From: Pristiophorus japonicus
Taxonomy: Eukaryota
Direction of reading: 5' to 3'
DNA: 64,000 nucleotides
NCBI RefSeq assembly: GCF_044704955.1
Contig: NC_092003.1
Coordinates: 5,952,001 to 6,016,000, forward strand
In this document: piece after piece, positions 1 through 64,000 of the stretch
How the letters are laid out: each line of letters starts with the position of its first letter
How positions within the stretch are numbered: the stretch's first letter is position 1
Made by a program: the position numbers and the translations under genes
The notes under the pieces: model-generated
The model's database searches: none
The model's input: only the letters and a program-made list of their open reading frames with translations
Told to the model about the DNA's origin: nothing

Positions 1-1494
1 GATGGGATTGAAGGCCGATAAATCCCCAGGGCCTGATGGACTGCATCCCAGAGTACTTAAGGAGGTGGTCTTGGAAATAGCAGATGCATTGACAGTCATT
101 TTCCAACATTCCATAGACTCTGGATCAGTTCCTATGGAGTGGAGGGTAGCCAATGTCATAGCAGCACATTTGGAAAGAGGTGACATGATAGGTCCAAGTC
201 AGCATGGATTTGTGAAAGGGAAATCATGCTTGACAAATCTTCTGGAATTTTTTGAGGATGTAACTAGTAGAGTGGACAAGGGAGAACCAGTTGATGTGGT
301 GTATTTGGACTTTCAGAAGGCTTTCGACAAGGTCCCACACAAGAGATTAATGTGCAAAGTTAAAGCACATGGGATTGGGGGTAGTGTGCTGACGTAGAAT
401 GAGAACTGGTTGGCAGACAGGAAGCAAAGAGTAGGAGTAAATGGGTACTTTTCAGAATGGCAGGCAGTGACTAGTGGGGTACCGCAAAGTTCTGTGCTGG
501 GGCCCCAGCTGTTTACATTGTACATTAATGATTTAGACGAAGGGATTAAATGTAGTATCTCCAAATTTGCGGATGACACTAAGTTGGGTGGCAGTGTGAG
601 CTGCGAAGAGGATGCTATGAGGCTGCAGAGTGACTTGGATAGGTTAGGTGAGTGGGCAAATGCATGGCAGATGAAGTATAATGTGGATAAATGTGAGGTT
701 ATCCATGTTGGCGGTAAAAACAGAGACAGACTATTATCTGAATGGTGACAGATTAGGAAAAGGGGAGGTGCAACGAGACCTGGGTGTCATGGTACATCAG
801 TCATTGAAGGTTGGCATGCAGGTACAGCAGGCGGTTAAGAAAGCAAATGGCATATTGGCCTTCATAGCAAGGGGATTTGAGTACAGGGGCAGGGAGGTGT
901 TACTACAGTTGTACAGGGCCTTGGTGAGGCTACACCTGGAGTATTGTGTACAGTTTTGGTCTCCTAACTTGAGGAAGGACATTCTTGCTATTGAGGGAGT
1001 GCAGCGAAGGTTCACCAGACTGATTCCCAGGATGACAGGACTGACATATCAAGAAAGACTGGATCAACTGGGCTTGTATTCACTGGAGTTCAGAAGAATG
1101 AGAGGGGATTTCATAGAAACGTTTAAAATTCTGACGGGTTTAGACAGATTAGATGCAGGAAGAATGTTCCCAATGTTGGGGAAGTCCAGAACCAGAGGTC
1201 ACAGTCTAAGGATAAGGGGTAAGCCATTTAGGACCGAGATGAGGGAAACTTCTTCACCCAGAGAGTGGTGAACCTGTGGAATTCTCTACCACAGAAAGTT
1301 GTTGAGGCCAATTCACTAAATATATTCAAAAAGGAGTTAGATGTAGTCCTTACTACTAGGGGGATCAAGGGGTATGGCGAGAAAGCAGGAATGGGGTACT
1401 GAAGTTGCATGTTCAGCCATGAACTCATTGAATGGCGGTGCAGGCTCGAAGGGCCGAATGGCCTACTCCTGCACCTATTTTCTATGTTTCTATG
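1..1494 (+). mobile_element. CR1 LINE, 3' part of ORF2 (RT), decayed, with 3' tail
   Basis: ORFs 2-397, 410-748 and 681-1271 encode CR1 RT motifs (QHGF..GKSCLTNL, YLDFQKAFDKV, GVPQ, FADD) broken by stops and frameshifts; ends in a (TTCTATGT)-type tail. Confidence 0.95.
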
Positions 1495-1646
1495 ATAGAT
1501 TTTTGAATATTAAGGGAATATTAAGGGATATGGGGATGATGCAAAAAAGTGGAGTTAAGGTAGATCAGCCATGATCTTATTGAATGGCGGAGCAGGCTCG
1601 AGGAGCCGAATGGCCTACTCCTGCTCCTAATTCTTATGTTCTTATA
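1495..1646 (+). mobile_element. Second CR1 3' end appended to the previous tail
   Basis: GATCAGCCATGATCTTATTGAATGGCGGAGCAGGCTCG...TTCTTATGTTCTTAT, the CR1 3' UTR and tail seen in other copies in this window. Confidence 0.8.
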
Positions 1647-1986
1647 ATTCTAATTAAAAGAGCAGTTATCGCACTGAGGAATCAGGCAGATGGTAGCATT
1701 TTGTTTAACACCCAACTTAACATGAATTTAACTTCTAAGGTTTTTATTTGAAATCAATCCAAGAGAGAGGTGGCACATACTTCATGATGAACCATCTGCG
1801 CTGCATGGGTGACTTTATTACGGACATCAGAATGAACTTGCGTGAGGAGGAACTGCGTACCCTTGGTACAAACCAAAACTCAGGGAAGACTAAAGCCCAA
1901 ATTAGCTGATCTTTGTCTGCGTTAGCCCATGAAAGAATGCTTCCTGTACTAGTGTTCTTCATTTGAGGACTGAAGGGTGACCTAAT

Positions 1987-2367
1987 AGAGCACATAAAAT
2001 CTCGGCTGACACTCCAGTGCACTGCTGAGGGAGCGCTGCACTGTCTGAGGTGCTGTCTTTTGGATGAGACGTTAAACCGAATCCCCGTCTGCTCTCAGGC
2101 AGATGTAAAAGATCCCATGGCACTATTTTGAAGAAAGCAGGGGAGTTCTCTCCTGTGTCCTAGCCAATATTTATCCCTCAAGCATCGTAACAAAAACAGG
2201 TTATTTGGTCATTATCACGTTGCTGTTTGTGGGAGCTTGCTGTGTGCCACGTTTCTCACATTCCAACAGTGACTATACGCCAAAAAGTACTTCATTGGCA
2301 GTAAAGCGCTTTGAGACGCCCAGTGGCCGTGAAAGGCGCTATAGAAATGTCAGTCTTTCTTTCTTTT
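1987..2367 (+). mobile_element. DeuSINE (SacSINE1-like), 5'-truncated
   Basis: Deu core GCTGACACTCCAGTGC..CTGAGGGAG..GATGAGACGTTAAACCG and L2-like tail GAAAGGCGCTATAGAAATG. Confidence 0.8.
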
Positions 2368-2371
2368 TATT

Positions 2372-2718
2372 TAAAATTATAAAATAATTTGATAAGAGTA
2401 GACACAGAGAGAGTGTTTCCATTTGTAGGGGAGAGCATAACTAGAGGCCATCAATATAAGATAGTCATCAAGAAATCCAATAGGGAATTCCGAAGAAATA
2501 TCTTTACCCAGAGAGTGGTGAGAATGTGGAACTCGCTGCCACAGGGAGTGGTTGAAGCGAATAGTATAGATGCATTTAAGAGGAGGCTAGACAAGTGCAT
2601 GGGGGAGAAAGGAATGGAGTTAGATGAGGAAAGACGAGAGGAGGCTCGAGTGGAGCACAAATGCCGGCTTGGACTGGTTGGGCCGAATGGCCTGTTTCTG
2701 TGCTGTATATCCTCTGTA
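2372..2718 (+). mobile_element. CR1 3' fragment (different subfamily)
   Basis: TRGH..FTQRVVRMWNSLP translation; a related copy lies on the minus strand at about 47955-48310. Confidence 0.8.
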
Positions 2719-3075
2719 ATTTCCCATGCAGTAAAACGTAGGTGCAGTTTGGCAGGATATCCCCATGTTGACCAACAAAGCAAGTTGCCAGTCTCAATGG
2801 TTGAGCAGCACATATTAAAAGTTGCTCGGACCGGCATCCTGGCCCCGCTCTGCCGCACAGAGACTGAAGGATGGAATCAAAGATAAGGATGTCCAGCCGG
2901 GAAGCTTCCTGCGCTTCACTGCTGTCAGGAATCCCCACAAATGAGGGGGAAGCATTGGAGACGATAAGTGGAAGCATCAAGAACAAAGAGAATGCTGCCT
3001 CCAAGAGTTTGAAATCAGCCATAGGCAATGCAACGTTGAATACAATACAACGAGAAAAGCACTCAATAGGACAAA

Positions 3076-3699
3076 GGGCTGGATTTTCGGGTCTTCTCCA
3101 CTCCGTTTTTTGCCCCAGTGCGGTGGCAATGGCGGCGGTGAGGTGTTCTGGGCGGGCGGTCAGCCTCCAGCGCCCCGCGGCGATCCTCAGGTCCGGTTTA
3201 GCAGTGGCGCGGAGCAGCACCGCCCGGAAGGGCTGTGCCCGGTGTGCAATGCCCCTGCTTGCGACACCGGCGCGGGTTCGAACTTCAGCCCGACCCGTCC
3301 GCCCTGCCCTGCACCGCGTGCGCACTCATCGCCTGGGAAATCGGGGCGGTCCAACCATCCCGTCGGCGTAGAGGTAGGTAATGGACTCCTGAAGTAAGTT
3401 TTTTCTTTTAATTTTTTTTGCGATTTGTGTTGTGGTGGCATGGGCAATGTTTTGGGAATGTTTTTGTGGTATTCTTTTAGTTTCCCTACCCCTCCTCAGG
3501 CAACTTTCGGAGCACTCCCAGCCCTGCTCTTTAGCTCGGGAGTTTCCCATCACAGGGCCCAAGAGAGGTGTACAACGCCTCCCTTCGCACCGCCGCCCTA
3601 ACGCAGGGCCCAGCTGCCCAATGTTACTTACTGAGGCGTAGACTATTCCGACCCGCCAACATTATCGCCCCAAAAACAGCAAAGCCGAAAACCCAGTCC
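3076..3699. mobile_element. Non-autonomous DNA transposon (Harbinger-like MITE)
   Basis: TIRs GGGCTGGATTTTCGG / rc GGACTGGGTTTTCGG, 3-bp flanks AAA/AAA, GC- and CpG-rich interior. Confidence 0.65.
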
Positions 3700-4034
3700 A
3701 AAATGTCTGTGGCTTTGTCTTTTCTTGCACAACAGAACATCACAAACAAAACCAAGTGATGTTGATGGTAGCAAACAAATGATTGAAGATGCTGGTTATG
3801 GGCGCAAAAGATCTCGCACAGCGCAGGAAGCGAACAGCATCCTATAGGAGACAACGTTACCCATGGCTGGACTGGCAACCTTATCAATGGCACCAAGAGT
3901 ATAAAATCAGAGCAGATGGCACAAGGAAAAATAGTGCTTCAGTCGCCACTTTCTTTAGCTCCTCAATTATGGAAAAGCAATTGTCCGTCAACAATTGTCA
4001 GGGACCTTAACTCTCAACGCAGATAGGACACGAA

Positions 4035-4538
4035 GGGGTTGAAAATCGGTCCCGCCGTGTCTCAGGCGGTGACACTGGCTGAGTGCTGATTTTACCGGCA
4101 GGCGTTAGGTGCCGCCTCAAACTGCAAAATTCAGTTTTGCCGCCCACAGAGATAGCGCGCCAAAAGTGGCATCCTCGGGCGCCAACAGAGTGGCATCTCA
4201 GGAGGCCGACCGAATTTCCCGACGGCATGCGAGTTAAAAAAAAACTCGCTTCCCCACAATACCTAAATGCTAAAAAAAAACATAAACACTTACCTTGATC
4301 CCTGGATGCTACTGCCCCAGGATCCCCGATGCCCTACCACCTTTCCCAGGCTGTACGGACACCTAATCTCGGAGCCGCGATGGCAAGTGGCGGCAGAACG
4401 CACAGCGGTAAGTCACCGCCCAACTAAATTGAGTGGGAGCCCAGGAACCCAGTTGCCGTCGACGGCAAGTACTTAGCCGCCCGTTAGCCGCCCCTCTCCG
4501 GCGGTAATGGGCGGCATAAGATACTGAATTTCGAGCCC
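4035..4538. mobile_element. Harbinger-like MITE
   Basis: Imperfect TIRs GGGGTTGAAAATCGGT / rc GGGCTCGAAATTCAGT; CpG-rich interior. Confidence 0.55.
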
Positions 4539-5076
4539 TAATTCTTTGTTTCTCCAGAACGGATCTTTCACTATAATTTCATTCAGTCCAAACCTTATTT
4601 TGCAAAATCATATTTTATTCCAACTGAGAACTTCAGCCAATTTACTCTTTATTAGCATTGTGTGAGATTGATCGAATGACAGGTCAAGAGGCCTGTCAAT
4701 CATAATTATCAAGGCAGCTGTGACATGCCTCTCGAGGAATATTTAGTTCCGAACAAGCCAAAACCATTGCCAGCTGAAGAAAGGGATTTCCATAAATCAA
4801 ATGCTTATCTGATCTGATCTCCCAAAAAAATGTACCTTTGTGAAAACAAAGGAACCTAATCCATTGTGCTGTAGGGCTGCTTTCTTATTCTTATGATTGG
4901 AAAAGACAATAAACTGAACGTTAGATTGAAGAGCAAGTTGTTACTTTTATTTAGAGCTAAGAAATAGCTATTTTTGGATGAGAAAATTCATGCACTCAGG
5001 TTTAGAGTTTATATCATATGAAAAAAAGCCGGTATTTTGGAACAAGGGAATGTACAATTTACATCCGCATATCTGA

Positions 5077-5201
5077 CTATCTGTCCCACCTGTGACAGGG
5101 ACTGTGGCTCTCGTATTGGACTGTTCAGCCACCTAAGGACTCATTTTAAGGGTGGAAGCAAGTGTTCCTCGATTCCGAGGGACTGCCGATGATGATGATG
5201 A
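5077..5201 (+). mobile_element. RTE-clade LINE 3' end
   Basis: CPTCDRDCGSRIGLFSHLRTH zinc-finger-like end followed by a (TGA)n tail; further copies at about 5760-5917, 19103-19340 and 48325-48710. Confidence 0.8.
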
Positions 5202-6367
5202 TAAAACACCCTCCCAAACGCCACTGATAAAAGGTATGACTCGAGTGACACAAAAATCATTATTTGAATCAGGAGTTCTGAAAAACACCACCAAATTCCC
5301 AGGCTTTTTTTAAGCAGCTGGTCTCCGCTAGACACCAAAGTTCTCAACTTGACATTGTATGGCATTCAAATTCATTCGTTGTTTTCTTTCTCATTTCAGC
5401 CGGAGCGTTTCCAGTGCTGTCCCAACGCTGTGATATTGAGATGGCAACTCTCCCGTTACTGAATGGCCTGTCTCTATGCTGTAAGTTATATGTAACTCTA
5501 TAGGCATTTAAGGGAAGGCTTGATACATACATGAGGGGGAAGGGAATAGAGGGCTACGGTGGGAAGGGTGTGATGTGATAATTGGAGTGTGAGGAGGCTC
5601 ACATGGCGTATAAACACTGACATAGACCAGTTGGGCTGAATGAACATAGGAACATACGAACAAGGAGGTGGCCATTTAGCCCCTCGGCCCGTTCTGCTAT
5701 TCAATGAGATCATGGCTGATCTGCGACCTAACTCCATCTATCCGCCTTTGGCCCATAGGAGCGTGCATCAAACCAGTCCCACCCTCCCCTTCCCTCAACC
5801 ACTGTCTGAACCACCCGTGACAGAGACTGTGGTTTCGGTATTGGACTGTTCAGTCACCTGAGAACTCACTTTTGGAATGGAAGACAGACTTCCTCGACTT
5901 TGAGGAACTGCCTATGAATTTTAAATCTGTTGTTCCTTCACGAGATTTTCCTTTCCAGCAACATAGCTGCTGGAAGGGTGGCAGGTCAGGACAATCCTGC
6001 CCGATTGAGCAGGCGCTGACCCCTGGCGAATTTTCCAGGGTACAGCTAATGATGTACACCAATATCTTTGTGAAAGATAGTTGTTGTAAGCGATTATTGC
6101 TCACTCAGAAGTCCTTTATTTGGTCCTTATATTTGGTCCTTATAAATTGCTCTGCCTACTATGAAAATACTGACCTAATTTTTTTTCAAGTATATGCCAA
6201 CGGCAAGGAACCTCATCTGCCAGACATCGGAACATCACTGGCAATGTGCCCGTCATTTTCTGATACGTGGCAGACGAGATTCCTTGCCTCTGGCTTGTAC
6301 TTGGAAAATTTAGAGCATTCTGTATTATCTTCCATTCAAAAGAATCAGCAAATTGATTGTTGCTGGT

Positions 6368-6709
6368 TGTAATATATGCACCTGTGAGTAATGCTCACAG
6401 GTTTGTGGAGCTGTTTATAGGGGGCACTTGGAAAATTCATGATTTTAATGCCCAAAAAAAAAAAAAAAAAAATACAAAAAAAACAACAAAAAAAACAAAA
6501 AAAGGGCATTGGAAAATGTTTGGAGTGGCCCCCCCCCAGATTGGGGGGTATTTGATTTAAATGTTTTATTTTGTCTCTAAAAGAGTTGTGGAGCTGTTGA
6601 GTTGGGAGTGACTTAGCCAGTCATGTGATGGTCACAAGACTCAATAAAACCCCAGCCAGTTGGGTTCGGGGGATCCACGATGAGGTAGGTGGTTGTGAGC
6701 CTGGTGGAT
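6368..6709 (+). mobile_element. LTR-like repeat (TGTAAT.. family) carrying a 170-bp insert at 6416-6585
   Basis: Aligns with the uninterrupted minus-strand copy at 58702-58975; the insert is flanked by the 13-bp direct repeat TTGTGGAGCTGTT (6403-6415 and 6586-6598). Confidence 0.75.
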
Positions 6710-6760
6710 TGTTATATATGCAATAAAGGTTCAAACTGAGTACTGTTTAACTAAGCAAGG

Positions 6761-6994
6761 TGTCATGTATATTACATTATTATATATTGTATCCTAACAT
6801 GCTATACATGACTGTAATAATATATAACCTGTAACCACCAGCATACCTTACCACCAGGGGTGCACAGATATATAAGGACAGGTCTCAGGCAAGTGCAGCA
6901 TTCCAGAGCTGTGAAATAAAGATGCAGGTCCAGAGTGACCTTGACTTCACTACATGCCTCGTGTGAATCTGTACTGAGGGGACAGGACTTTACA
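6761..6994 (+). mobile_element. Solo LTR nested in another LTR fragment
   Basis: TG...CA termini, TATATAA and AATAAA inside, 5-bp TSD CAAGG (6756-6760 and 6995-6999). Confidence 0.8.
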
Positions 6995-7364
6995 CAAGGT
7001 ACACCCTTGGCTCTGCTTTATTTAGACCCAAAGTGCCTGACTCACAAAATGGCTGGATTATTATGTCTAAATCATGATAAGGGGCTTGAAATCTCAGCTA
7101 CCCAGAAGCAAAATTCTACCAAATGAGGCAAGTTGTTGCAGTTGCTGGACTATTAATATTATTTTGAGGGAGAAGGGAAGAAGTATTAGGCTACAACATC
7201 AAAGTTAAATCCAACTCAAGCAACAGACCATAAAGCCAAGCATTGATTGGACAAGTCTACAGCACAAAGTATGGATTTGTTTGATCTTATTTGCACGATG
7301 CCTATTTTGAAGAGGCAAGCAAGTTGCCTTGTACAATGAATTTGGTGATTCAAAAGGATCTACC

Positions 7365-7860
7365 AAAGGCCACACGAGGAAAAAACCTTTTTACGCAGCG
7401 AGTGCTTAGGATCTGGAATGCGCTGCCTGAAAGGGTGGTGGAGGCAGACTCAATCGTGACTTTCAAAAGGGAGTTGGATAAGTACCCGGAGGAAAAAGAA
7501 TTGCAGGGCTAGGGGGACAGGGCCAGGGAGTGGGACTAGCTGAGGTGCTCTTGCAGAGAGCCGGCACGGGCTCGATGGGCCAAATGGCTTCTTCTGTGCT
7601 GAAACCATTCTATGATTCTCTCAAGATAGGGCATTAATGGGAGGCCTATTAGCATGGGGTAGAGTACCAGAGGGCACGGATTTAAGGTGATTGGCAGAAC
7701 AACCAAAGGCGACATGAGGAAAAACTTTTTCACGCTTTCAAAAGGGAATTGGGTAAGTACCTGAAGGAAATAAATTTGCAGGGTTACTGGGAAAGGGATG
7801 GGGAGGGGGGGAGTGGGACTAGCTGAGGTGCTCTTGCAGAGAGCGGCACTATGATTCTAT
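7365..7860 (+). mobile_element. Two tandem CR1 3' fragments
   Basis: FTQRVLRIWNALP translation and (TTCTATGA) tails, repeated twice. Confidence 0.7.
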
Positions 7861-8018
7861 CAGGTTGACGCACATTCATCCATTCCTTCCCTCCTCTGAG
7901 AATGCAGATATTGATTCCCCCCTTCAAGAAATGCATACTCACAGTTGACACACTGTACCCCGGCAAGATTTAGCTAGCCGCGCTGGGAAATGGAATCCTT
8001 GGCTTTCAGCGTTCTTAC

Positions 8019-8035
8019 CTTTCGAAAAAAGACAC
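8019..8035 (-). CDS. Acylphosphatase coding micro-exon (17 nt, G-V-F-F-R-K)
   Basis: Minus strand reads ttcccttccatttctag|GTGTCTTTTTTCGAAAG|gtaaga; the phase joins exon 17461-17521 to give the signature VQGVFFR with the catalytic Arg. Confidence 0.85.
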
Positions 8036-8551
8036 CTAGAAATGGAAGGGAATAAAACCAAACAAAATAATCAGTCATGATATTCAACAACTGCAATGCT
8101 TACATCGAGAAACTGTTGCCCAGGTTGAGCAGTCCGAAGGTAAGGAGCTGGATGCAAATAAAGATTTCTGCTCAGGCCTGAGGTGCGACAGCCCCTGGAG
8201 CAGTAAGGTCAGTGCTCTTTGGATACCCAGGGTTTCTGGAACTTTTGCCTCTTCTGTTACCAGATGAGTTGAGAACCCTCCACGTGGAGTGGTGGGTGAC
8301 TCTCATCCTGTTAAGTCCAATGTTTGCGGCGTGTTCAGCATCACTCATTTAAAATGGACGCCAACCCGCAAGTATTTCTTTAAACATATGCAGTGATTCT
8401 TGTTCTGTTTGTTGTATTGTTTTGTTACTTCCATCACATCAGTAAATACTTGCACAAATCATTTTTCAATTAAAAAGTATTCTTCTCCTCCGCCCCAATT
8501 TTCATCATCATCATTATCATCATCATGTAAAATACCAATTTTAATCAGTTC

Positions 8552-8753
8552 TGTACGTTCCGAATAACTCCAAGAGACTGTGTTGTAAGCTCAAACCATT
8601 GTGATCTTGGTCTCTTTAATATAACTCCAAAGTGAGGCAGCAGCATGGTGGACTGCCTTTTATACCTGCTTGCTCCAGGGTACACAGAGGACCCATAGGT
8701 CTCCCACAGGTGTGCCCCCTAGTGGCACTTAGGTGAGGTTCACATACATAACA
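8552..8753 (-). mobile_element. Solo LTR
   Basis: TG...CA termini, TSD (A/G)GTTC on both sides, TATAAAA on the minus strand. Confidence 0.7.
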
Positions 8754-8799
8754 GGTTCCCCATCACGGGACTTGCCTTGACACTAGACAGAATCTAAAT

Positions 8800-9218
8800 G
8801 GGCTAGAAATTACGTGGCGCCTCGTTTGGGGCGATAACTTTTGCGATAGCGCAAATCTATCGCCGGACGGCAAGCAAGTGAAACTGATGCAAACTTCCAG
8901 TTTAGCGCTCCGGGGGTGGGAGTGGAGTGCTAAATCAAGCACTACCACTTCCCTTGGAGCTCGAAAGCCAGCGAGAGGGGCGGTAGCAGTGCAGCGCTGC
9001 ACAGTGCCGGGATCTGAGGCTCCTTCCCGCCCTTAAAGGGAAGGGCCTGCGCTGCAGGGTCTGCATGGAAACGATGTCCCTTCTCACCGACAGCAGCCGC
9101 AATCTGCTTCTTTGCCTGCCTGCCGCTCCATTTGTGCTGAGAAACAGAGCAGTAGGCAGATGAAAATCGCCTCCTGTAAGTTTCCACGCATGAAAAACAA
9201 ATAGCCCAATTTCAGCCA
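8800..9218. mobile_element. Harbinger-like MITE fragment
   Basis: Begins GGGCTAGAAA, like the TIR at 52697/53140; ends CCCAATTTCAGCC; GC-rich. Confidence 0.45.
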
Positions 9219-9359
9219 ACATTGTACTCCCTTTGAAATGAATGCAATTCTGAACGTGGAGAATTTATATTATCTTTATCACTTTTTCCAGTCTGACTTT
9301 GACTCTCATCATTTTTTTACTTATACTTAGGTTATAATTTTTTACCATTATTTTACTGA

Positions 9360-9770
9360 TTCTCCTGCTCTTCTTCGAAATAGTGGCCATAGGATCTTTT
9401 ACATCTATCTGAGGGCAGACGGGCCTCGATTCAACATCTCATCCGAAAGTCGGCACCTCCGCCAGTGCGGTGCTCCCTCAGTACTGCCCCTCTGACAGTG
9501 CAACGCTCCAACAGTACTGCCCCTCCGACAGTGCGGCACTCCCTCAGTACTGCCCCTCTGACAGTGCAACGCTCCAACAGTACTGCCCCTCCGACAGTGC
9601 GGCACTCTCTCAGTACTGCCCCTCTGACAGTGCAACGCTCCCTCAGTACTGCCTCTCCGACAGTGCGGCGCTCCCTCAGTACTGCCCCTCCGACAGTGCG
9701 GCGCTCCCTCAGTACCGCACTAGGAGTGTCTGCATAGATTTTTGTGCTCAAGTCTCTGAAGTGGGACTTC
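9360..9770 (-). mobile_element. DeuSINE fragment with internal 33-bp minisatellite (9457-9719)
   Basis: About 8 units of CTCCCTCAGTACTGCCCCTCCGACAGTGCGGCG inside the Deu core. Confidence 0.85.
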
Positions 9771-10151
9771 ATTGGTCACTTACTACAGAAGACTTCAAGA
9801 CTCGTTCTAACCGGTAGCATGAAACATTGGCTGGTCCCAATTCACTCGAATAATCCTGCAATCTACTGCTGTAGAGGTTTAAGTTAAGCAACAATTACTA
9901 AGAGGCCTGCGTTATGTAGGTTACAATAGAGCCAGTCTGTGCTTCAGCTACACAGCATGTAGCACCACCCAGAGGATGGAATTGCACATCAATTTTAAAA
10001 TCCAACACACTCATAAATTCATCAGTATTTTATCGTTGTTGCTTGGAGCAGACCCTTTCCCAAACGTAAACGGCATACAGAAAAAAAAGGGCAGTGGGAC
10101 AGATTGCGGACTCAGTGATATAAATGGAGTTCTGTTCCATTTTTTGCTGAG

Positions 10152-10756
10152 ACATCATCATATCATCATATGCAGTCCCTCAAAATCAAGGAAGACTTGC
10201 TTCCACTCTAAAAGTGAGTTCTCAGGTGACTGCACAGTCCAATATGGGAATTATAGTCTTTGTCACAGGTGGGGCAGACAGTGGTTGAGGGAAGGGGAGG
10301 GTGGGACAGGTTTGCCGCACGCTCCTTCCACAGCCTGCGCTTGATTTCTGCACGCTCTCGGCGACGGAACTTGAGGTGCTCAGCGCCCTCCCGGATGCTC
10401 TTCCTCCACATAGGGCGGTCTTTGGCTAGGTGCCAGTGGGGATGTTGCACTTTATGAGGGTGTCCTTGAAATGTTTCCTCTGCCCACCTGGAGCTCGCTT
10501 GCCATGCAGGAATTCCGAGTAGTGCGCTTGCTTTGGGAGTCTCGTGTCGGGCATGCGAACAATGTGGCCCGCCTAACGGAGCTGGTTGAATGTGGTCAGT
10601 GCTTCAATGTTGAGGATGTTGGCCTAATCGAGAACACTGATGTTGGTGCGTCTGTCCTCCCAGGGGATTTGCAGGATCTTGCGGAGACATCGTAGATGGT
10701 ATTTCTCCAGCGATTTGAGGTGTCTACTGTATATAGTCCACGTCTCTGAGCCATGC
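10152..10756 (-). mobile_element. RTE-clade LINE 3' portion
   Basis: ORF 10208-10450 ends CPTCDKD..HLRTHF; (CAT)n tail on the plus strand. Confidence 0.8.
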
Positions 10757-12811
10757 TGGAGTAAAAATAAAACGGGGAAGGTGACTCAACCGTGGCTAAA
10801 AGGGAAATTAGGGATAGTGTTAAATCCAAGGAAGAGGCATATAAATTGGCCAGAAAAAGAAGCAAACCTGAGGACTGAGAGAAATTTAGAATTCAGCAGA
10901 GGAGGATAAAGGGTATAATTAGGATGGGAAAATAGAGTATGAGAGGAAGCTTGCCGGGAACATAAAAAACGACTGCAAAAGCTTCTATAGATATGTGTAG
11001 AGAAAAAGATTAGTGAAGACCAACGTAGGTCCTTTGCAGTCAGAATCAGGTGAATTTATAATGGGGAACAAAGAAATGGCAGACCAGTTGAACAAATACT
11101 TTAGTTCTGTCTTCACGAAGGAAGACACAAATAAACTTCCGGAAATAGTAGGGGACCGAGGGTCTAGTGAGAAGGAAGAACTGAAGGAAATCCTTATTAG
11201 TCGGGAAATTGTGTTAGGAAAATTGATGGGATTGAAGGCCGATAAATCCCCAGGGCCTGATAACCTGCATCCCAGAGTACTTAAGGAAGTGGCCTTAGAA
11301 ATAGTGGATGCATTGGTGATCATTTTCCAACAGTCTATCAACTCTGGATCAGTTTCTATGGACTGGAGGGTCGCTAATGTAACACCACTTTTTTAAAAAG
11401 ATGGGAGAGAGAAAACGGATAATTATAGACCGGTTAGCCTGACATCAGTAATGGGGAAAATGTTAGAATCAATTATTAAAGAAGAAATAGCAGCGCATTT
11501 GGAAAGTAAAGTCAGGATCGGTCCAAGTCAGCATGGATTTATGAAAGAGAAATCATGCTTGACAAATCTTCTAGAATTTTTTGAGGATGTGACTAGTAGA
11601 GTGGACAAGGGAGAACCAGTGGATGTGGTGTATTTGGGCTCTCAAAAGGCTTTTGACAAGGTCCCACACAAGAGATTGGTGTGCAAAAATAAAGCACATG
11701 GTATTGGGGGTAATGTACTGACGTGGATAGAGAACTGGTTGGCAGACAGGAAGCAGAGAGTCGGGATAAACGGGTCTTTTTCAGAATGGCAGGCAGTGAC
11801 TAGTGGGGTGCCGCAGGGCTCAGTGCTGGGACCCCAGCTATTTACAATATACATCAATGATTTAGATGAAGGAATTGAGTGTAATATCTCCAAGTTTGCA
11901 GATGACACTAAGCTGGGTGGCGGTGTGAGCTGTGAGGAGGATGCTAAGAGGCTGCAGGGTGCCTTGGACAGGTTAGGTGAGTGGGCAAATGCATGGCAGA
12001 TGCAGTATAATGTGGATAAATGTGAGGTTATCCACTTTGGTGGCAAAAACATGAAGGCAGAATATTATCTGAATGGTGGCAGATTAGGAAAAGGGGAGGT
12101 GCAACGAGACCTGGGTGTCATGGTACATCAGTCATTGAAAGTTGGCATGCGGGTACAGCAGGTGGTGAAGAAGGCAAATGGCATGTTGGCCTTCATAGCT
12201 AGGGGATTTGAGTATAGGAGCAGGGAGACTTACTGCAGTTGTACAGGGCCTTGGTGAGACCTCACCTGGAATATTGTGTTCCGTTTTGGTCTCCTAATCT
12301 GAGGAAGGACGTTCTTGCTATTGAGGGAGTGCAGCGAAGGTTCACCAGACTGATTTCCGGGATGGCAGGACTGACATATGAGGAGAGACTGGATCAACTG
12401 AGCCTGTATTCACTGGATGAGAGGGCATCTCATAGAAACATATAAAATTCTGACGGGACTGTACAGGTTCGATGCAGGAAGAATTTTCCCGATGTTGGGC
12501 AAGTCCAGAACCAGGGGACACAGTCTAAGGATAAGGGGTAAGTCATTTAGGACTGAGATGAGGAGAAATTTCTTCACTCAGAGTTCTTAACCTGTGGAAT
12601 TCTCTACCGCAGAGAGCTGTTGATGCCAGTTCGTTGGATATATTCAAGAATGAGTTAGATATGGCCCGTACTGCTAAAGGGATCAAGGAGTATGGAGAGA
12701 AAGCAGGAATGGAGCACTGAGGTGAATGATCAGCCATGATCTTATTGAATAGTGGTGCAGGCTCGAAGGGCCGAATGGCCTACTCCTGAACCTATTTTCT
12801 GTGTTTCTATG
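10757..12811 (+). mobile_element. CR1 LINE, 5'-truncated, decayed ORF2
   Basis: ORFs 11013-11396, 11451-12257 and 12239-12445 carry RT motifs; CR1 tail. Confidence 0.95.
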
Positions 12812-13012
12812 CTGAGACATATTGCAATTGAAAAGAATGTGTTTGTCTTTCTAAAGGTGAGACAGATTGTAACCCACTGAAGTTAACGCATTTAGTTTCT
12901 GATAATGAGACAGGTTACATCCTATTCAATTGAATGAAGTTGTGATTCTTTCAAAAGGACACATAGATTTGTAATATACATTAAATTGCTATTATTAAAA
13001 TGCTATCCATTG

Positions 13013-13669
13013 TCTCCGCCCCTTGCCTCAACTTATCTGCTGCTGAAGCCCTCATCCATGCCTTTGTTACTTCTAGACTTGATTATTCCAATGCACTCCT
13101 GGCCGGCCTCCCACATTTGACCCTACGTAAACTTGAGGTGATTCAAAACTTGGCTGCCCCGTGACCTAACTTGCACCAAGTCCCGCTCACCCATCACCCA
13201 CTGTGCTCGCTGACCTATAATGGCTCCCAGTAAAGCAATGCCTCAATTTCAAAATTCTCATCCTTGTTTACAAATCCCTCCAGGGCCCTCGTCCCTCCCT
13301 ATCTCTGTAATCTCCTCCAGCCCAACAACCCCCCCTCCCCCCCCCCCACCACCACCCCCCCCCCCCCCCCCCGAGATGCCTGCGCTCTTCTAATTCTGAA
13401 CATCCCTGATTATAATCGCTCAACCATTGGTGGCTGTGCCTTCTGTTGCCTAGGCCCCAAACTTTGGAACTCCCTCCCTAAACCTCTCCGCCTCTCTACC
13501 TTTCCTTCGTCCTTTAAGGCGCTCCTTAAAACCTACCTCTTTGACCAAGCTTTTGGTCATCTGCCATAATTTCTTCTGTCAAATTTATTTGTTTTGCCTT
13601 ACAACACTCCTATAAAGCGCCTTGGGATGTTTGACTACGTTAAAGGCGCTATATATATATACAAGTTGT
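13013..13669 (+). mobile_element. L2 LINE 3' end
   Basis: LIHAFVTSRLDYSNALL..APKLWNSLP..FKALLKTYLF L2 motifs; tail AAAGGCGCTATATA shared with the DeuSINEs. Confidence 0.85.
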
Positions 13670-13900
13670 TGACGCTGTTGTTCAATTTTGTGGCAATCAT
13701 CAATAATAAAGAGACCTGCAGCCAGAAACACGAGCAAATGTCCTCTACAGTCAAATATGGAGCTGCAGGTCTCAAGGCCGTTCAGCTAAAACATCCCCAC
13801 AGCCTCTGCATCACCCAAACGGTTTCTGAAATCGGTACAAGGCCGAATCAAAATAGTTACACCGACCTAACCGAAGACCACTGCACCTCCCAATCACATA

Positions 13901-14495
13901 GGCCCCGAACTTGGTGGAAGTTAAGTTCCGCCCAAAAGACCGTTGAGATCCTGACGTTACTTTGGGCGGAAGTTTCATGAAAAAGTCCTGGAAAAACCAC
14001 CCGGCGGCAAAAAAAGGATTCACGTCCTGAATCTGGGCGCCAGCGGGCGGGAGCTCCCAATCTTGGCGGCAAATGCAATCCTCAGCAAAGTACCCACCGA
14101 GGATTGAGTCCGGCCCAGGGAGCGGGGAACAGATAAAAATAAAAATTTCCCCCAAGTTAAAAACACTGGAAAACCTTCAGGGGACCCCCATCCACCTGAA
14201 TCGCTGGAAAAAAATAAAGAAGTGTACTAGCCTTTTTTTGCAGGTCTTCATACTTACTGTTGAGGCTAGACCTGTCTCCACGTGGCGGTCCTGTCCCCTG
14301 TTGCAGCGGAGGCCCGCCTGGACCAAACTGGCAGCTCGGCGGGCGGGAGGACTCTTACGTGTGTTGCACGCCAGTGGGCGGCCCCCAGTGGCCTTCCCTC
14401 CACGCCGGCGGGAGGCCTCCGCCAAACTCGCTCGGAGGGAAGACCGCCCAGAAAACTCGGCGGCAGTGGGCGGTGAGTCCACCAAGTTTGGCCCC
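13901..14495. mobile_element. Harbinger-like MITE
   Basis: 18-bp TIRs GGCCCCGAACTTGGTGGA / rc GGGGCCAAACTTGGTGGA. Confidence 0.65.
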
Positions 14496-14699
14496 ATGGT
14501 GTCCAGCGCTTTCTGATAAGCAAAACAGTATTTCCTGAACTGATCCTTTAAAAAAACATGTCAAATATAATCAGTGTCATTTTTTTTCGATCTGATTATT
14601 TATGGGTGGCTCATGTGCTCCAGTCCATTCCTGCATTGTGTCACAGATGAAGAAACTCGGGTAGAAATTCCCATTCGAGGTGACATTCCCATCTGGCCA

Positions 14700-15186
14700 T
14701 TGGAGGGAGCTGCGTGCAGTGGCATGCCTCTGTAGGGAGCAGCGCGTGCTGCTGCAGGAGGGCGACGGCTGTGAAGTCAGGTCACTGATTGCAGTGCGGG
14801 TAGGCACAGCAGGAGGGGCGAAGGAGCGGCGAGAGATTGTAGAGGGAAGTGACCGGGGCTCAGGAGAGGCGAGGGCCCAGGAGCAGCACGGGCCAGCCCA
14901 CACTGCGATATGTGCGCGCATTAGGTCCGTGCAGCAGAGCTGGTCTCCAGTTGTCTTGGTTAATCCTTGCCACTGGACCAAGACCGAGCTCTGTCGAGCC
15001 CGGGTGGTGGCTGGTGTGCAACGGCCACCACACGTTAAAAAAAATCCACGCACAGGCATCTTCCACCCTTCAGGATGTAGTTCGGGACCTGGAATATTAG
15101 GTCCTTCATTGAAACACCTGTGAACTCATCCCTTTTTGGCGTGGAAGCAAGTCATCCTCGATCCGAGGGACTGTCTATGATGATGA
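14700..15186 (+). mobile_element. Non-coding retroposon (SINE-like) with RTE-type 3' tail
   Basis: Ends GTGGAAGCAAGTCATCCTCG..GAGGGACTG..ATGATGATG like the RTE copies; related copies at 55385-55965 (+) and 56921-57230 (-). Confidence 0.7.
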
Positions 15187-15335
15187 GGACTCCCAAATGG
15201 CAAGTTCCCAGTCTTGGCTGGATCATCGGGTGAAAATACCAACCCTCGGCATGGTGCTTTGCTACTGGGAAAAGAGAAATACTCGGGGATGATCCCGTTC
15301 ACAATTTTGGTTAAATGTTGATTATTTTCTTCCTA

Positions 15336-15890
15336 ATTCATTCTCGGGGTGAGGGTATCACTGGCAAGGCTGGCATTTATTGCCCGTCCCTAGATTCCCT
15401 TGAGAAGGTGGTGGTGGGCCTTCTTCTTGAACTGCTGCAGCCTGTGTGGTGAAGATCGGGAGTTACAGGATTTTGATCCAACAACAATGAGGGAACGGCG
15501 ATATATATATATATATATTTTTTAAAAAATTAAAATTTCGTAGCCAATCTTTCCAATTCTTTGTCAGATCACAAACGCCAGAGGTCACCTTGCACACATC
15601 AAGGATCACCCTGCACTAATGCTCTTAGCCAAAAGGCCTAGAGCCCAAGCACCGTTCCTGGAAGTACTGCAATACCAGGTTCGTGCCATGGAGGTGGATG
15701 GGTCAGGCCCCCCACACACCTCCGTGGAGGTGGATGGGTCAAGCCACCCCACCCACCTCCTCCTATGCGATATATGTCCCAAGTCAGGATGGTGTGTGTG
15801 ATTTGGAGGGTAACGTGGGGCTACTGATGTTCCCATGCATCTGCTACCCTTATCTTTCTAGGTGACGGAGGTCACGGGTTTGAGAGGTTC
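15336..15890 (-). mobile_element. Non-LTR LINE 3' UTR fragment (clade uncertain), host of the U2-derived insert
   Basis: Same family as 35570-35930, 44345-44985 and 62672-63800. Confidence 0.7.
15507..15766 (-). mobile_element. Retroposed insert containing permuted U2 snRNA segments
   Basis: 9-bp TSD GCGATATAT; the minus strand has ACCTGGTATTGCAGTACTTCCAGGAACGGTGC (U2 stem-loop IV) followed by GGCCTTTTGGCTAAGA (U2 nt 11-26). Confidence 0.8.
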
Positions 15891-16055
15891 CTGACGAGCA
15901 GAACAGCAGGCTCGGAGCCTCTCAGTGCAAGAGTGCTGAACTGGCATCAAATAAAGCCAGTCGTGAGCGATAGCATGAAGACGTTAAGCTAACATCAAAT
16001 GGAGGCATTCATTAACCAAGTATGCTTCAACGACTGCATGAATTCAAACAAATGC

Positions 16056-16790
16056 ATCAGCTGTGACTCAGCGGGTAGAACGCTCGCCTCTGAGTCAAAA
16101 GGTTGTGGGTTCAAGTCCCACTCCAGGGACTTGAGCACAAAAAAAATCTAAGCTGACACTCCAGTGCAGTACTGAGGGAGCGGCGCACTGTCGAAGGGGC
16201 GGTACTGAGGGAGCGGCGCACTGTTGGAGGGGCGGTACTGAGGGAGCGGCGCACTGTCGGAGGGGCGGTACTGAGGGAGCACCGCACTGTCGGAGGGGCG
16301 GTACTGAGGGAGCGCCGCACTGTCAGAGGGACAGTACTAGGGGAGGGCCACGGTGTCAGAGGGGCAGTACTGAGGGAGCGCTGCACTGTCGGAGGGGCGG
16401 TACTGAGGGAGCGGCGCACTGTCGGAGGGGCAGTACTGAGGGAGCGGCGCACTGTCGGGGATGCCGTCTTTCGGATGAGACATTAAACCAAGGCTCGGGC
16501 TGCTCTCTCAGGTGGACGTAACAGATCCCGTGGCACTATTTCGAAGAAGAGCAGGCGAGTTATCCCTGGTGCCTGGCCAATATTTATCCCTCAACCGACA
16601 TAACAAAAACAGTTTAATTGATCATTATCACATTGCTGTTTGTGGGAGCTTGCTGTGCGCAAATTGGCTGCCGTGTTTCCCACATTACCTCAGTGACTAC
16701 ACTCCAAAAGTACTTCATTGGCTGTAAAGAGCTTTGAGACGTCCAGTGGTCGTGAAAGGCGCTATATAAATGCAAGACTTTCTTCCTTTC
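16056..16790 (+). mobile_element. Full-length DeuSINE with 33-bp minisatellite (16165-16459)
   Basis: tRNA-like head (A box TGACTCAGCGGG, B box GGTTCAAGTCC), Deu core, L2-like tail. Confidence 0.9.
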
Positions 16791-17460
16791 TTTCTCTCAC
16801 TCCCCACCCTCTCCGCAATGGATGATTTTACCTCCCCCTAATCCAAGGGCGCTGTGGCCAATTGTAGTGCCTCAGTTGCTGCCCCAGCTTACATCAAACG
16901 GCTTACAGCGAACTCAGCACAGACTGGAAGCCAAACATGGGACCTGCTGCTATGTTTTAGTGCAATACTGGTGCCTTTATCCACTAGGCCATCGGGGTAG
17001 CTTAGGCATCAATCGTGACAATTTGTTTTTCTCTTAAAATAAATATCAACGGTGAAAAATATCAACTTCGTACAGTGAAGGTAATTCTCTGAAGCGTGGC
17101 ATTTAAAAAATATTACAGCACAGCATAACTAAAAGAATGTCTGAAATGCAAGGGGAAATTGTGTGTTCATTTTCATACATAAATGGCCAAATTGTAATGA
17201 TAGAATGTAAATGTTGTCACTGAACGTTAAGAGATTTGTAAAGCAGTTTGAGTTGCTAGATTACCAACATCCCCGTGGCATTTGCTGCCTATGGTGGCAG
17301 CTGGTTTTTGCAGCTCGAGTCAGTTTTGCTGTGCTATTTTCAGCAGACACCCCCGCCCCCACCCCCACCCCCCACTCCTCTGGTGCAGCCCGAGCGAGGA
17401 GATGAAATAAAACTGATAAAAATGGGCAGGAAAGGATGTCTTGTCCTGCGTTATACCGAC

Positions 17461-17521
17461 CCTGCACGTCCCCGAAGATCTCGTAATCCACGGATTTCAA
17501 CCCTGTGCTGGAGGAACTCAT
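17461..17521 (-). CDS. Acylphosphatase (ACYP1/ACYP2-like), first coding exon MSSSSTGLKSVDYEIFGDVQ(G)
   Basis: LKSVDYE.FG.VQG is the vertebrate ACYP N-terminus; phase-1 GT donor at 17460; I found no later exons in the window, so they probably lie left of position 1. Confidence 0.88.
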
Positions 17522-18127
17522 CTCTGAAGCCGGCAAGTTCGGACTGGAGTGTGCTGCAGTCTGGCAGCAGATGATTTCTGGCTGCAGTCGCTACAGGATC
17601 CTAATGGGAACAAAATTCTTCTGTCAGTAAGAGAGAGAGGGAGGGAGGGAGCGAATGAGCAAGTGAGAGAACAATGAAGATAGACCCAGGAGTGAAGCAT
17701 ACACTGAATTGCGATCATTATTAGATTACACTGTGGTGGACGTATTTCATTCAAGAATTTAGGATTACTTTGCAATACATTAGGGCATTAATTTGTGCAT
17801 TATTTTGACCACCCATTTAAGCGAGGATATTGAATCCTTTAGGCTTTTTCCACTTTCAGTTTGTACTCATTTTTCGAAGCAGTGAGATTTTGAAATTGCA
17901 GTCACCCTAATCTTATTGCACACACATTTTCACCCGTGAGTCGACAGCCTTGCCAACGTGCCGGATTTTCTCAAATTTGCCACGGTGGCCAGCTGTCAGC
18001 TTCGCTGTTCCCCGTTAGAATTAGGCTGCCCATCACCTCTTTCTCTCTGTGCGTTTGCCTCCTGTCTCGCCCAACCTTTTTATGTCTCGTTTGGGACGCA
18101 AGGGTATTTAGGCATTAAGTTATACAA

Positions 18128-18706
18128 CCATAGAAATTTACAGCACGGAAGGAGGCCATTTCGGCCCATCGTGTCCGTTCCGGCCGACAAAGAGCTATCC
18201 AGCCTAATCCCACTTTCCGGTTCTAGGTCCGTTGCCCTGCAGGTTACAGCACTTCAAGTGCACAACCAAGCACTTTTTAAATGTGGTGAGAGTTTCTGCC
18301 TCTCTCACCCTTTCAGGTGGTGAGTTCCAGACCCCCACAACCCTCTGGGTGAAGAAATTTCCCCTCAAATCCCCTCTAAACCTCCCCCAATTACTTTAAA
18401 TCTCTGCCCCCCTGGTTATAGGCCCCTCTGCTAAGGGAAATAGGTCCGCCCTATCCACTCTATCTAGGCCCCTCATAATTTTATACACCCCAATAAGGTC
18501 TCCCCTCAGCCTCCTCTGTTCCAAAGAAAACAACCCCAGCCTATCCAATCTTTCCTCATCGCTAAAATTCTCCAGTCCAGGCAACATTCTTGTACATCTC
18601 CTCTGTACCCTCTCCAGTGCAATCACATCCTTCCTGCAATGTGGTGACCAGAACTGCACGCAGTACTCTAGCTGTGGCCTAACTAGTGTTTTATACAGTT
18701 CAAGCA
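18128..18706 (-). mobile_element. CR1 3' fragment
   Basis: ORF 18396-18707 LYKTLVRPQLEYCVQFWSP; CR1 3' UTR. Confidence 0.85.
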
Positions 18707-19712
18707 TTTATTTCTGAATAATTATGAATAATTAAAGGTCACGAACATTAACTATCTTTTTTGAAGGTCCCACTATGCAGGACAAAAAAATATAACATAA
18801 AATTGGAACAGCACGCAAGTCAAATCAATTCCCTTAGTCAAAGGAGTGAAGGGTTATGGGGAGCGGGTGGGGAAGTGCAGCTGAGCCCAAGATTAGATCA
18901 GCCATGATCTTATTAAATGGCGGAGCAGGCTCGAGGGGCCAAATGGCCTACTCCTGCTCCCATTTCTTATGTTCTTAACATTTCAGACAGCGACTCCAGG
19001 TTTGTAATCAAACGCTGTGGTTTGGGTGATTGTTATAAATGTCCATATGAACCCCTGATTAGAATACTGCCTTGTAACCTCTTTCAGATAGGCAGTATTC
19101 TGCCGTGCATCCGGGAGAGCGCTGAGCACCTCAAGTCTCATCGCCGAAAGCATGCAGAAATCAAGCGCAGGCAGCGGAAGGAGCGTGCGGCAAACCAGTC
19201 CCACCCTCCCCTTCCCTCAATCTGTCCCACCTGTGACAGGGACTATGGCTCTCGTATTGGACTGTTCAACCACCTAAGGACTCAGTTTAAGAGCAGACGT
19301 AAGTCTTCCTCGATTCTGAGGGACTGCCTATGATGATGATTCTGCCATGAATATTTAGCATAGAAGATAGTCAGTTCATCAACACGAAACAAACACATTT
19401 TTTAAAAGTCTAATCACTTTTGCGTAGAATATGCTTTCGTCATGGATTTTCCATTGCATTTGTTCCGATCTAACATGTTGCGTAACAAATATTTTCTAAA
19501 CGTTTTTACTTACGAGCAAACGGACACTTTTTAACCTCTATTTACCACAATATTGGTTAGCCAACAGCCTGTTTCTGGTCTTCCAACAAACTCCAACCCA
19601 GACTGTGATTGGGAGCTCAAGATTTTAGCAATTGCTTCACAGCGACACTAAGAGTCACCCAAAATGTACTGCCAAAGTTCTTTCTAAGGTGTCAGACTTC
19701 GAAGAAGATATC

Positions 19713-19902
19713 TGTTATGTCTTGAATAAAGAATCTGACCAGATACTATAAGCTCAAAGTAATGTGTGACCAGAGTGCCTCTCCAGCCTGTGAGGCCTCC
19801 TTATGTACAGATGATCCCAAGGGATTGTGGGATCCCTTGGGACTCCAGGGGATAAGCCCTCTGGTGGTTAAACAAGGTATTTACAAGTTTACATATATAA
19901 CA
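19713..19902 (-). mobile_element. Solo LTR related to the Gypsy LTR at 25109
   Basis: TGTTAT...ATAACA termini, 5-bp TSD ATATC; shares the GTCCCAAGGGATCCCA core in reverse orientation. Confidence 0.8.
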
Positions 19903-19936
19903 ATATCTACATTTATTCTGTTTTGCTCCTTTGCGT

Positions 19937-20445
19937 CAGTTGTGGCTCAGTTGATAGCACCCTTGCCTCTGAGTTTGAAGGTTGTGGGTTCAAATCTCGT
20001 TCCAGAGATTTAAGCACATAAATCTAGGCTGATGCTCCAGTGCAGTGCTGAGGGAGTGCTGCATTGTCGGAGGTGCCGTCTTTTGAATGAGACATTATTT
20101 TGTTTTGCCAGTTTCCTCTCCTGAGCCAGCATGAGGTTCAACGCCACAGGCTCAGATCACTCACAGCTCTTCCAAATGGATGCATAAGATCCCATGGCTC
20201 TATTTCGAAGAAGAGCAGGAGAATTATCCCCGGTGTCCTGGGCCAATATTTATCCCTCAATCAGAAAGATTATCTGGTCATTATCACACTGCTGTTTGTG
20301 GGAGCTTGCTGTGCGCAAATTGGCTGCCGCGTTTCCTACATTACACGAGTGACTATTCTTCAAAAAGTACTTCATCGGCTGTTAGGTGCTTTGGGGCATC
20401 CGATGGTCGTGAAAGGCGCTACATAAAGGCAAGTCTTACTTTTCT
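19937..20445 (+). mobile_element. DeuSINE with internal replacement
   Basis: tRNA head, Deu core, tail GAAAGGCGCTACATAAAGGCAAG. Confidence 0.8.
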
Positions 20446-20743
20446 TTTCCACATCACAAAGATTATTTCGGAGAAAATTCATATTTATATTAGTGTGTTG
20501 CTGTGAACAATGTTGTCATTTTGCCCAAGAACGTGGAGAAACCACACCAGCTCAATGAAAATCCCGGGATAACCTCCGAAGTATACAGGTCAGTGGGATT
20601 GTGAAGACAAGCTATTCTGGGTTAAAATGTACCCTTTATTGAGGTGATATAGCTGCGCTGCCCAGACCGACTGCACCACTGCCATGAGTTCCCATTGCTT
20701 AAACCGCATTTCCATGTTGATGCCCGGGGGATGCAACAGTGCA

Positions 20744-21369
20744 CTGACATATGAGGAGAGACTGGATCGACTAGGCTTATATTCACTGGGGTTTTGAAGA
20801 CTATGAGAGAGGGGATCTCATAAAAACAAATAAAATACTGACGGGACTGGACAGGTTAGATGCAGGAAAAATGTTCCCGATGTTGTGAAAGTCCAGAACC
20901 AGGGGACACAGGGGTAAGCCATTTAGGACTGAGATGAGGAGAAACTTCTTCACTCAGAGAGTTGTTAACCTGTGGAATTCTCTACTGCAGAGAGTTGTTG
21001 ATGCCAGTTCATTGTATATATTCAAGAGGGAGTTAGATGTGGCCCTTACGGCTAAAGGGATCAAGGGGTATGGAGAGAAAGCAGGAAAGGGGTACTGAGG
21101 TGAATGATCAGCCATGATCTTATTGAATGGTGGTGCAGGCTCGAAGGGCCGAATGACCTACTCATGCACCTATTTTCTATGTTTCTATGTTAGATATATT
21201 CAAAAGAGAGTTAGATGTGGCCCTTACAGCTAAAGGGATCGAGGGGTATGGAGAGAAAGCAGGAATGGGGTACTGAAGTTGCATGATCAGCCATAATCTT
21301 ATTGAATGGTGGTGCAGGTTCGAAGGGCCAAATGGCCTACTCCTGCACCTATTTTCTATGTTTCTATGC
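20744..21369 (+). mobile_element. CR1 3' fragment plus a second 3' end in tandem
   Basis: Two successive CR1 3' UTRs, each ending TTCTATGTTTCTATG. Confidence 0.85.
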
Positions 21370-21954
21370 ATAAATCACAAAAGTCTGGCACTATTACCAG
21401 GGCAAAGCCTTTTTGGTACATGGAACTCTTGTCCAAGTAGCACTGTTGCTTGGAGCTGCGTCCTTTGCATGTTAAGATTAAACATAGAATTGACAGCTAC
21501 TGGGCATACTGGGCATTGAAGGATCAACGACTACCTCATACTTTCAGCAGCTGCTAGACTTCATTTTATGAGGCCGTCAAATACTGTTCAAGAAAAAACG
21601 TGGTCCGTGAAGAGAAAGATCGTAGACTGTTGTACTAGGGCCGAGATAGTTCTACCGTATAAAGTTATGACCTTAACTATTAGCGCGCAGCAAGTCTGCT
21701 CCTCAGTGAAGGGGGTGCTGTCATGATTTACGGCATTATCAGTTTCCCAATATTTCCACAGTTGCCATGAACTCATTCCTTCCTTTTTTTTATCAATTTT
21801 CTCCCCCTTCCTCTCTTGAGCAAAGCAACTCGCTGCTTTTTGTCTGCGATTTCCAGCAATTGCAGGATTTTCCTTTTAATCAACCCCACTGTACTCTGTC
21901 ATTCTTCAGATTAACACATTTGTTGTGGACATGGTCTTTGAAAAACGATAAAAC

Positions 21955-22343
21955 AACTTAATTTATACAGCGCCTTTAACGTAGTGAAACATGCCAAGGC
22001 GCTTCACAGCAGTGGTTTGAGATAAAAATTTGACAACGAAATGCATAAGTAGAAATTAGTGCAGGTGAGCAAAAGCTTGGTTGACAAGGTAGGTTTTAAG
22101 GAGTGTCTTGAAGGAGGAAAGAGAGGCGGAGAAGCTTAGGGAGCTTGGGGCCCAGGCAGCAGAAGGCACGGCCACCAATGGTTGTGCGGTTATATAAAAT
22201 CAGGGATGCTCAGGAGGGCAGAATTAGAGGAGCGCAGACATCTCGGGGGTTGTGGGGCTGGAGGAGATTACAGAGATAGGGAGGGCCATGGGGGGATTTG
22301 AAAATAAGGATGAGAATTTTGAAATCGAGGTGTTGTTTAACCA
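21955..22343 (-). mobile_element. L2 3' end
   Basis: Reverse complement of the L2 tail at 13250-13660. Confidence 0.75.
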
Positions 22344-22681
22344 CAGATTATGCTTTACCATTTGAAACACAAGCGTGTTTTGTGCCAAAACACATATGGC
22401 TGGAACAAATCCCTTTGGACCCTGCTTCCGAAAAAGCACCTGCACCTTCCCCGCCAGTCACCCATTGCAAGACATGATGGTAGAGCTTGCAGCTACAATT
22501 CGCTTTGCGCATTTATCGTTTGAAACCCACATCTTAAGGCCACACTTACTCTTTGGTTGATCCCAACCTTCTGGGTAACAGCGTGACCATTCTATGATGA
22601 CGCGTAGATGTAGCAGTCTCAGAGACACATGTGCAGTCCCCAAAATATGGCTGCTGCCAGCAACATAGTACTTGCATCTTA

Positions 22682-23472
22682 GAAAGACTTGCATTTATAT
22701 AGCGTCTTTCACGACCACAGGACGTCCCCAAAGCGATTTACAGCCAATGAACTACTTTTTGGAGTGTAGTCATTACAGCCATTATTTGAACTGTAGTCAC
22801 CGTTGTAATGTGGGAAACGGGGCAGCCAATTTGCGCTCAGCAAGCTCCCACAAGCAGCAATGTGATAATGACCAGATCATCTGTTTTTGTTATGTTGGTT
22901 GACGGATAAGTATTGGCCCCAGGATACCAGGGATAACTCCCCTGCTCTTCTTCGAAATAGTGGCCATGGGATCTTTTACGTCCAGCTGAGGGAGCAGACG
23001 GGGCCTCAGTTTAACCTCTCATCCGAAAGACGGCACCTCCGACAGTGCAGTGCTCCCTCAGTACTGCCCCTCTGACAGTGCAGCGCTCCCTCAGTACTGC
23101 CCCTCCGACAGTTCACCACTCCCTCAGTACTGCCCCTCCGACAGTGCGGCGCTCCCTCAGTATTGCCCCTCCGACAGTGCGGCACTCCTTCAGTACTGCC
23201 CCTCCGACAGTGCGCCGCTCCCTCAGTACTGCCCCTCCGACAGTGCGGCGCTCCCTCAGTACTGCCCCGCCGACAGTGCGGCGCTGCCTCAGTACTGCCC
23301 CTCCGACAGTGCGGCGCTCCCTCAGTGCTGCCCCTCTGACAGTGTGGCGCTCCCTCAGCACTGCACTGGAGTGACAGCCTAGATCTTTGTGCTCAAGTCT
23401 CTGGAGTAGGACTTGAGCCCAAAACCTTCTGACTCAGAGGCGAGGGTGCCATCAACTGTGCCACTGGCTGAC
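22682..23472 (-). mobile_element. Full-length DeuSINE with 33-bp minisatellite (23036-23365)
   Basis: Reverse complement of the 16056-16790 structure, about 10 repeat units. Confidence 0.9.
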
Positions 23473-23844
23473 ATATTATTCCATTCTGAATGATCACTCT
23501 GAACTGTGTCTGCCTCTTGCATGAATAGTACACAGCTTCTGCATACAAACGTTAAGCATTATGAGCATTTGTAGGTACCTAGTGTACACGTACATATATG
23601 GGATTAAGCAGAGCCGAGACACATACAGACCCAGAACATTAATGATGGAATAGCTTGCGCAGTCAGAGGTTGGATTAAAAATGATTTATTTTAAAAACGT
23701 GTCATAAATGATAACCATACGTGCATCTAATTGTATTGATCATGTTAAGTAAACATCTGTCCATTGGCAGATTTATCAATCTGGACTGAAAGCATCAGGG
23801 CAATGGCTTGGAAGCAAAACATTTCTAATTCATACGCACTGGTA

Positions 23845-23871
23845 GTTTCCATGGAAACGCTCCTTAGAAAC
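23845..23871. promoter_or_regulatory. RFX X-box palindrome in unique DNA; candidate promoter of the GPR75-like gene
   Basis: Perfect palindrome GTTTCCATGGAAAC (23845-23858) plus adjacent X-box-like GCTCCTTAGAAAC; candidate donor CTG|GTATGT at 24214/24215. Confidence 0.45.
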
Positions 23872-26800
23872 AGGAGATTGCTCCAGAGTGCTGCATCAGA
23901 TGAAAGAAAAGCTTGTTTAACAATGAGGCGGCAATGTATGTCAAGGTGTTGAATGGATTCATTGAATTTTTTTTTCAGGCCCGCATTTGGCTTTGCATTT
24001 TTTTGGGGGGCATTTGGATGGGTTTCTGGCCACCGTTTGATGCAACCTGGTGTGTTTTTGTCGAGCCTGAGAATTTTCTGATTCCCTCAGTCATCAATGT
24101 CAAATCCTGCAGTACCTCGTCTGACTGCCAAATTGCTCCTCTTGTCTCGTGGAGATTTAGCACACTATCCATCACAACCAAGATGTGACCTTATGACCAA
24201 AAACAAACTGACTGGTATGTATTAAGCACTTCATTCATTGTCAAATAAATGACCGTGTTACTAAGAAGCTGTCGCTTCATTACAAAATCCGTGGTAATGT
24301 TATTATCTATTGAAAGACCAATAGTATATGTTTTCCTTTAATTTTGTGTCATTCTAATACTAAAAATGTCATACTTTGTGAATATCGAAAAAAAACCTTT
24401 GTTGCAAGTGGCCCCACTGAATGTGGTTTTCCTCTAGTCTTATTGTAAAGATGTTACATGCTGACAGTGCAGGGCAATGTTGAACAGATTATGGGTGCTC
24501 GTATGCATCATTTGCTTGCAACTAAATACATGTGATGATCAAGTATGCATGTGAATGTTCGATCTTATATGTGTAACTGTATGTGCATACATCAACCTGC
24601 AGTATGTAACAGGAGCACAGGAAGGGGATTTAAATATTATGGGTGAGAATTGAACTGCTTGCAATATGTGGAGATAGTGTAAACCCCTTCATAAAGCTGC
24701 CCTCTCCACCTTTTCGAGCAATATTATCAATGTGTTCTTTTAGAGCAGACAGGATGTAAATATTCACTGTGCTTTCCCAAGGATTGATGGGCTGGTCTGG
24801 TGGGGTCTTGTGCAGGATAGTTCCATTTGATGAATGAAGACTGCATTACAAGACTGGTGGTCATCTCACTTTCTTCTTCAGGCATTGCCTCGTGTTCAAG
24901 ATGAAACATCTAGTCAGGACAGATGTGTCAAATGATACCTCTGCCCTTGTTTGATCGGTCAAAGCCACAGTGTTTCATAAAGATATGGGTGCAGGCAGAT
25001 TCCAGCTGTTCGAAACAGTGCCATGGGATCTTTTATGTCCACTTGCGAGTTCAGACGGGACCTCGGTTTAACTAATTTTTTAGGCTAAACATCAGACAAT
25101 ATTGTTTTTGTTGTGTATCTGTAAAGCATGCACTCCCATGTTCTGCCACCAGGGAGCTCATCCCCTGAAGTCCCAAGGGATCCCAGCATCCTTTGGGAGC
25201 ACTGTATATAAGCCAGTCCCGAAGGTCTGTTCCTCACTCTGGAGTGTCTTATTAAAGACTGAGGTCACTGTTACTTTAACCTCCCTGTGTGCAGCCTCAT
25301 CTGTGTTAGGAACACAATAATTGGCGACGGGAATACGAATCCAACACAAAGATGCAGCAAACTGTGGGCATCCTGGAGAAGTTCTCGGAGGGTGAGGACT
25401 GGGAAGCCTATGTCGAACGGCTAGACCAGTACTTTGTAGCCAACGAGCTGGACAGAGAAGAAAGCGCTGCAAAAAGGAGAGCGGTCCTCCTCACAGTCTG
25501 CAGGGCACCGACCTACAGCCTCATGAAGAATCTTCTGGCTCCGGTGATACCCACAGATAAGTCGTATAAGGAGCTGTGTACACTGGTTCGGGAGCATCTT
25601 AACCTGAGGGAGAGCGTGCTGATGGCGAGGTATCGGTTCTACACGTGCCAGCGATCTGAAGGTCAGGAAGTGGCGAGCTACGTCGCCGAGCTAAAGCGAC
25701 TTGCAGGATAATGTGAGGAGTTTGATGGCTACCTGGAGCAAATGCTCAGAGACTTTTCTAGACTGGGCATTGGCCACGAGACCATCCTACGAAAACTTTT
25801 GACTGTAGAGACACCGACCCTCAGTAAGGCCATTGCGATAGCACAGATGTTTATGTTCACCAGTGATAACACCAAACAAATCTCTCAGCACACAAGTGCT
25901 AGCAATGTTCATAAATTAACTGGAACTGTGTTTGCGAGCAGAAATGTACAGGGCACAACCCACGAGTCTGCAACTGTCAGCAGGCCTCAGGTAACCCAGA
26001 TGACTCAGTGTCCCCAACAAAGGATGAATGCAAGGCAATTCACACCTTATTGGCGTTGTGGAGGCTTCCATTCAGCCTATTCATGCCGCTTCAAAGGGAT
26101 GGGGCACCTCCAACGAGCTTGCAAACGAGCTGTAAGCTCTGCAAAACCTGCTAACCACCACGTGGCAAAGGAAGATCAGTCCATGGTGGATCAAAGCAAA
26201 TTTGAGCCTTAGAGAGAAGAGATAGATGCTGAAGTATACGGGGTGCACACATTTTTGACGAAATGTCCACCTATAATGCTAAACGTAAAATTGAATGGCT
26301 TACCCATAGCCATGGAACTGGACACTGGCGCTAGCAAATCCATCATGAGTAAAAAGATGTTTGAAAGACTGTGGTGCAACAAGGCATTCAGACTAGCCCT
26401 GAGCCCCATCCACACGAAACTGAGAACGTACACCAAAGAGCTTATCACTGTCCTGGGCAGCACCATGGTCAAGGTCACCTACGAGGGCACGGTGCATGAA
26501 CTGCCACTCTGGATTGTCCTGGGCGATGGCTCCACACTGCTTGGAAGCAGCTGGCTGGGCAAAATCCACTGGAACTGGGATGACCTCCGAGCGCTATTAC
26601 ATGTCGATGACGCCTCATGTACCCAGGTTCTTAACAAATTTCCTTCCCTTTTTGAGTCAGGCGTTGGAAACTTTTCCGGGGCGAAGGTGCGGATCCACTT
26701 GGTCCCAGAGGCACGACCCATTCACCACAAGGCTCGAGCGGTACCTCGCATGATGAGGGAGAGTGGAAATCGAGCTGGACAGGCTGCAACACGAGGGCAT

Positions 26801-29141
26801 CATCTCCCCAGTGGAATTCCGTGAGTGGGCCAGCCCGATTGTTCCAGTACTCAAAAGTGATGGCATGGTCAGGATTTGCGGCAATTATAAAGTAACTATT
26901 AATCGTTTCTCGCTATAGGACCAATACCTGCTACCTAAGGCAGATTACCTATTTGCGACGCTGGCAGGAGGCAAGATGTTCACCAAGCTCGACCTGACTT
27001 CGGCCTACATGATGCAGGAGCTGGAGGAGTCTTTGAAGGGCCTCACCTGCATCAACACGCACCAAGGACTGTTCATCGACAACAGATGTCCGTTTGGAAT
27101 TCGGTCGGCTGCAGCGATCTTCCAGAGAAACATGGAGAGCCTACTCAAGTCGGTACTACACATGGTGGTTTTTCAGGACGACATATTGGTCATGGGTCGG
27201 GACACCGTCGAGCACCTAAAACCCTAGAGGACATCCTCCAGAGACTGGATCGCGTAGGGCTGCGGCTGAAGAGGCCGAAATGCATCTTCATGGCAACAGA
27301 AGTGGAGTTTTTGGGGAGAAAGATTGCGGCAGATGGCATTCGGCCCACAGACGCCAAGACAGAGGCTATCAAGAACGTGCCCAGGCCACAGAACATCATG
27401 GAGCTGCGGTCGTTCCTGGGATTCCTCAACTATTTTGGTAACTTCCTACCAGGGTTAAGCACCCTTTTCGAGCCCCTACGTGTGTTATTGGGCAAAGGGT
27501 ATGGGGAAAAAAACAAGTAATTGTTTTTGAGAAAGCCAGAAACATTTTATGCTCCAACAAGCTGCTTGTATTGTATAATCCGTGTAAAAGACTTGTGCTA
27601 GCATGTGACATGTCGTCGTACGGAGTCGGGTGTGTATTACAACAAGCTAACATTGCGGGCAAGTTGCAACCTGTCGCCTATGCTTCCAGGAGCTTGTCTA
27701 AGACCGAGAGGGCTTACAGCATGATTGAGAAAGAGGCATTAGCGTATGTGTTCGAGGTAAAGAAAATGCATCAATACCTGTTTGGCCTCAAATTTGAGCT
27801 GGAAACCGATCACAAGCCCCTCACATCCTTGTTTGCTGAAAACAAGGGGATAAATACTAATGCTTCAGTCCGCATACAAAGGTGGGCACTCGCGCTATCA
27901 GCGTATAACTATACCATCCACCACAGACCAGGCACCGAGAACTGTGCTGATGCTCTCAGTCGGCTACCATTTCCCACCACGGGGGTGGAAATGGCGCAGC
28001 CTGCAAACTTGTTGATGGTGGCACAGCCCGCAGATTTGTTGATGGTCATGGAAGCGTTTGAAAATGATAAATCACCTGTCACGGCCCGCCAGATTAGGAT
28101 TTGGACCAGCTAAGATCCTCTGCTGTCCCTAGTAAAAAATTGTGTACTGCATGGGAGCTGGGCCAGCATCCCCATTGAAATGCAAGAGCCAATCAAGCCG
28201 TTCCAGCGGCGAAAGGACGAGCTGTCCATTCAGGCAGACTGCCTGTTGTGGGGTAACCGCGTAGTGCTACCCAAAAAGGGCAGGGAGACGTTCATCTCGG
28301 ATTTCCACAGCACACACCCGGGTATAGTAATGATGAAAGCGATAGCCAGATCCCACGTGTGGTGGCCCGGTATCGACTCTGACTTAGAGAGTCCTGTGTA
28401 CGGCAATGCAGCGTGTGTGCTCAGTTGAGCAACGCACCCAGAGAGGCACCACTAAGTTTGTGGTCCTGGCCCTCCAAACCAAGCTCAAGGATCCATCTCG
28501 GTAAAATGTTCCTGGTGGTGGTGGATGCTTTTTCAAAATGGATTGAATGTGAAATCATGTCGGGAAGCACCGCCACCGCCACCATTGAAAGCCTGAGGGC
28601 CATGTTTGCCACCCACGGCCTGCTTGACATACTGGTCAGTGACAACGGGCCATGTTTCACCAGTGCCGAATTTAAAGAATTCATGACCCGCAATGGGATC
28701 AAACATGTCACCTCGGCCCCGTTTAAACCAGCCTCCAATGGGCAGACAAAGCGGGCAGTACAAACCATCAAACAGAGCCTTAAACGAGTCACAGAAGGCT
28801 CACTCCAAACCCACCTGTCCCGAGTACTGCTCAGCTACACGAGACGCCACTCGCTCAAAGGGGTGCCCCCGGCTGAGCTACTCATGAAAAGGACACTTAA
28901 AATCAGACTCTCGCTGGTTCACCCCAACTTGCATGATCAGGTAGAGAGCAGGCGGAAGCAACAAAATGTAAATGATGGTCGCGCCACTGCATCACGTGAA
29001 ATTGATCTGAATGATGCTAAACTATGTGCTAAACTATGGACATGGTCCCAAGTGAATCGCAGGCACGGTGATAGCTAAAGAAGGAAATAAGGTGTTTGTA
29101 GTCAAACTAGACAATGGACAAATTTGCAGAAAGCACCTGGA

Positions 29142-30576
29142 TTCATGAAGGGGAAATCATGTTTAACTAATTTACTGGAATTCTTTCAGGATATAACGAG
29201 CATGGTGGATAGAGGTGTACCGATGGATGTGGTGTATTTAGATTTTCAAAAGGCATTCGATAAGGTGCCACACAAAAGGTTACTGCAGAAGATAAGGGTA
29301 CGCGGAGTCAGAGGAAATGTATTAGCATGGATAGAGAATTGGCTGGCGAACAGAAAGCAAAGAGTCGGGATAAATGGGTCCTTTTCGGGTTGGAAATCGG
29401 TGGTTAGTGGTGTGCCACAGGGATCGGTGCTGGGACCACAACTGTTTACAATATACATAGATGACCTGGAAGAGGGGACAGAGTGTAGTGTAACAAAATT
29501 TGCAGATGACACAAAGATTAGTGGGAAAGCGGGTTGTGTAGAGGACACAGAGAGGCTGCAAAGAGATTTAGATAGGTTAAGCGAATGGGCTAAGGTTTGG
29601 CAGATGGAATACAATGTCGGAAAGTGTGAGGTCATCCACCTTGGGAAAAAAAACAGTAAAAGGGAATATTATTTGAATGGGGTGAAATTACAACATGCTG
29701 CGGTGCAGAGGGACCTGGGGGTCCTTGTGCATGAAACTCTTTTTGGATAAGACTTTTAATATCAAGCTCATATTTTATGAGTGTGCTCTATCAGCCAAAG
29801 CTATTTTAGAGATGTATCCTTGTCAAGGCTGGGATTAGTTGCAGTGCACGTGTTGGCTGCAACCACATTAAAAGTTGCCTTTAGCAGAGGATGGTTCCCA
29901 AAAAGTTAGTTTGCAGGTGCAGCAGGTAATCAGGAATGGAATGTTGGCCTTCATTATGAGAGGGATGGAGTACAAAAGCAGGGAGGTCCTGCTGCAACTG
30001 TATAGGGTATTGGTGAGGCTGCACTTGGAGTACTGCGTGCAATTTTGGTCACCTTACTTAAGGAAGAATATACTAGCTTTGGAGGGGGTACAGAGACGAT
30101 TCACGAGGCTGATTCTGGAGATGAGGGGGTTACCTTATGATGATATATTGAGTAGACTGGGTCTTTACTCGTTGGAGTTCAGAAGGATGAGGGGGGATCT
30201 TATAGAAACATTTAAAATAATGAAAGGGATAGACAAGATAGAGGCAGAGGGGTTGTTTCCACTGGTCAGGGAGACTAGAACTAGGGGGCACAGCCTCAAA
30301 ATACGGGGGAGCCAATTTAAAACCGAGTTGAGAAGGAATTTCTTCTCCCAGAGGGTTGTGAATCTGTGGAATTCTCTGCCCAAGGAAGCAGTTGAGGCTA
30401 GCTCATTGAATGTATTCAAGTCACAGATAGATAGATTTTTAACCAATAAGGGTTACGGGGAGCGGGCGGGTAAGTGGAGCGGAGTCCGCGGCCAGATCAG
30501 CCATGATCTTGCTGAATGGCGGAGCAGGCTCAAGGGGCTAGATGGCCTACTCCTGTTCTTAATTCTTATGTTCTTA
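29142..30576 (+). mobile_element. CR1 nested in the Gypsy integrase tail
   Basis: Splits the Gypsy RKHL/DQTR sequence; TGGA at both junctions; RT motifs in ORFs 29124-29750 and 29875-30864. Confidence 0.92.
29736..29895 (-). other. 160-bp insert: tRNA-iMet gene 3' end plus downstream trailer
   Basis: Splits the CR1 codons CAT GAA|TCC CAA; the minus strand reads AACCATCCTCTGCTA (initiator tRNA-Met 3' end, no CCA) then AAGGCAAC-TTTT. Confidence 0.6.
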
Positions 30577-31614
30577 TGGACCAAACGAGACTGCGGTTTA
30601 CAGACTGCCCTGAGCAACCCACAGCAGAAACCACCTTTTTCGATCCCACAACACACATCCAAAGGATCAACGACACCACGTTGGACCAGGAAATCGAACC
30701 CATCACGCCCAACAGCCCAGCAAGACGAGGCTCACCAAGCAGCCCTGCAGGGCCAACAACATGCCAGCCCAGCGAGGGCACAGCCAACACACCAGAACAG
30801 ACATTTGTACCGAGGCGGTCCACCAGGGAAAGAAAGGCTCCCGACCGCCTCACCTTGTCGATAGTTTTCACTTTGACTTTGGGCGGGGGAGTGATGTTGT
30901 GTATCTGTAAAGCATGCACTCCCATGTTCCACCACCAGGGAGCTCATCCCCTGACGTCCCAAGGGATCCCAGCATTCCTTGGGAGCACTGTATATAAGCC
31001 GGCCCCTAAGGCCTGTTCCTCACTCTGGAGTGTCTTATTAAAGACTGAGGTCACTGTTACTTTAACCTCCATGTGTGCAGCCTCATAATAGTTTTCTTAC
31101 CAGATTTTTAGGCTGCAACATCATGGCCCGGACCCCACGAATTGGACAAGGCAAGGCCGCGACCGGTAAGTCGGCCATTTTGAAAAAAAGTGTGCGCCGC
31201 GCCTCCCCTTTAATTTTTGCCCCTGCGAGCGGAGTGAGACCCAGTTTGTGTCCTGCGAAGCTGGCGTGGGCATTGCCCACGGCGGTCTCACGGGGAGCTG
31301 CTGAATTTTTGCTCTGGGGCGAAAACGGGTCGCTGCGCACGGCGATAACATTTTCATCGCCAGCGCAACGGCCCGAGGCGCTACCGACAGGCACGACCGG
31401 TGTGCGCCTCTGATAAGCCCTGGGCAAAGAGTTGTTTGTACCCCCTGAATTTTTCCCCCATTTATTTTTTTTAAAAAGATCAAAATTGCTTTTGCGATTG
31501 CGAGAGCAACCAAAGAAAATCTATGGTGCAGTCCTGTGGCTACAGCACCATTGCCCAATTTCGATAACTTTGGACAGGAAGTTAATTCAGAGTAACATAT
31601 CGTCCACAATGGAA

Positions 31615-32190
31615 TACAGCTCCCTCAGTACTGCCCCTCCGACAGTGCAGCACTCCCTCAGTACCACCCCTCCAACAGTGCGGCACTCCCTCAGTACTGC
31701 CCCTCCGACAATGCGGCGCTCTCTCAGTACTGCCCCTCCGACAGTGTGGCGCTCTCTCAGTACTGCCCCTCCGACAGTGCAGCACTCTCTCAGTATTGCC
31801 CCTCCGACAGTGCGGCACTGCCTCAGTACTGCCCCTCCGACAGTGCGGCGCTCTCTCAGTACTGCCCCTCCGACAGTGCAGCGCTCCCTCAGTACTTTCC
31901 CTCCGACAGTGCAGCGCTGCCTCAGAACTGCCCCCCCGACAGTGAGGCACTCCCTCAGTACTGCCCCTCCGACAGTGCGGCACTCCCTCAGTACTTTCCC
32001 TCCGACAGTGCAGTGCTGCCTCAGAACTGCCCCTCCGACAGTGAGGCACTCCCTCAGTACTGTCCCTCCAACAGTGCAGCGCTCCCTCAGTACTGTCCCT
32101 CCGACAGTGCGGCGCTCCATCAGCACTGCACTGGAGTGTCGGCCTAGATTTTTTTTCACACAAGTCCTGAAATGGGACTTGAACCCACAA
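31615..32190 (-). repeat. DeuSINE-derived 33-bp minisatellite (about 15 units)
   Basis: Tandem CTCCCTCAGTACTGCCCCTCCGACAGTGCGGCA units followed by a SINE head remnant. Confidence 0.9.
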
Positions 32191-32778
32191 CCTTCACACA
32201 AAGGGCTGTAATAATATTTGCTCATCTACAAAATCTAATTTGCATTAATAACCGTTCTAAAAGGTCTGTGCAAGGTTAAAAGTGTAATAGGACCACTGGA
32301 GATATTCTTCAGCTTGTTGTTTTAGCTCATTAACCTAATGAATACTGAAAGGTATGTTTAACACCAAATTAATCGACTGCAACATATGTTACCTCCCTGT
32401 ATAACACATAATTTCTCAGTAAAACCCTCTGTCCTTGCCATCCGGTTAACAAATTCTGCACTTAGCATTTTTCTCATGCTATTCCCAAGTGCATTGGTCT
32501 CAAAATATACTGCAGTTTATACAATGAAATTATACCTCTGCTGCATTCAGGATTAGAAGGGACTGACTAAATTGATCCAGGCAAATCATTCACAATGGTG
32601 AAGGGCTCAAATCAAGTTAAAATTCAGAAGGGAAATCAGACTGGACCTTTTCACCCAAAGGGTAATAGAGTTTTGGACAAGTCACCAAGAAAGGTGACCG
32701 GCATAAACTCAATGGGCCGAATGGCCTGCTTCTGTGCCGTAACGACTCTATGTAATGGCTCTAAAGGAAACCGAAGTA

Positions 32779-33016
32779 AAGAAAGATTTGCATTTATATA
32801 GCGTCTTTCACGACCACCGGATGTTCCAAAGCGCTTTACAGCCAATTAAGTTTTTTTTTAAAGTGTGGTCACTGTTGTAATGTGGAAAACTCGGCAGACA
32901 ATTTGCACACAGCAAGCTCCCACAAACAACAATGTAATAATGACCACATCATCTGTTTTTGTTATGTTGATTGAGGGATAAATATTGGACCCAAGACACT
33001 GGGGATAACTCCCCTG
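32779..33016 (-). mobile_element. DeuSINE 3' half, cut by a CR1 5' end
   Basis: SINE tail and body up to GATAACTCCCCTGC, then an abrupt switch to the CR1 5' UTR. Confidence 0.75.
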
Positions 33017-35503
33017 CGTCGAGGAGGCCAACAGTCGGGAGTCGGGGAGTTCGAGGTGCGTCAAGGAGGCGGGAGTTCAAGCAGCCAGTGGCCTATAAAG
33101 GCCAGCAGTCGGGAGTCAGGGAGTTCGAGCAGCCAGCGGCCTATAAAGGCCAGCAGTCGGGAGTCAGGGAGTTCGAGCAGCCAGCGGCCAAAAAGGCCAG
33201 CAGTCGGGAGTCAGGGAGTTCGAGCAGCCAGCGGCCTATAAAGGCCAGCAGTCGGGAGTCAGGGAGTTCGAGCAGCCAGCAGCCTATAAAGGCCCAGCCA
33301 GTGCAGCTGCAGCAGGGTGAGAAGGCAAAAAAGTAGAAAAAAATCGAAAGGTGACGTCACAGCTAAGGGGGTAAGTGATTGGCTGGTGATTGATAAGTAG
33401 TTTTTCTTTTTCTTTATCAGTAAGTAACCTTTAGCATTGCTGTTGCCAAATTAAGTTTATCTAAGGGTTAAGTCATGGCAGGAGAGCTCGGACACGTGTT
33501 ATGCTCCTCCTGTACTATGTGGGAAGTCAGGGACACTTCCAGAGTCCCTGACGACTACGTGTGCGCGAAGTGCATCCGCCTGCAGCTCCTGGCGGACCAC
33601 AATGCGACACTGGAGCTGCGGGTGGATAAACTCTGGAGCATCCACAATGCTGAGAATGACGTGAATAGCACGTTTAGTGAGTTGGTCTTACCACAGATAA
33701 AGGGTACACAGCCAGATAGGGAATGAGTGACCAACAGGAAGAGCACTGCAAGGAAGGTAGTGCAAGGGTCCCCTGCGGTCATCCCCCTGCAAAATAGATA
33801 CACCGCTTTGGGTACTGTTGGGGGAGGGGATGACTCATCAGGGGAGAGCAGCAGCAGCCAAGTTCATGGCACCGTGGGTGGCTCTGCTGCACAGGAGGGC
33901 AGGAAAAAGAGTGGGAGAGCTATAGTGATAGGGGATTCAATTGTGAGGGGAATTGATAGGTGTTTCTGCGGCTGCAACCGAGACTCCAGGATGGTATGTT
34001 GCCTCCCTGGTGCAAGGGTCAAGGATGTCTTGGAGCGGGTGCAGGGCATTCTGAAAAGGCAGGGTGAACAGCCAATTGTCGTGGTGCATATAGGTACCAA
34101 CGATATAGGTAAAAAACGGGATCAGGTCCTACAAGACGAATTTAGGGAGCTAGGAGCTAAATTAAAAAGTAGGACCTCAAAAGTAGTAATCTCAGGATTG
34201 CTACCAGTGCCACGTGCTAGTCAGAGTAGGAATCGCAGGAGAGCTCAGATGAATACGTGGCTTCAGGAGCGGTGCAGAAGGGAGGGATTCAAATTCCTGG
34301 GACATTGGAACCGGTTCTGGGGGAGGTGGGACCAGTACAAACCAGGCGGTCTGCACCTGGGCAGGACCAGAAGCAATGTCCTAGGGGGAGTGTTTGCTAG
34401 TGCTGTTGGGGAGGAGTTAAACTAATATGGCAGGGGGATGGGAACCAATGCAGGGAGACAGAGGGAAGTGGAATGGGGGCAGAAACAAAAGATAGAAAGA
34501 AGAAAAGTAAAAGTGGAGGGCAGAGAAACCTAAGGCAAAAAGCAAAAAGGGCCACATTACAGCAAAATTCTAAACGGGCAAAGTGTGTTAGAAAGACAAG
34601 CCTGAAGGCTCTGTGCATCAATACGAGGAGTATTCGGAATAAGGTGGATGAATTAACTGCGCAGATAGCAGTTAACGGATATGATGTAATTGGCATCACG
34701 GAGACATGGCTCCAGGGTGACCAAGGCTGGGAACTCAACATCCAGGGGTATTCAACATTTAGCAAGGATAGATAGAAAGGAAAAGGAAGCGGGTTGGCAT
34801 TGCTGGTTAAAGAGGAAATTAACGCAATAGTAAGAAAGGACATTAGCTTGGATGATGTGGAATCGGTATGGGTGGCGCTATGGAATACCAAAGGGCAGAA
34901 AACGCTAGTGGGAGTTGTGTACAGACCACCAAACAGTAGTAGTGAGGTTGGGGACAGCATCAAACAAGAAATTAGGGATGCATGCAATAAAGGTACAGCA
35001 GTTATCATGGGTGACTTTAATCTACATATTGATCTACAAACTGGTAGCAATGCGGTGGAGGAGGATTTCCTGGAGTGTATTAGGGATGGTTTTCTAGACC
35101 AATATGTCGAGGAACCAACTAAGGAGCTGGCCATCCTAGACTGGGTGATGTGTAATGAGAAAGGATTAAATAGCAATCTTGTTGTGCGAGGCCCCTTGGG
35201 GAAGAGTGACCATAACATGGTAGAATTCTTTATTAAGATGGAGAGTGACACAGTTAAGGTCCTGAACTTAAGGAAAGGTAACTTCGATGGTTTGAGGCGT
35301 GAATTGGCTAGAATAAACTGGCAAATAATACTTAAAAGGGTTGACGGTGGATAGGCAATGGCAAACATTTAAAGATCATATGGATCAACTTCAGCAATTG
35401 TACATCCCTGTCTGGAGTAAAAAATAAAACGGGGAAGGTGGCTCAACCGTGGCTAACAAAGAAAATTAAGGATAGTGTTAAATCCAAAGAAGAGGCATAT
35501 AAA
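33017..35503 (+). mobile_element. CR1 5' half: 5' UTR with 48-bp tandem repeats, ORF1 (Zn finger + SGNH esterase), start of ORF2 (APE endonuclease)
   Basis: ORF1 CSSC..CAKC, GDSIVRG, HIGTND; ORF2 GITETW, VYRPP, GDFN, SDH; stops and frameshifts present. Confidence 0.92.
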
Positions 35504-36430
35504 TCGGCCCCCCGCCCCGCCGACCGAGTCCAAAAATCTATCGCTCTCAGCCTTGAATATTTTTTTTATTCGTTCTGGATTGGAGGTGTCGCTGGCAAGA
35601 CGAGCATTTACTGCCCATGAGAAGGTGGTGGTGAGTCGCCTTCTTGAACCAGTGCAGTCCTTATGGTGAGGGTGCTCCCACAGTGCTGTTAGGGAGGGAG
35701 TTCCAGGATTTTGACGATGAAGGAATGGCGATATATTTCCAAGTCAGGTTGGTGTGTAACTTAGAGGGGAGTTTGCTGATGCATGGTGTTCCCATGCGCA
35801 AGCTGCCCTTGTTCGTCTAAGTTTGGGAGGTGCTGCTGAAGAAGCCTTGGCAAGTTGCTCCAGTGCATCTTGTAGATGGTGCACACTGCAGCCACGGTGC
35901 GCCGGTGGTGGAGGGAGGGAGTGAGTGTTGCAATGATTTTTGTTAAAAAAATGTTTTAAACTGAAGACAGACTAGCTGCAGGTAGAGGTGATGAGGCATG
36001 CAGCGATATCAGGAGCCAGTATTTTTATTTATAGAATAGTTGTCATGGTTTTTACTGCAAGGACTGATTTTTATTGGTGAACTAAGGTTTCCTGCTCTCA
36101 GCATGTTGCTTGGTGATAGTGCAATTTCGAAGGACATTATTTATCATTTGCTGCATAATATTTAGTGGTGTTTAGATGAAAAACAAAACTATTTTTAGGA
36201 GCGTTATCAGACAAAATTTGACACCGGGCCACTTAAAAAGATATTAGGTGACAAAAGCTTGGTCAAAGAGGTAGGTTTTAAGGAGCGTCTTGAAGGAGAA
36301 GTCGGGAGAGGTTTTGGGAGGGAATTCCAGAGCTTCAGGCCCAGGCGGCTGGAGGCACGACCACCAATCGTGGAGCGATTAAAATCAGGGATGCACCAGA
36401 GGTGAAGAACAAAAGGTCCATGAACATTGC

Positions 36431-39400
36431 ACATAGAAACATAGAAACATAGAAAATAGGTGCAGGAGTAGGCCATTCGGCCCTTCTAGCCTGCACCGCC
36501 ATTCAATGAGTTCATGGCTGAACATTCAACTTCAGTACCCCATTCCTGCTTTCTCGCCATACCCCTTGATCCCCCTAGTAGTAACTCCTTTTTGAATATA
36601 TTTAGTGAATTGGCCTCAACAACTTTCTGTGGTAGAGAATTCCACAGGTTCACCACTCTCTGGGTGAAGAAGTTCCTCCGCATCTCGGTCCTAAATGGCT
36701 TACCCCTTATCCTTAGACTGTGACCTCTGGTTCTGGACTTCCCCAACATTGGGAACATTCTTCCTGCATCTAACCTGTCTAACCCCGTCAGAATTTTAAA
36801 TGTTTCTATGAGGTCCCCTCTCATTCTTCTGAACTCCAGTGAATACAAGCCCAGTTGATCCAGTCTTTCTTGATAGGTCAATCCCGCCATCCCGGGAATC
36901 AGTCTGGTGAACCTTCGCTGCACTCCCTCAATAGCAAGAATGTCCTTCCTCAGGTTAGGAGACCAAAACTGTACACAATACTCCAGGTGTGGCCTCACCA
37001 ATGCCCTGTACAACTGTTGCAACACCTCCCTGCCCCTGTACTCAAATCCCCTTGCTATGAAGGCCAACATGCCATTTGTTTTCTTAACCGCCTGCTGCAC
37101 CTGCATGCCAACCTTCAATGACTGATGTACCATGACACCCAGGTCTCTTTGCACCTCCCCTTTTCCTAATCTGTCACCATTCAGATAATAGTCTGTCTCT
37201 CTGTTTTTACCACCAAAGTGGATAACCTCACATTTATCCACATTATACTTCATCTGCCATGCATTTGCCCACTCACCTAACCTATCCAAGTCGCTCTGCA
37301 GCCTCACAGCATCCTCCTCGCAGCTCACACTGCCACCCAACTTAGTGTCATCCGCAAATTTGGAGATACTACATTTAATCCCCTCATCTAAATCATTAAT
37401 GTACAGTGTAAACAGCTGGGGCCCCAGCACAGAACCTTGCGGTACCCCACTAGTCACTGCCTGCCATTCTGAAAAGTACCCATTTACTCCTACTCTTTGC
37501 TTCCTGTCTGACAACCAGTTCTCAATCCATGTCAGTACACTACCCCCAATCCCATGTGCTCTAACTTTGCACATCAATCTCTTGTGTGGGACCTTGTCGA
37601 ACGCCTTCTGAAAGTCCAAATATACCACATCAACTGGTTCTCCTTTGTCCACTTTACTGGAAACATCCTCAAAAAATTCCAGAAGATTTGTCAAGCATGA
37701 TTTCCCTTTCACAAATCCATGCTGACTTGGACCTATCGTGTCACCATTTTCCAGATGCACTGCTATGACATCCTTAATAATTGATTCCATCATTTTACCC
37801 ACTACTGAGGTCAGGCTGACCGGTCTATAATTCCGTGTTTTCTCTCTCCCTCCTTTTTTAAAAAGTGGGGTTACATTGGCTACCCTCCACTCGATAGGAA
37901 CTGATCCAGAGTCAATGGAATGTTGGAAAATGACTGTCAACGCATCCACTATTTCCAAGGCCACCTCCTTAAGTACTCTGGGATGCAGTCCATCAGGCCC
38001 TGGGGATTTATCGGCCTTCAATCCCATCAATTTCCCCAACACAATTTCCCGGCTAATAAGGATTTCCCTCAGTTCCTCCTCCTTACTAGACCCCCTGACC
38101 CCTTTTATAACCGGAAGGTTGTTCGTGTCCTCCTTCGTGAATACCGAACCAAAGTACTTGTTCAATTGGTCCGCCATTTCTTTGTTCCCCGTTATGACTT
38201 CCCCTGATTCTGACTGCAGGGGACCTACGTTTGTCTTTACTAACCTTTTTCTCTTTACATATCTATAGAAACTTTTGCAATCCGTCTTAATGTTCCCTGC
38301 AAGCTTCTTCTCATACTCCATTTTCCCTGCCCTAATCAAACCCTTTGTCCTCCTCTGCTGAGTTCTAAATTTCTCCCAGTCCCCAGGTTCGCTGCTATTT
38401 CTGGCCAATTTGTATGCCACCTCCTTGGCTTTAATACTATCCCTGATTTCCCTTGATAGCCACGGTTGAGCCACCTTCCCTTTTTTATTTTTATGCCAGA
38501 CAGGAATGTACAATTGTTGTAGTTCATCTATGCGGTCTCTAAATGTCTGCCATTGCCCATCCACAGTCAACCCCTTAAGTATCATTCGCCAATCCATCCC
38601 AGCCAATTCACGCCTCATACCTTCAAAGTTAGCCTTCTTTAAGTTCTGGACCATGGTCTCTGAATTAACTGTTTCATTCTCCATCCCAATGCAGAATTCC
38701 ACCATATTATGGTCACTCTTCCCCAAGGGGCCTCGCACAACGAGATTGCTAATTAATCCTCTCTCATTACATAACACCCAGTCTAAGATGGCCTCCCCCC
38801 TAGTTGGTTCCTCGACATATTGGTCTAAAAAACCATCCCTTATGCACTCCAGAAAATCCTCCTCCACCGTATTGCTTCCAGTTTGGTTAGCCCAATCTAT
38901 GTGCATATTAAAGTCACCCATTATAGCTGCTGCACCTTTATTGCACGCACCCCTAATTTCATGTTTGATGCCCTCCCCAACATCACTACTACTGTTTGGA
39001 GGTCTGTACACAACTCCCACTAACGTTTTTTGCCCTTTGGTGTTCTGCAGCTCTACCCATATAGATTCCACATCATCCAAGCTAATGTCCTTCCTAACTA
39101 TTGCCTTAATCTCCTCCTTAACCAGCAATGCTACCCCACCTCCTTTTCCTTTTATTCTATCCTTCCTGAATGTTGAATACCCCTGGATGTTGAGTTCCCA
39201 GCCCTGATCATCCTGGAGCCACGTCTCCGTAATCCCAATCACATCATATTTGTTAACATCTATTTGCACAGTTAATTCATCCACCTTATTGCGGATACTC
39301 CTTGCATTAAGACACAAAGCCTTTAGGCTTGTTTTTTTAACACCCTCTGTCCTTTTAGAATTTTGCTGTACAATGGCCCTTTTTGTTCTTTGCCTTGGGT

Positions 39401-40367
39401 TTCTCTGCCCTCCACTTTTCCTCATCTCCTTTCTGTCTTTTGTTTTTGCCTCCTTTTTGTTTCCCTCTATCTCCCTGCATTGGTTCCCATCCCCCTGCCA
39501 TATTAGTTTAACTCCTCCCCAACAGCACTAGCAAACACTCCCCCGAGGACATTGGTTCCGATTCTGCCCAGGTGCAGACCGTCCGGATTGTACTGGTCCC
39601 ACCTTCCCCAGAACCGGTTCCAATGCCCCAGGAATTTGAATCCCTCCCTGCTGCACCATTGCTCAAGCCACGTATTCATCTGAGCTATCCTGCGATTCCT
39701 ACTCTGACTAGCACGTGGCACTGGTAGCAATCCCGAGATTACTACTTTTGAGGTCCTACTTTTTAATTTAGCTCCTAGCTCCTTAAATTCATTTCGTAGG
39801 AACTCATCCCTTTTTTTTACCTATGTCATTGGTACCAACGTGCACCACGACAACTGGCTGTTCTCCCTCCCTTTTTAGAATGTCCTGCACCCGCTCCGAG
39901 ACATCCTTGACCCTTGCACCAGGGAGGCAACATACCATCCTGGAGTCTCGGTTGCGGCCGCAGAAACGCCTATCTATTCCCCTTACAATTGAATCCCCTA
40001 TCACTATCGCTCGGCCACTCTTTTTCCTGCCCTCCTGTGCAACAGAGCCAGCCACGGTGCCATGAACTTGGCTGCTGCTGCCCTCCCCTGATGAGTCATC
40101 CCCCTCAACAGTACTCAAAGCAGTGTATCTGTTTTGCAGTGGGATGACCACAGGGGACCCCTGCACTACCTTCCTTGCACTACTCTTCCTGCTGGTCTTC
40201 CATTCCCTCGCTGGCTGTGGACCCTTCTCCTGCGGTAAGACCAACTCGCTACACGTGATACTCACATCATTCTCAGCATCGTGGATGCTCCAGAGTGAAT
40301 CCACCTTCAGCTCCAACTCCGCAACGCGGACCGTCAGTAGCCGGAGGTGGACACACTTCCCGCACAT
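36431..40367 (-). mobile_element. Young, nearly complete CR1 (ORF1 remnant + ORF2)
   Basis: ORF1 esterase at 39503-40367 with a frameshift at a homopolymer near 39810; tail (CATAGAAA)x3 on the plus strand. Confidence 0.97.
36486..39425 (-). CDS. CR1 ORF2, APE endonuclease-reverse transcriptase (979 aa)
   Basis: Uninterrupted ORF with GITETW, YRPP, GDFN, SDH, QHGF, GVPQGS and FADD; the extreme C-terminus is frameshifted by a small deletion relative to sister copies. Confidence 0.95.
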   Translation of the reverse strand: MRKSGGQRNPRQRTKRAIVQQNSKRTEGVKKTSLKALCLNARSIRNKVDELTVQIDVNKYDVIGITETWLQDDQGWELNIQGYSTFRKDRIKGKGGGVALLVKEEIKAIVRKDISLDDVESIWVELQNTKGQKTLVGVVYRPPNSSSDVGEGIKHEIRGACNKGAAAIMGDFNMHIDWANQTGSNTVEEDFLECIRDGFLDQYVEEPTRGEAILDWVLCNERGLISNLVVRGPLGKSDHNMVEFCIGMENETVNSETMVQNLKKANFEGMRRELAGMDWRMILKGLTVDGQWQTFRDRIDELQQLYIPVWHKNKKGKVAQPWLSREIRDSIKAKEVAYKLARNSSEPGDWEKFRTQQRRTKGLIRAGKMEYEKKLAGNIKTDCKSFYRYVKRKRLVKTNVGPLQSESGEVITGNKEMADQLNKYFGSVFTKEDTNNLPVIKGVRGSSKEEELREILISREIVLGKLMGLKADKSPGPDGLHPRVLKEVALEIVDALTVIFQHSIDSGSVPIEWRVANVTPLFKKGGREKTRNYRPVSLTSVVGKMMESIIKDVIAVHLENGDTIGPSQHGFVKGKSCLTNLLEFFEDVSSKVDKGEPVDVVYLDFQKAFDKVPHKRLMCKVRAHGIGGSVLTWIENWLSDRKQRVGVNGYFSEWQAVTSGVPQGSVLGPQLFTLYINDLDEGIKCSISKFADDTKLGGSVSCEEDAVRLQSDLDRLGEWANAWQMKYNVDKCEVIHFGGKNRETDYYLNGDRLGKGEVQRDLGVMVHQSLKVGMQVQQAVKKTNGMLAFIARGFEYRGREVLQQLYRALVRPHLEYCVQFWSPNLRKDILAIEGVQRRFTRLIPGMAGLTYQERLDQLGLYSLEFRRMRGDLIETFKILTGLDRLDAGRMFPMLGKSRTRGHSLRIRGKPFRTEMRRNFFTQRVVNLWNSLPQKVVEANSLNIFKKELLLGGSRGMARKQEWGTEVECSAMNSLNGGAG

Positions 40368-40394
40368 GATGAGCTATATCTCATGGTACAAAGA

Positions 40395-40850
40395 GAGAAA
40401 GACTTGCATTTATATAGCACCTTTCATGACTACTGGACATCTCAAAGCACTTTACAGCCAATTAAATACTTTTGGAATGTAGTCACTGTAATGTAGGAAA
40501 CGCGGCAGCCAATTTGCGCACAGCAAGCTTCCACAGACAGTTATGTGATAATGACCAGTTCATCTGTTTTTGTTATGTTGATTGAGGAATAACTATTGGC
40601 CCGAGGGCTAACTCCCCCTGCTCTTCTTCAAAATAGTGCCATGGGATCTTTTACGTCCACCCGAGAGAGCAGACGGGGTCTCGGTTTAACATCTCATCCG
40701 AAAGACAGCACCTCTGACAGTGCAGCGCTCCCTCAGCATTGCACTGGAGTGTCAGCCTAGATTTTTGTGTGCAAGTTCCTGGAGTGGGACTTGAACCCAT
40801 AACCTTCTGACTCAGAGGCGAGAGTGCTGCCCACTGAGCCACAGCTGACA
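40395..40850 (-). mobile_element. Full-length DeuSINE (no minisatellite)
   Basis: Head, Deu core and tail in reverse complement; further copies at 57296-57745, 60455-60918 and 61495-61925 (all -). Confidence 0.9.
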
Positions 40851-40879
40851 CTGTTAAATGTACAATTACATTTCTGGGG

Positions 40880-41305
40880 TGTCGGAGGGGGGCGGGGGGA
40901 AACAGGTGTATTTAATTTGATTTTAAATGTCTAAAGTTTAATTTGTTTATTCTGTCGGTTTTAGTGTACCACCCCTTTTAGCCAGGGGGCACTTGTATAA
41001 TTTGTGTTTTTAGTGCCCTAAAAAAACCAAAAAAAAGCAAGGAGACACTTGTTTGAAAGTCTTTGGTGTGTCCCTCCCCCTTTAATCAGGGGCTTTTGAT
41101 TTAACTGTTTTCTACAAAAATAGTTTTAGAGCTTTTGCATTGTGAGTGGCTTAGCCTGACACGTGATGTTCACAAGACTCAATAAAACCCCAGTCAGTTG
41201 AATCGAGGTCATCCGCGATGAGTTATGCAGTTGTGAGCCTAATGGATGAACTGGTAATGTATCGTGCGACTGTTAAACCTTTGTTAATAAACCAACTAGT
41301 TCTGA
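40880..41305 (+). mobile_element. Non-LTR 3' tail (to 41123) fused to the right half of the TGTAAT-family LTR
   Basis: GGGGGCACTTG...TTTGATTTAA..AAAAATAG|TTTTAGAGCTTTTGCATTGTGAG, the same junction as 6585/6586. Confidence 0.7.
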
Positions 41306-41329
41306 CTGGTGCTGTTCCCACATGAATAG

Positions 41330-43452
41330 ACTGGCTACTGATGCTTAAAGGGTTGCCAGTGGATAGGCAATGGCAAACATTTAAAGATCACATGGATGAA
41401 TCTCAACAATTGTATATCCTTGTCTGGAGTAAAAATAAAATGGGGAAGGTGGCTCAACCGTGGCTAACAAGGGAAATTAAGGATAGTGTTAAATCCAAGG
41501 AAGAGGCATATAAATTGGCCAGAAAAAGCAGCAAACCTGAGGACTGGGAAAATTTTGTAATACAGCAGAGGAGGACAAAGGGTTTAATTAGGAGGGGGGA
41601 AAATAGAGTATAAGAGGATGCTTGCTGGGAACATAAAAACTGACTGCAAAAGCTTCTATAGATATGTGAAGAGAAAAAGATTAGTGAAAACAAACGTAGG
41701 TCCCTTGCAGTCAGATTCAGGTGAATTTATAATGGGGAACAAAGAAATGGCGGACCAGTTAAACAAATACTTTGGTTCTGTTTTCACGAAGGAAGACACA
41801 AATAACCTTCCAGAAATACTAGGGGACCGAGTGTCTAGTGAGAAGGCGGGAAATTGTGTTAGGGAAATTGATTGGATTGAAGGCCGATAAATCCCCGGGG
41901 CCTGATAGTCTGCATCCCAGAGTACTTAAGCAAGTGGCCCTAGAAATAGTGGATGTATTGGTGATCATTTTCCAACAGTCTATCGACTCTGGATCAGTTC
42001 CTATGGACTGGAGGGTAGCTAATGTAACACCACTGTTTAAAAAAGGAAGGAGAGAGAAAGCGGATAATTATCGACCGGTTAGCCTGACATCAGTAGTAGG
42101 GAAAATGTTGGAATCAATTATTAAAGATGAAATAGCAGCGCATTTGGAAAGCAGTGACAGGATCGGTCCAAGTCAGCATGGATTTATGAAAGGGAAATCA
42201 TGCTTGACAAATCTTCTGGAATTTTTTGAGGATGTAACTAGTAGTGTGGACAAGGGAGAACCAGTGGATGTGGTGTATTTGGACTTTCAAAAGGCCTTTG
42301 ACAAGGTCCCACAAAAATGATTGGTGTGAAAAATCAAAGCACATGGTATTGGGGGTAATGTACTGATGTGGATAGAGAACTGGTTGGTAGTCAGGAAGCA
42401 GAGAGTCAGGTTAAACGGGTCCTTTTCAGAATGGCAGGCAGTGACTAGTGAAGTGCCGCAGGGCTCAGCGCTGGGACCACAGCTCTTTACAATATACATT
42501 AATGATTTAGATGAAGGAATTGAGTGTAATATCTCCAAGTTTGCAGATGACACTAAACTGGGTGGCGGTGTGAGCTGTGAGGAGGACGCTAAAAGGCTGC
42601 AGGGTGACTTGGACAGGTTAGGTGAGTGGGCACATGCATGGCAGATACTGTATAGTGTGGATAAATGTGAGGTTATCCACTTTGGGGGCAAAAACACGAA
42701 GGCAGGATATTACCTGAATGGCGGCAGATTAGGAAAGGGGGAGGTGCAACGAGACCTGGGTGTCATGGTTCATCAGTCATTGAAAGGTGGCATGCAGGTA
42801 CAGCAGGCGGTGAAGAAGGCAAATGGTATGTTGGCCTTCATAGCTAGGGGATTTGAGTATAGGAGCAGGGAGGTCTTACTGCAGTTGTACAGGGCTTTGG
42901 TGAGGCCTGGAATATTGTGTTCAGTTTTGGTCTCCTAATCTGAGAAAGGATGTTCTTGCTATTGAGGGAGTGCAGCGAAGGTTCACCAGACTGATTCCCG
43001 GGATGACGGGACTAACATATGAGGAGAGACTGGATCAACTGGGCCTTTATACACTGGAATTTAGAAGGATGAGAGGGGATCTCATAGAAATTTATAAGAT
43101 TCTGACGGGACTGGACAGGTTAAATGCGGGAAGAATGATGGGGCAGTCCAGAACCAGGGGACACAGTCTTAGGATAAGGGGTAAGCCATTTAGGACTGAG
43201 ATAAGGAAAAACTTCTTCACTCAGAGAGTTGTTAACCTGTGGAATTCCCTACAGCAGAGTTGTTGATGCCAGTTCATTGGATATATTCAAGAGGGAGTTA
43301 GATATGACCCTTATGGCTAAAGGGATCAAGGGGTATGGAGAGAAAACAGGAAAGGGGTACTGAGGGAATGATCAGCCATGATCTTATTGAATGGTGGTGC
43401 TGGCTCGAAGGGCCGAATGGCCTACTCCTGCACCTATTTTCTATGTTTCTAT
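41330..43452 (+). mobile_element. CR1 LINE, 5'-truncated, decayed
   Basis: Fragmented RT ORFs 41341-43266; CR1 tail. Confidence 0.95.
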
Positions 43453-44344
43453 GAAGACTTAACATACACTAAATTCTTCTGTTTGCGCTTTTCATGCAGA
43501 CGTCAACCAAATAAATTTGCTTTGGACTTGAGCAGAAACACAAGCGGGGCTTGGGACAAGTACATTCTGCATCCATACAGGAACAACACTGGTCAGAAAT
43601 TGTACCCCAGAATGCCCATTGTACCCTAGAATTCACTATGTGAATGAAAAATTTGCTTGCAGTCCTCAATATCATTCTAGTTCTATTTTACATAGTTAGT
43701 ATTGAATATGTACATAAATTTGCTCTTTGTTTCCCAATAAACAATTTAAAACAAAGGGCATCTGTGCGCTGATATATTCAAAATATTAAAGCAATGCTTC
43801 AAAACAGACTTTCGAAGCTTCTATGAACAAGGGCAATTTCAACATGAAACTGACAAAATCTGCAGTCTTTGCACAACAATCCAGAGTGCCAGTATTTTAA
43901 ATTCTATGTGCATTTTAACTGCTACACGGCATCAATAAGCTAACAAATATATTAAAAAGGAAGGCCTGTAGGGGAAGAATGTGTGGTGCAATGGGTTAAG
44001 ACAACATTCTTTCATCTCTAGAACCTGGCCTGAGAGAATTAAAGTCATTTGTCTGCTGACTGTATCTGTCCTATGAAATGAGCTATAGTAGTCTCAATAC
44101 AATTTCTTGTTTCCAAAATCCCACAACACATAAATGTTTCTAAATTGGGTGACTCGCTCAGACTTATTTTGGTACATAAGAACATAAGAAATAGGAGCAG
44201 GAGTAGGCCATCAAGTGAATGAATTTTTTTAATGAAGCAAAAGGATATAGACTGCGTCACCCTGCCCTGGCTTGATTTGGCTCCCAGTAACTGTTCATAG
44301 TGCAGTAGGAAAGCATGTTGCATTGTCACCTCAGAATTTTTTAT

Positions 44345-44985
44345 TATTCGTTCATGGAATGTGGGCATCGCTGGCAAGGCCGGCATTTATTGCCCATCCC
44401 TAACTGCCCTCGAGAAGGTGGTGTGAGCCGCCGTCTTGAACCGCTGCAGTCCGTGTGGTGAAGGTGCTCCCACAGTGCTGTTAGGGAGGGAGTTCCAGGA
44501 TTTTGACTCAGCGACAATGAAGGAACAGCCGATATATTTCCAAGTCGGATGGTGCCTGCTGCCCTTGTCCTTCTAGATGATAGAGGTTACGGGTTTCGGA
44601 GACGGTGTCAAAGAAGCCTTGGCGAGTTGCTGAAGTGCATCTTGTAGACGGTGCACACTGCAGCCACGGTGTGCCGGTGGTAGAGGGAGTGAATGTTGAA
44701 GGTGGTAGGTAGCATGCCGGTCAAGCGGGCTGCTTTGTCCTCGATGGTGTCGAGCTTCTTGAGTGTTGTTGGAGCTGCACTCATCCAGGCAAGTGGAGAG
44801 TATTCCACCACACTCCTGACTTGTGTCTTGTAGATGGTGGAAAGGCTTTGGGGAGTCAGGAGGTGAGACACTCGCTGCAGAATACCCAGCCTCTGACCCA
44901 CTCTTGTTACCACAGTATTTGTGTGGCTGGTCCAATTAAGTTTCTGGTCAATGGTGACCCCCAGAATGTTGATGTTGGGGGATTC
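44345..44985 (-). mobile_element. Non-LTR LINE 3' portion (clade uncertain)
   Basis: ORF 44608-44913 RLGIL..YKTQVRSVVEYSPLAW, the RT C-terminal region. Confidence 0.8.
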
Positions 44986-45331
44986 GGCAATAGTACGAGA
45001 ATAGCATGTAGCATTTGGGAGAGACGAAGGAGATTTAAGCCATAAGGTGCAAATAAGTATTTGTACAAAAGATCTACCTTAAAGGCACAGTATGCATCAA
45101 AATTTGTAGTTTTATAGCCTTCCCAAAATGAACAGTTTCCCACATAACTTGCACAAGACATTCATATATCGTAACAGACTTCCCATATCTTCTGAATAAA
45201 CTATATCCTTTAGCTCCACATATTGTAATCTCCATCCACAAAATAAAATAATACATGTTTTTTCTGATTTCAGGTACCACAATAAATCTGTCAAAACGCT
45301 TTACGAGCTGCTACTGTTATAAGCTACATCA

Positions 45332-46933
45332 ATGGCTATCCAACCATCGCTCATAAAAGAAAAACTCCTTTTCAGTATGAACACAACTCCCGAATGTATT
45401 TTCCCTGTGCTCACCAACTGCTCTCCAGGCAAGAATCAAACCGAAGCCCAAACAGCAGTCCACAGAGCCACGCTGGCCACCTGCCTCCTGCTACTCCTGC
45501 TGGTGTTCGGCCTGGGGTCCTACGGGAATCTAATCGTCTTTTCCTCCTTCTTCAATCCAGCCTTCAGGAAGTTTAGGACGCATTTTGACTTCATGATCCT
45601 GAACCTGTCATTTTGTGACCTCTTTATCTGCCTTGTCACAGCCCCCATGTTTGGCTTCGTGATGTTCTTCGACAACGGCAGTGGCATGTCGGACACGTTC
45701 TGCTTCGCGTTCCACCTGACGAGCACCGGGTTCGTCATCATGTCCTTGAAAACGGTGGCGGTGATTGCGGTCCACCGTCTGCGCATGGTGCTGGGGCAGC
45801 AGACTACCCACTCCTCCTCGTCCGTCTGCACCCTCCTCCTTACCGTCATCCTGTGGGCCGTCAGCTTCACCCTGGCCACCTTGTCGGCCATGACGAAATA
45901 CCACAGCTCCAAGATCTGCGTGCCGCTGCTGGGGCTCATCAACGAAGACGGCAAGGTCATTTTGTATACGTACGTGGTGGACTTTACCCTCTGCGTGGGC
46001 ATTGTGGCAATCTCTTACGCCATGATCGCTCAGACTCTGCACAAGAACGCACAGGTACGGCGTTGCCCTGTCATCACGGTGGTTGACTCCAAAAGGCCCG
46101 ACTGTTTCACCCCTCCAGAAGGATCAGGGCCCTCTTTATACAGAAAACAGAAAGGCAACACAGCACCCCATGTGCAGACACACCTGCACGCCCACAGCCA
46201 AAGTAAAAACGCCTCCACCTCCAATAAGAAGCTGGAACAGACTGTGAACCTTTCCACTGTTAAGGACTCCAAAGCAGTCGTGACCTGCATTATGATTCTG
46301 CTGTCGGTGGTCTGCTGCCTGCCCCTGGGGATAGCTTTGGTGCACGACGCCCTGTCTTCGGAAAGCAGTTTCCTCATCTATCAGTTTGAGCTCTGCGGAT
46401 TAACCTTGGTCTTTTTCCGGTCGGGCCTCAACCCGTTTATCTATTCCCGCAGCAACTCCGGCCTCCGCAAGAAAGTGGCGTGGTGCACACAGCTCCTGGC
46501 CCTGCTGCTGTGCTGCAAGCAGAAGACAAGGTTGAAAGCCGTGGGCGATGGCAGCCTGGTTGTGAACCGCAACAAGTCCTCACACCATGACACCAATTCG
46601 GCCTACATCCTCTCCCCCAAACCCCAGAAAAAGCTGGTGGACCAGGCCTGCGGGCCGAGCAACTCCAAGGATGTCTTCACCTCGGTCGAGTATCCTCAAA
46701 AAGCACAGAGTGCCTCCACGCCCATCAACACGAGGATAGAGCCTTACTACAGCATCTACAACAGCAGCATCTCCCAGGAGCACAGCACGCCCACCAGTCT
46801 GCAGCCCAAGAGGCACGCCTTTGGCTCGGCTCAGTCCTACACTGAGATGTATTACCACATCTCGAAAACATCCGATTTCATGCCGGACTGTGACAGCACT
46901 TCTGCCAAACACATCCCCGTCCCATCTGTCTAG
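45332..46933 (+). CDS. GPR75: GPR75-like orphan class A GPCR, intronless CDS (alternative start at Met16, 45377)
   Basis: Seven hydrophobic segments; GPR75 hallmarks [32 protein letters not shown] in place of [42 protein letters not shown]-terminal IPVPSV; upstream acceptor TTTCAG at 45273. Orthologue versus paralogue is unresolved. Confidence 0.93.
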
Positions 46934-49135
46934 ACCAATCAGCATTCCATATGAACACCAGAATGGTACTGGACGAAACTGTGGTGAATCTTTGGAATTC
47001 TCTACCTCAGAGGGCTGTGGAGGCTCAGTCTTTGAGTACATTCAAGGCAGAGATTGATAGATTTTTGGATATTAAGGGAATTAAGTCACTGCCTGCCATT
47101 CTGAAAAGACCTGTTTATTCCTACTCTTTGCTTCTTATCTGCCAACCAGTTCTCTATCCACGTCAGTACATTACCCCCAATACCATATGCTTTAATTTTG
47201 AACACTAATCTCTTGTGTGGGACCTTGTCAAAAGCTTTTTGAATGTCCAAATACACCACATCCACATCAAAAGGGAGTTAGATGTGGTCGTTACGGCTAA
47301 AGGGATCAAGGGGTGTGGAGCGAAAGCAGGAATGGGGTACTGAAGTTGCATGATCAGCCATGATCATATTGAATGGTGGTGCAGGCTCGAAGGGCCGAAT
47401 GGCCTACTCCTGCACCTATTTTCTATGTTTCTATGGGGCTAGTGCGGGAAAGTGGAGTTGAGGTAGAAGATCAGTCATGATCTTATTGAATGGCGGAGCA
47501 GGCTCGAGGGGCCGAATGGCCGACTCCTGCTCCTAATTCTTGTTATGTTCTTAAACAGAAAACACGTTCACTGAAGTCCGCGGTGTCAAGAATTTATTGC
47601 TGGGTGGCAGACATCTCTGTTGACAAGTATCAGTAACGCAAGGACATTGCTAATTATAGGGCAATTTACTGTATGTATTGTTAAGATATCAAATATAGCA
47701 ATGAACACTGATTATAAGCTAACAAATCTGTAAAAATCTGGTGCAGCATGGCTTATGTATGTCTCACTGCCAAATCATGTATGCTATAAATTGTATAACT
47801 GTACCCCCAGAATGCTGATATTTGAGAGCAGGAGGGGCTATGTTGGTAGCAGAGAGACTGATATTCATTAAACTGACTTATTGAACAGCTGGAAACTATG
47901 TGGAAGTCCATATAAATGATACATCTCCCATATAATAGTTGTGCAATTACGTACATAGGATATACAGCACAGAAACAGGCCATTCGGCCCAACCAGACCA
48001 TGCCAACATTTATGCACCACTCGAGCCTCCTCCCGTCTTTCCTCATCTAAATTTATCAGCATAACCCTCTATTCCCTTCTCCCTCATATGCTTGTCTAAC
48101 CTCCTCTTAAATGCATCGATACTATTCACTCCAACCACTCCCTGTGGTAGCATGTTCCACATTCTCACCATCCTTGGGTAAAGAAGTTTCTTTTGAATTC
48201 CCTAATGGATTTCTTGGTGACTATCTTGTATTGATGGCCTCTAGTTATGCTCTTCCCCACAAGTGGAAACATTCTCTCTGTATCCGCTCTATCAAAACCT
48301 TTCATATCTTTAAATATCCTTTCCTGATATGTATACACTATTCGCATGCCAGACACGAGACTCCCAAAGCAAACGCTCTACTCGGAACTCCTTCACAGCA
48401 AACCCTCAAAGCCTCCGTGATAAAGTGCAACATCGCCACTGACACCTGGGGGTCCCTGGCCAAAGTCCGCCCTAAGTGGAGGAAGTGCATCCTGGAGGGT
48501 GCTGAGCACCTCGAGTCTCGTCGCCGAGAGCATGCAGAAATCAAGCTCAGGCAGCGGAAGGAGCGTGCGGCAAACCTGTCCCACCCACCCTTACCCTCAA
48601 CGACTATCTGTCCCACCTGTGACAGAGATTATGGTTCTTGTATTGGACTGTTCAGCCACCTAAGGACTCATTTTTAGAGCGGAAGAAAGTCTTCCTCGAT
48701 TCCGAGGGATATGACAGATTTCTGGTATCATCCTTGTAAATCTTCCCTGCACACTCACCAGTCCCTCGCTATCCTTTTTATAATATGGCGACCAGGACTG
48801 TACGCAGTACTCTAAGTGTGGTCTACCCAAGGTTCGATACATGTTTAGAATAACTTCCCTACATTTCAAATCTATACCTCTAGAAATAAATCCTAGTGCT
48901 TGGTTTGCTTTTTTTATGGCCTTGCTAACCTGTGTCGCCTGGTCGTCACTGGGAGAAGCAAAACTGGCAAAGGTGGGTCGTTTCTTACACTGCTCAAATC
49001 GTAGCTTCCAATAGGTCAATCAAGAAGCAGCATCATTCTTTGGTCAATTCCCTACCTCCTAACAGAGTAGAACTGTGTGCACCACTGATAGAACGAATAG
49101 CAATAATGGACTATCCATAAAATGGACTATCGTCC

Positions 49136-49172
49136 AGTTCTGACGAAAGGTCATCGACCTGAAACGTTAACT
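49136..49172 (+). ncRNA. Minimal type I hammerhead ribozyme in a Penelope-like fragment (about 49136-49270)
   Basis: AGTT-CTGACGA-A-AGGTC atc GACCT-GAAA-CGTT-AACT: stem I AGTT/AACT, stem II AGGTC/GACCT, palindromic stem III region AACGTT. Confidence 0.7.
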
Positions 49173-49370
49173 CTGTTCCTCTCTCCACAGATGATGCCTG
49201 ACCTGCTGACTATTTTCAGAATTTTCAGTTTCTATTTCAGATTTCCAGCATCCGCAGTATTTTTATTTTGTCAGCGTAGTGCTCCCCATTTGTCATTGAT
49301 CAGGGAGTTCTCCATAATGTTACATCTTCCCAGCGGCATCGGTCTATAAAGTATAAAACTAGGCAACAGA

Positions 49371-49490
49371 AGCGACAAGAGGTACCAAAAGTCTTCCTTT
49401 ACACCACCGAGGGAAGAGAACAATTTAGCAGCGACAAGAGGTACCAAAAGTCTTCCTTTACACCACCGAGGGAAGAGAACAATTTAGCAG
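49371..49490. repeat. Perfect 59-bp tandem duplication
   Basis: AGCGACAAGAGGTACC...GAACAATTTAGC occurs twice. Confidence 0.9.
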
Positions 49491-49846
49491 ACTATGGGCT
49501 AAGAACGTAGCCCAAGTACTACACAGCAGCTTAACTCAGACCGACTATTTCCACCTCCGTAACATCACCCGTCTCTGCCATTGCCTCAGATCATCTGCTG
49601 CTGAAACCATCATCCATGCCTTTGTTACCTCTAGACTTGACTAATCCAACGTACTCCTGGCTGGCCTCCCATTCTACCCAACGTAAATAAGATGTGATCC
49701 AAAACTCGGCTACCCGTGTCCCGCTCACCCATCACCCCCTGTGCTCGCTGACCTACATTGGTTTCCAGTTAAACAACGCCTCGATTTCAAAATTCTCATC
49801 CTTGTTTTCAAATCCCTCCACGGCCTCATCCCTCCCTATCTCTCCC

Positions 49847-50745
49847 TGTACTGCAGCACTTTGCAATTTTTCTCCATTTAAATTATAATTTACTTTTCTA
49901 TTTTTTCTGCCAATGTGGCTAACTTCACATTTCCCCCCCATTACACTCCATCTGCCAAATTTTTGCCCACTTACTTAACCTGTCTATATCCCTTTGCAGA
50001 TTTCTTGTGTCCTTCTCACAATTTGCTTTCCCACCCATCTTTGTACCATCAGCAAACTTGGCCAGATACATTTAGTCCCTTCATCCAAATCATTAATATA
50101 GATTGTAAATAGTTGAGGCCCCAGCACCAATCCCTGTGGCACCTCACTAGTTATTGTTTGCCAACCGGAAAATGACCCATTTATCCCGATTCTCTGTTTT
50201 CTGTTAGTTAGTCAATCCTCTATCCATACTAATATATTACCCCTAACCCTGTGATCTTTTATCTTGTGCAATAACATTTTATGTGGCACCTTATCAAATG
50301 TCTTCTGGAAATCCAAATACACCACATCCACTGGTTCCCCTTTATCCACCTTGCTCGTTACATCCTCAAAAAACTCCAGCAAATTTGTCAAACATGATTT
50401 CCCTTTCATAAAACCATGTTGACTCTGCTTGATTGAATTATGCTTTTCCAAATGTCCTGCTACTGTTTCCTAAATAATGGACTCCAACATTTTCCCAATG
50501 ACAGATGTTAGGCTAACTGGTCTATAGTTTCATGCTTTCTGTATGCCTCCTTTTTTAAATAGGGGCGTTACATTTGCGGTTTTCCAATCAGCTGGGGCCT
50601 CCCCAGAATCAAGGGAATTTTGGTAGATTACAACCAATGAATCCACTATCTCTGCAGTCACTTATTTTAATACTGTACCCTAAGATGCAAGCCATCAGGT
50701 CCAGGGGACTTGTCCGCCTTCAGTCCGATTATTTTACCGCATGCT
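49847..50745 (-). mobile_element. CR1 RT fragment adjoining L2 fragments
   Basis: ORF 50212-50451 QHGFMKGKSCLTNL; L2 pieces at 49555-49845 (+) and 50755-50935 (-). Confidence 0.85.
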
Positions 50746-51213
50746 ACTTCTTTAGTGATAGTGATTGTATTAAGTGTGAGTTAGGACATGGGCAGCCGAG
50801 TTTTGGATGACCTCAAGTTTAAGTAGGGTAAAATGTGTGAGGTCGGCCAGGAGTGCATTGGAATAGTCAAATCTAGAGGTAACAAAGGTATGGATGAGGA
50901 TTTCAAGAGCAGATGAGATGAGGCAAGGGCAGAGATGGGGCCATCAACACTGGGGCCAAGCACTTGCCTGGATGAGTGCAGCTCCAACAACACTCAAGAA
51001 GCTCGACACTATTCAGGACAAAGCAGCCCGCTTGAACGGCACCCTACCCACCACCTTCAACATTCACTCCCTCCAACACGGGCGCACTGTGGCTGCAGAG
51101 GTGTACCATCTACAGGATGCACTGCAGCAACTCGCCAAGGCTTCTATGGCAGCACCTCCACCAAACCCGCAGGGGAATGGGAACACCATAACCTCCAAGT
51201 CACACGCCATCCT

Positions 51214-51740
51214 GATTGAGGGATAAATATTTGCCAGGACACTGGGGTAACACTCCTGCTCTTCTTCGAAATGGTGCCATGGGATCTTTTACGTCTACCC
51301 GACAGTGCGGTGTCCCTCAGTACCGCCCCTGCGACAGTGAGGCGCTCCCTCAGCACTGCACCACCGACAGTGCAGCGCTCCCTCAGTACTGTCCCTCGGA
51401 TAGTGCGGGGCTCCCTCAATGCTGCCCCTCCGACAGTGCGGCGCTCGCTCAGTACTGTCCCTCGGATAGTGCGGGGCTCCCTCAATGCTGCCCCTCCGAC
51501 AGCGCAGTACAGCACTGCCCCTCCGACAGCACAGTACGGCGCTCCCTCAGTACTGTCCCTCCGACAGCACAGTACGGTGCACCTTCAGTACCGCCCCTCC
51601 GACAGCGCAGTACGGCACTCCCTCAGCACTGTACTGGGAGCGTCAGCTTAGATTTTTTTTTGTGCTCAAGTTCCTGGAGTGGGACTTGAACCCACGACCT
51701 TCTGACTCAGAGGCGGGAGTGCTGCCCACTGAGCCACGGG
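51214..51740 (-). mobile_element. DeuSINE with variant minisatellite, within a LINE fragment
   Basis: 33-38-bp repeat variants at 51299-51632; SINE head at the right end. Confidence 0.8.
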
Positions 51741-52049
51741 TCGACTCCCTCCTGAACAGCACTGTAACCACACGGACTGCAGCGGTTCACGATGGCGGCT
51801 CACCACCAACCACCACCACCTTCTCAAGGGGCGATCAGGGACGGCCAATAAATGCTGGCCTTGCCAGCGACGCCCACATGCCGGGAATTAATCAATAAAA
51901 AAGCAGGGATGAGTCATCAAATATGGCCTTTCCCACCGTCACCCACATCCTGAGAATATAAAGGGTTACTATCACATGTGCTGGACAACAAATCTCACGT
52001 TATTTTGCGAACTTTGATGCTGGCCAGCACAAACCTTCTCGCCTTCTCC

Positions 52050-52475
52050 ATCCAGCGCACTGCAAACACCGGGCAGGGGAGGGGGGAGAAAGGCGAGGCC
52101 GCGCCTGCGCGCTGCGGATACTGAGGCGTGTGGGGAGGGGGAAAAAGTACAGCCAGCGCCTGCGCATAAGAGATTCTGAGGAAAGGGAGCGGGAAAAGGA
52201 GAACCAGCGCCTGCGCGGTACGGATTCTGGGGCGTGGGGGAAGAGAGGCGGCGCATGCACGGGAGGCCGCCTGCAGGCGCGGCGCAGGCGCACTGGGCGC
52301 TTTTTTTGGGCGGCAAGCCCGAGCGCGCGAATGGCGGTTTATTTTCAAAGAGAGAGAGTCCGTTGGACCGCGTGCGGGATCCGGGGACTCGGTCGGAGAG
52401 AAGCGGCTCGGGGAGAAAAGTCACACACACACACACACATATACAAACAACACAGGGGCTGATCTAAAGTACATA
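52050..52475 (+). promoter_or_regulatory. CpG-island promoter and 5' UTR of TOP6BL
   Basis: CpG-rich; NRF1-type GCGCCTGCGC at 52101, 52156 and 52207, rc at 52282; CHR-like TTCAAA 52344-52349; MYB-type CCGTTG 52360-52365. Confidence 0.7.
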
Positions 52476-52496
52476 ATGGAGGCAGCGGTCCGTCAG
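52476..52496 (+). CDS. TOP6BL: TOP6BL coding exon 1 (MEAAVRQ)
   Basis: ATG in good context (ATAATGG), donor CAG|GTAATG, phase 0 compatible with the next exon. Confidence 0.75.
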
Positions 52497-52577
52497 GTAA
52501 TGGCATCAGAGGGCGTGCTCGTCCATCAGATGAGGAGAAGCGCAGAAAGAAACTTGCATCTTTCCAAACTGGCTGGA

Positions 52578-53470
52578 AACATGAAATGTTTTTTTTCCCC
52601 CCCCTCTCTCCAAAATGCAAAACAAAAGTAAAGCCGTGCCAAGTGCATAGGTTTAATGCAAAATTACCTTTGCATATAGTCCTCCCCCAAACCCATGGGC
52701 TAGAAGCTCCACTTTTTTTTGCCCGCTTGACGCCCATTTAACCGTGTATAACGCCCAGATATTGCCCATTTTGGCACAAAATGGTAGCTTGACGGGCTTT
52801 TTTTAGGAGACTTTATCGTCGAGCATTACTTACCCCACGCAGAGAAAAAATCTTACCGCCCGCCGGCTTTTCTTGGACGGAATCAGCAGAATGGGCGATT
52901 TCAATGCCCATATTATCGCCCAGCGTTACTCACAGACTTAACGCCGAGATTCAATAATGACGCCCGCCGACTCTTTTCCGTCGTAAAGAGCATATTTACC
53001 CAAACTAGCGGCCAACATGAAAGGGTTTCCTCCTCCGCCCCCCCCCCCGTCTCCAAAATGCAAAACAAAAGTAAAGCCGTGCCAAGTGCATAGGTTTAAT
53101 GCAAAATTACCTTTGCATATAGTCCTCCCCCAAACCCATGGGCTAGAAGCGGCACTTTTTTTAACGCCCATTTAACCGTTGAAATGACGTATAACGCCTA
53201 GATATCGCCCATTTTGACACAAAATGCAAACTGACGGGCTTTTTTAGGAGACTTATCGCCGAGCGTTACTTTCCACATGTGCTTAACGCCGAGAAAAGAT
53301 ATTACCGCCACCCACTTTTTGGGGGCGGAATCAGCAGAGTGGGCGATTTCAACGCCCATATTATCGCCCAGCGTTACTTTCCTCACAGACTTAAAGCCGA
53401 GATTCAATAATAACGCCCGGCGGCTGTTTTTTGCCGTAAAGAGCATATTTACCCAAACTACCGGCCATGG
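52578..53470. repeat. About 440-bp tandem duplication spanning the Harbinger left junction
   Basis: About 100 bp of flank (CTCCAAAATGC...CATGGGCTAGAAGC) plus about 310 bp of element end, present twice. Confidence 0.85.
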
Positions 53471-56400
53471 AGATCGCCCACCGTCAATTTCACCACCTCG
53501 CACACATATTACCCAGAGTATCGCCCGCTCAAAAAACCGCCCACAAAAACTGGAACTAACCGGGACGGACGCCAGCGGTGTGGCTGGCATTTGTTAAATC
53601 CCACTCTTACGTGAAGAGCTGATATCGGAAAGATTTGCCTGAAAGAGCGCTGATGTGAGTGACAATGCTGACACACTGCCGTGTGTGTGCAGCTCAGACA
53701 TCAATGGTGCCCATCACCTTGGTGCCAATTAAAGTTGACGTTGATTGATGTTAAGTTGTATTTAACCCTTTCACAGTAAGGAATCACCAGTGTGTAACGG
53801 TCCAGGTATCTGAGACAATGCGCAACAAGTTTATGTTCAATATCAAAAGTTTAATACCAACATTGGTCTGAAATCATAAGTACCACAGCCAATAACACCC
53901 AACCCCCGCCCACATCCCACTTTTTCCACCATTGACATAAATCACATGGTCAACATGTCCAGCAACATAGAATACAAAGGCAAAGCAGGAGCGTGGTCCC
54001 CAGCCCCCATACATTGCAACAAATTACATGCACCCAGATAGAGATATAACACAGCCATCACCTGCACACATGCATCTCACTTTCCTTCCACCCTCTCTTT
54101 CTTCTCCCCATCTCTATCCCTTCTCCCCTCCTCGCTCCACGGCGCCTGGCTTGAGGAGCTCCTCAGGCGGTGTCTCATTGGGGGGGATGAAGGCTGATGC
54201 GTTGGTTGAACGGGTACGGGAGCGGGGGATGCCGAGGGGGCAACATTCTCTGATGCAGAAGCAGCATCTTGGTCCTTGCTCACATCTGTCGTTCGCAGTG
54301 GTGGTGCGGAACCTAGGGGTGGAGTGCCGCACTCTGGGACCACTGGGAGGGCTGTGGCATCCAGGAACTCCGCCATGCGCAGAATGTACTCGGACATGGT
54401 GGGCAGGTGTCAGGATATGCCCCCCAAAGCTTCGATGAGCTGGTCACCAATGTCTACAGTCCTCCTGGACAATTGTACCATCTCTCCGCTGTCATGTCGC
54501 GCTCGTGGAACAGACCTGCCGCGTCCACGAGGCCTCCGCGGGGTCAGCGCCATCCTGGGGACAAATGGGGTGCCCTGTGGAGAGGTGCTTGGAGCTGGCA
54601 CCTCCAGAGTGGAGGCGGGAATGACCGGAGGACCAATAGATGGCCTTGGGGCAGAATGGGTTCTGGAGCCTGGCGATGCAGGTTCTTCGAAGTCCGCGCT
54701 CTCATCCATCGAGAACAGACCCAGCGGATTGACGGGTGACAATCGGAGCTCCTCAGCACCAGATGTAGTAGAATCGTCCGCCGACTCCTGCCCCGCGCCC
54801 CCACCTTGTGGCCTCTGTGGCCTTGCCTGGAGCCGTGCTGTTGGCTGAGCTGCAAGACACAAATGAGGTTGTTAGAGGAGAAGGGGGTGCTAGGGTGACA
54901 ATGTGAGTCCAGCGCTACACACAGCATATGCACGATAAAAGCACCACCATTCTCAAAATCATCGCAGACATTACATTTCATGAACTTCAACACATTGTGG
55001 ATTGCAATGATTCTCATTAGGCCAGCATTATTTCTATGACACTTTTATTAATCATCTATCATATATGATTGGTCGGATATGAGTTGGTGTGGCATCTATT
55101 GACTTTACATCACGCAATGTTGTAAGCTTTATTCACGTGACATCACTTCAGGGTCTGCAGATGAGTCCGCGGCTTCCCCACGAGTGCTAGCACTCACTCC
55201 TCCATGTCAGTGATGTCGCTGGGGACTGGTGGCCCCCCCACCCGTTCGCTTCTGCATGGACCTTATTGTTGATAGCTTCTGCTGTAAAAGGTGACAGGAC
55301 AACATGACATGAGATCATTGCATGATATCATTGCTAGGTACTGTCACAGACACTGATACAACACGTAACTGACAGATGTAATCATAATTATTATGATTCC
55401 TCCACGGGCATGGGCAGCGTGGAGGCTCCGACCTGCCAGGGAACATCAGCGGCAGGTCGGGGCCATAAAAGGAGCGGTGAGCGGTAGCCATGGGCAGCGT
55501 GGAGGCATGCCATTGCTAGGTGCAGGAGGGCGACGGCTGTGAAGAGTGACGTCATCAAGATCCAGGTCGGTGATTGGAGCGTGGGCAGATACAGCAGGAG
55601 CGGCGAGGTAGGGGTGAAGGAGCGGTGAGAGACTGTGGAGGGACGTGATCAGGGCCCAGGAGAGGCGTGAGTTCGGGGCCCAGGGGCAGCACGGGCCAGC
55701 CCACACTGCGATGCGTGTGTGCACTAGATCCATGCAGCAGAGCTGGTCTCCAATTGTCTTGGATAATCCTTGCCACTGGACCAAGACCTAGCTTTGTCAA
55801 GCCCGTGTGGTCGCTGGTGTGCAACGGCCACCCCACGTTAAAAAAATGCACGCACAGGCATCTTCCACCCTTCAGGATATAGTTCGTGTCCTTCATTGAA
55901 AAACCTGTGAACTTTGGCATGGAAGCAAGTCGTCCTCGTTTCGAGAGACCACCTATGATGATGATATTATGATTATTATCATTCTTTACCTAAAGACGTA
56001 CACCGTAACCACAGGCTTTGAGTAAAACATTCCCGGTAAAAGTGCAAGACCTCACATCTGCTGATAGTCATTCATGACTGTTACAAATCAAATTATATAC
56101 ATGTAAATCAATGTAATACTTACTCTTGCAGATCCCACAAGGTCGTTCCATTGTTTGCGGCATTGGTTGCCCTCACGCACCTCGTTGGTCGCCGACGAGA
56201 CCACCTCTGCTATCTCGGTCCATATCCTCTGGTAAGCCTTTGGGGTGGGCTTCCCACGCCCTCTGTGTCAAATCACCCCAGCGTGACTCGACTTCCTGCA
56301 AGAGGGAGGCATTTGCCTCATCCGAGAACCTCCTGGCTCTTTTGCGGCCTCCAATGTGCTACTCTCCCACCTCACTGCTCTCTCCAGCGTCAGTCTCCAC

Positions 56401-56865
56401 AGCGTGCTGTGATGCCTCCTCCTCTCCCTCCATTATAGGGCAAATTCGGTCAAATATGTAGCTGCTAACAGCTACTTTTTGTTTGCCTACTTGCTGTAAA
56501 GCTGTAAAGTCTCCCTCCTTCCTCCCAAAGTAGCCACACCCAGCCTGCCTTCAGTCTCTCTGAGCTCCCTCTCTCTCTGTCTCCTCTTCTGCGCATGTCA
56601 TGGTGACCCTTGACCTCCTGAATCACAGGAATCGAGCGTTGCCATGCCGTTGCTAAGGACAGCCACACTTTACGGCAGAAGGTCAGAAAAATTTTACGCT
56701 AACGCCCATTTGATATCGCTCACGGTAACGCCTATTTTCAAAAATGTAAACTAGGTGTTTTGAGAATGGACAAGAAGCCAGCGATCTGAAAACCTTTTTT
56801 TAGCGCCCACGCCGGATATAACGCCCATTTTTGGATGATAAACTCAAAAGTGGAAGTTCTAGCCC
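53140..56865. mobile_element. PIF/Harbinger DNA transposon, internally deleted
   Basis: TIR GGGCTAGAA..CACTTTT at both ends, 3-bp TSD CAT, subterminal (A/T)CGCCC arrays, transposase-like C-terminal remnant LREELISERFA* (53607-53642, +), convergent Myb/SANT gene (-). Confidence 0.82.
54077..56433 (-). pseudogene. Harbinger Myb/SANT-like DNA-binding protein gene, spliced, decayed
   Basis: Exon 56124-56433 RKRARRFSD..W..IWTEIAEVVSS..CRKQWNDL (stop + frameshift); exon about 55136-55281 QKRTGGGP..EE*VLALVG. Confidence 0.8.
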
Positions 56866-58356
56866 CATGTCTTTAAATTCCCAGCCTGCTTTTTTGAGTG
56901 GCCACCTTAGTTTTTTGAGCCATCATCATAGGCAGTCCCTCAGATCGAGGATGACTTGCTTCCAGGCCAAAAAGGGATGAGTTCACGGGTGTTTCAATGA
57001 AGGACCCGATATTCCAGGTCCCAAACCGTATGTTCAAGGGTGGAATATGCCTGTGCGTGAATTTTTTTAACTTGTGGTGGCAGTTGCACACCAGCCACTA
57101 CACGGGTTTGACATAGCTAGGTCTAGGTCCAGTGGCAAGGGTTAACCAAGACGACTGGAGACCTGCTCTGCTGCACAAACCTAGTGCACATACATGTCGC
57201 AGTGTGGGCTGGGCCATGCTGCCCCTGGATATGTTATCAATATGAGGCATATGGCAAACTCAACAGGATATGTTATCAATATTGAGGCATATAAAACACT
57301 TGCATTTAGATAACACCTTTCATGACCACCAGACGTCTCAAAGCGCTTTACAGCCAATGAAATACTTTTGAACTGTAGTCAATGTTGTAATGTGGGAAAC
57401 ACGGCAACCAATTTGCGCACAAGCTCCCACACACAGCAATGTGATAATGACCAGATAATCTGTTTTTGTTATGTTGGTTGAGGGATAAATATTGGCCCCA
57501 GGACACCAGGGAGAACTCCCCTACTCTTCTTCCAATAGTGGCCATGGAATCTTTTAAGTCCACCTGAGAGAGCAAACGGGGCCTCGGTTTAACATCTCAG
57601 CCGAAAGACAGCACCTCCAACAATGCAACACTCCTTTGGTACTGCACTGGGAGTGTCAGCCAGGATTTTGTGCTTGGGTCTCTGGAGTGGGACTTGAACC
57701 CACAACCTACTGACTCAGGCGAGAGAGTGCTACCAACTGAGCCTAGCCATGCCAACCAGAAAGAGCCCACGTTTTTATCCCCTCAGCTGAGCACAGCCGA
57801 GAGCGCAGTAAGCGTGCAATAATTGGACTGTGTTTCCCTAGATGACGAGAGGGAAAACTAGCCAGGGATCCTGCTCATGATCACTGACTACAATTCTATA
57901 GAGGTTGTATGAGGACAGAATTGGGCCTGGTTGTATGCCCATCGTGCAGAATAGCCTGGCACTGCTTGTTGATAGATTCACACATGAAGAATAATCACTT
58001 AGCGGAAGTACCAAAGGACAACCACTGCCTGTGGAGTTGTAAGAAGTCAAACGACTGACCCAGATGCAAGAGTACTACCAACTGAGCCAAGCTGACCTCT
58101 TAAAAAACAATTTTGTTTCTCAATTGTTGTATGATGCTATCAGCACTAGGTTAAAGAGAAGGGGAAATTTTGCTTATGATATTACAAGGCAAGGTTATCT
58201 TCCCCATCTAAAGTGTCATGTTTCTTTTTAAAACTGCATTGCTTGGATAAGCCTAGATAGGAATCAAAGTACATGCATCAAATATAACATATTCGGCACA
58301 AGGCAGTCTTTAATGTTAGTCAGCACTCAGTTGGACACAGTATGTTTTGTTTCCAG

Positions 58357-58504
58357 ATTGTAGAATACCTCATTATACATATAAAAAATGACAACAGAAA
58401 ATTTAGAAGATCAACTGAGCTGGAAGGAGATCTGTATGTACTGGTTAATGGAGAAAACGGCACCTTACGCTTACACAGGGAATGTCTCTTCTGTATTGTA
58501 ACAG
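58357..58504 (+). CDS. TOP6BL: TOP6BL coding exon 2
   Basis: ttccag|IVEYLIIHIKND..LEGDL..LFCIVT|gtaggc; resembles recalled human LIIHWKCD..LEGQL..LHCVTT; 148 nt, ends in phase 1. Confidence 0.85.
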
Positions 58505-58642
58505 GTAGGCGCACAGTAACCTAAACAGGTACGCAAATTTAATAGCACCCAAAGTGAAATGTAACATTTAATCCCATATGTGTTATATATCGATTTGTTT
58601 TTTGTCACAATGTTAATTTTCTAATGATTCCAATTTGACTAG

Positions 58643-58696
58643 TTGCAGCTACCGGACACTGGATCACCAACAATCAAACAGCTAATTTTTACAAAG
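58643..58696 (+). CDS. TOP6BL: TOP6BL coding exon 3 (VAATGHWITNNQTANFYK)
   Basis: ctag|54 nt|gtaagc, phase 1-1; position corresponds to human IASAG..KKFLK. Confidence 0.78.
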
Positions 58697-58701
58697 GTAA
58701 G

Positions 58702-58975
58702 CATAATGTATTTGCTTCATGGGATCTTTGCTTAAGAATTCATAACAACACATTGCTATTAAGAACTAATTGGTTTATTAACAAAGGTTTAACAATCACA
58801 CGACACATTACCAATTCATCCACCAGGCTCACAACTGCATACCTCATCGTGTATGACCTAGACTCAACTGACTGGGGTTTTATTGAGTTTTGTGAACATC
58901 ACGTGGCTGGTGAAGCCACTCACAATGCAACAGCTCTACAAATCTGTGAGCATACTCACAGGTGCATACATTACA
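58702..58975 (-). mobile_element. Solo LTR (uninterrupted TGTAAT-family copy)
   Basis: Inverted termini (C/T)(A/G)TAATGTAT..ATACATTACA; 5-bp TSD GTAAG (58697-58701 and 58976-58980). Confidence 0.8.
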
Positions 58976-59271
58976 GTAAGGACTTTAAACAATAAATCTT
59001 ATTTCATTCTAAACTGGTTCATATCCATTGCTGTCCACTTTATTTTTAAATATGAATATGCAAAAGCTCAGTGATTGGGCAGATCAGGCCCCAGGAACAT
59101 AGGAACAGGAGGAAGCCATTGACCCCTCACGCCTGCTCCGCCCTTCAGTGAGATCATGGCTAATCTACGACCTAACTCCATAGACCCGCCTTTGGCCCAT
59201 ATCCGGGTTTCTGCCAGTAGGAATGCAAAAACTGACCCAAGGTGACTGGTCCTCCAACTTCTGCAAAAGGA

Positions 59272-60128
59272 CATAGACAGGCTAAGTGAGTGGGCAAAAA
59301 TTTGGCAGTTGGAGTATTATGTTGGAAAGTGTGAGGTCATGCACTCTGGCAGAAAAAAATCAAAGAGCAAGTTATTATTTAAATGGAGAAAGATTGCAAA
59401 GTGTTGCAGTACAGCGGGACCTGGGGGTGCTTGTGCTTGAAACACAAAAGGATAATATGCAGGTACAGCAAGTGATCAGGAAGGCCAATGGTATCTTGGC
59501 CTTTATTGCGAAGGGGATGGAGTATAAAAGCAGGGAAGTCTTGCTACAGCTATACAAGATATTGGTGAGGCCACACCTGGAATACTGCATGCAATTTTGG
59601 TTTCCATAGTTACGAAAGGATATACTTGCTTTGGAGGCAGTTCAGAGAAGATTCACTCGGTTGATTCCGGGAATGAGGGGGTTGACTTATGAGGAAAGGT
59701 TGAGTAGGTTGGGCCTCTACTCATTGGAATTCAGAAGAATGGGAGGTGATCTTATCGAGGCGTATAAGATTATGAGGGGGCTTGACAAGGTGGAGAGAGG
59801 ATGTTTCCACTGATAGGGGAGACTAGAACTAGAGGGCATGATCTTAGAATAAGGGGCCGCCCATTTAAAACAAAGATGAGAAGAAATTTCTTCTCTCAGA
59901 GGGTTGTAAATCTGTGGAATTTACTGCCTCAGAGAGCTGTGGAAGCTGGGACATCGAATAAATTTAAGACAGAAATGGACAGTTTCTTAACCGATAAGGG
60001 GATAAAGGGTTATGGGGAGTGGGCAGGGAAGTGGAACTGAGTCCATGATCAGATCAGCCATGATCTTATTGAATGGCGGAGCAGGCTTGAAGGGCCATAT
60101 GGCCTGCTCCTGTTCCTATTTCTTATGT
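59272..60128 (+). mobile_element. CR1 3' portion
   Basis: ORFs 59286-60040 encode the RT C-terminus; CR1 tail. Confidence 0.9.
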
Positions 60129-61127
60129 TTTCTCCTCTTCATGGAGTAAGATTTTGCTCTTTGCAACAGATATAGTAGAATTGTCAATATAAACAGGCTT
60201 GCAATTTTCTTACACCTTGTACACAGAGAAAATCCTCCCACTCCACTCTCCCCTCCCCACCTCCAATGGGAAAGGAGCTGGCCTTTGCACAGTGCTTCCC
60301 AGAAACAGGACAGAATAGATTACTAATTCTTCATGGGGCGTGGGAGGGGGAGCCTTCCTCTGGTCACTGTTGTTGAATCAGAATGGCAATATTTCCTCTC
60401 ATTGCTATTTTTACGAAATGACATTATTGGAACACATTTACAATTTTGAAAGAAATAAAGAAAGACTTGGATTTATATAGCGCCTTTCACGACCACTAGA
60501 TGTCTCAAAGTGCTTTGAAGGAACTTTTTTGGAGTGTAGTCACTGTTGTAATGTGGGAACCATGGCAGCCAAAATGCGCACAACAAGCTCCCACAAACAG
60601 CAATGTGATAATGACCAGATAATCTGTTTTTGTTATGTTGATTGAGGGTTAAATAATGGCCCCAGGACATCGGGGAGAACTCCCCCTGCTCTTCTTGAAA
60701 ATAGTGCTATGGGATCTTTTACGTCCACCCGAAAGAGCAGACGGGGCATCGGTTTAACGTTTCATCCTAAAGCCGGCACCTCTGACAGTGCAGCGCTCCC
60801 TCAGCACCGCACTGGGAGTGTCAGCCTAGATTTATGTGATCAAGTTCCTGGAGTGGGACTTGAACCCATAACCTTCTGACTCAGAGGCGAGTATGCTACC
60901 CACGGAGCCACAGCTGACAATTTTGCTAAAAATAGTACATTACGTGGAAATACCAAAGGAAATCTGGGGAGCAAAGTAACATCGCACTGTGCTGTGTGCA
61001 ATGCATTTCCTCTGTATTTGATTCAAAGTGAAAACCCCTCCAGATCCTAAAACTGTTAGACCTCACAAAATAAGATGACTTCAAATGTATGTATGTTTGT
61101 TCCAGTAACTTCGATCTCTTTTTTCAG

Positions 61128-61237
61128 TAATAGAAAAGCTGTTACACCAGCTAACCCTAAGTGTGGTACAACCAGACACAGAAAATGATGATTTCAATGA
61201 GAAGTTCATCTCTTCAGAACTCAGGCTGACATTTGAG
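61128..61237 (+). CDS. TOP6BL: TOP6BL coding exon 4 (VIEKLLHQ...LRLTFE)
   Basis: ttttcag|110 nt|gtacaa, phase 1-0; its end aligns with human FQMIFE. Confidence 0.78.
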
Positions 61238-62233
61238 GTACAAACAGTGCAGTCGACCCTCGCTAGATGCCACCAACTGTTTGATTGTTGCTGCTACTTG
61301 TTATGTCTTCATTTTTGTAATTGTGTACAGGCTGAATATAAGTATATGTAAGGGCTCCTGATGAGTGACTTAGCAAATTAAGGTAGTGAATCTCTGGGAT
61401 GTTTCTGGTCTATATGGCAACTTTCTACTTCAACTAATCAACCCATTGGGTTATTTTACCTATTAATTTCCTTACAGGACCTGAAATATATAGACAGAAA
61501 GACTTGCATTTATACAGCACCTTTCATGACCACCAGATATCCCAAAGCATTTTACAGCCAATGAAGTATTTTTGAAGTATAATCACTGTAGGAAATGTGA
61601 CAGCCAATTTGCACACGGCAAGCTCTCATAAACAGCAAAGTGATAATGACCAGATTAACTGTTTTTGTTATGTTGATCGAGGGACAAATTTTGGCCATTA
61701 CACTCCCCTGCTCTTCTTTGAAACAGTGCCGTTGGATATTTTAAGTCCACCGGAGAGAGCAGATGGAGCCTCAATTTAATGTCTCACCCGAAAGATGGCA
61801 TCTCCGACAGTGCAGCGCTCCCTCAGCACTGCACCGGAGTGTCAGCCGAGAGTGGGACTTGAACCCGCAGCCTTCTGACTCAGAGGCGAGAGAGAGAGAG
61901 TGCTACCCACCGAGTCACAGCTCACACTGCCTCAGACTGTGTTGAATACTTCTTTATCTCATGGCTAACTAACTATTTTGACGCACTTTACATATTGTGT
62001 TTTCTGATGACTTTGCAAAGTATAGTCATTTTTTGGTTCTGTTAATTTACTTGTGTATTTTCATTCAAGGCTCAAGAATATACAGGAAAATATTGAGTAA
62101 TATATAGGAAAAGTCTAGATCATGAAGCTTAAGATTCCGTCTGGTACAGAACTTGAATTATCAATTATTAGTTAATCCCATTATCACTGTTTTTCCTTCC
62201 CCCAAATCAATCTATTATTTCTGTGTTAATTAG

Positions 62234-62317
62234 ATTTCTGCGAGGAGCAGCATTGTGATGACAGACTGCTTAACTATCAAGCATTTCTTACACAGGATCA
62301 GTATTGTCCATCCACAG
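62234..62317 (+). CDS. TOP6BL: TOP6BL coding exon 5 (ISARSSIVMTDCLTIKHFLHRISIVHPQ)
   Basis: ttag|84 nt|gtattg; strong match to recalled human LMTDCLVIKHFLRKIIMVHPK; the gene continues beyond the window. Confidence 0.9.
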
Positions 62318-62671
62318 GTATTGAGTATGACGGACATACCAGAGCAACTGGGTGACCTAGGAATAATAAAACATTAAATCACGTTAGAATATATAGCCGG
62401 AAATTTTGTTTCTTCACACTGAGGCCAATACGTTGAGTCTTCAAACATGGAGTATCGGCTGACCAGCTGGGGATCATGAATTACAGGGTTGGATGTGTCT
62501 GGAGTGAGTACAGGAGGGTCAGAGGACAAGTGGGGTGTGCCATAGTTTGTGGAGGGTGGAGAGGAAAGCTGTTGAAGCCAAGTTGAGGGGTAAGTTTCTA
62601 TTTTTATGTATTTGTAATGTGATTAAAAAAATGTAGGTTCATATAGAGGGAAGAGCAAGAGCTTTTTTTTA

Positions 62672-63800
62672 ATACGTTCCGGGATGTGGGGCATCGCTGG
62701 CAGGGCCAGTATTTATTGTCTATCTCTAATTGCCCTTGAGAATGTGGTAGTGAGCCTTTTTGAGCCACTGCAGTCCTTGTGGTGAAGGTGACCCCACAGT
62801 GCTGTTCGGGAGGGAGTTTGACCCAGCAATGATGAAGGAACGGCCGATATATTTCCAAGTCAGGATGGTGTGTAACTTATAGGGGAGCTTGCAGGTGATG
62901 CTGTACTTGTCCTTCTAGGTGGTAGAGGTCGTGGGTTTGGGAGGTGCTACCAAAGAAGCCATGGCGAGTTGCTGCAGTGCATCTTATAGATGGTACACAT
63001 AGCATCTACGCTGGTGGTAGAGGGAATGAATGTTGAAGGTGGTGATCAAGCGGGCTGCTTTGTCCTGGATGGTGTTGTCCTGAGTGTTGTTGGAACTTCA
63101 CTCATTGGGGCATGTGGAGAGTATTCCATCACACTCCTGACTTGTGCCTTGTAGATGGTAGAAAGGCTTTGGGGAGTCAGGAGGTGAGACACTTGCCGTA
63201 GAATACCCAGCCTCTGACCCTCTCTTGTTGCCACAGTATTTATGTGGCTGGTCCAGCTTTTGGTCAATGGTGACCCTCAGGATGTTGATTGGGGTGAGAG
63301 ATTTGGCAATGGTAATGCCACTGAATGTCAAGGGGAGGTGGTTAGACTCTCACTTGTTGGAGATGGTCATTGTTCTGGCACTTGTGAGGCGCGAATGCGA
63401 CTTGCCACTTATCAGCCCAAGCCTGAATGTCGTCCAGATCTTGCTGCATGCAGGCATGAACTGCTTCATTATCAGAGGAATTGCGAATGGAATTGAATAC
63501 TGTGCAATCATTAGTGAACATCCCCACTGCTGAACTGTTGATAGAAGGAAGGCCATTGATGAAGCAGCTGAAGATGGTTGGGCTTAGGACACTGCCCTGA
63601 AGAACTCCTTCAGCAATGTCCTGGGGCTGAGATGATTAACCTCCAACAACCACAACCATCTTCCTTTGTGCTGGGTATGACTCCAGCCAGTGGCGAGTAT
63701 TCCCCCTGATTCCTATTGACTTCAATTTTACTAGGGCTCCTTGAGGTCACACTCGATCAAATGCTGCCTTGATGTCAAGGGCAGTCACTCTCAGCTCACC
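62672..63800 (-). mobile_element. Non-LTR LINE RT / 3' end (same family as 44345-44985)
   Basis: WADKWQVAFAPHKC and YKAQVRSVMEYSP translations. Confidence 0.85.
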
Positions 63801-64000
63801 ATTGGTGCTATAGCTTAAAGAATTTGTTTTTTTTGCTGAAGTACAATTGTTACAGCATTTTTAGTTAGAAGGTGTTTGGGGGCAAATTGAAAATGGGTGG
63901 AAGACGTTTTGTATAACATGATTGGTGAATAAGAAAAATGGAAAATAACAATCAATTAGAAAGGCGAAAAGCACAAGAGACTTAACCAATGAAGAAAGAC

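Follow-up and report, generated by a model that had tools for sequence, protein, structure and literature searches.

A young SINEU-like retroposon family built from U2 and U1 snRNA pieces shares insertion sites with a Keno-like LINE

Introduction

SINE heads normally supply an internal RNA polymerase III (Pol III) promoter, and the promoters of snRNA genes lie outside the transcript. For this reason the transcription of snRNA-headed SINEs was left as an open question when the SINEU families were described, with flanking promoters suggested, as for R2 (PMC4494074). The same account defines SINEU, reports none detected outside crocodilians and infers Tx1-Mar as the partner; Tx1-Mar clusters with Keno, and some of its elements carry U1 or U2 heads (PMC4494074). 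Template jumps that run end-to-end onto snRNAs are also on record (PMC3414825, PMC4494074). Our literature search, which covered mostly open-access papers, found SINEU described from crocodilians only, no snRNA-headed SINE in cartilaginous fishes and none inserted in U2 genes.

Here, we analyse a 260-bp insert in a 64-kb window (i.e., the whole stretch of 64,000 nucleotides under study). The insert is a dead, inert, 5'-truncated copy of a young non-autonomous retroposon, and the family to which it belongs is young, multi-copy, SINEU-like and built from U2 and U1 pieces. Our best reading, judged probable from sequence comparisons, is that this SINEU-like element is moved by a Keno-like LINE and that its source copies borrow the U2 promoter.

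Results

The insert is delimited by two 9-bp target-site duplications with 260 bp between them (Table 1), in agreement with the first-pass annotation of this DNA, and the older repeat that it splits is intact across the site in two sister copies. The TA run blurs the boundary on the tail side. Other parts of the insert were likewise recovered as described there, namely the two 36-bp units, the tail of unrelated sequence with its A/(TA)n tract, and U2 stem-loop IV (15649-15680), which is identical at 30 of 32 positions to the U2 of its own genome with a score that none of 500 shuffles reached. A second U2 5' piece is also present; it had been said to fade near U2 nt 36 and instead ends at nt 29 (nt 31 in subfamily C). 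In the full-length sister copy L008 this piece matches U2 nt 7-29 at 21 of 23 positions (0/500 shuffles). Interrupted A-tracts in other copies have a subfamily-typical form.

Table 1. Coordinates of the retroposon insert, its parts and the interrupted repeat, in window positions
Feature	Position	Length	Strand	Remarks
Retroposon insert	15507-15766	260 bp	minus	bounded by two 9-bp duplications
Target-site duplication, tail side	15498-15506	9 bp		continues into TA repeat; site single in sister repeats at 35728 and 62845
Target-site duplication, 5' side	15767-15775	9 bp		site single in sister repeats
A/T-rich 3' tract, TA expansion beside duplication	15507-15536		minus
Unique tail	15537-15620	~85 nt	minus	homologous in subfamilies A, B, C and D
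Second U2 5' piece (U2 nt 7-29), predicted stem-loop I	15621-15644		minus
U2 stem-loop IV and outer stem (U2 ~nt 146-184)	15649-15687		minus
Two 36-nt units, each a remodelled U2 stem-loop III	15689-15760		minus	91% matches
5' truncation point, ~nt 116 of the 345-nt element	15761-15766		minus	just past Sm-site remnant
Older interrupted host repeat, left part	15336-15497			67-75% to four other window places
Older interrupted host repeat, right part	15776-15872			71% to 35728-35831

The U2 identity of the element was recovered by Rfam from a full-length A copy (U2 59.2 bits against a cut-off of 46; U1 21 bits, E 0.0023) and not from the window copy alone (U2 19.6 bits, E 0.42); no match in the window reached the gathering level. 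This low score would suit a solitary chimeric U2 pseudogene or a fortuitous similarity, a reading that is ruled out by the full-length copy above the cut-off and by the presence of the U2-3'/U2-5' junction in at least 5,051 copies genome-wide. As had been noted, the U2 3' end precedes the 5' end in the window copy. The architecture of a 'circularly permuted U2' drawn from it is not supported: full-length elements start at U2 nt 1, carry U1 pieces and have two U2 5' ends. Compared with them, the window copy lacks the U2 head and the U1 pieces, and its permuted look is due to 5' truncation.

Below-cut-off Rfam matches to Prion_pknot, potC, Gl_U4, PVT1_4 and mir-1003 were judged to be chance, and ARAGORN detected no tRNA genes in the 64 kb. 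A separate GC-rich insert of about 500 bp with a short trinucleotide run at its end (14690-15190) lies upstream of the interrupted repeat, and at positions 16055-16560 a 33-bp minisatellite (16169-16458, 8.8 copies) comes after a tRNA-like SINE head.

The genome searched comprises 5.9 Gb. A DNA search gave 1,062 candidates, 40 of which were scored, at 96-100%. Exact patterns, whose counts are lower bounds and whose reversed controls gave 0, revealed at least 5,051 copies of the junction, at least 2,141 A heads, at least 374 B heads, at least 291 copies of subfamily C and at least 277 of the window's own variant, so that the insert is one of many copies of a U2-derived SINE, truncated at its 5' end, as the first-pass annotation had proposed. 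Full-length A and B copies measure 345 nt and subfamily C about 265 nt. The 5' part of the element consists of U2 nt 1-28/29 and a U1-like segment (nt 3-57), followed in A by U1 28-47; then come a remnant of the U2 Sm region, the two stem-loop III units, stem-loop IV, U2 nt 7-29, the tail of about 85 nt and the A-tract. None of 500 shuffles equalled the score of any of the head pieces (U2 nt 1-29, U1 nt 3-57 and U1 28-47), and the same result (0/500) was obtained for the homology between the A and C tails. The heads of A, B, C and D differ and the 3' half is common to all, a pattern of repeated 5' addition or replacement by U1 and U2 pieces. Inspection by eye shows that the Sm-site A is lost in subfamily A and kept in C and D.

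A set of 141 extracted elements comprised 74 A, 42 B, 10 D and 4 C copies, together with 11 unassigned ones (10 truncated copies in tandem and one B variant). When 30 copies were picked on the junction, 21 reached U2 nt 1-15 and 9 were truncated; 8 of these 9 end at nt 112-124, as the window copy does. Target-site duplications were found by a strict script in 47 of 104 copies.

In subfamily C, a near-whole U2 (140 bits) extends to about nt 188 and is followed by U2 nt 2-31 and then by a tail homologous with the A tail. Twenty C copies were fetched, 15 of which start within nt 1-14 and 16 of which are 98-100% identical to the consensus. Among the origins previously offered for the head-to-tail U2 junction, a template jump is the best explanation. 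We think it likely that the junction arose once, by run-off from a short 'U2 head plus tail' RNA onto the 3' end of U2, and that the head was remodelled later. Reverse transcription would have run off the 5' end of this short RNA and carried on along the 3' end of a U2 snRNA, generating the U2-3'/U2-5' junction, and later switches to U1 and U2 would have reshaped the head. The short ancestor was not found. At the C junction almost nothing separates the mature U2 3' end from U2 nt 2, much as in a circle, which could point to a founder copied from circular or ligated U2 RNA. Circular U2 is not needed, however, because subfamily C is a near-whole U2 placed end-to-end with a U2 5' end and the tail. 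Since the element runs through U2 more than once and also has a non-U2 tail, a jump is needed anyway, and a circle saves no step. Furthermore, the U2 5' end is capped, which hinders ligation. With the precedent of end-to-end snRNA jumps (PMC3414825, PMC4494074), we regard a circular or ligated founder as extremely unlikely.

Stem-loop IV is the least variable part among the 74 A copies (0.2-0.4% versus 4-13% in head and tail), a figure that is partly biased because many copies were picked on nearby bases. Its retention to recruit snRNP proteins, as suggested earlier for the insert, is possible. The young subfamily C has a changed stem-loop IV loop, and A, B and D differ from the host U2 at two stem-loop IV bases; no host U2 with the loop IV variant of the SINE was found (0 exact matches in the genome). 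Covariation in the core was seen in none of 42 pairs among 8 copies, two of which overlap only partly; across these 8 copies variation falls in loops and linker, and variation between subfamilies in two loops of the 36-nt units. The two units are predicted to fold either as two hairpins or as one long hairpin (z -5.05). Both host U2 types (L031:1501-1691 and L081) differ from the SINE in stem-loop IV, the SINE being nearer to the Rfam consensus, and the SINE may preserve an older U2 state at this stem-loop.

The partner LINE is about 5.7 kb long. ORF1 contains ZCCHC3-type RNA-binding domains and CCHC, ORF2 contains an N-terminal APE endonuclease domain, reverse transcriptase (RT) and zf-RVT, and the ORFs are open in several copies. 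One 48% match of the RT is named TX1 and none is labelled Keno; the term 'Keno-like' therefore rests on the endonuclease and the site (PMC4640811). Utopia was rejected as the partner, as an APE domain was found in place of a restriction-like endonuclease. The 5' UTRs are 99-100% identical among the best 40 of 403 candidates. As for the insertion site, 54 exact junctions between an A-tail and U2 nt 38/39 were found in the genome, of which 32 belong to the LINE, 20 to subfamily B, and one each to A and C. The head of the LINE itself is U2 1-44 with two changes, and both LINE and SINE re-insert there. The LINE is also dispersed (167 exact 3' ends).

Sites are shared away from U2 as well. Four of 23 non-tandem LINE 3' ends match one of 82 SINE ends, compared with a mean of 0.03 and a maximum of 1 in 300 control draws, and inspection by eye adds a fifth such site (L222 versus L092 and L171). 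A single site in another repeat takes 8 of the 82 SINE ends, and all 29 exact A-tails at that site belong to the SINE family. Another SINE or a U2 head is abutted by 26 of 108 SINE ends and 7 of 30 LINE ends. The base before the post-tail sequence is A in 40 of 42 targets, and 11 of these targets are the tails of a previous copy. Duplication cores span 8-18 nt in 42 SINE copies and 14-17 nt in four LINE copies. Behind two LINE tails (L088 and L264) comes part of U2 (38-171 or 38-131) and then a second A-run, an arrangement that fits read-through into the host U2 gene. Together, the U1/U2 heads and the shared Tx1 targets bear out the kinship in kind with SINEU and the link with Keno that had been suggested.

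The SINE tail has no match to U1, U2 or the Keno-like 3' UTR in shuffle tests, and the LINE sharing this tail that the first-pass annotation had envisaged was not recovered: for the three SINE tails compared with the Keno-like 3' UTR, 110-298 of 500 shuffles score equally well. On the same result the SINE does not look like a SIDE-type deletion derivative that keeps the LINE 3' end. Tails and the LINE 5' UTR gave a weak match over the same stretch each time (2, 64 and 81 of 500 shuffles), to be read against a total of 12 tail comparisons. We are confident that the Keno-like ORF2 mobilises the SINE through its A-tract, without a shared 3' tail. The ORF2 protein would nick the target and reverse-transcribe the SINE RNA from the A-tract, which would make such a tail unnecessary. 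If another L1/Tx1 family were the main mover of the SINE, insertion at the U2 site would be incidental or a minor route. This would be in keeping with the low number of U2-site junctions (54, compared with thousands of dispersed copies), with the lack of a common 3' tail, and with a partner survey that covered the Keno-like LINE alone. Such a mover is, however, very unlikely given that the U2 site and the off-target sites are shared to the exact nucleotide, that the duplication lengths of SINE and LINE are similar, and that the Keno-like LINE is itself dispersed and young.

Several further places with LINE copies were observed. Many near-identical full-length LINEs with open ORFs, some in tandem, are present at C19:69.62-69.73 Mb (L077-L080), C1003 and C4309 (L086); they fill the chromosome-placed part of the U2 array, and the family looks currently active. 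An abundant repeat, with LTR-retrotransposon RNase H-like coding by eye, contains a single-nucleotide insertion hot spot (L179-L207, L227 and L235), at which SINE and LINE copies accumulate as tandem trains (L255-L256). Two LINE 5' ends (C2321:270867-276987) lie beside a U1 gene at C2321:267819.

The best Rfam U2 matches are located in tandem arrays, and one array unit has the SINE placed after U2 nt 28 and ahead of nt 38/39; only one U2 head is present there, and a duplication is absent. Among the 20 in-gene B copies, 17 lie behind type-1 U2 upstream DNA and one behind type-2, one runs off the contig end and one is truncated. Eighteen in-gene copies are full-length B1 placed directly behind normal U2 upstream DNA, and the 80 nt upstream of in-gene B copies match those of uninterrupted U2 genes. 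For type-1 U2, the SINE is held by 17 of 287 assembled units. The 18 in-gene copies are non-independent, as a single insertion can be counted repeatedly where arrays homogenise or unplaced contigs are redundant; two U2 types are occupied and at least two independent events are therefore represented. When 14 dispersed B1 copies were compared with the in-gene copy, 12 were 99.1-99.7% and two 97.3% identical. None of the 34 dispersed copies that start at nt 1-3 carries U2 upstream DNA.

The corresponding searches were negative for subfamily A. None of five pattern matches had an A head behind type-1 or type-2 U2 upstream DNA, though A is the commonest head and the window's variant is young, and no A source copy was found with a looser junction pattern (57 matches, five extra C9 places being unclassified) or at the LINE's own head (nine matches: six LINE tails, one LINE with U2 read-through and two SINE-containing). 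Only 5'-truncated A-type copies lie behind U2-like upstream DNA (L087 and L269), and the one full-length A copy at the U2 site (L047) is without U2 upstream DNA. Full-length C and D copies behind such DNA are likewise absent from the 54 junctions, and U2 read-through was not seen in any dispersed SINE. A source for subfamily A could hide in unassembled array units or through array turnover.

By eye, the octamer is present in four of four U1 upstream regions and absent within 320 nt upstream of either U2 type, and type-1 U2 has no clear PSE; the U2 upstream DNA is therefore a promoter by position only. The type-1 U2 array unit measures 770 bp, part of which is a long trinucleotide microsatellite, and a block of its spacer is duplicated (L031:1250-1340, all type-1 units). 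The second U2 type resides in amplified units of 18-40 kb at C9:111.0-111.3 and 113.4-113.8 Mb (L050-L063 and L081), each with an intact U2, a fixed LINE 3' fragment and a U2 38-191 remainder.

The SINE head is snRNA-derived, and T4-T5 runs are seen by eye inside the element; these runs may argue against Pol III, an argument also made for SINEU (PMC4494074). For subfamily B1, we consider that the element probably has no promoter of its own and passes through a cycle of transcription from U2 genes and internal priming; for the window's subfamily A, we lean slightly towards the same cycle. A copy landing in a U2 gene would join it through its own U2 head, start exactly at U2 +1 behind the upstream DNA of the gene, and be transcribed as if it were U2. 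The transcript would continue into the rest of U2, with priming at the internal, genome-encoded A-tract; subfamily-typical interruptions at the start of the A-tract suggest such templated internal priming. Most new copies would land elsewhere and stay silent, and the few that land in U2 genes would renew the source pool.

The same family and LINE could also be combined with in-gene copies that are sinks, transcription coming from elsewhere, i.e., from an internal Pol II promoter, from the tail of an upstream copy in tandem, or from host or transposon promoters; template switching would then add U2 heads anew. To this one may count the missing in-gene source for subfamily A, the roughly one quarter of SINE ends (26/108) that adjoin another copy, and, by eye, CCAAT-type words in the tail and the LINE 5' UTR, the latter also with an octamer. 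Flanking promoters were favoured, and repeated 5' additions to SINEU-2 documented, in PMC4494074. Still, the head has one constant U2/U1 junction per subfamily, which is unlike independent additions. Among the 34 near-complete 5' ends none has U2 upstream DNA, and no shared 5' extension is visible by eye; moreover, nearly identical dispersed copies exist for precisely the variant that resides in U2 genes. We therefore judge it unlikely that the in-gene copies are sinks, and prefer transcription from the U2 genes.

Public sequencing runs were matched with the in-gene B1 copy and its flanks. Of 24 matched runs, five hold at least half of the query words, come from one organism and include none recorded as RNA; six RNA-labelled runs hold 0.05-0.07 of the words.

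Discussion

The young family, its intact partner LINE and candidate sources at known addresses in the U2 arrays make the promoter question raised by SINEU directly testable. If the host is a cartilaginous fish, the SINEU class extends to a second vertebrate lineage. The U2 arrays bear the load of two linked parasites.

A more tentative proposal, which we hold somewhat less probable than not, is that of an active SINE with hijacked U2 genes as sources, whose snRNA-type Pol II transcripts might be able to enter snRNP biogenesis. The putative in-gene transcript would comprise U2 +1, the SINE, the internal A-tract and U2 38-188 with Sm site, stem-loop IV and 3' signals. For the SINE, intact U2 and the Keno-like partner would be competitors over a few hundred gene units, and re-insertion into these units would ensure its survival. 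If true, this would be a distinct SINE life cycle, possibly general for snRNA-headed elements.

Compared with described systems, the present SINE resembles SINEU-1, -2 and -3 in its U1- and U2-derived heads, repeated 5' additions, partial duplications, length under 500 bp, A-tail, internal oligo-T and tandem insertion (PMC4494074). As in SINEU, no LINE was found to share its tail, and a Tx1 partner is inferred from shared targets (PMC4494074). SINEU is described from crocodilians only and targets Mariner-N4_AMi (PMC4494074), whereas the present SINE enters U2 genes at nt 38/39, is found there in full length behind U2 upstream DNA, coexists with an intact partner LINE and carries a U2-3'/U2-5' junction in its body. 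An origin independent of the crocodilian SINEU families is probable, because the targets here are U2 genes and other repeats.

The partner LINE is followed by U2 from nt 38/39 like Keno and Utopia, and shares the APE endonuclease with Keno (PMC4640811, PMC4494074), whereas Utopia has a restriction-like endonuclease (PMC4640811). Keno is listed from frogs, fish, lancelet and hydra in PMC4640811, in which the word 'shark' does not occur and whose passages on Keno mention no non-autonomous partner. Unlike Keno as described there, the LINE has a U2 1-44 head and relaxed specificity (PMC4640811). CmiSINEs and SacSINE1 of cartilaginous fish, the presumed host group, are short non-autonomous retroposons like the present SINE; they have tRNA heads, CORE or Deu domains and L2 tails, and the account of them uses neither 'SINEU' nor 'snRNA' (PMC5499810).

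Drosophila R2 and the R2 and R1 SIDEs offer a parallel for the use of a host gene, the SIDEs being likewise non-autonomous elements at their partner's site in a multicopy RNA gene (PMC3414825). R2 SIDEs depend on co-transcription and show in vivo template jumps to snRNA, to which the present SINE can be likened (PMC3414825). SIDEs are LINE deletions with the LINE 3' end and a ribozyme, confined to rDNA (PMC3414825). The present SINE, unlike SIDEs, consists of snRNA pieces without the LINE 3' end, has spread genome-wide and would need no ribozyme if its start is U2 +1. By analogy, the present SINE would work as SINEU does, with a Keno-like LINE as partner, and would rely on the host gene as the R2 SIDEs do.
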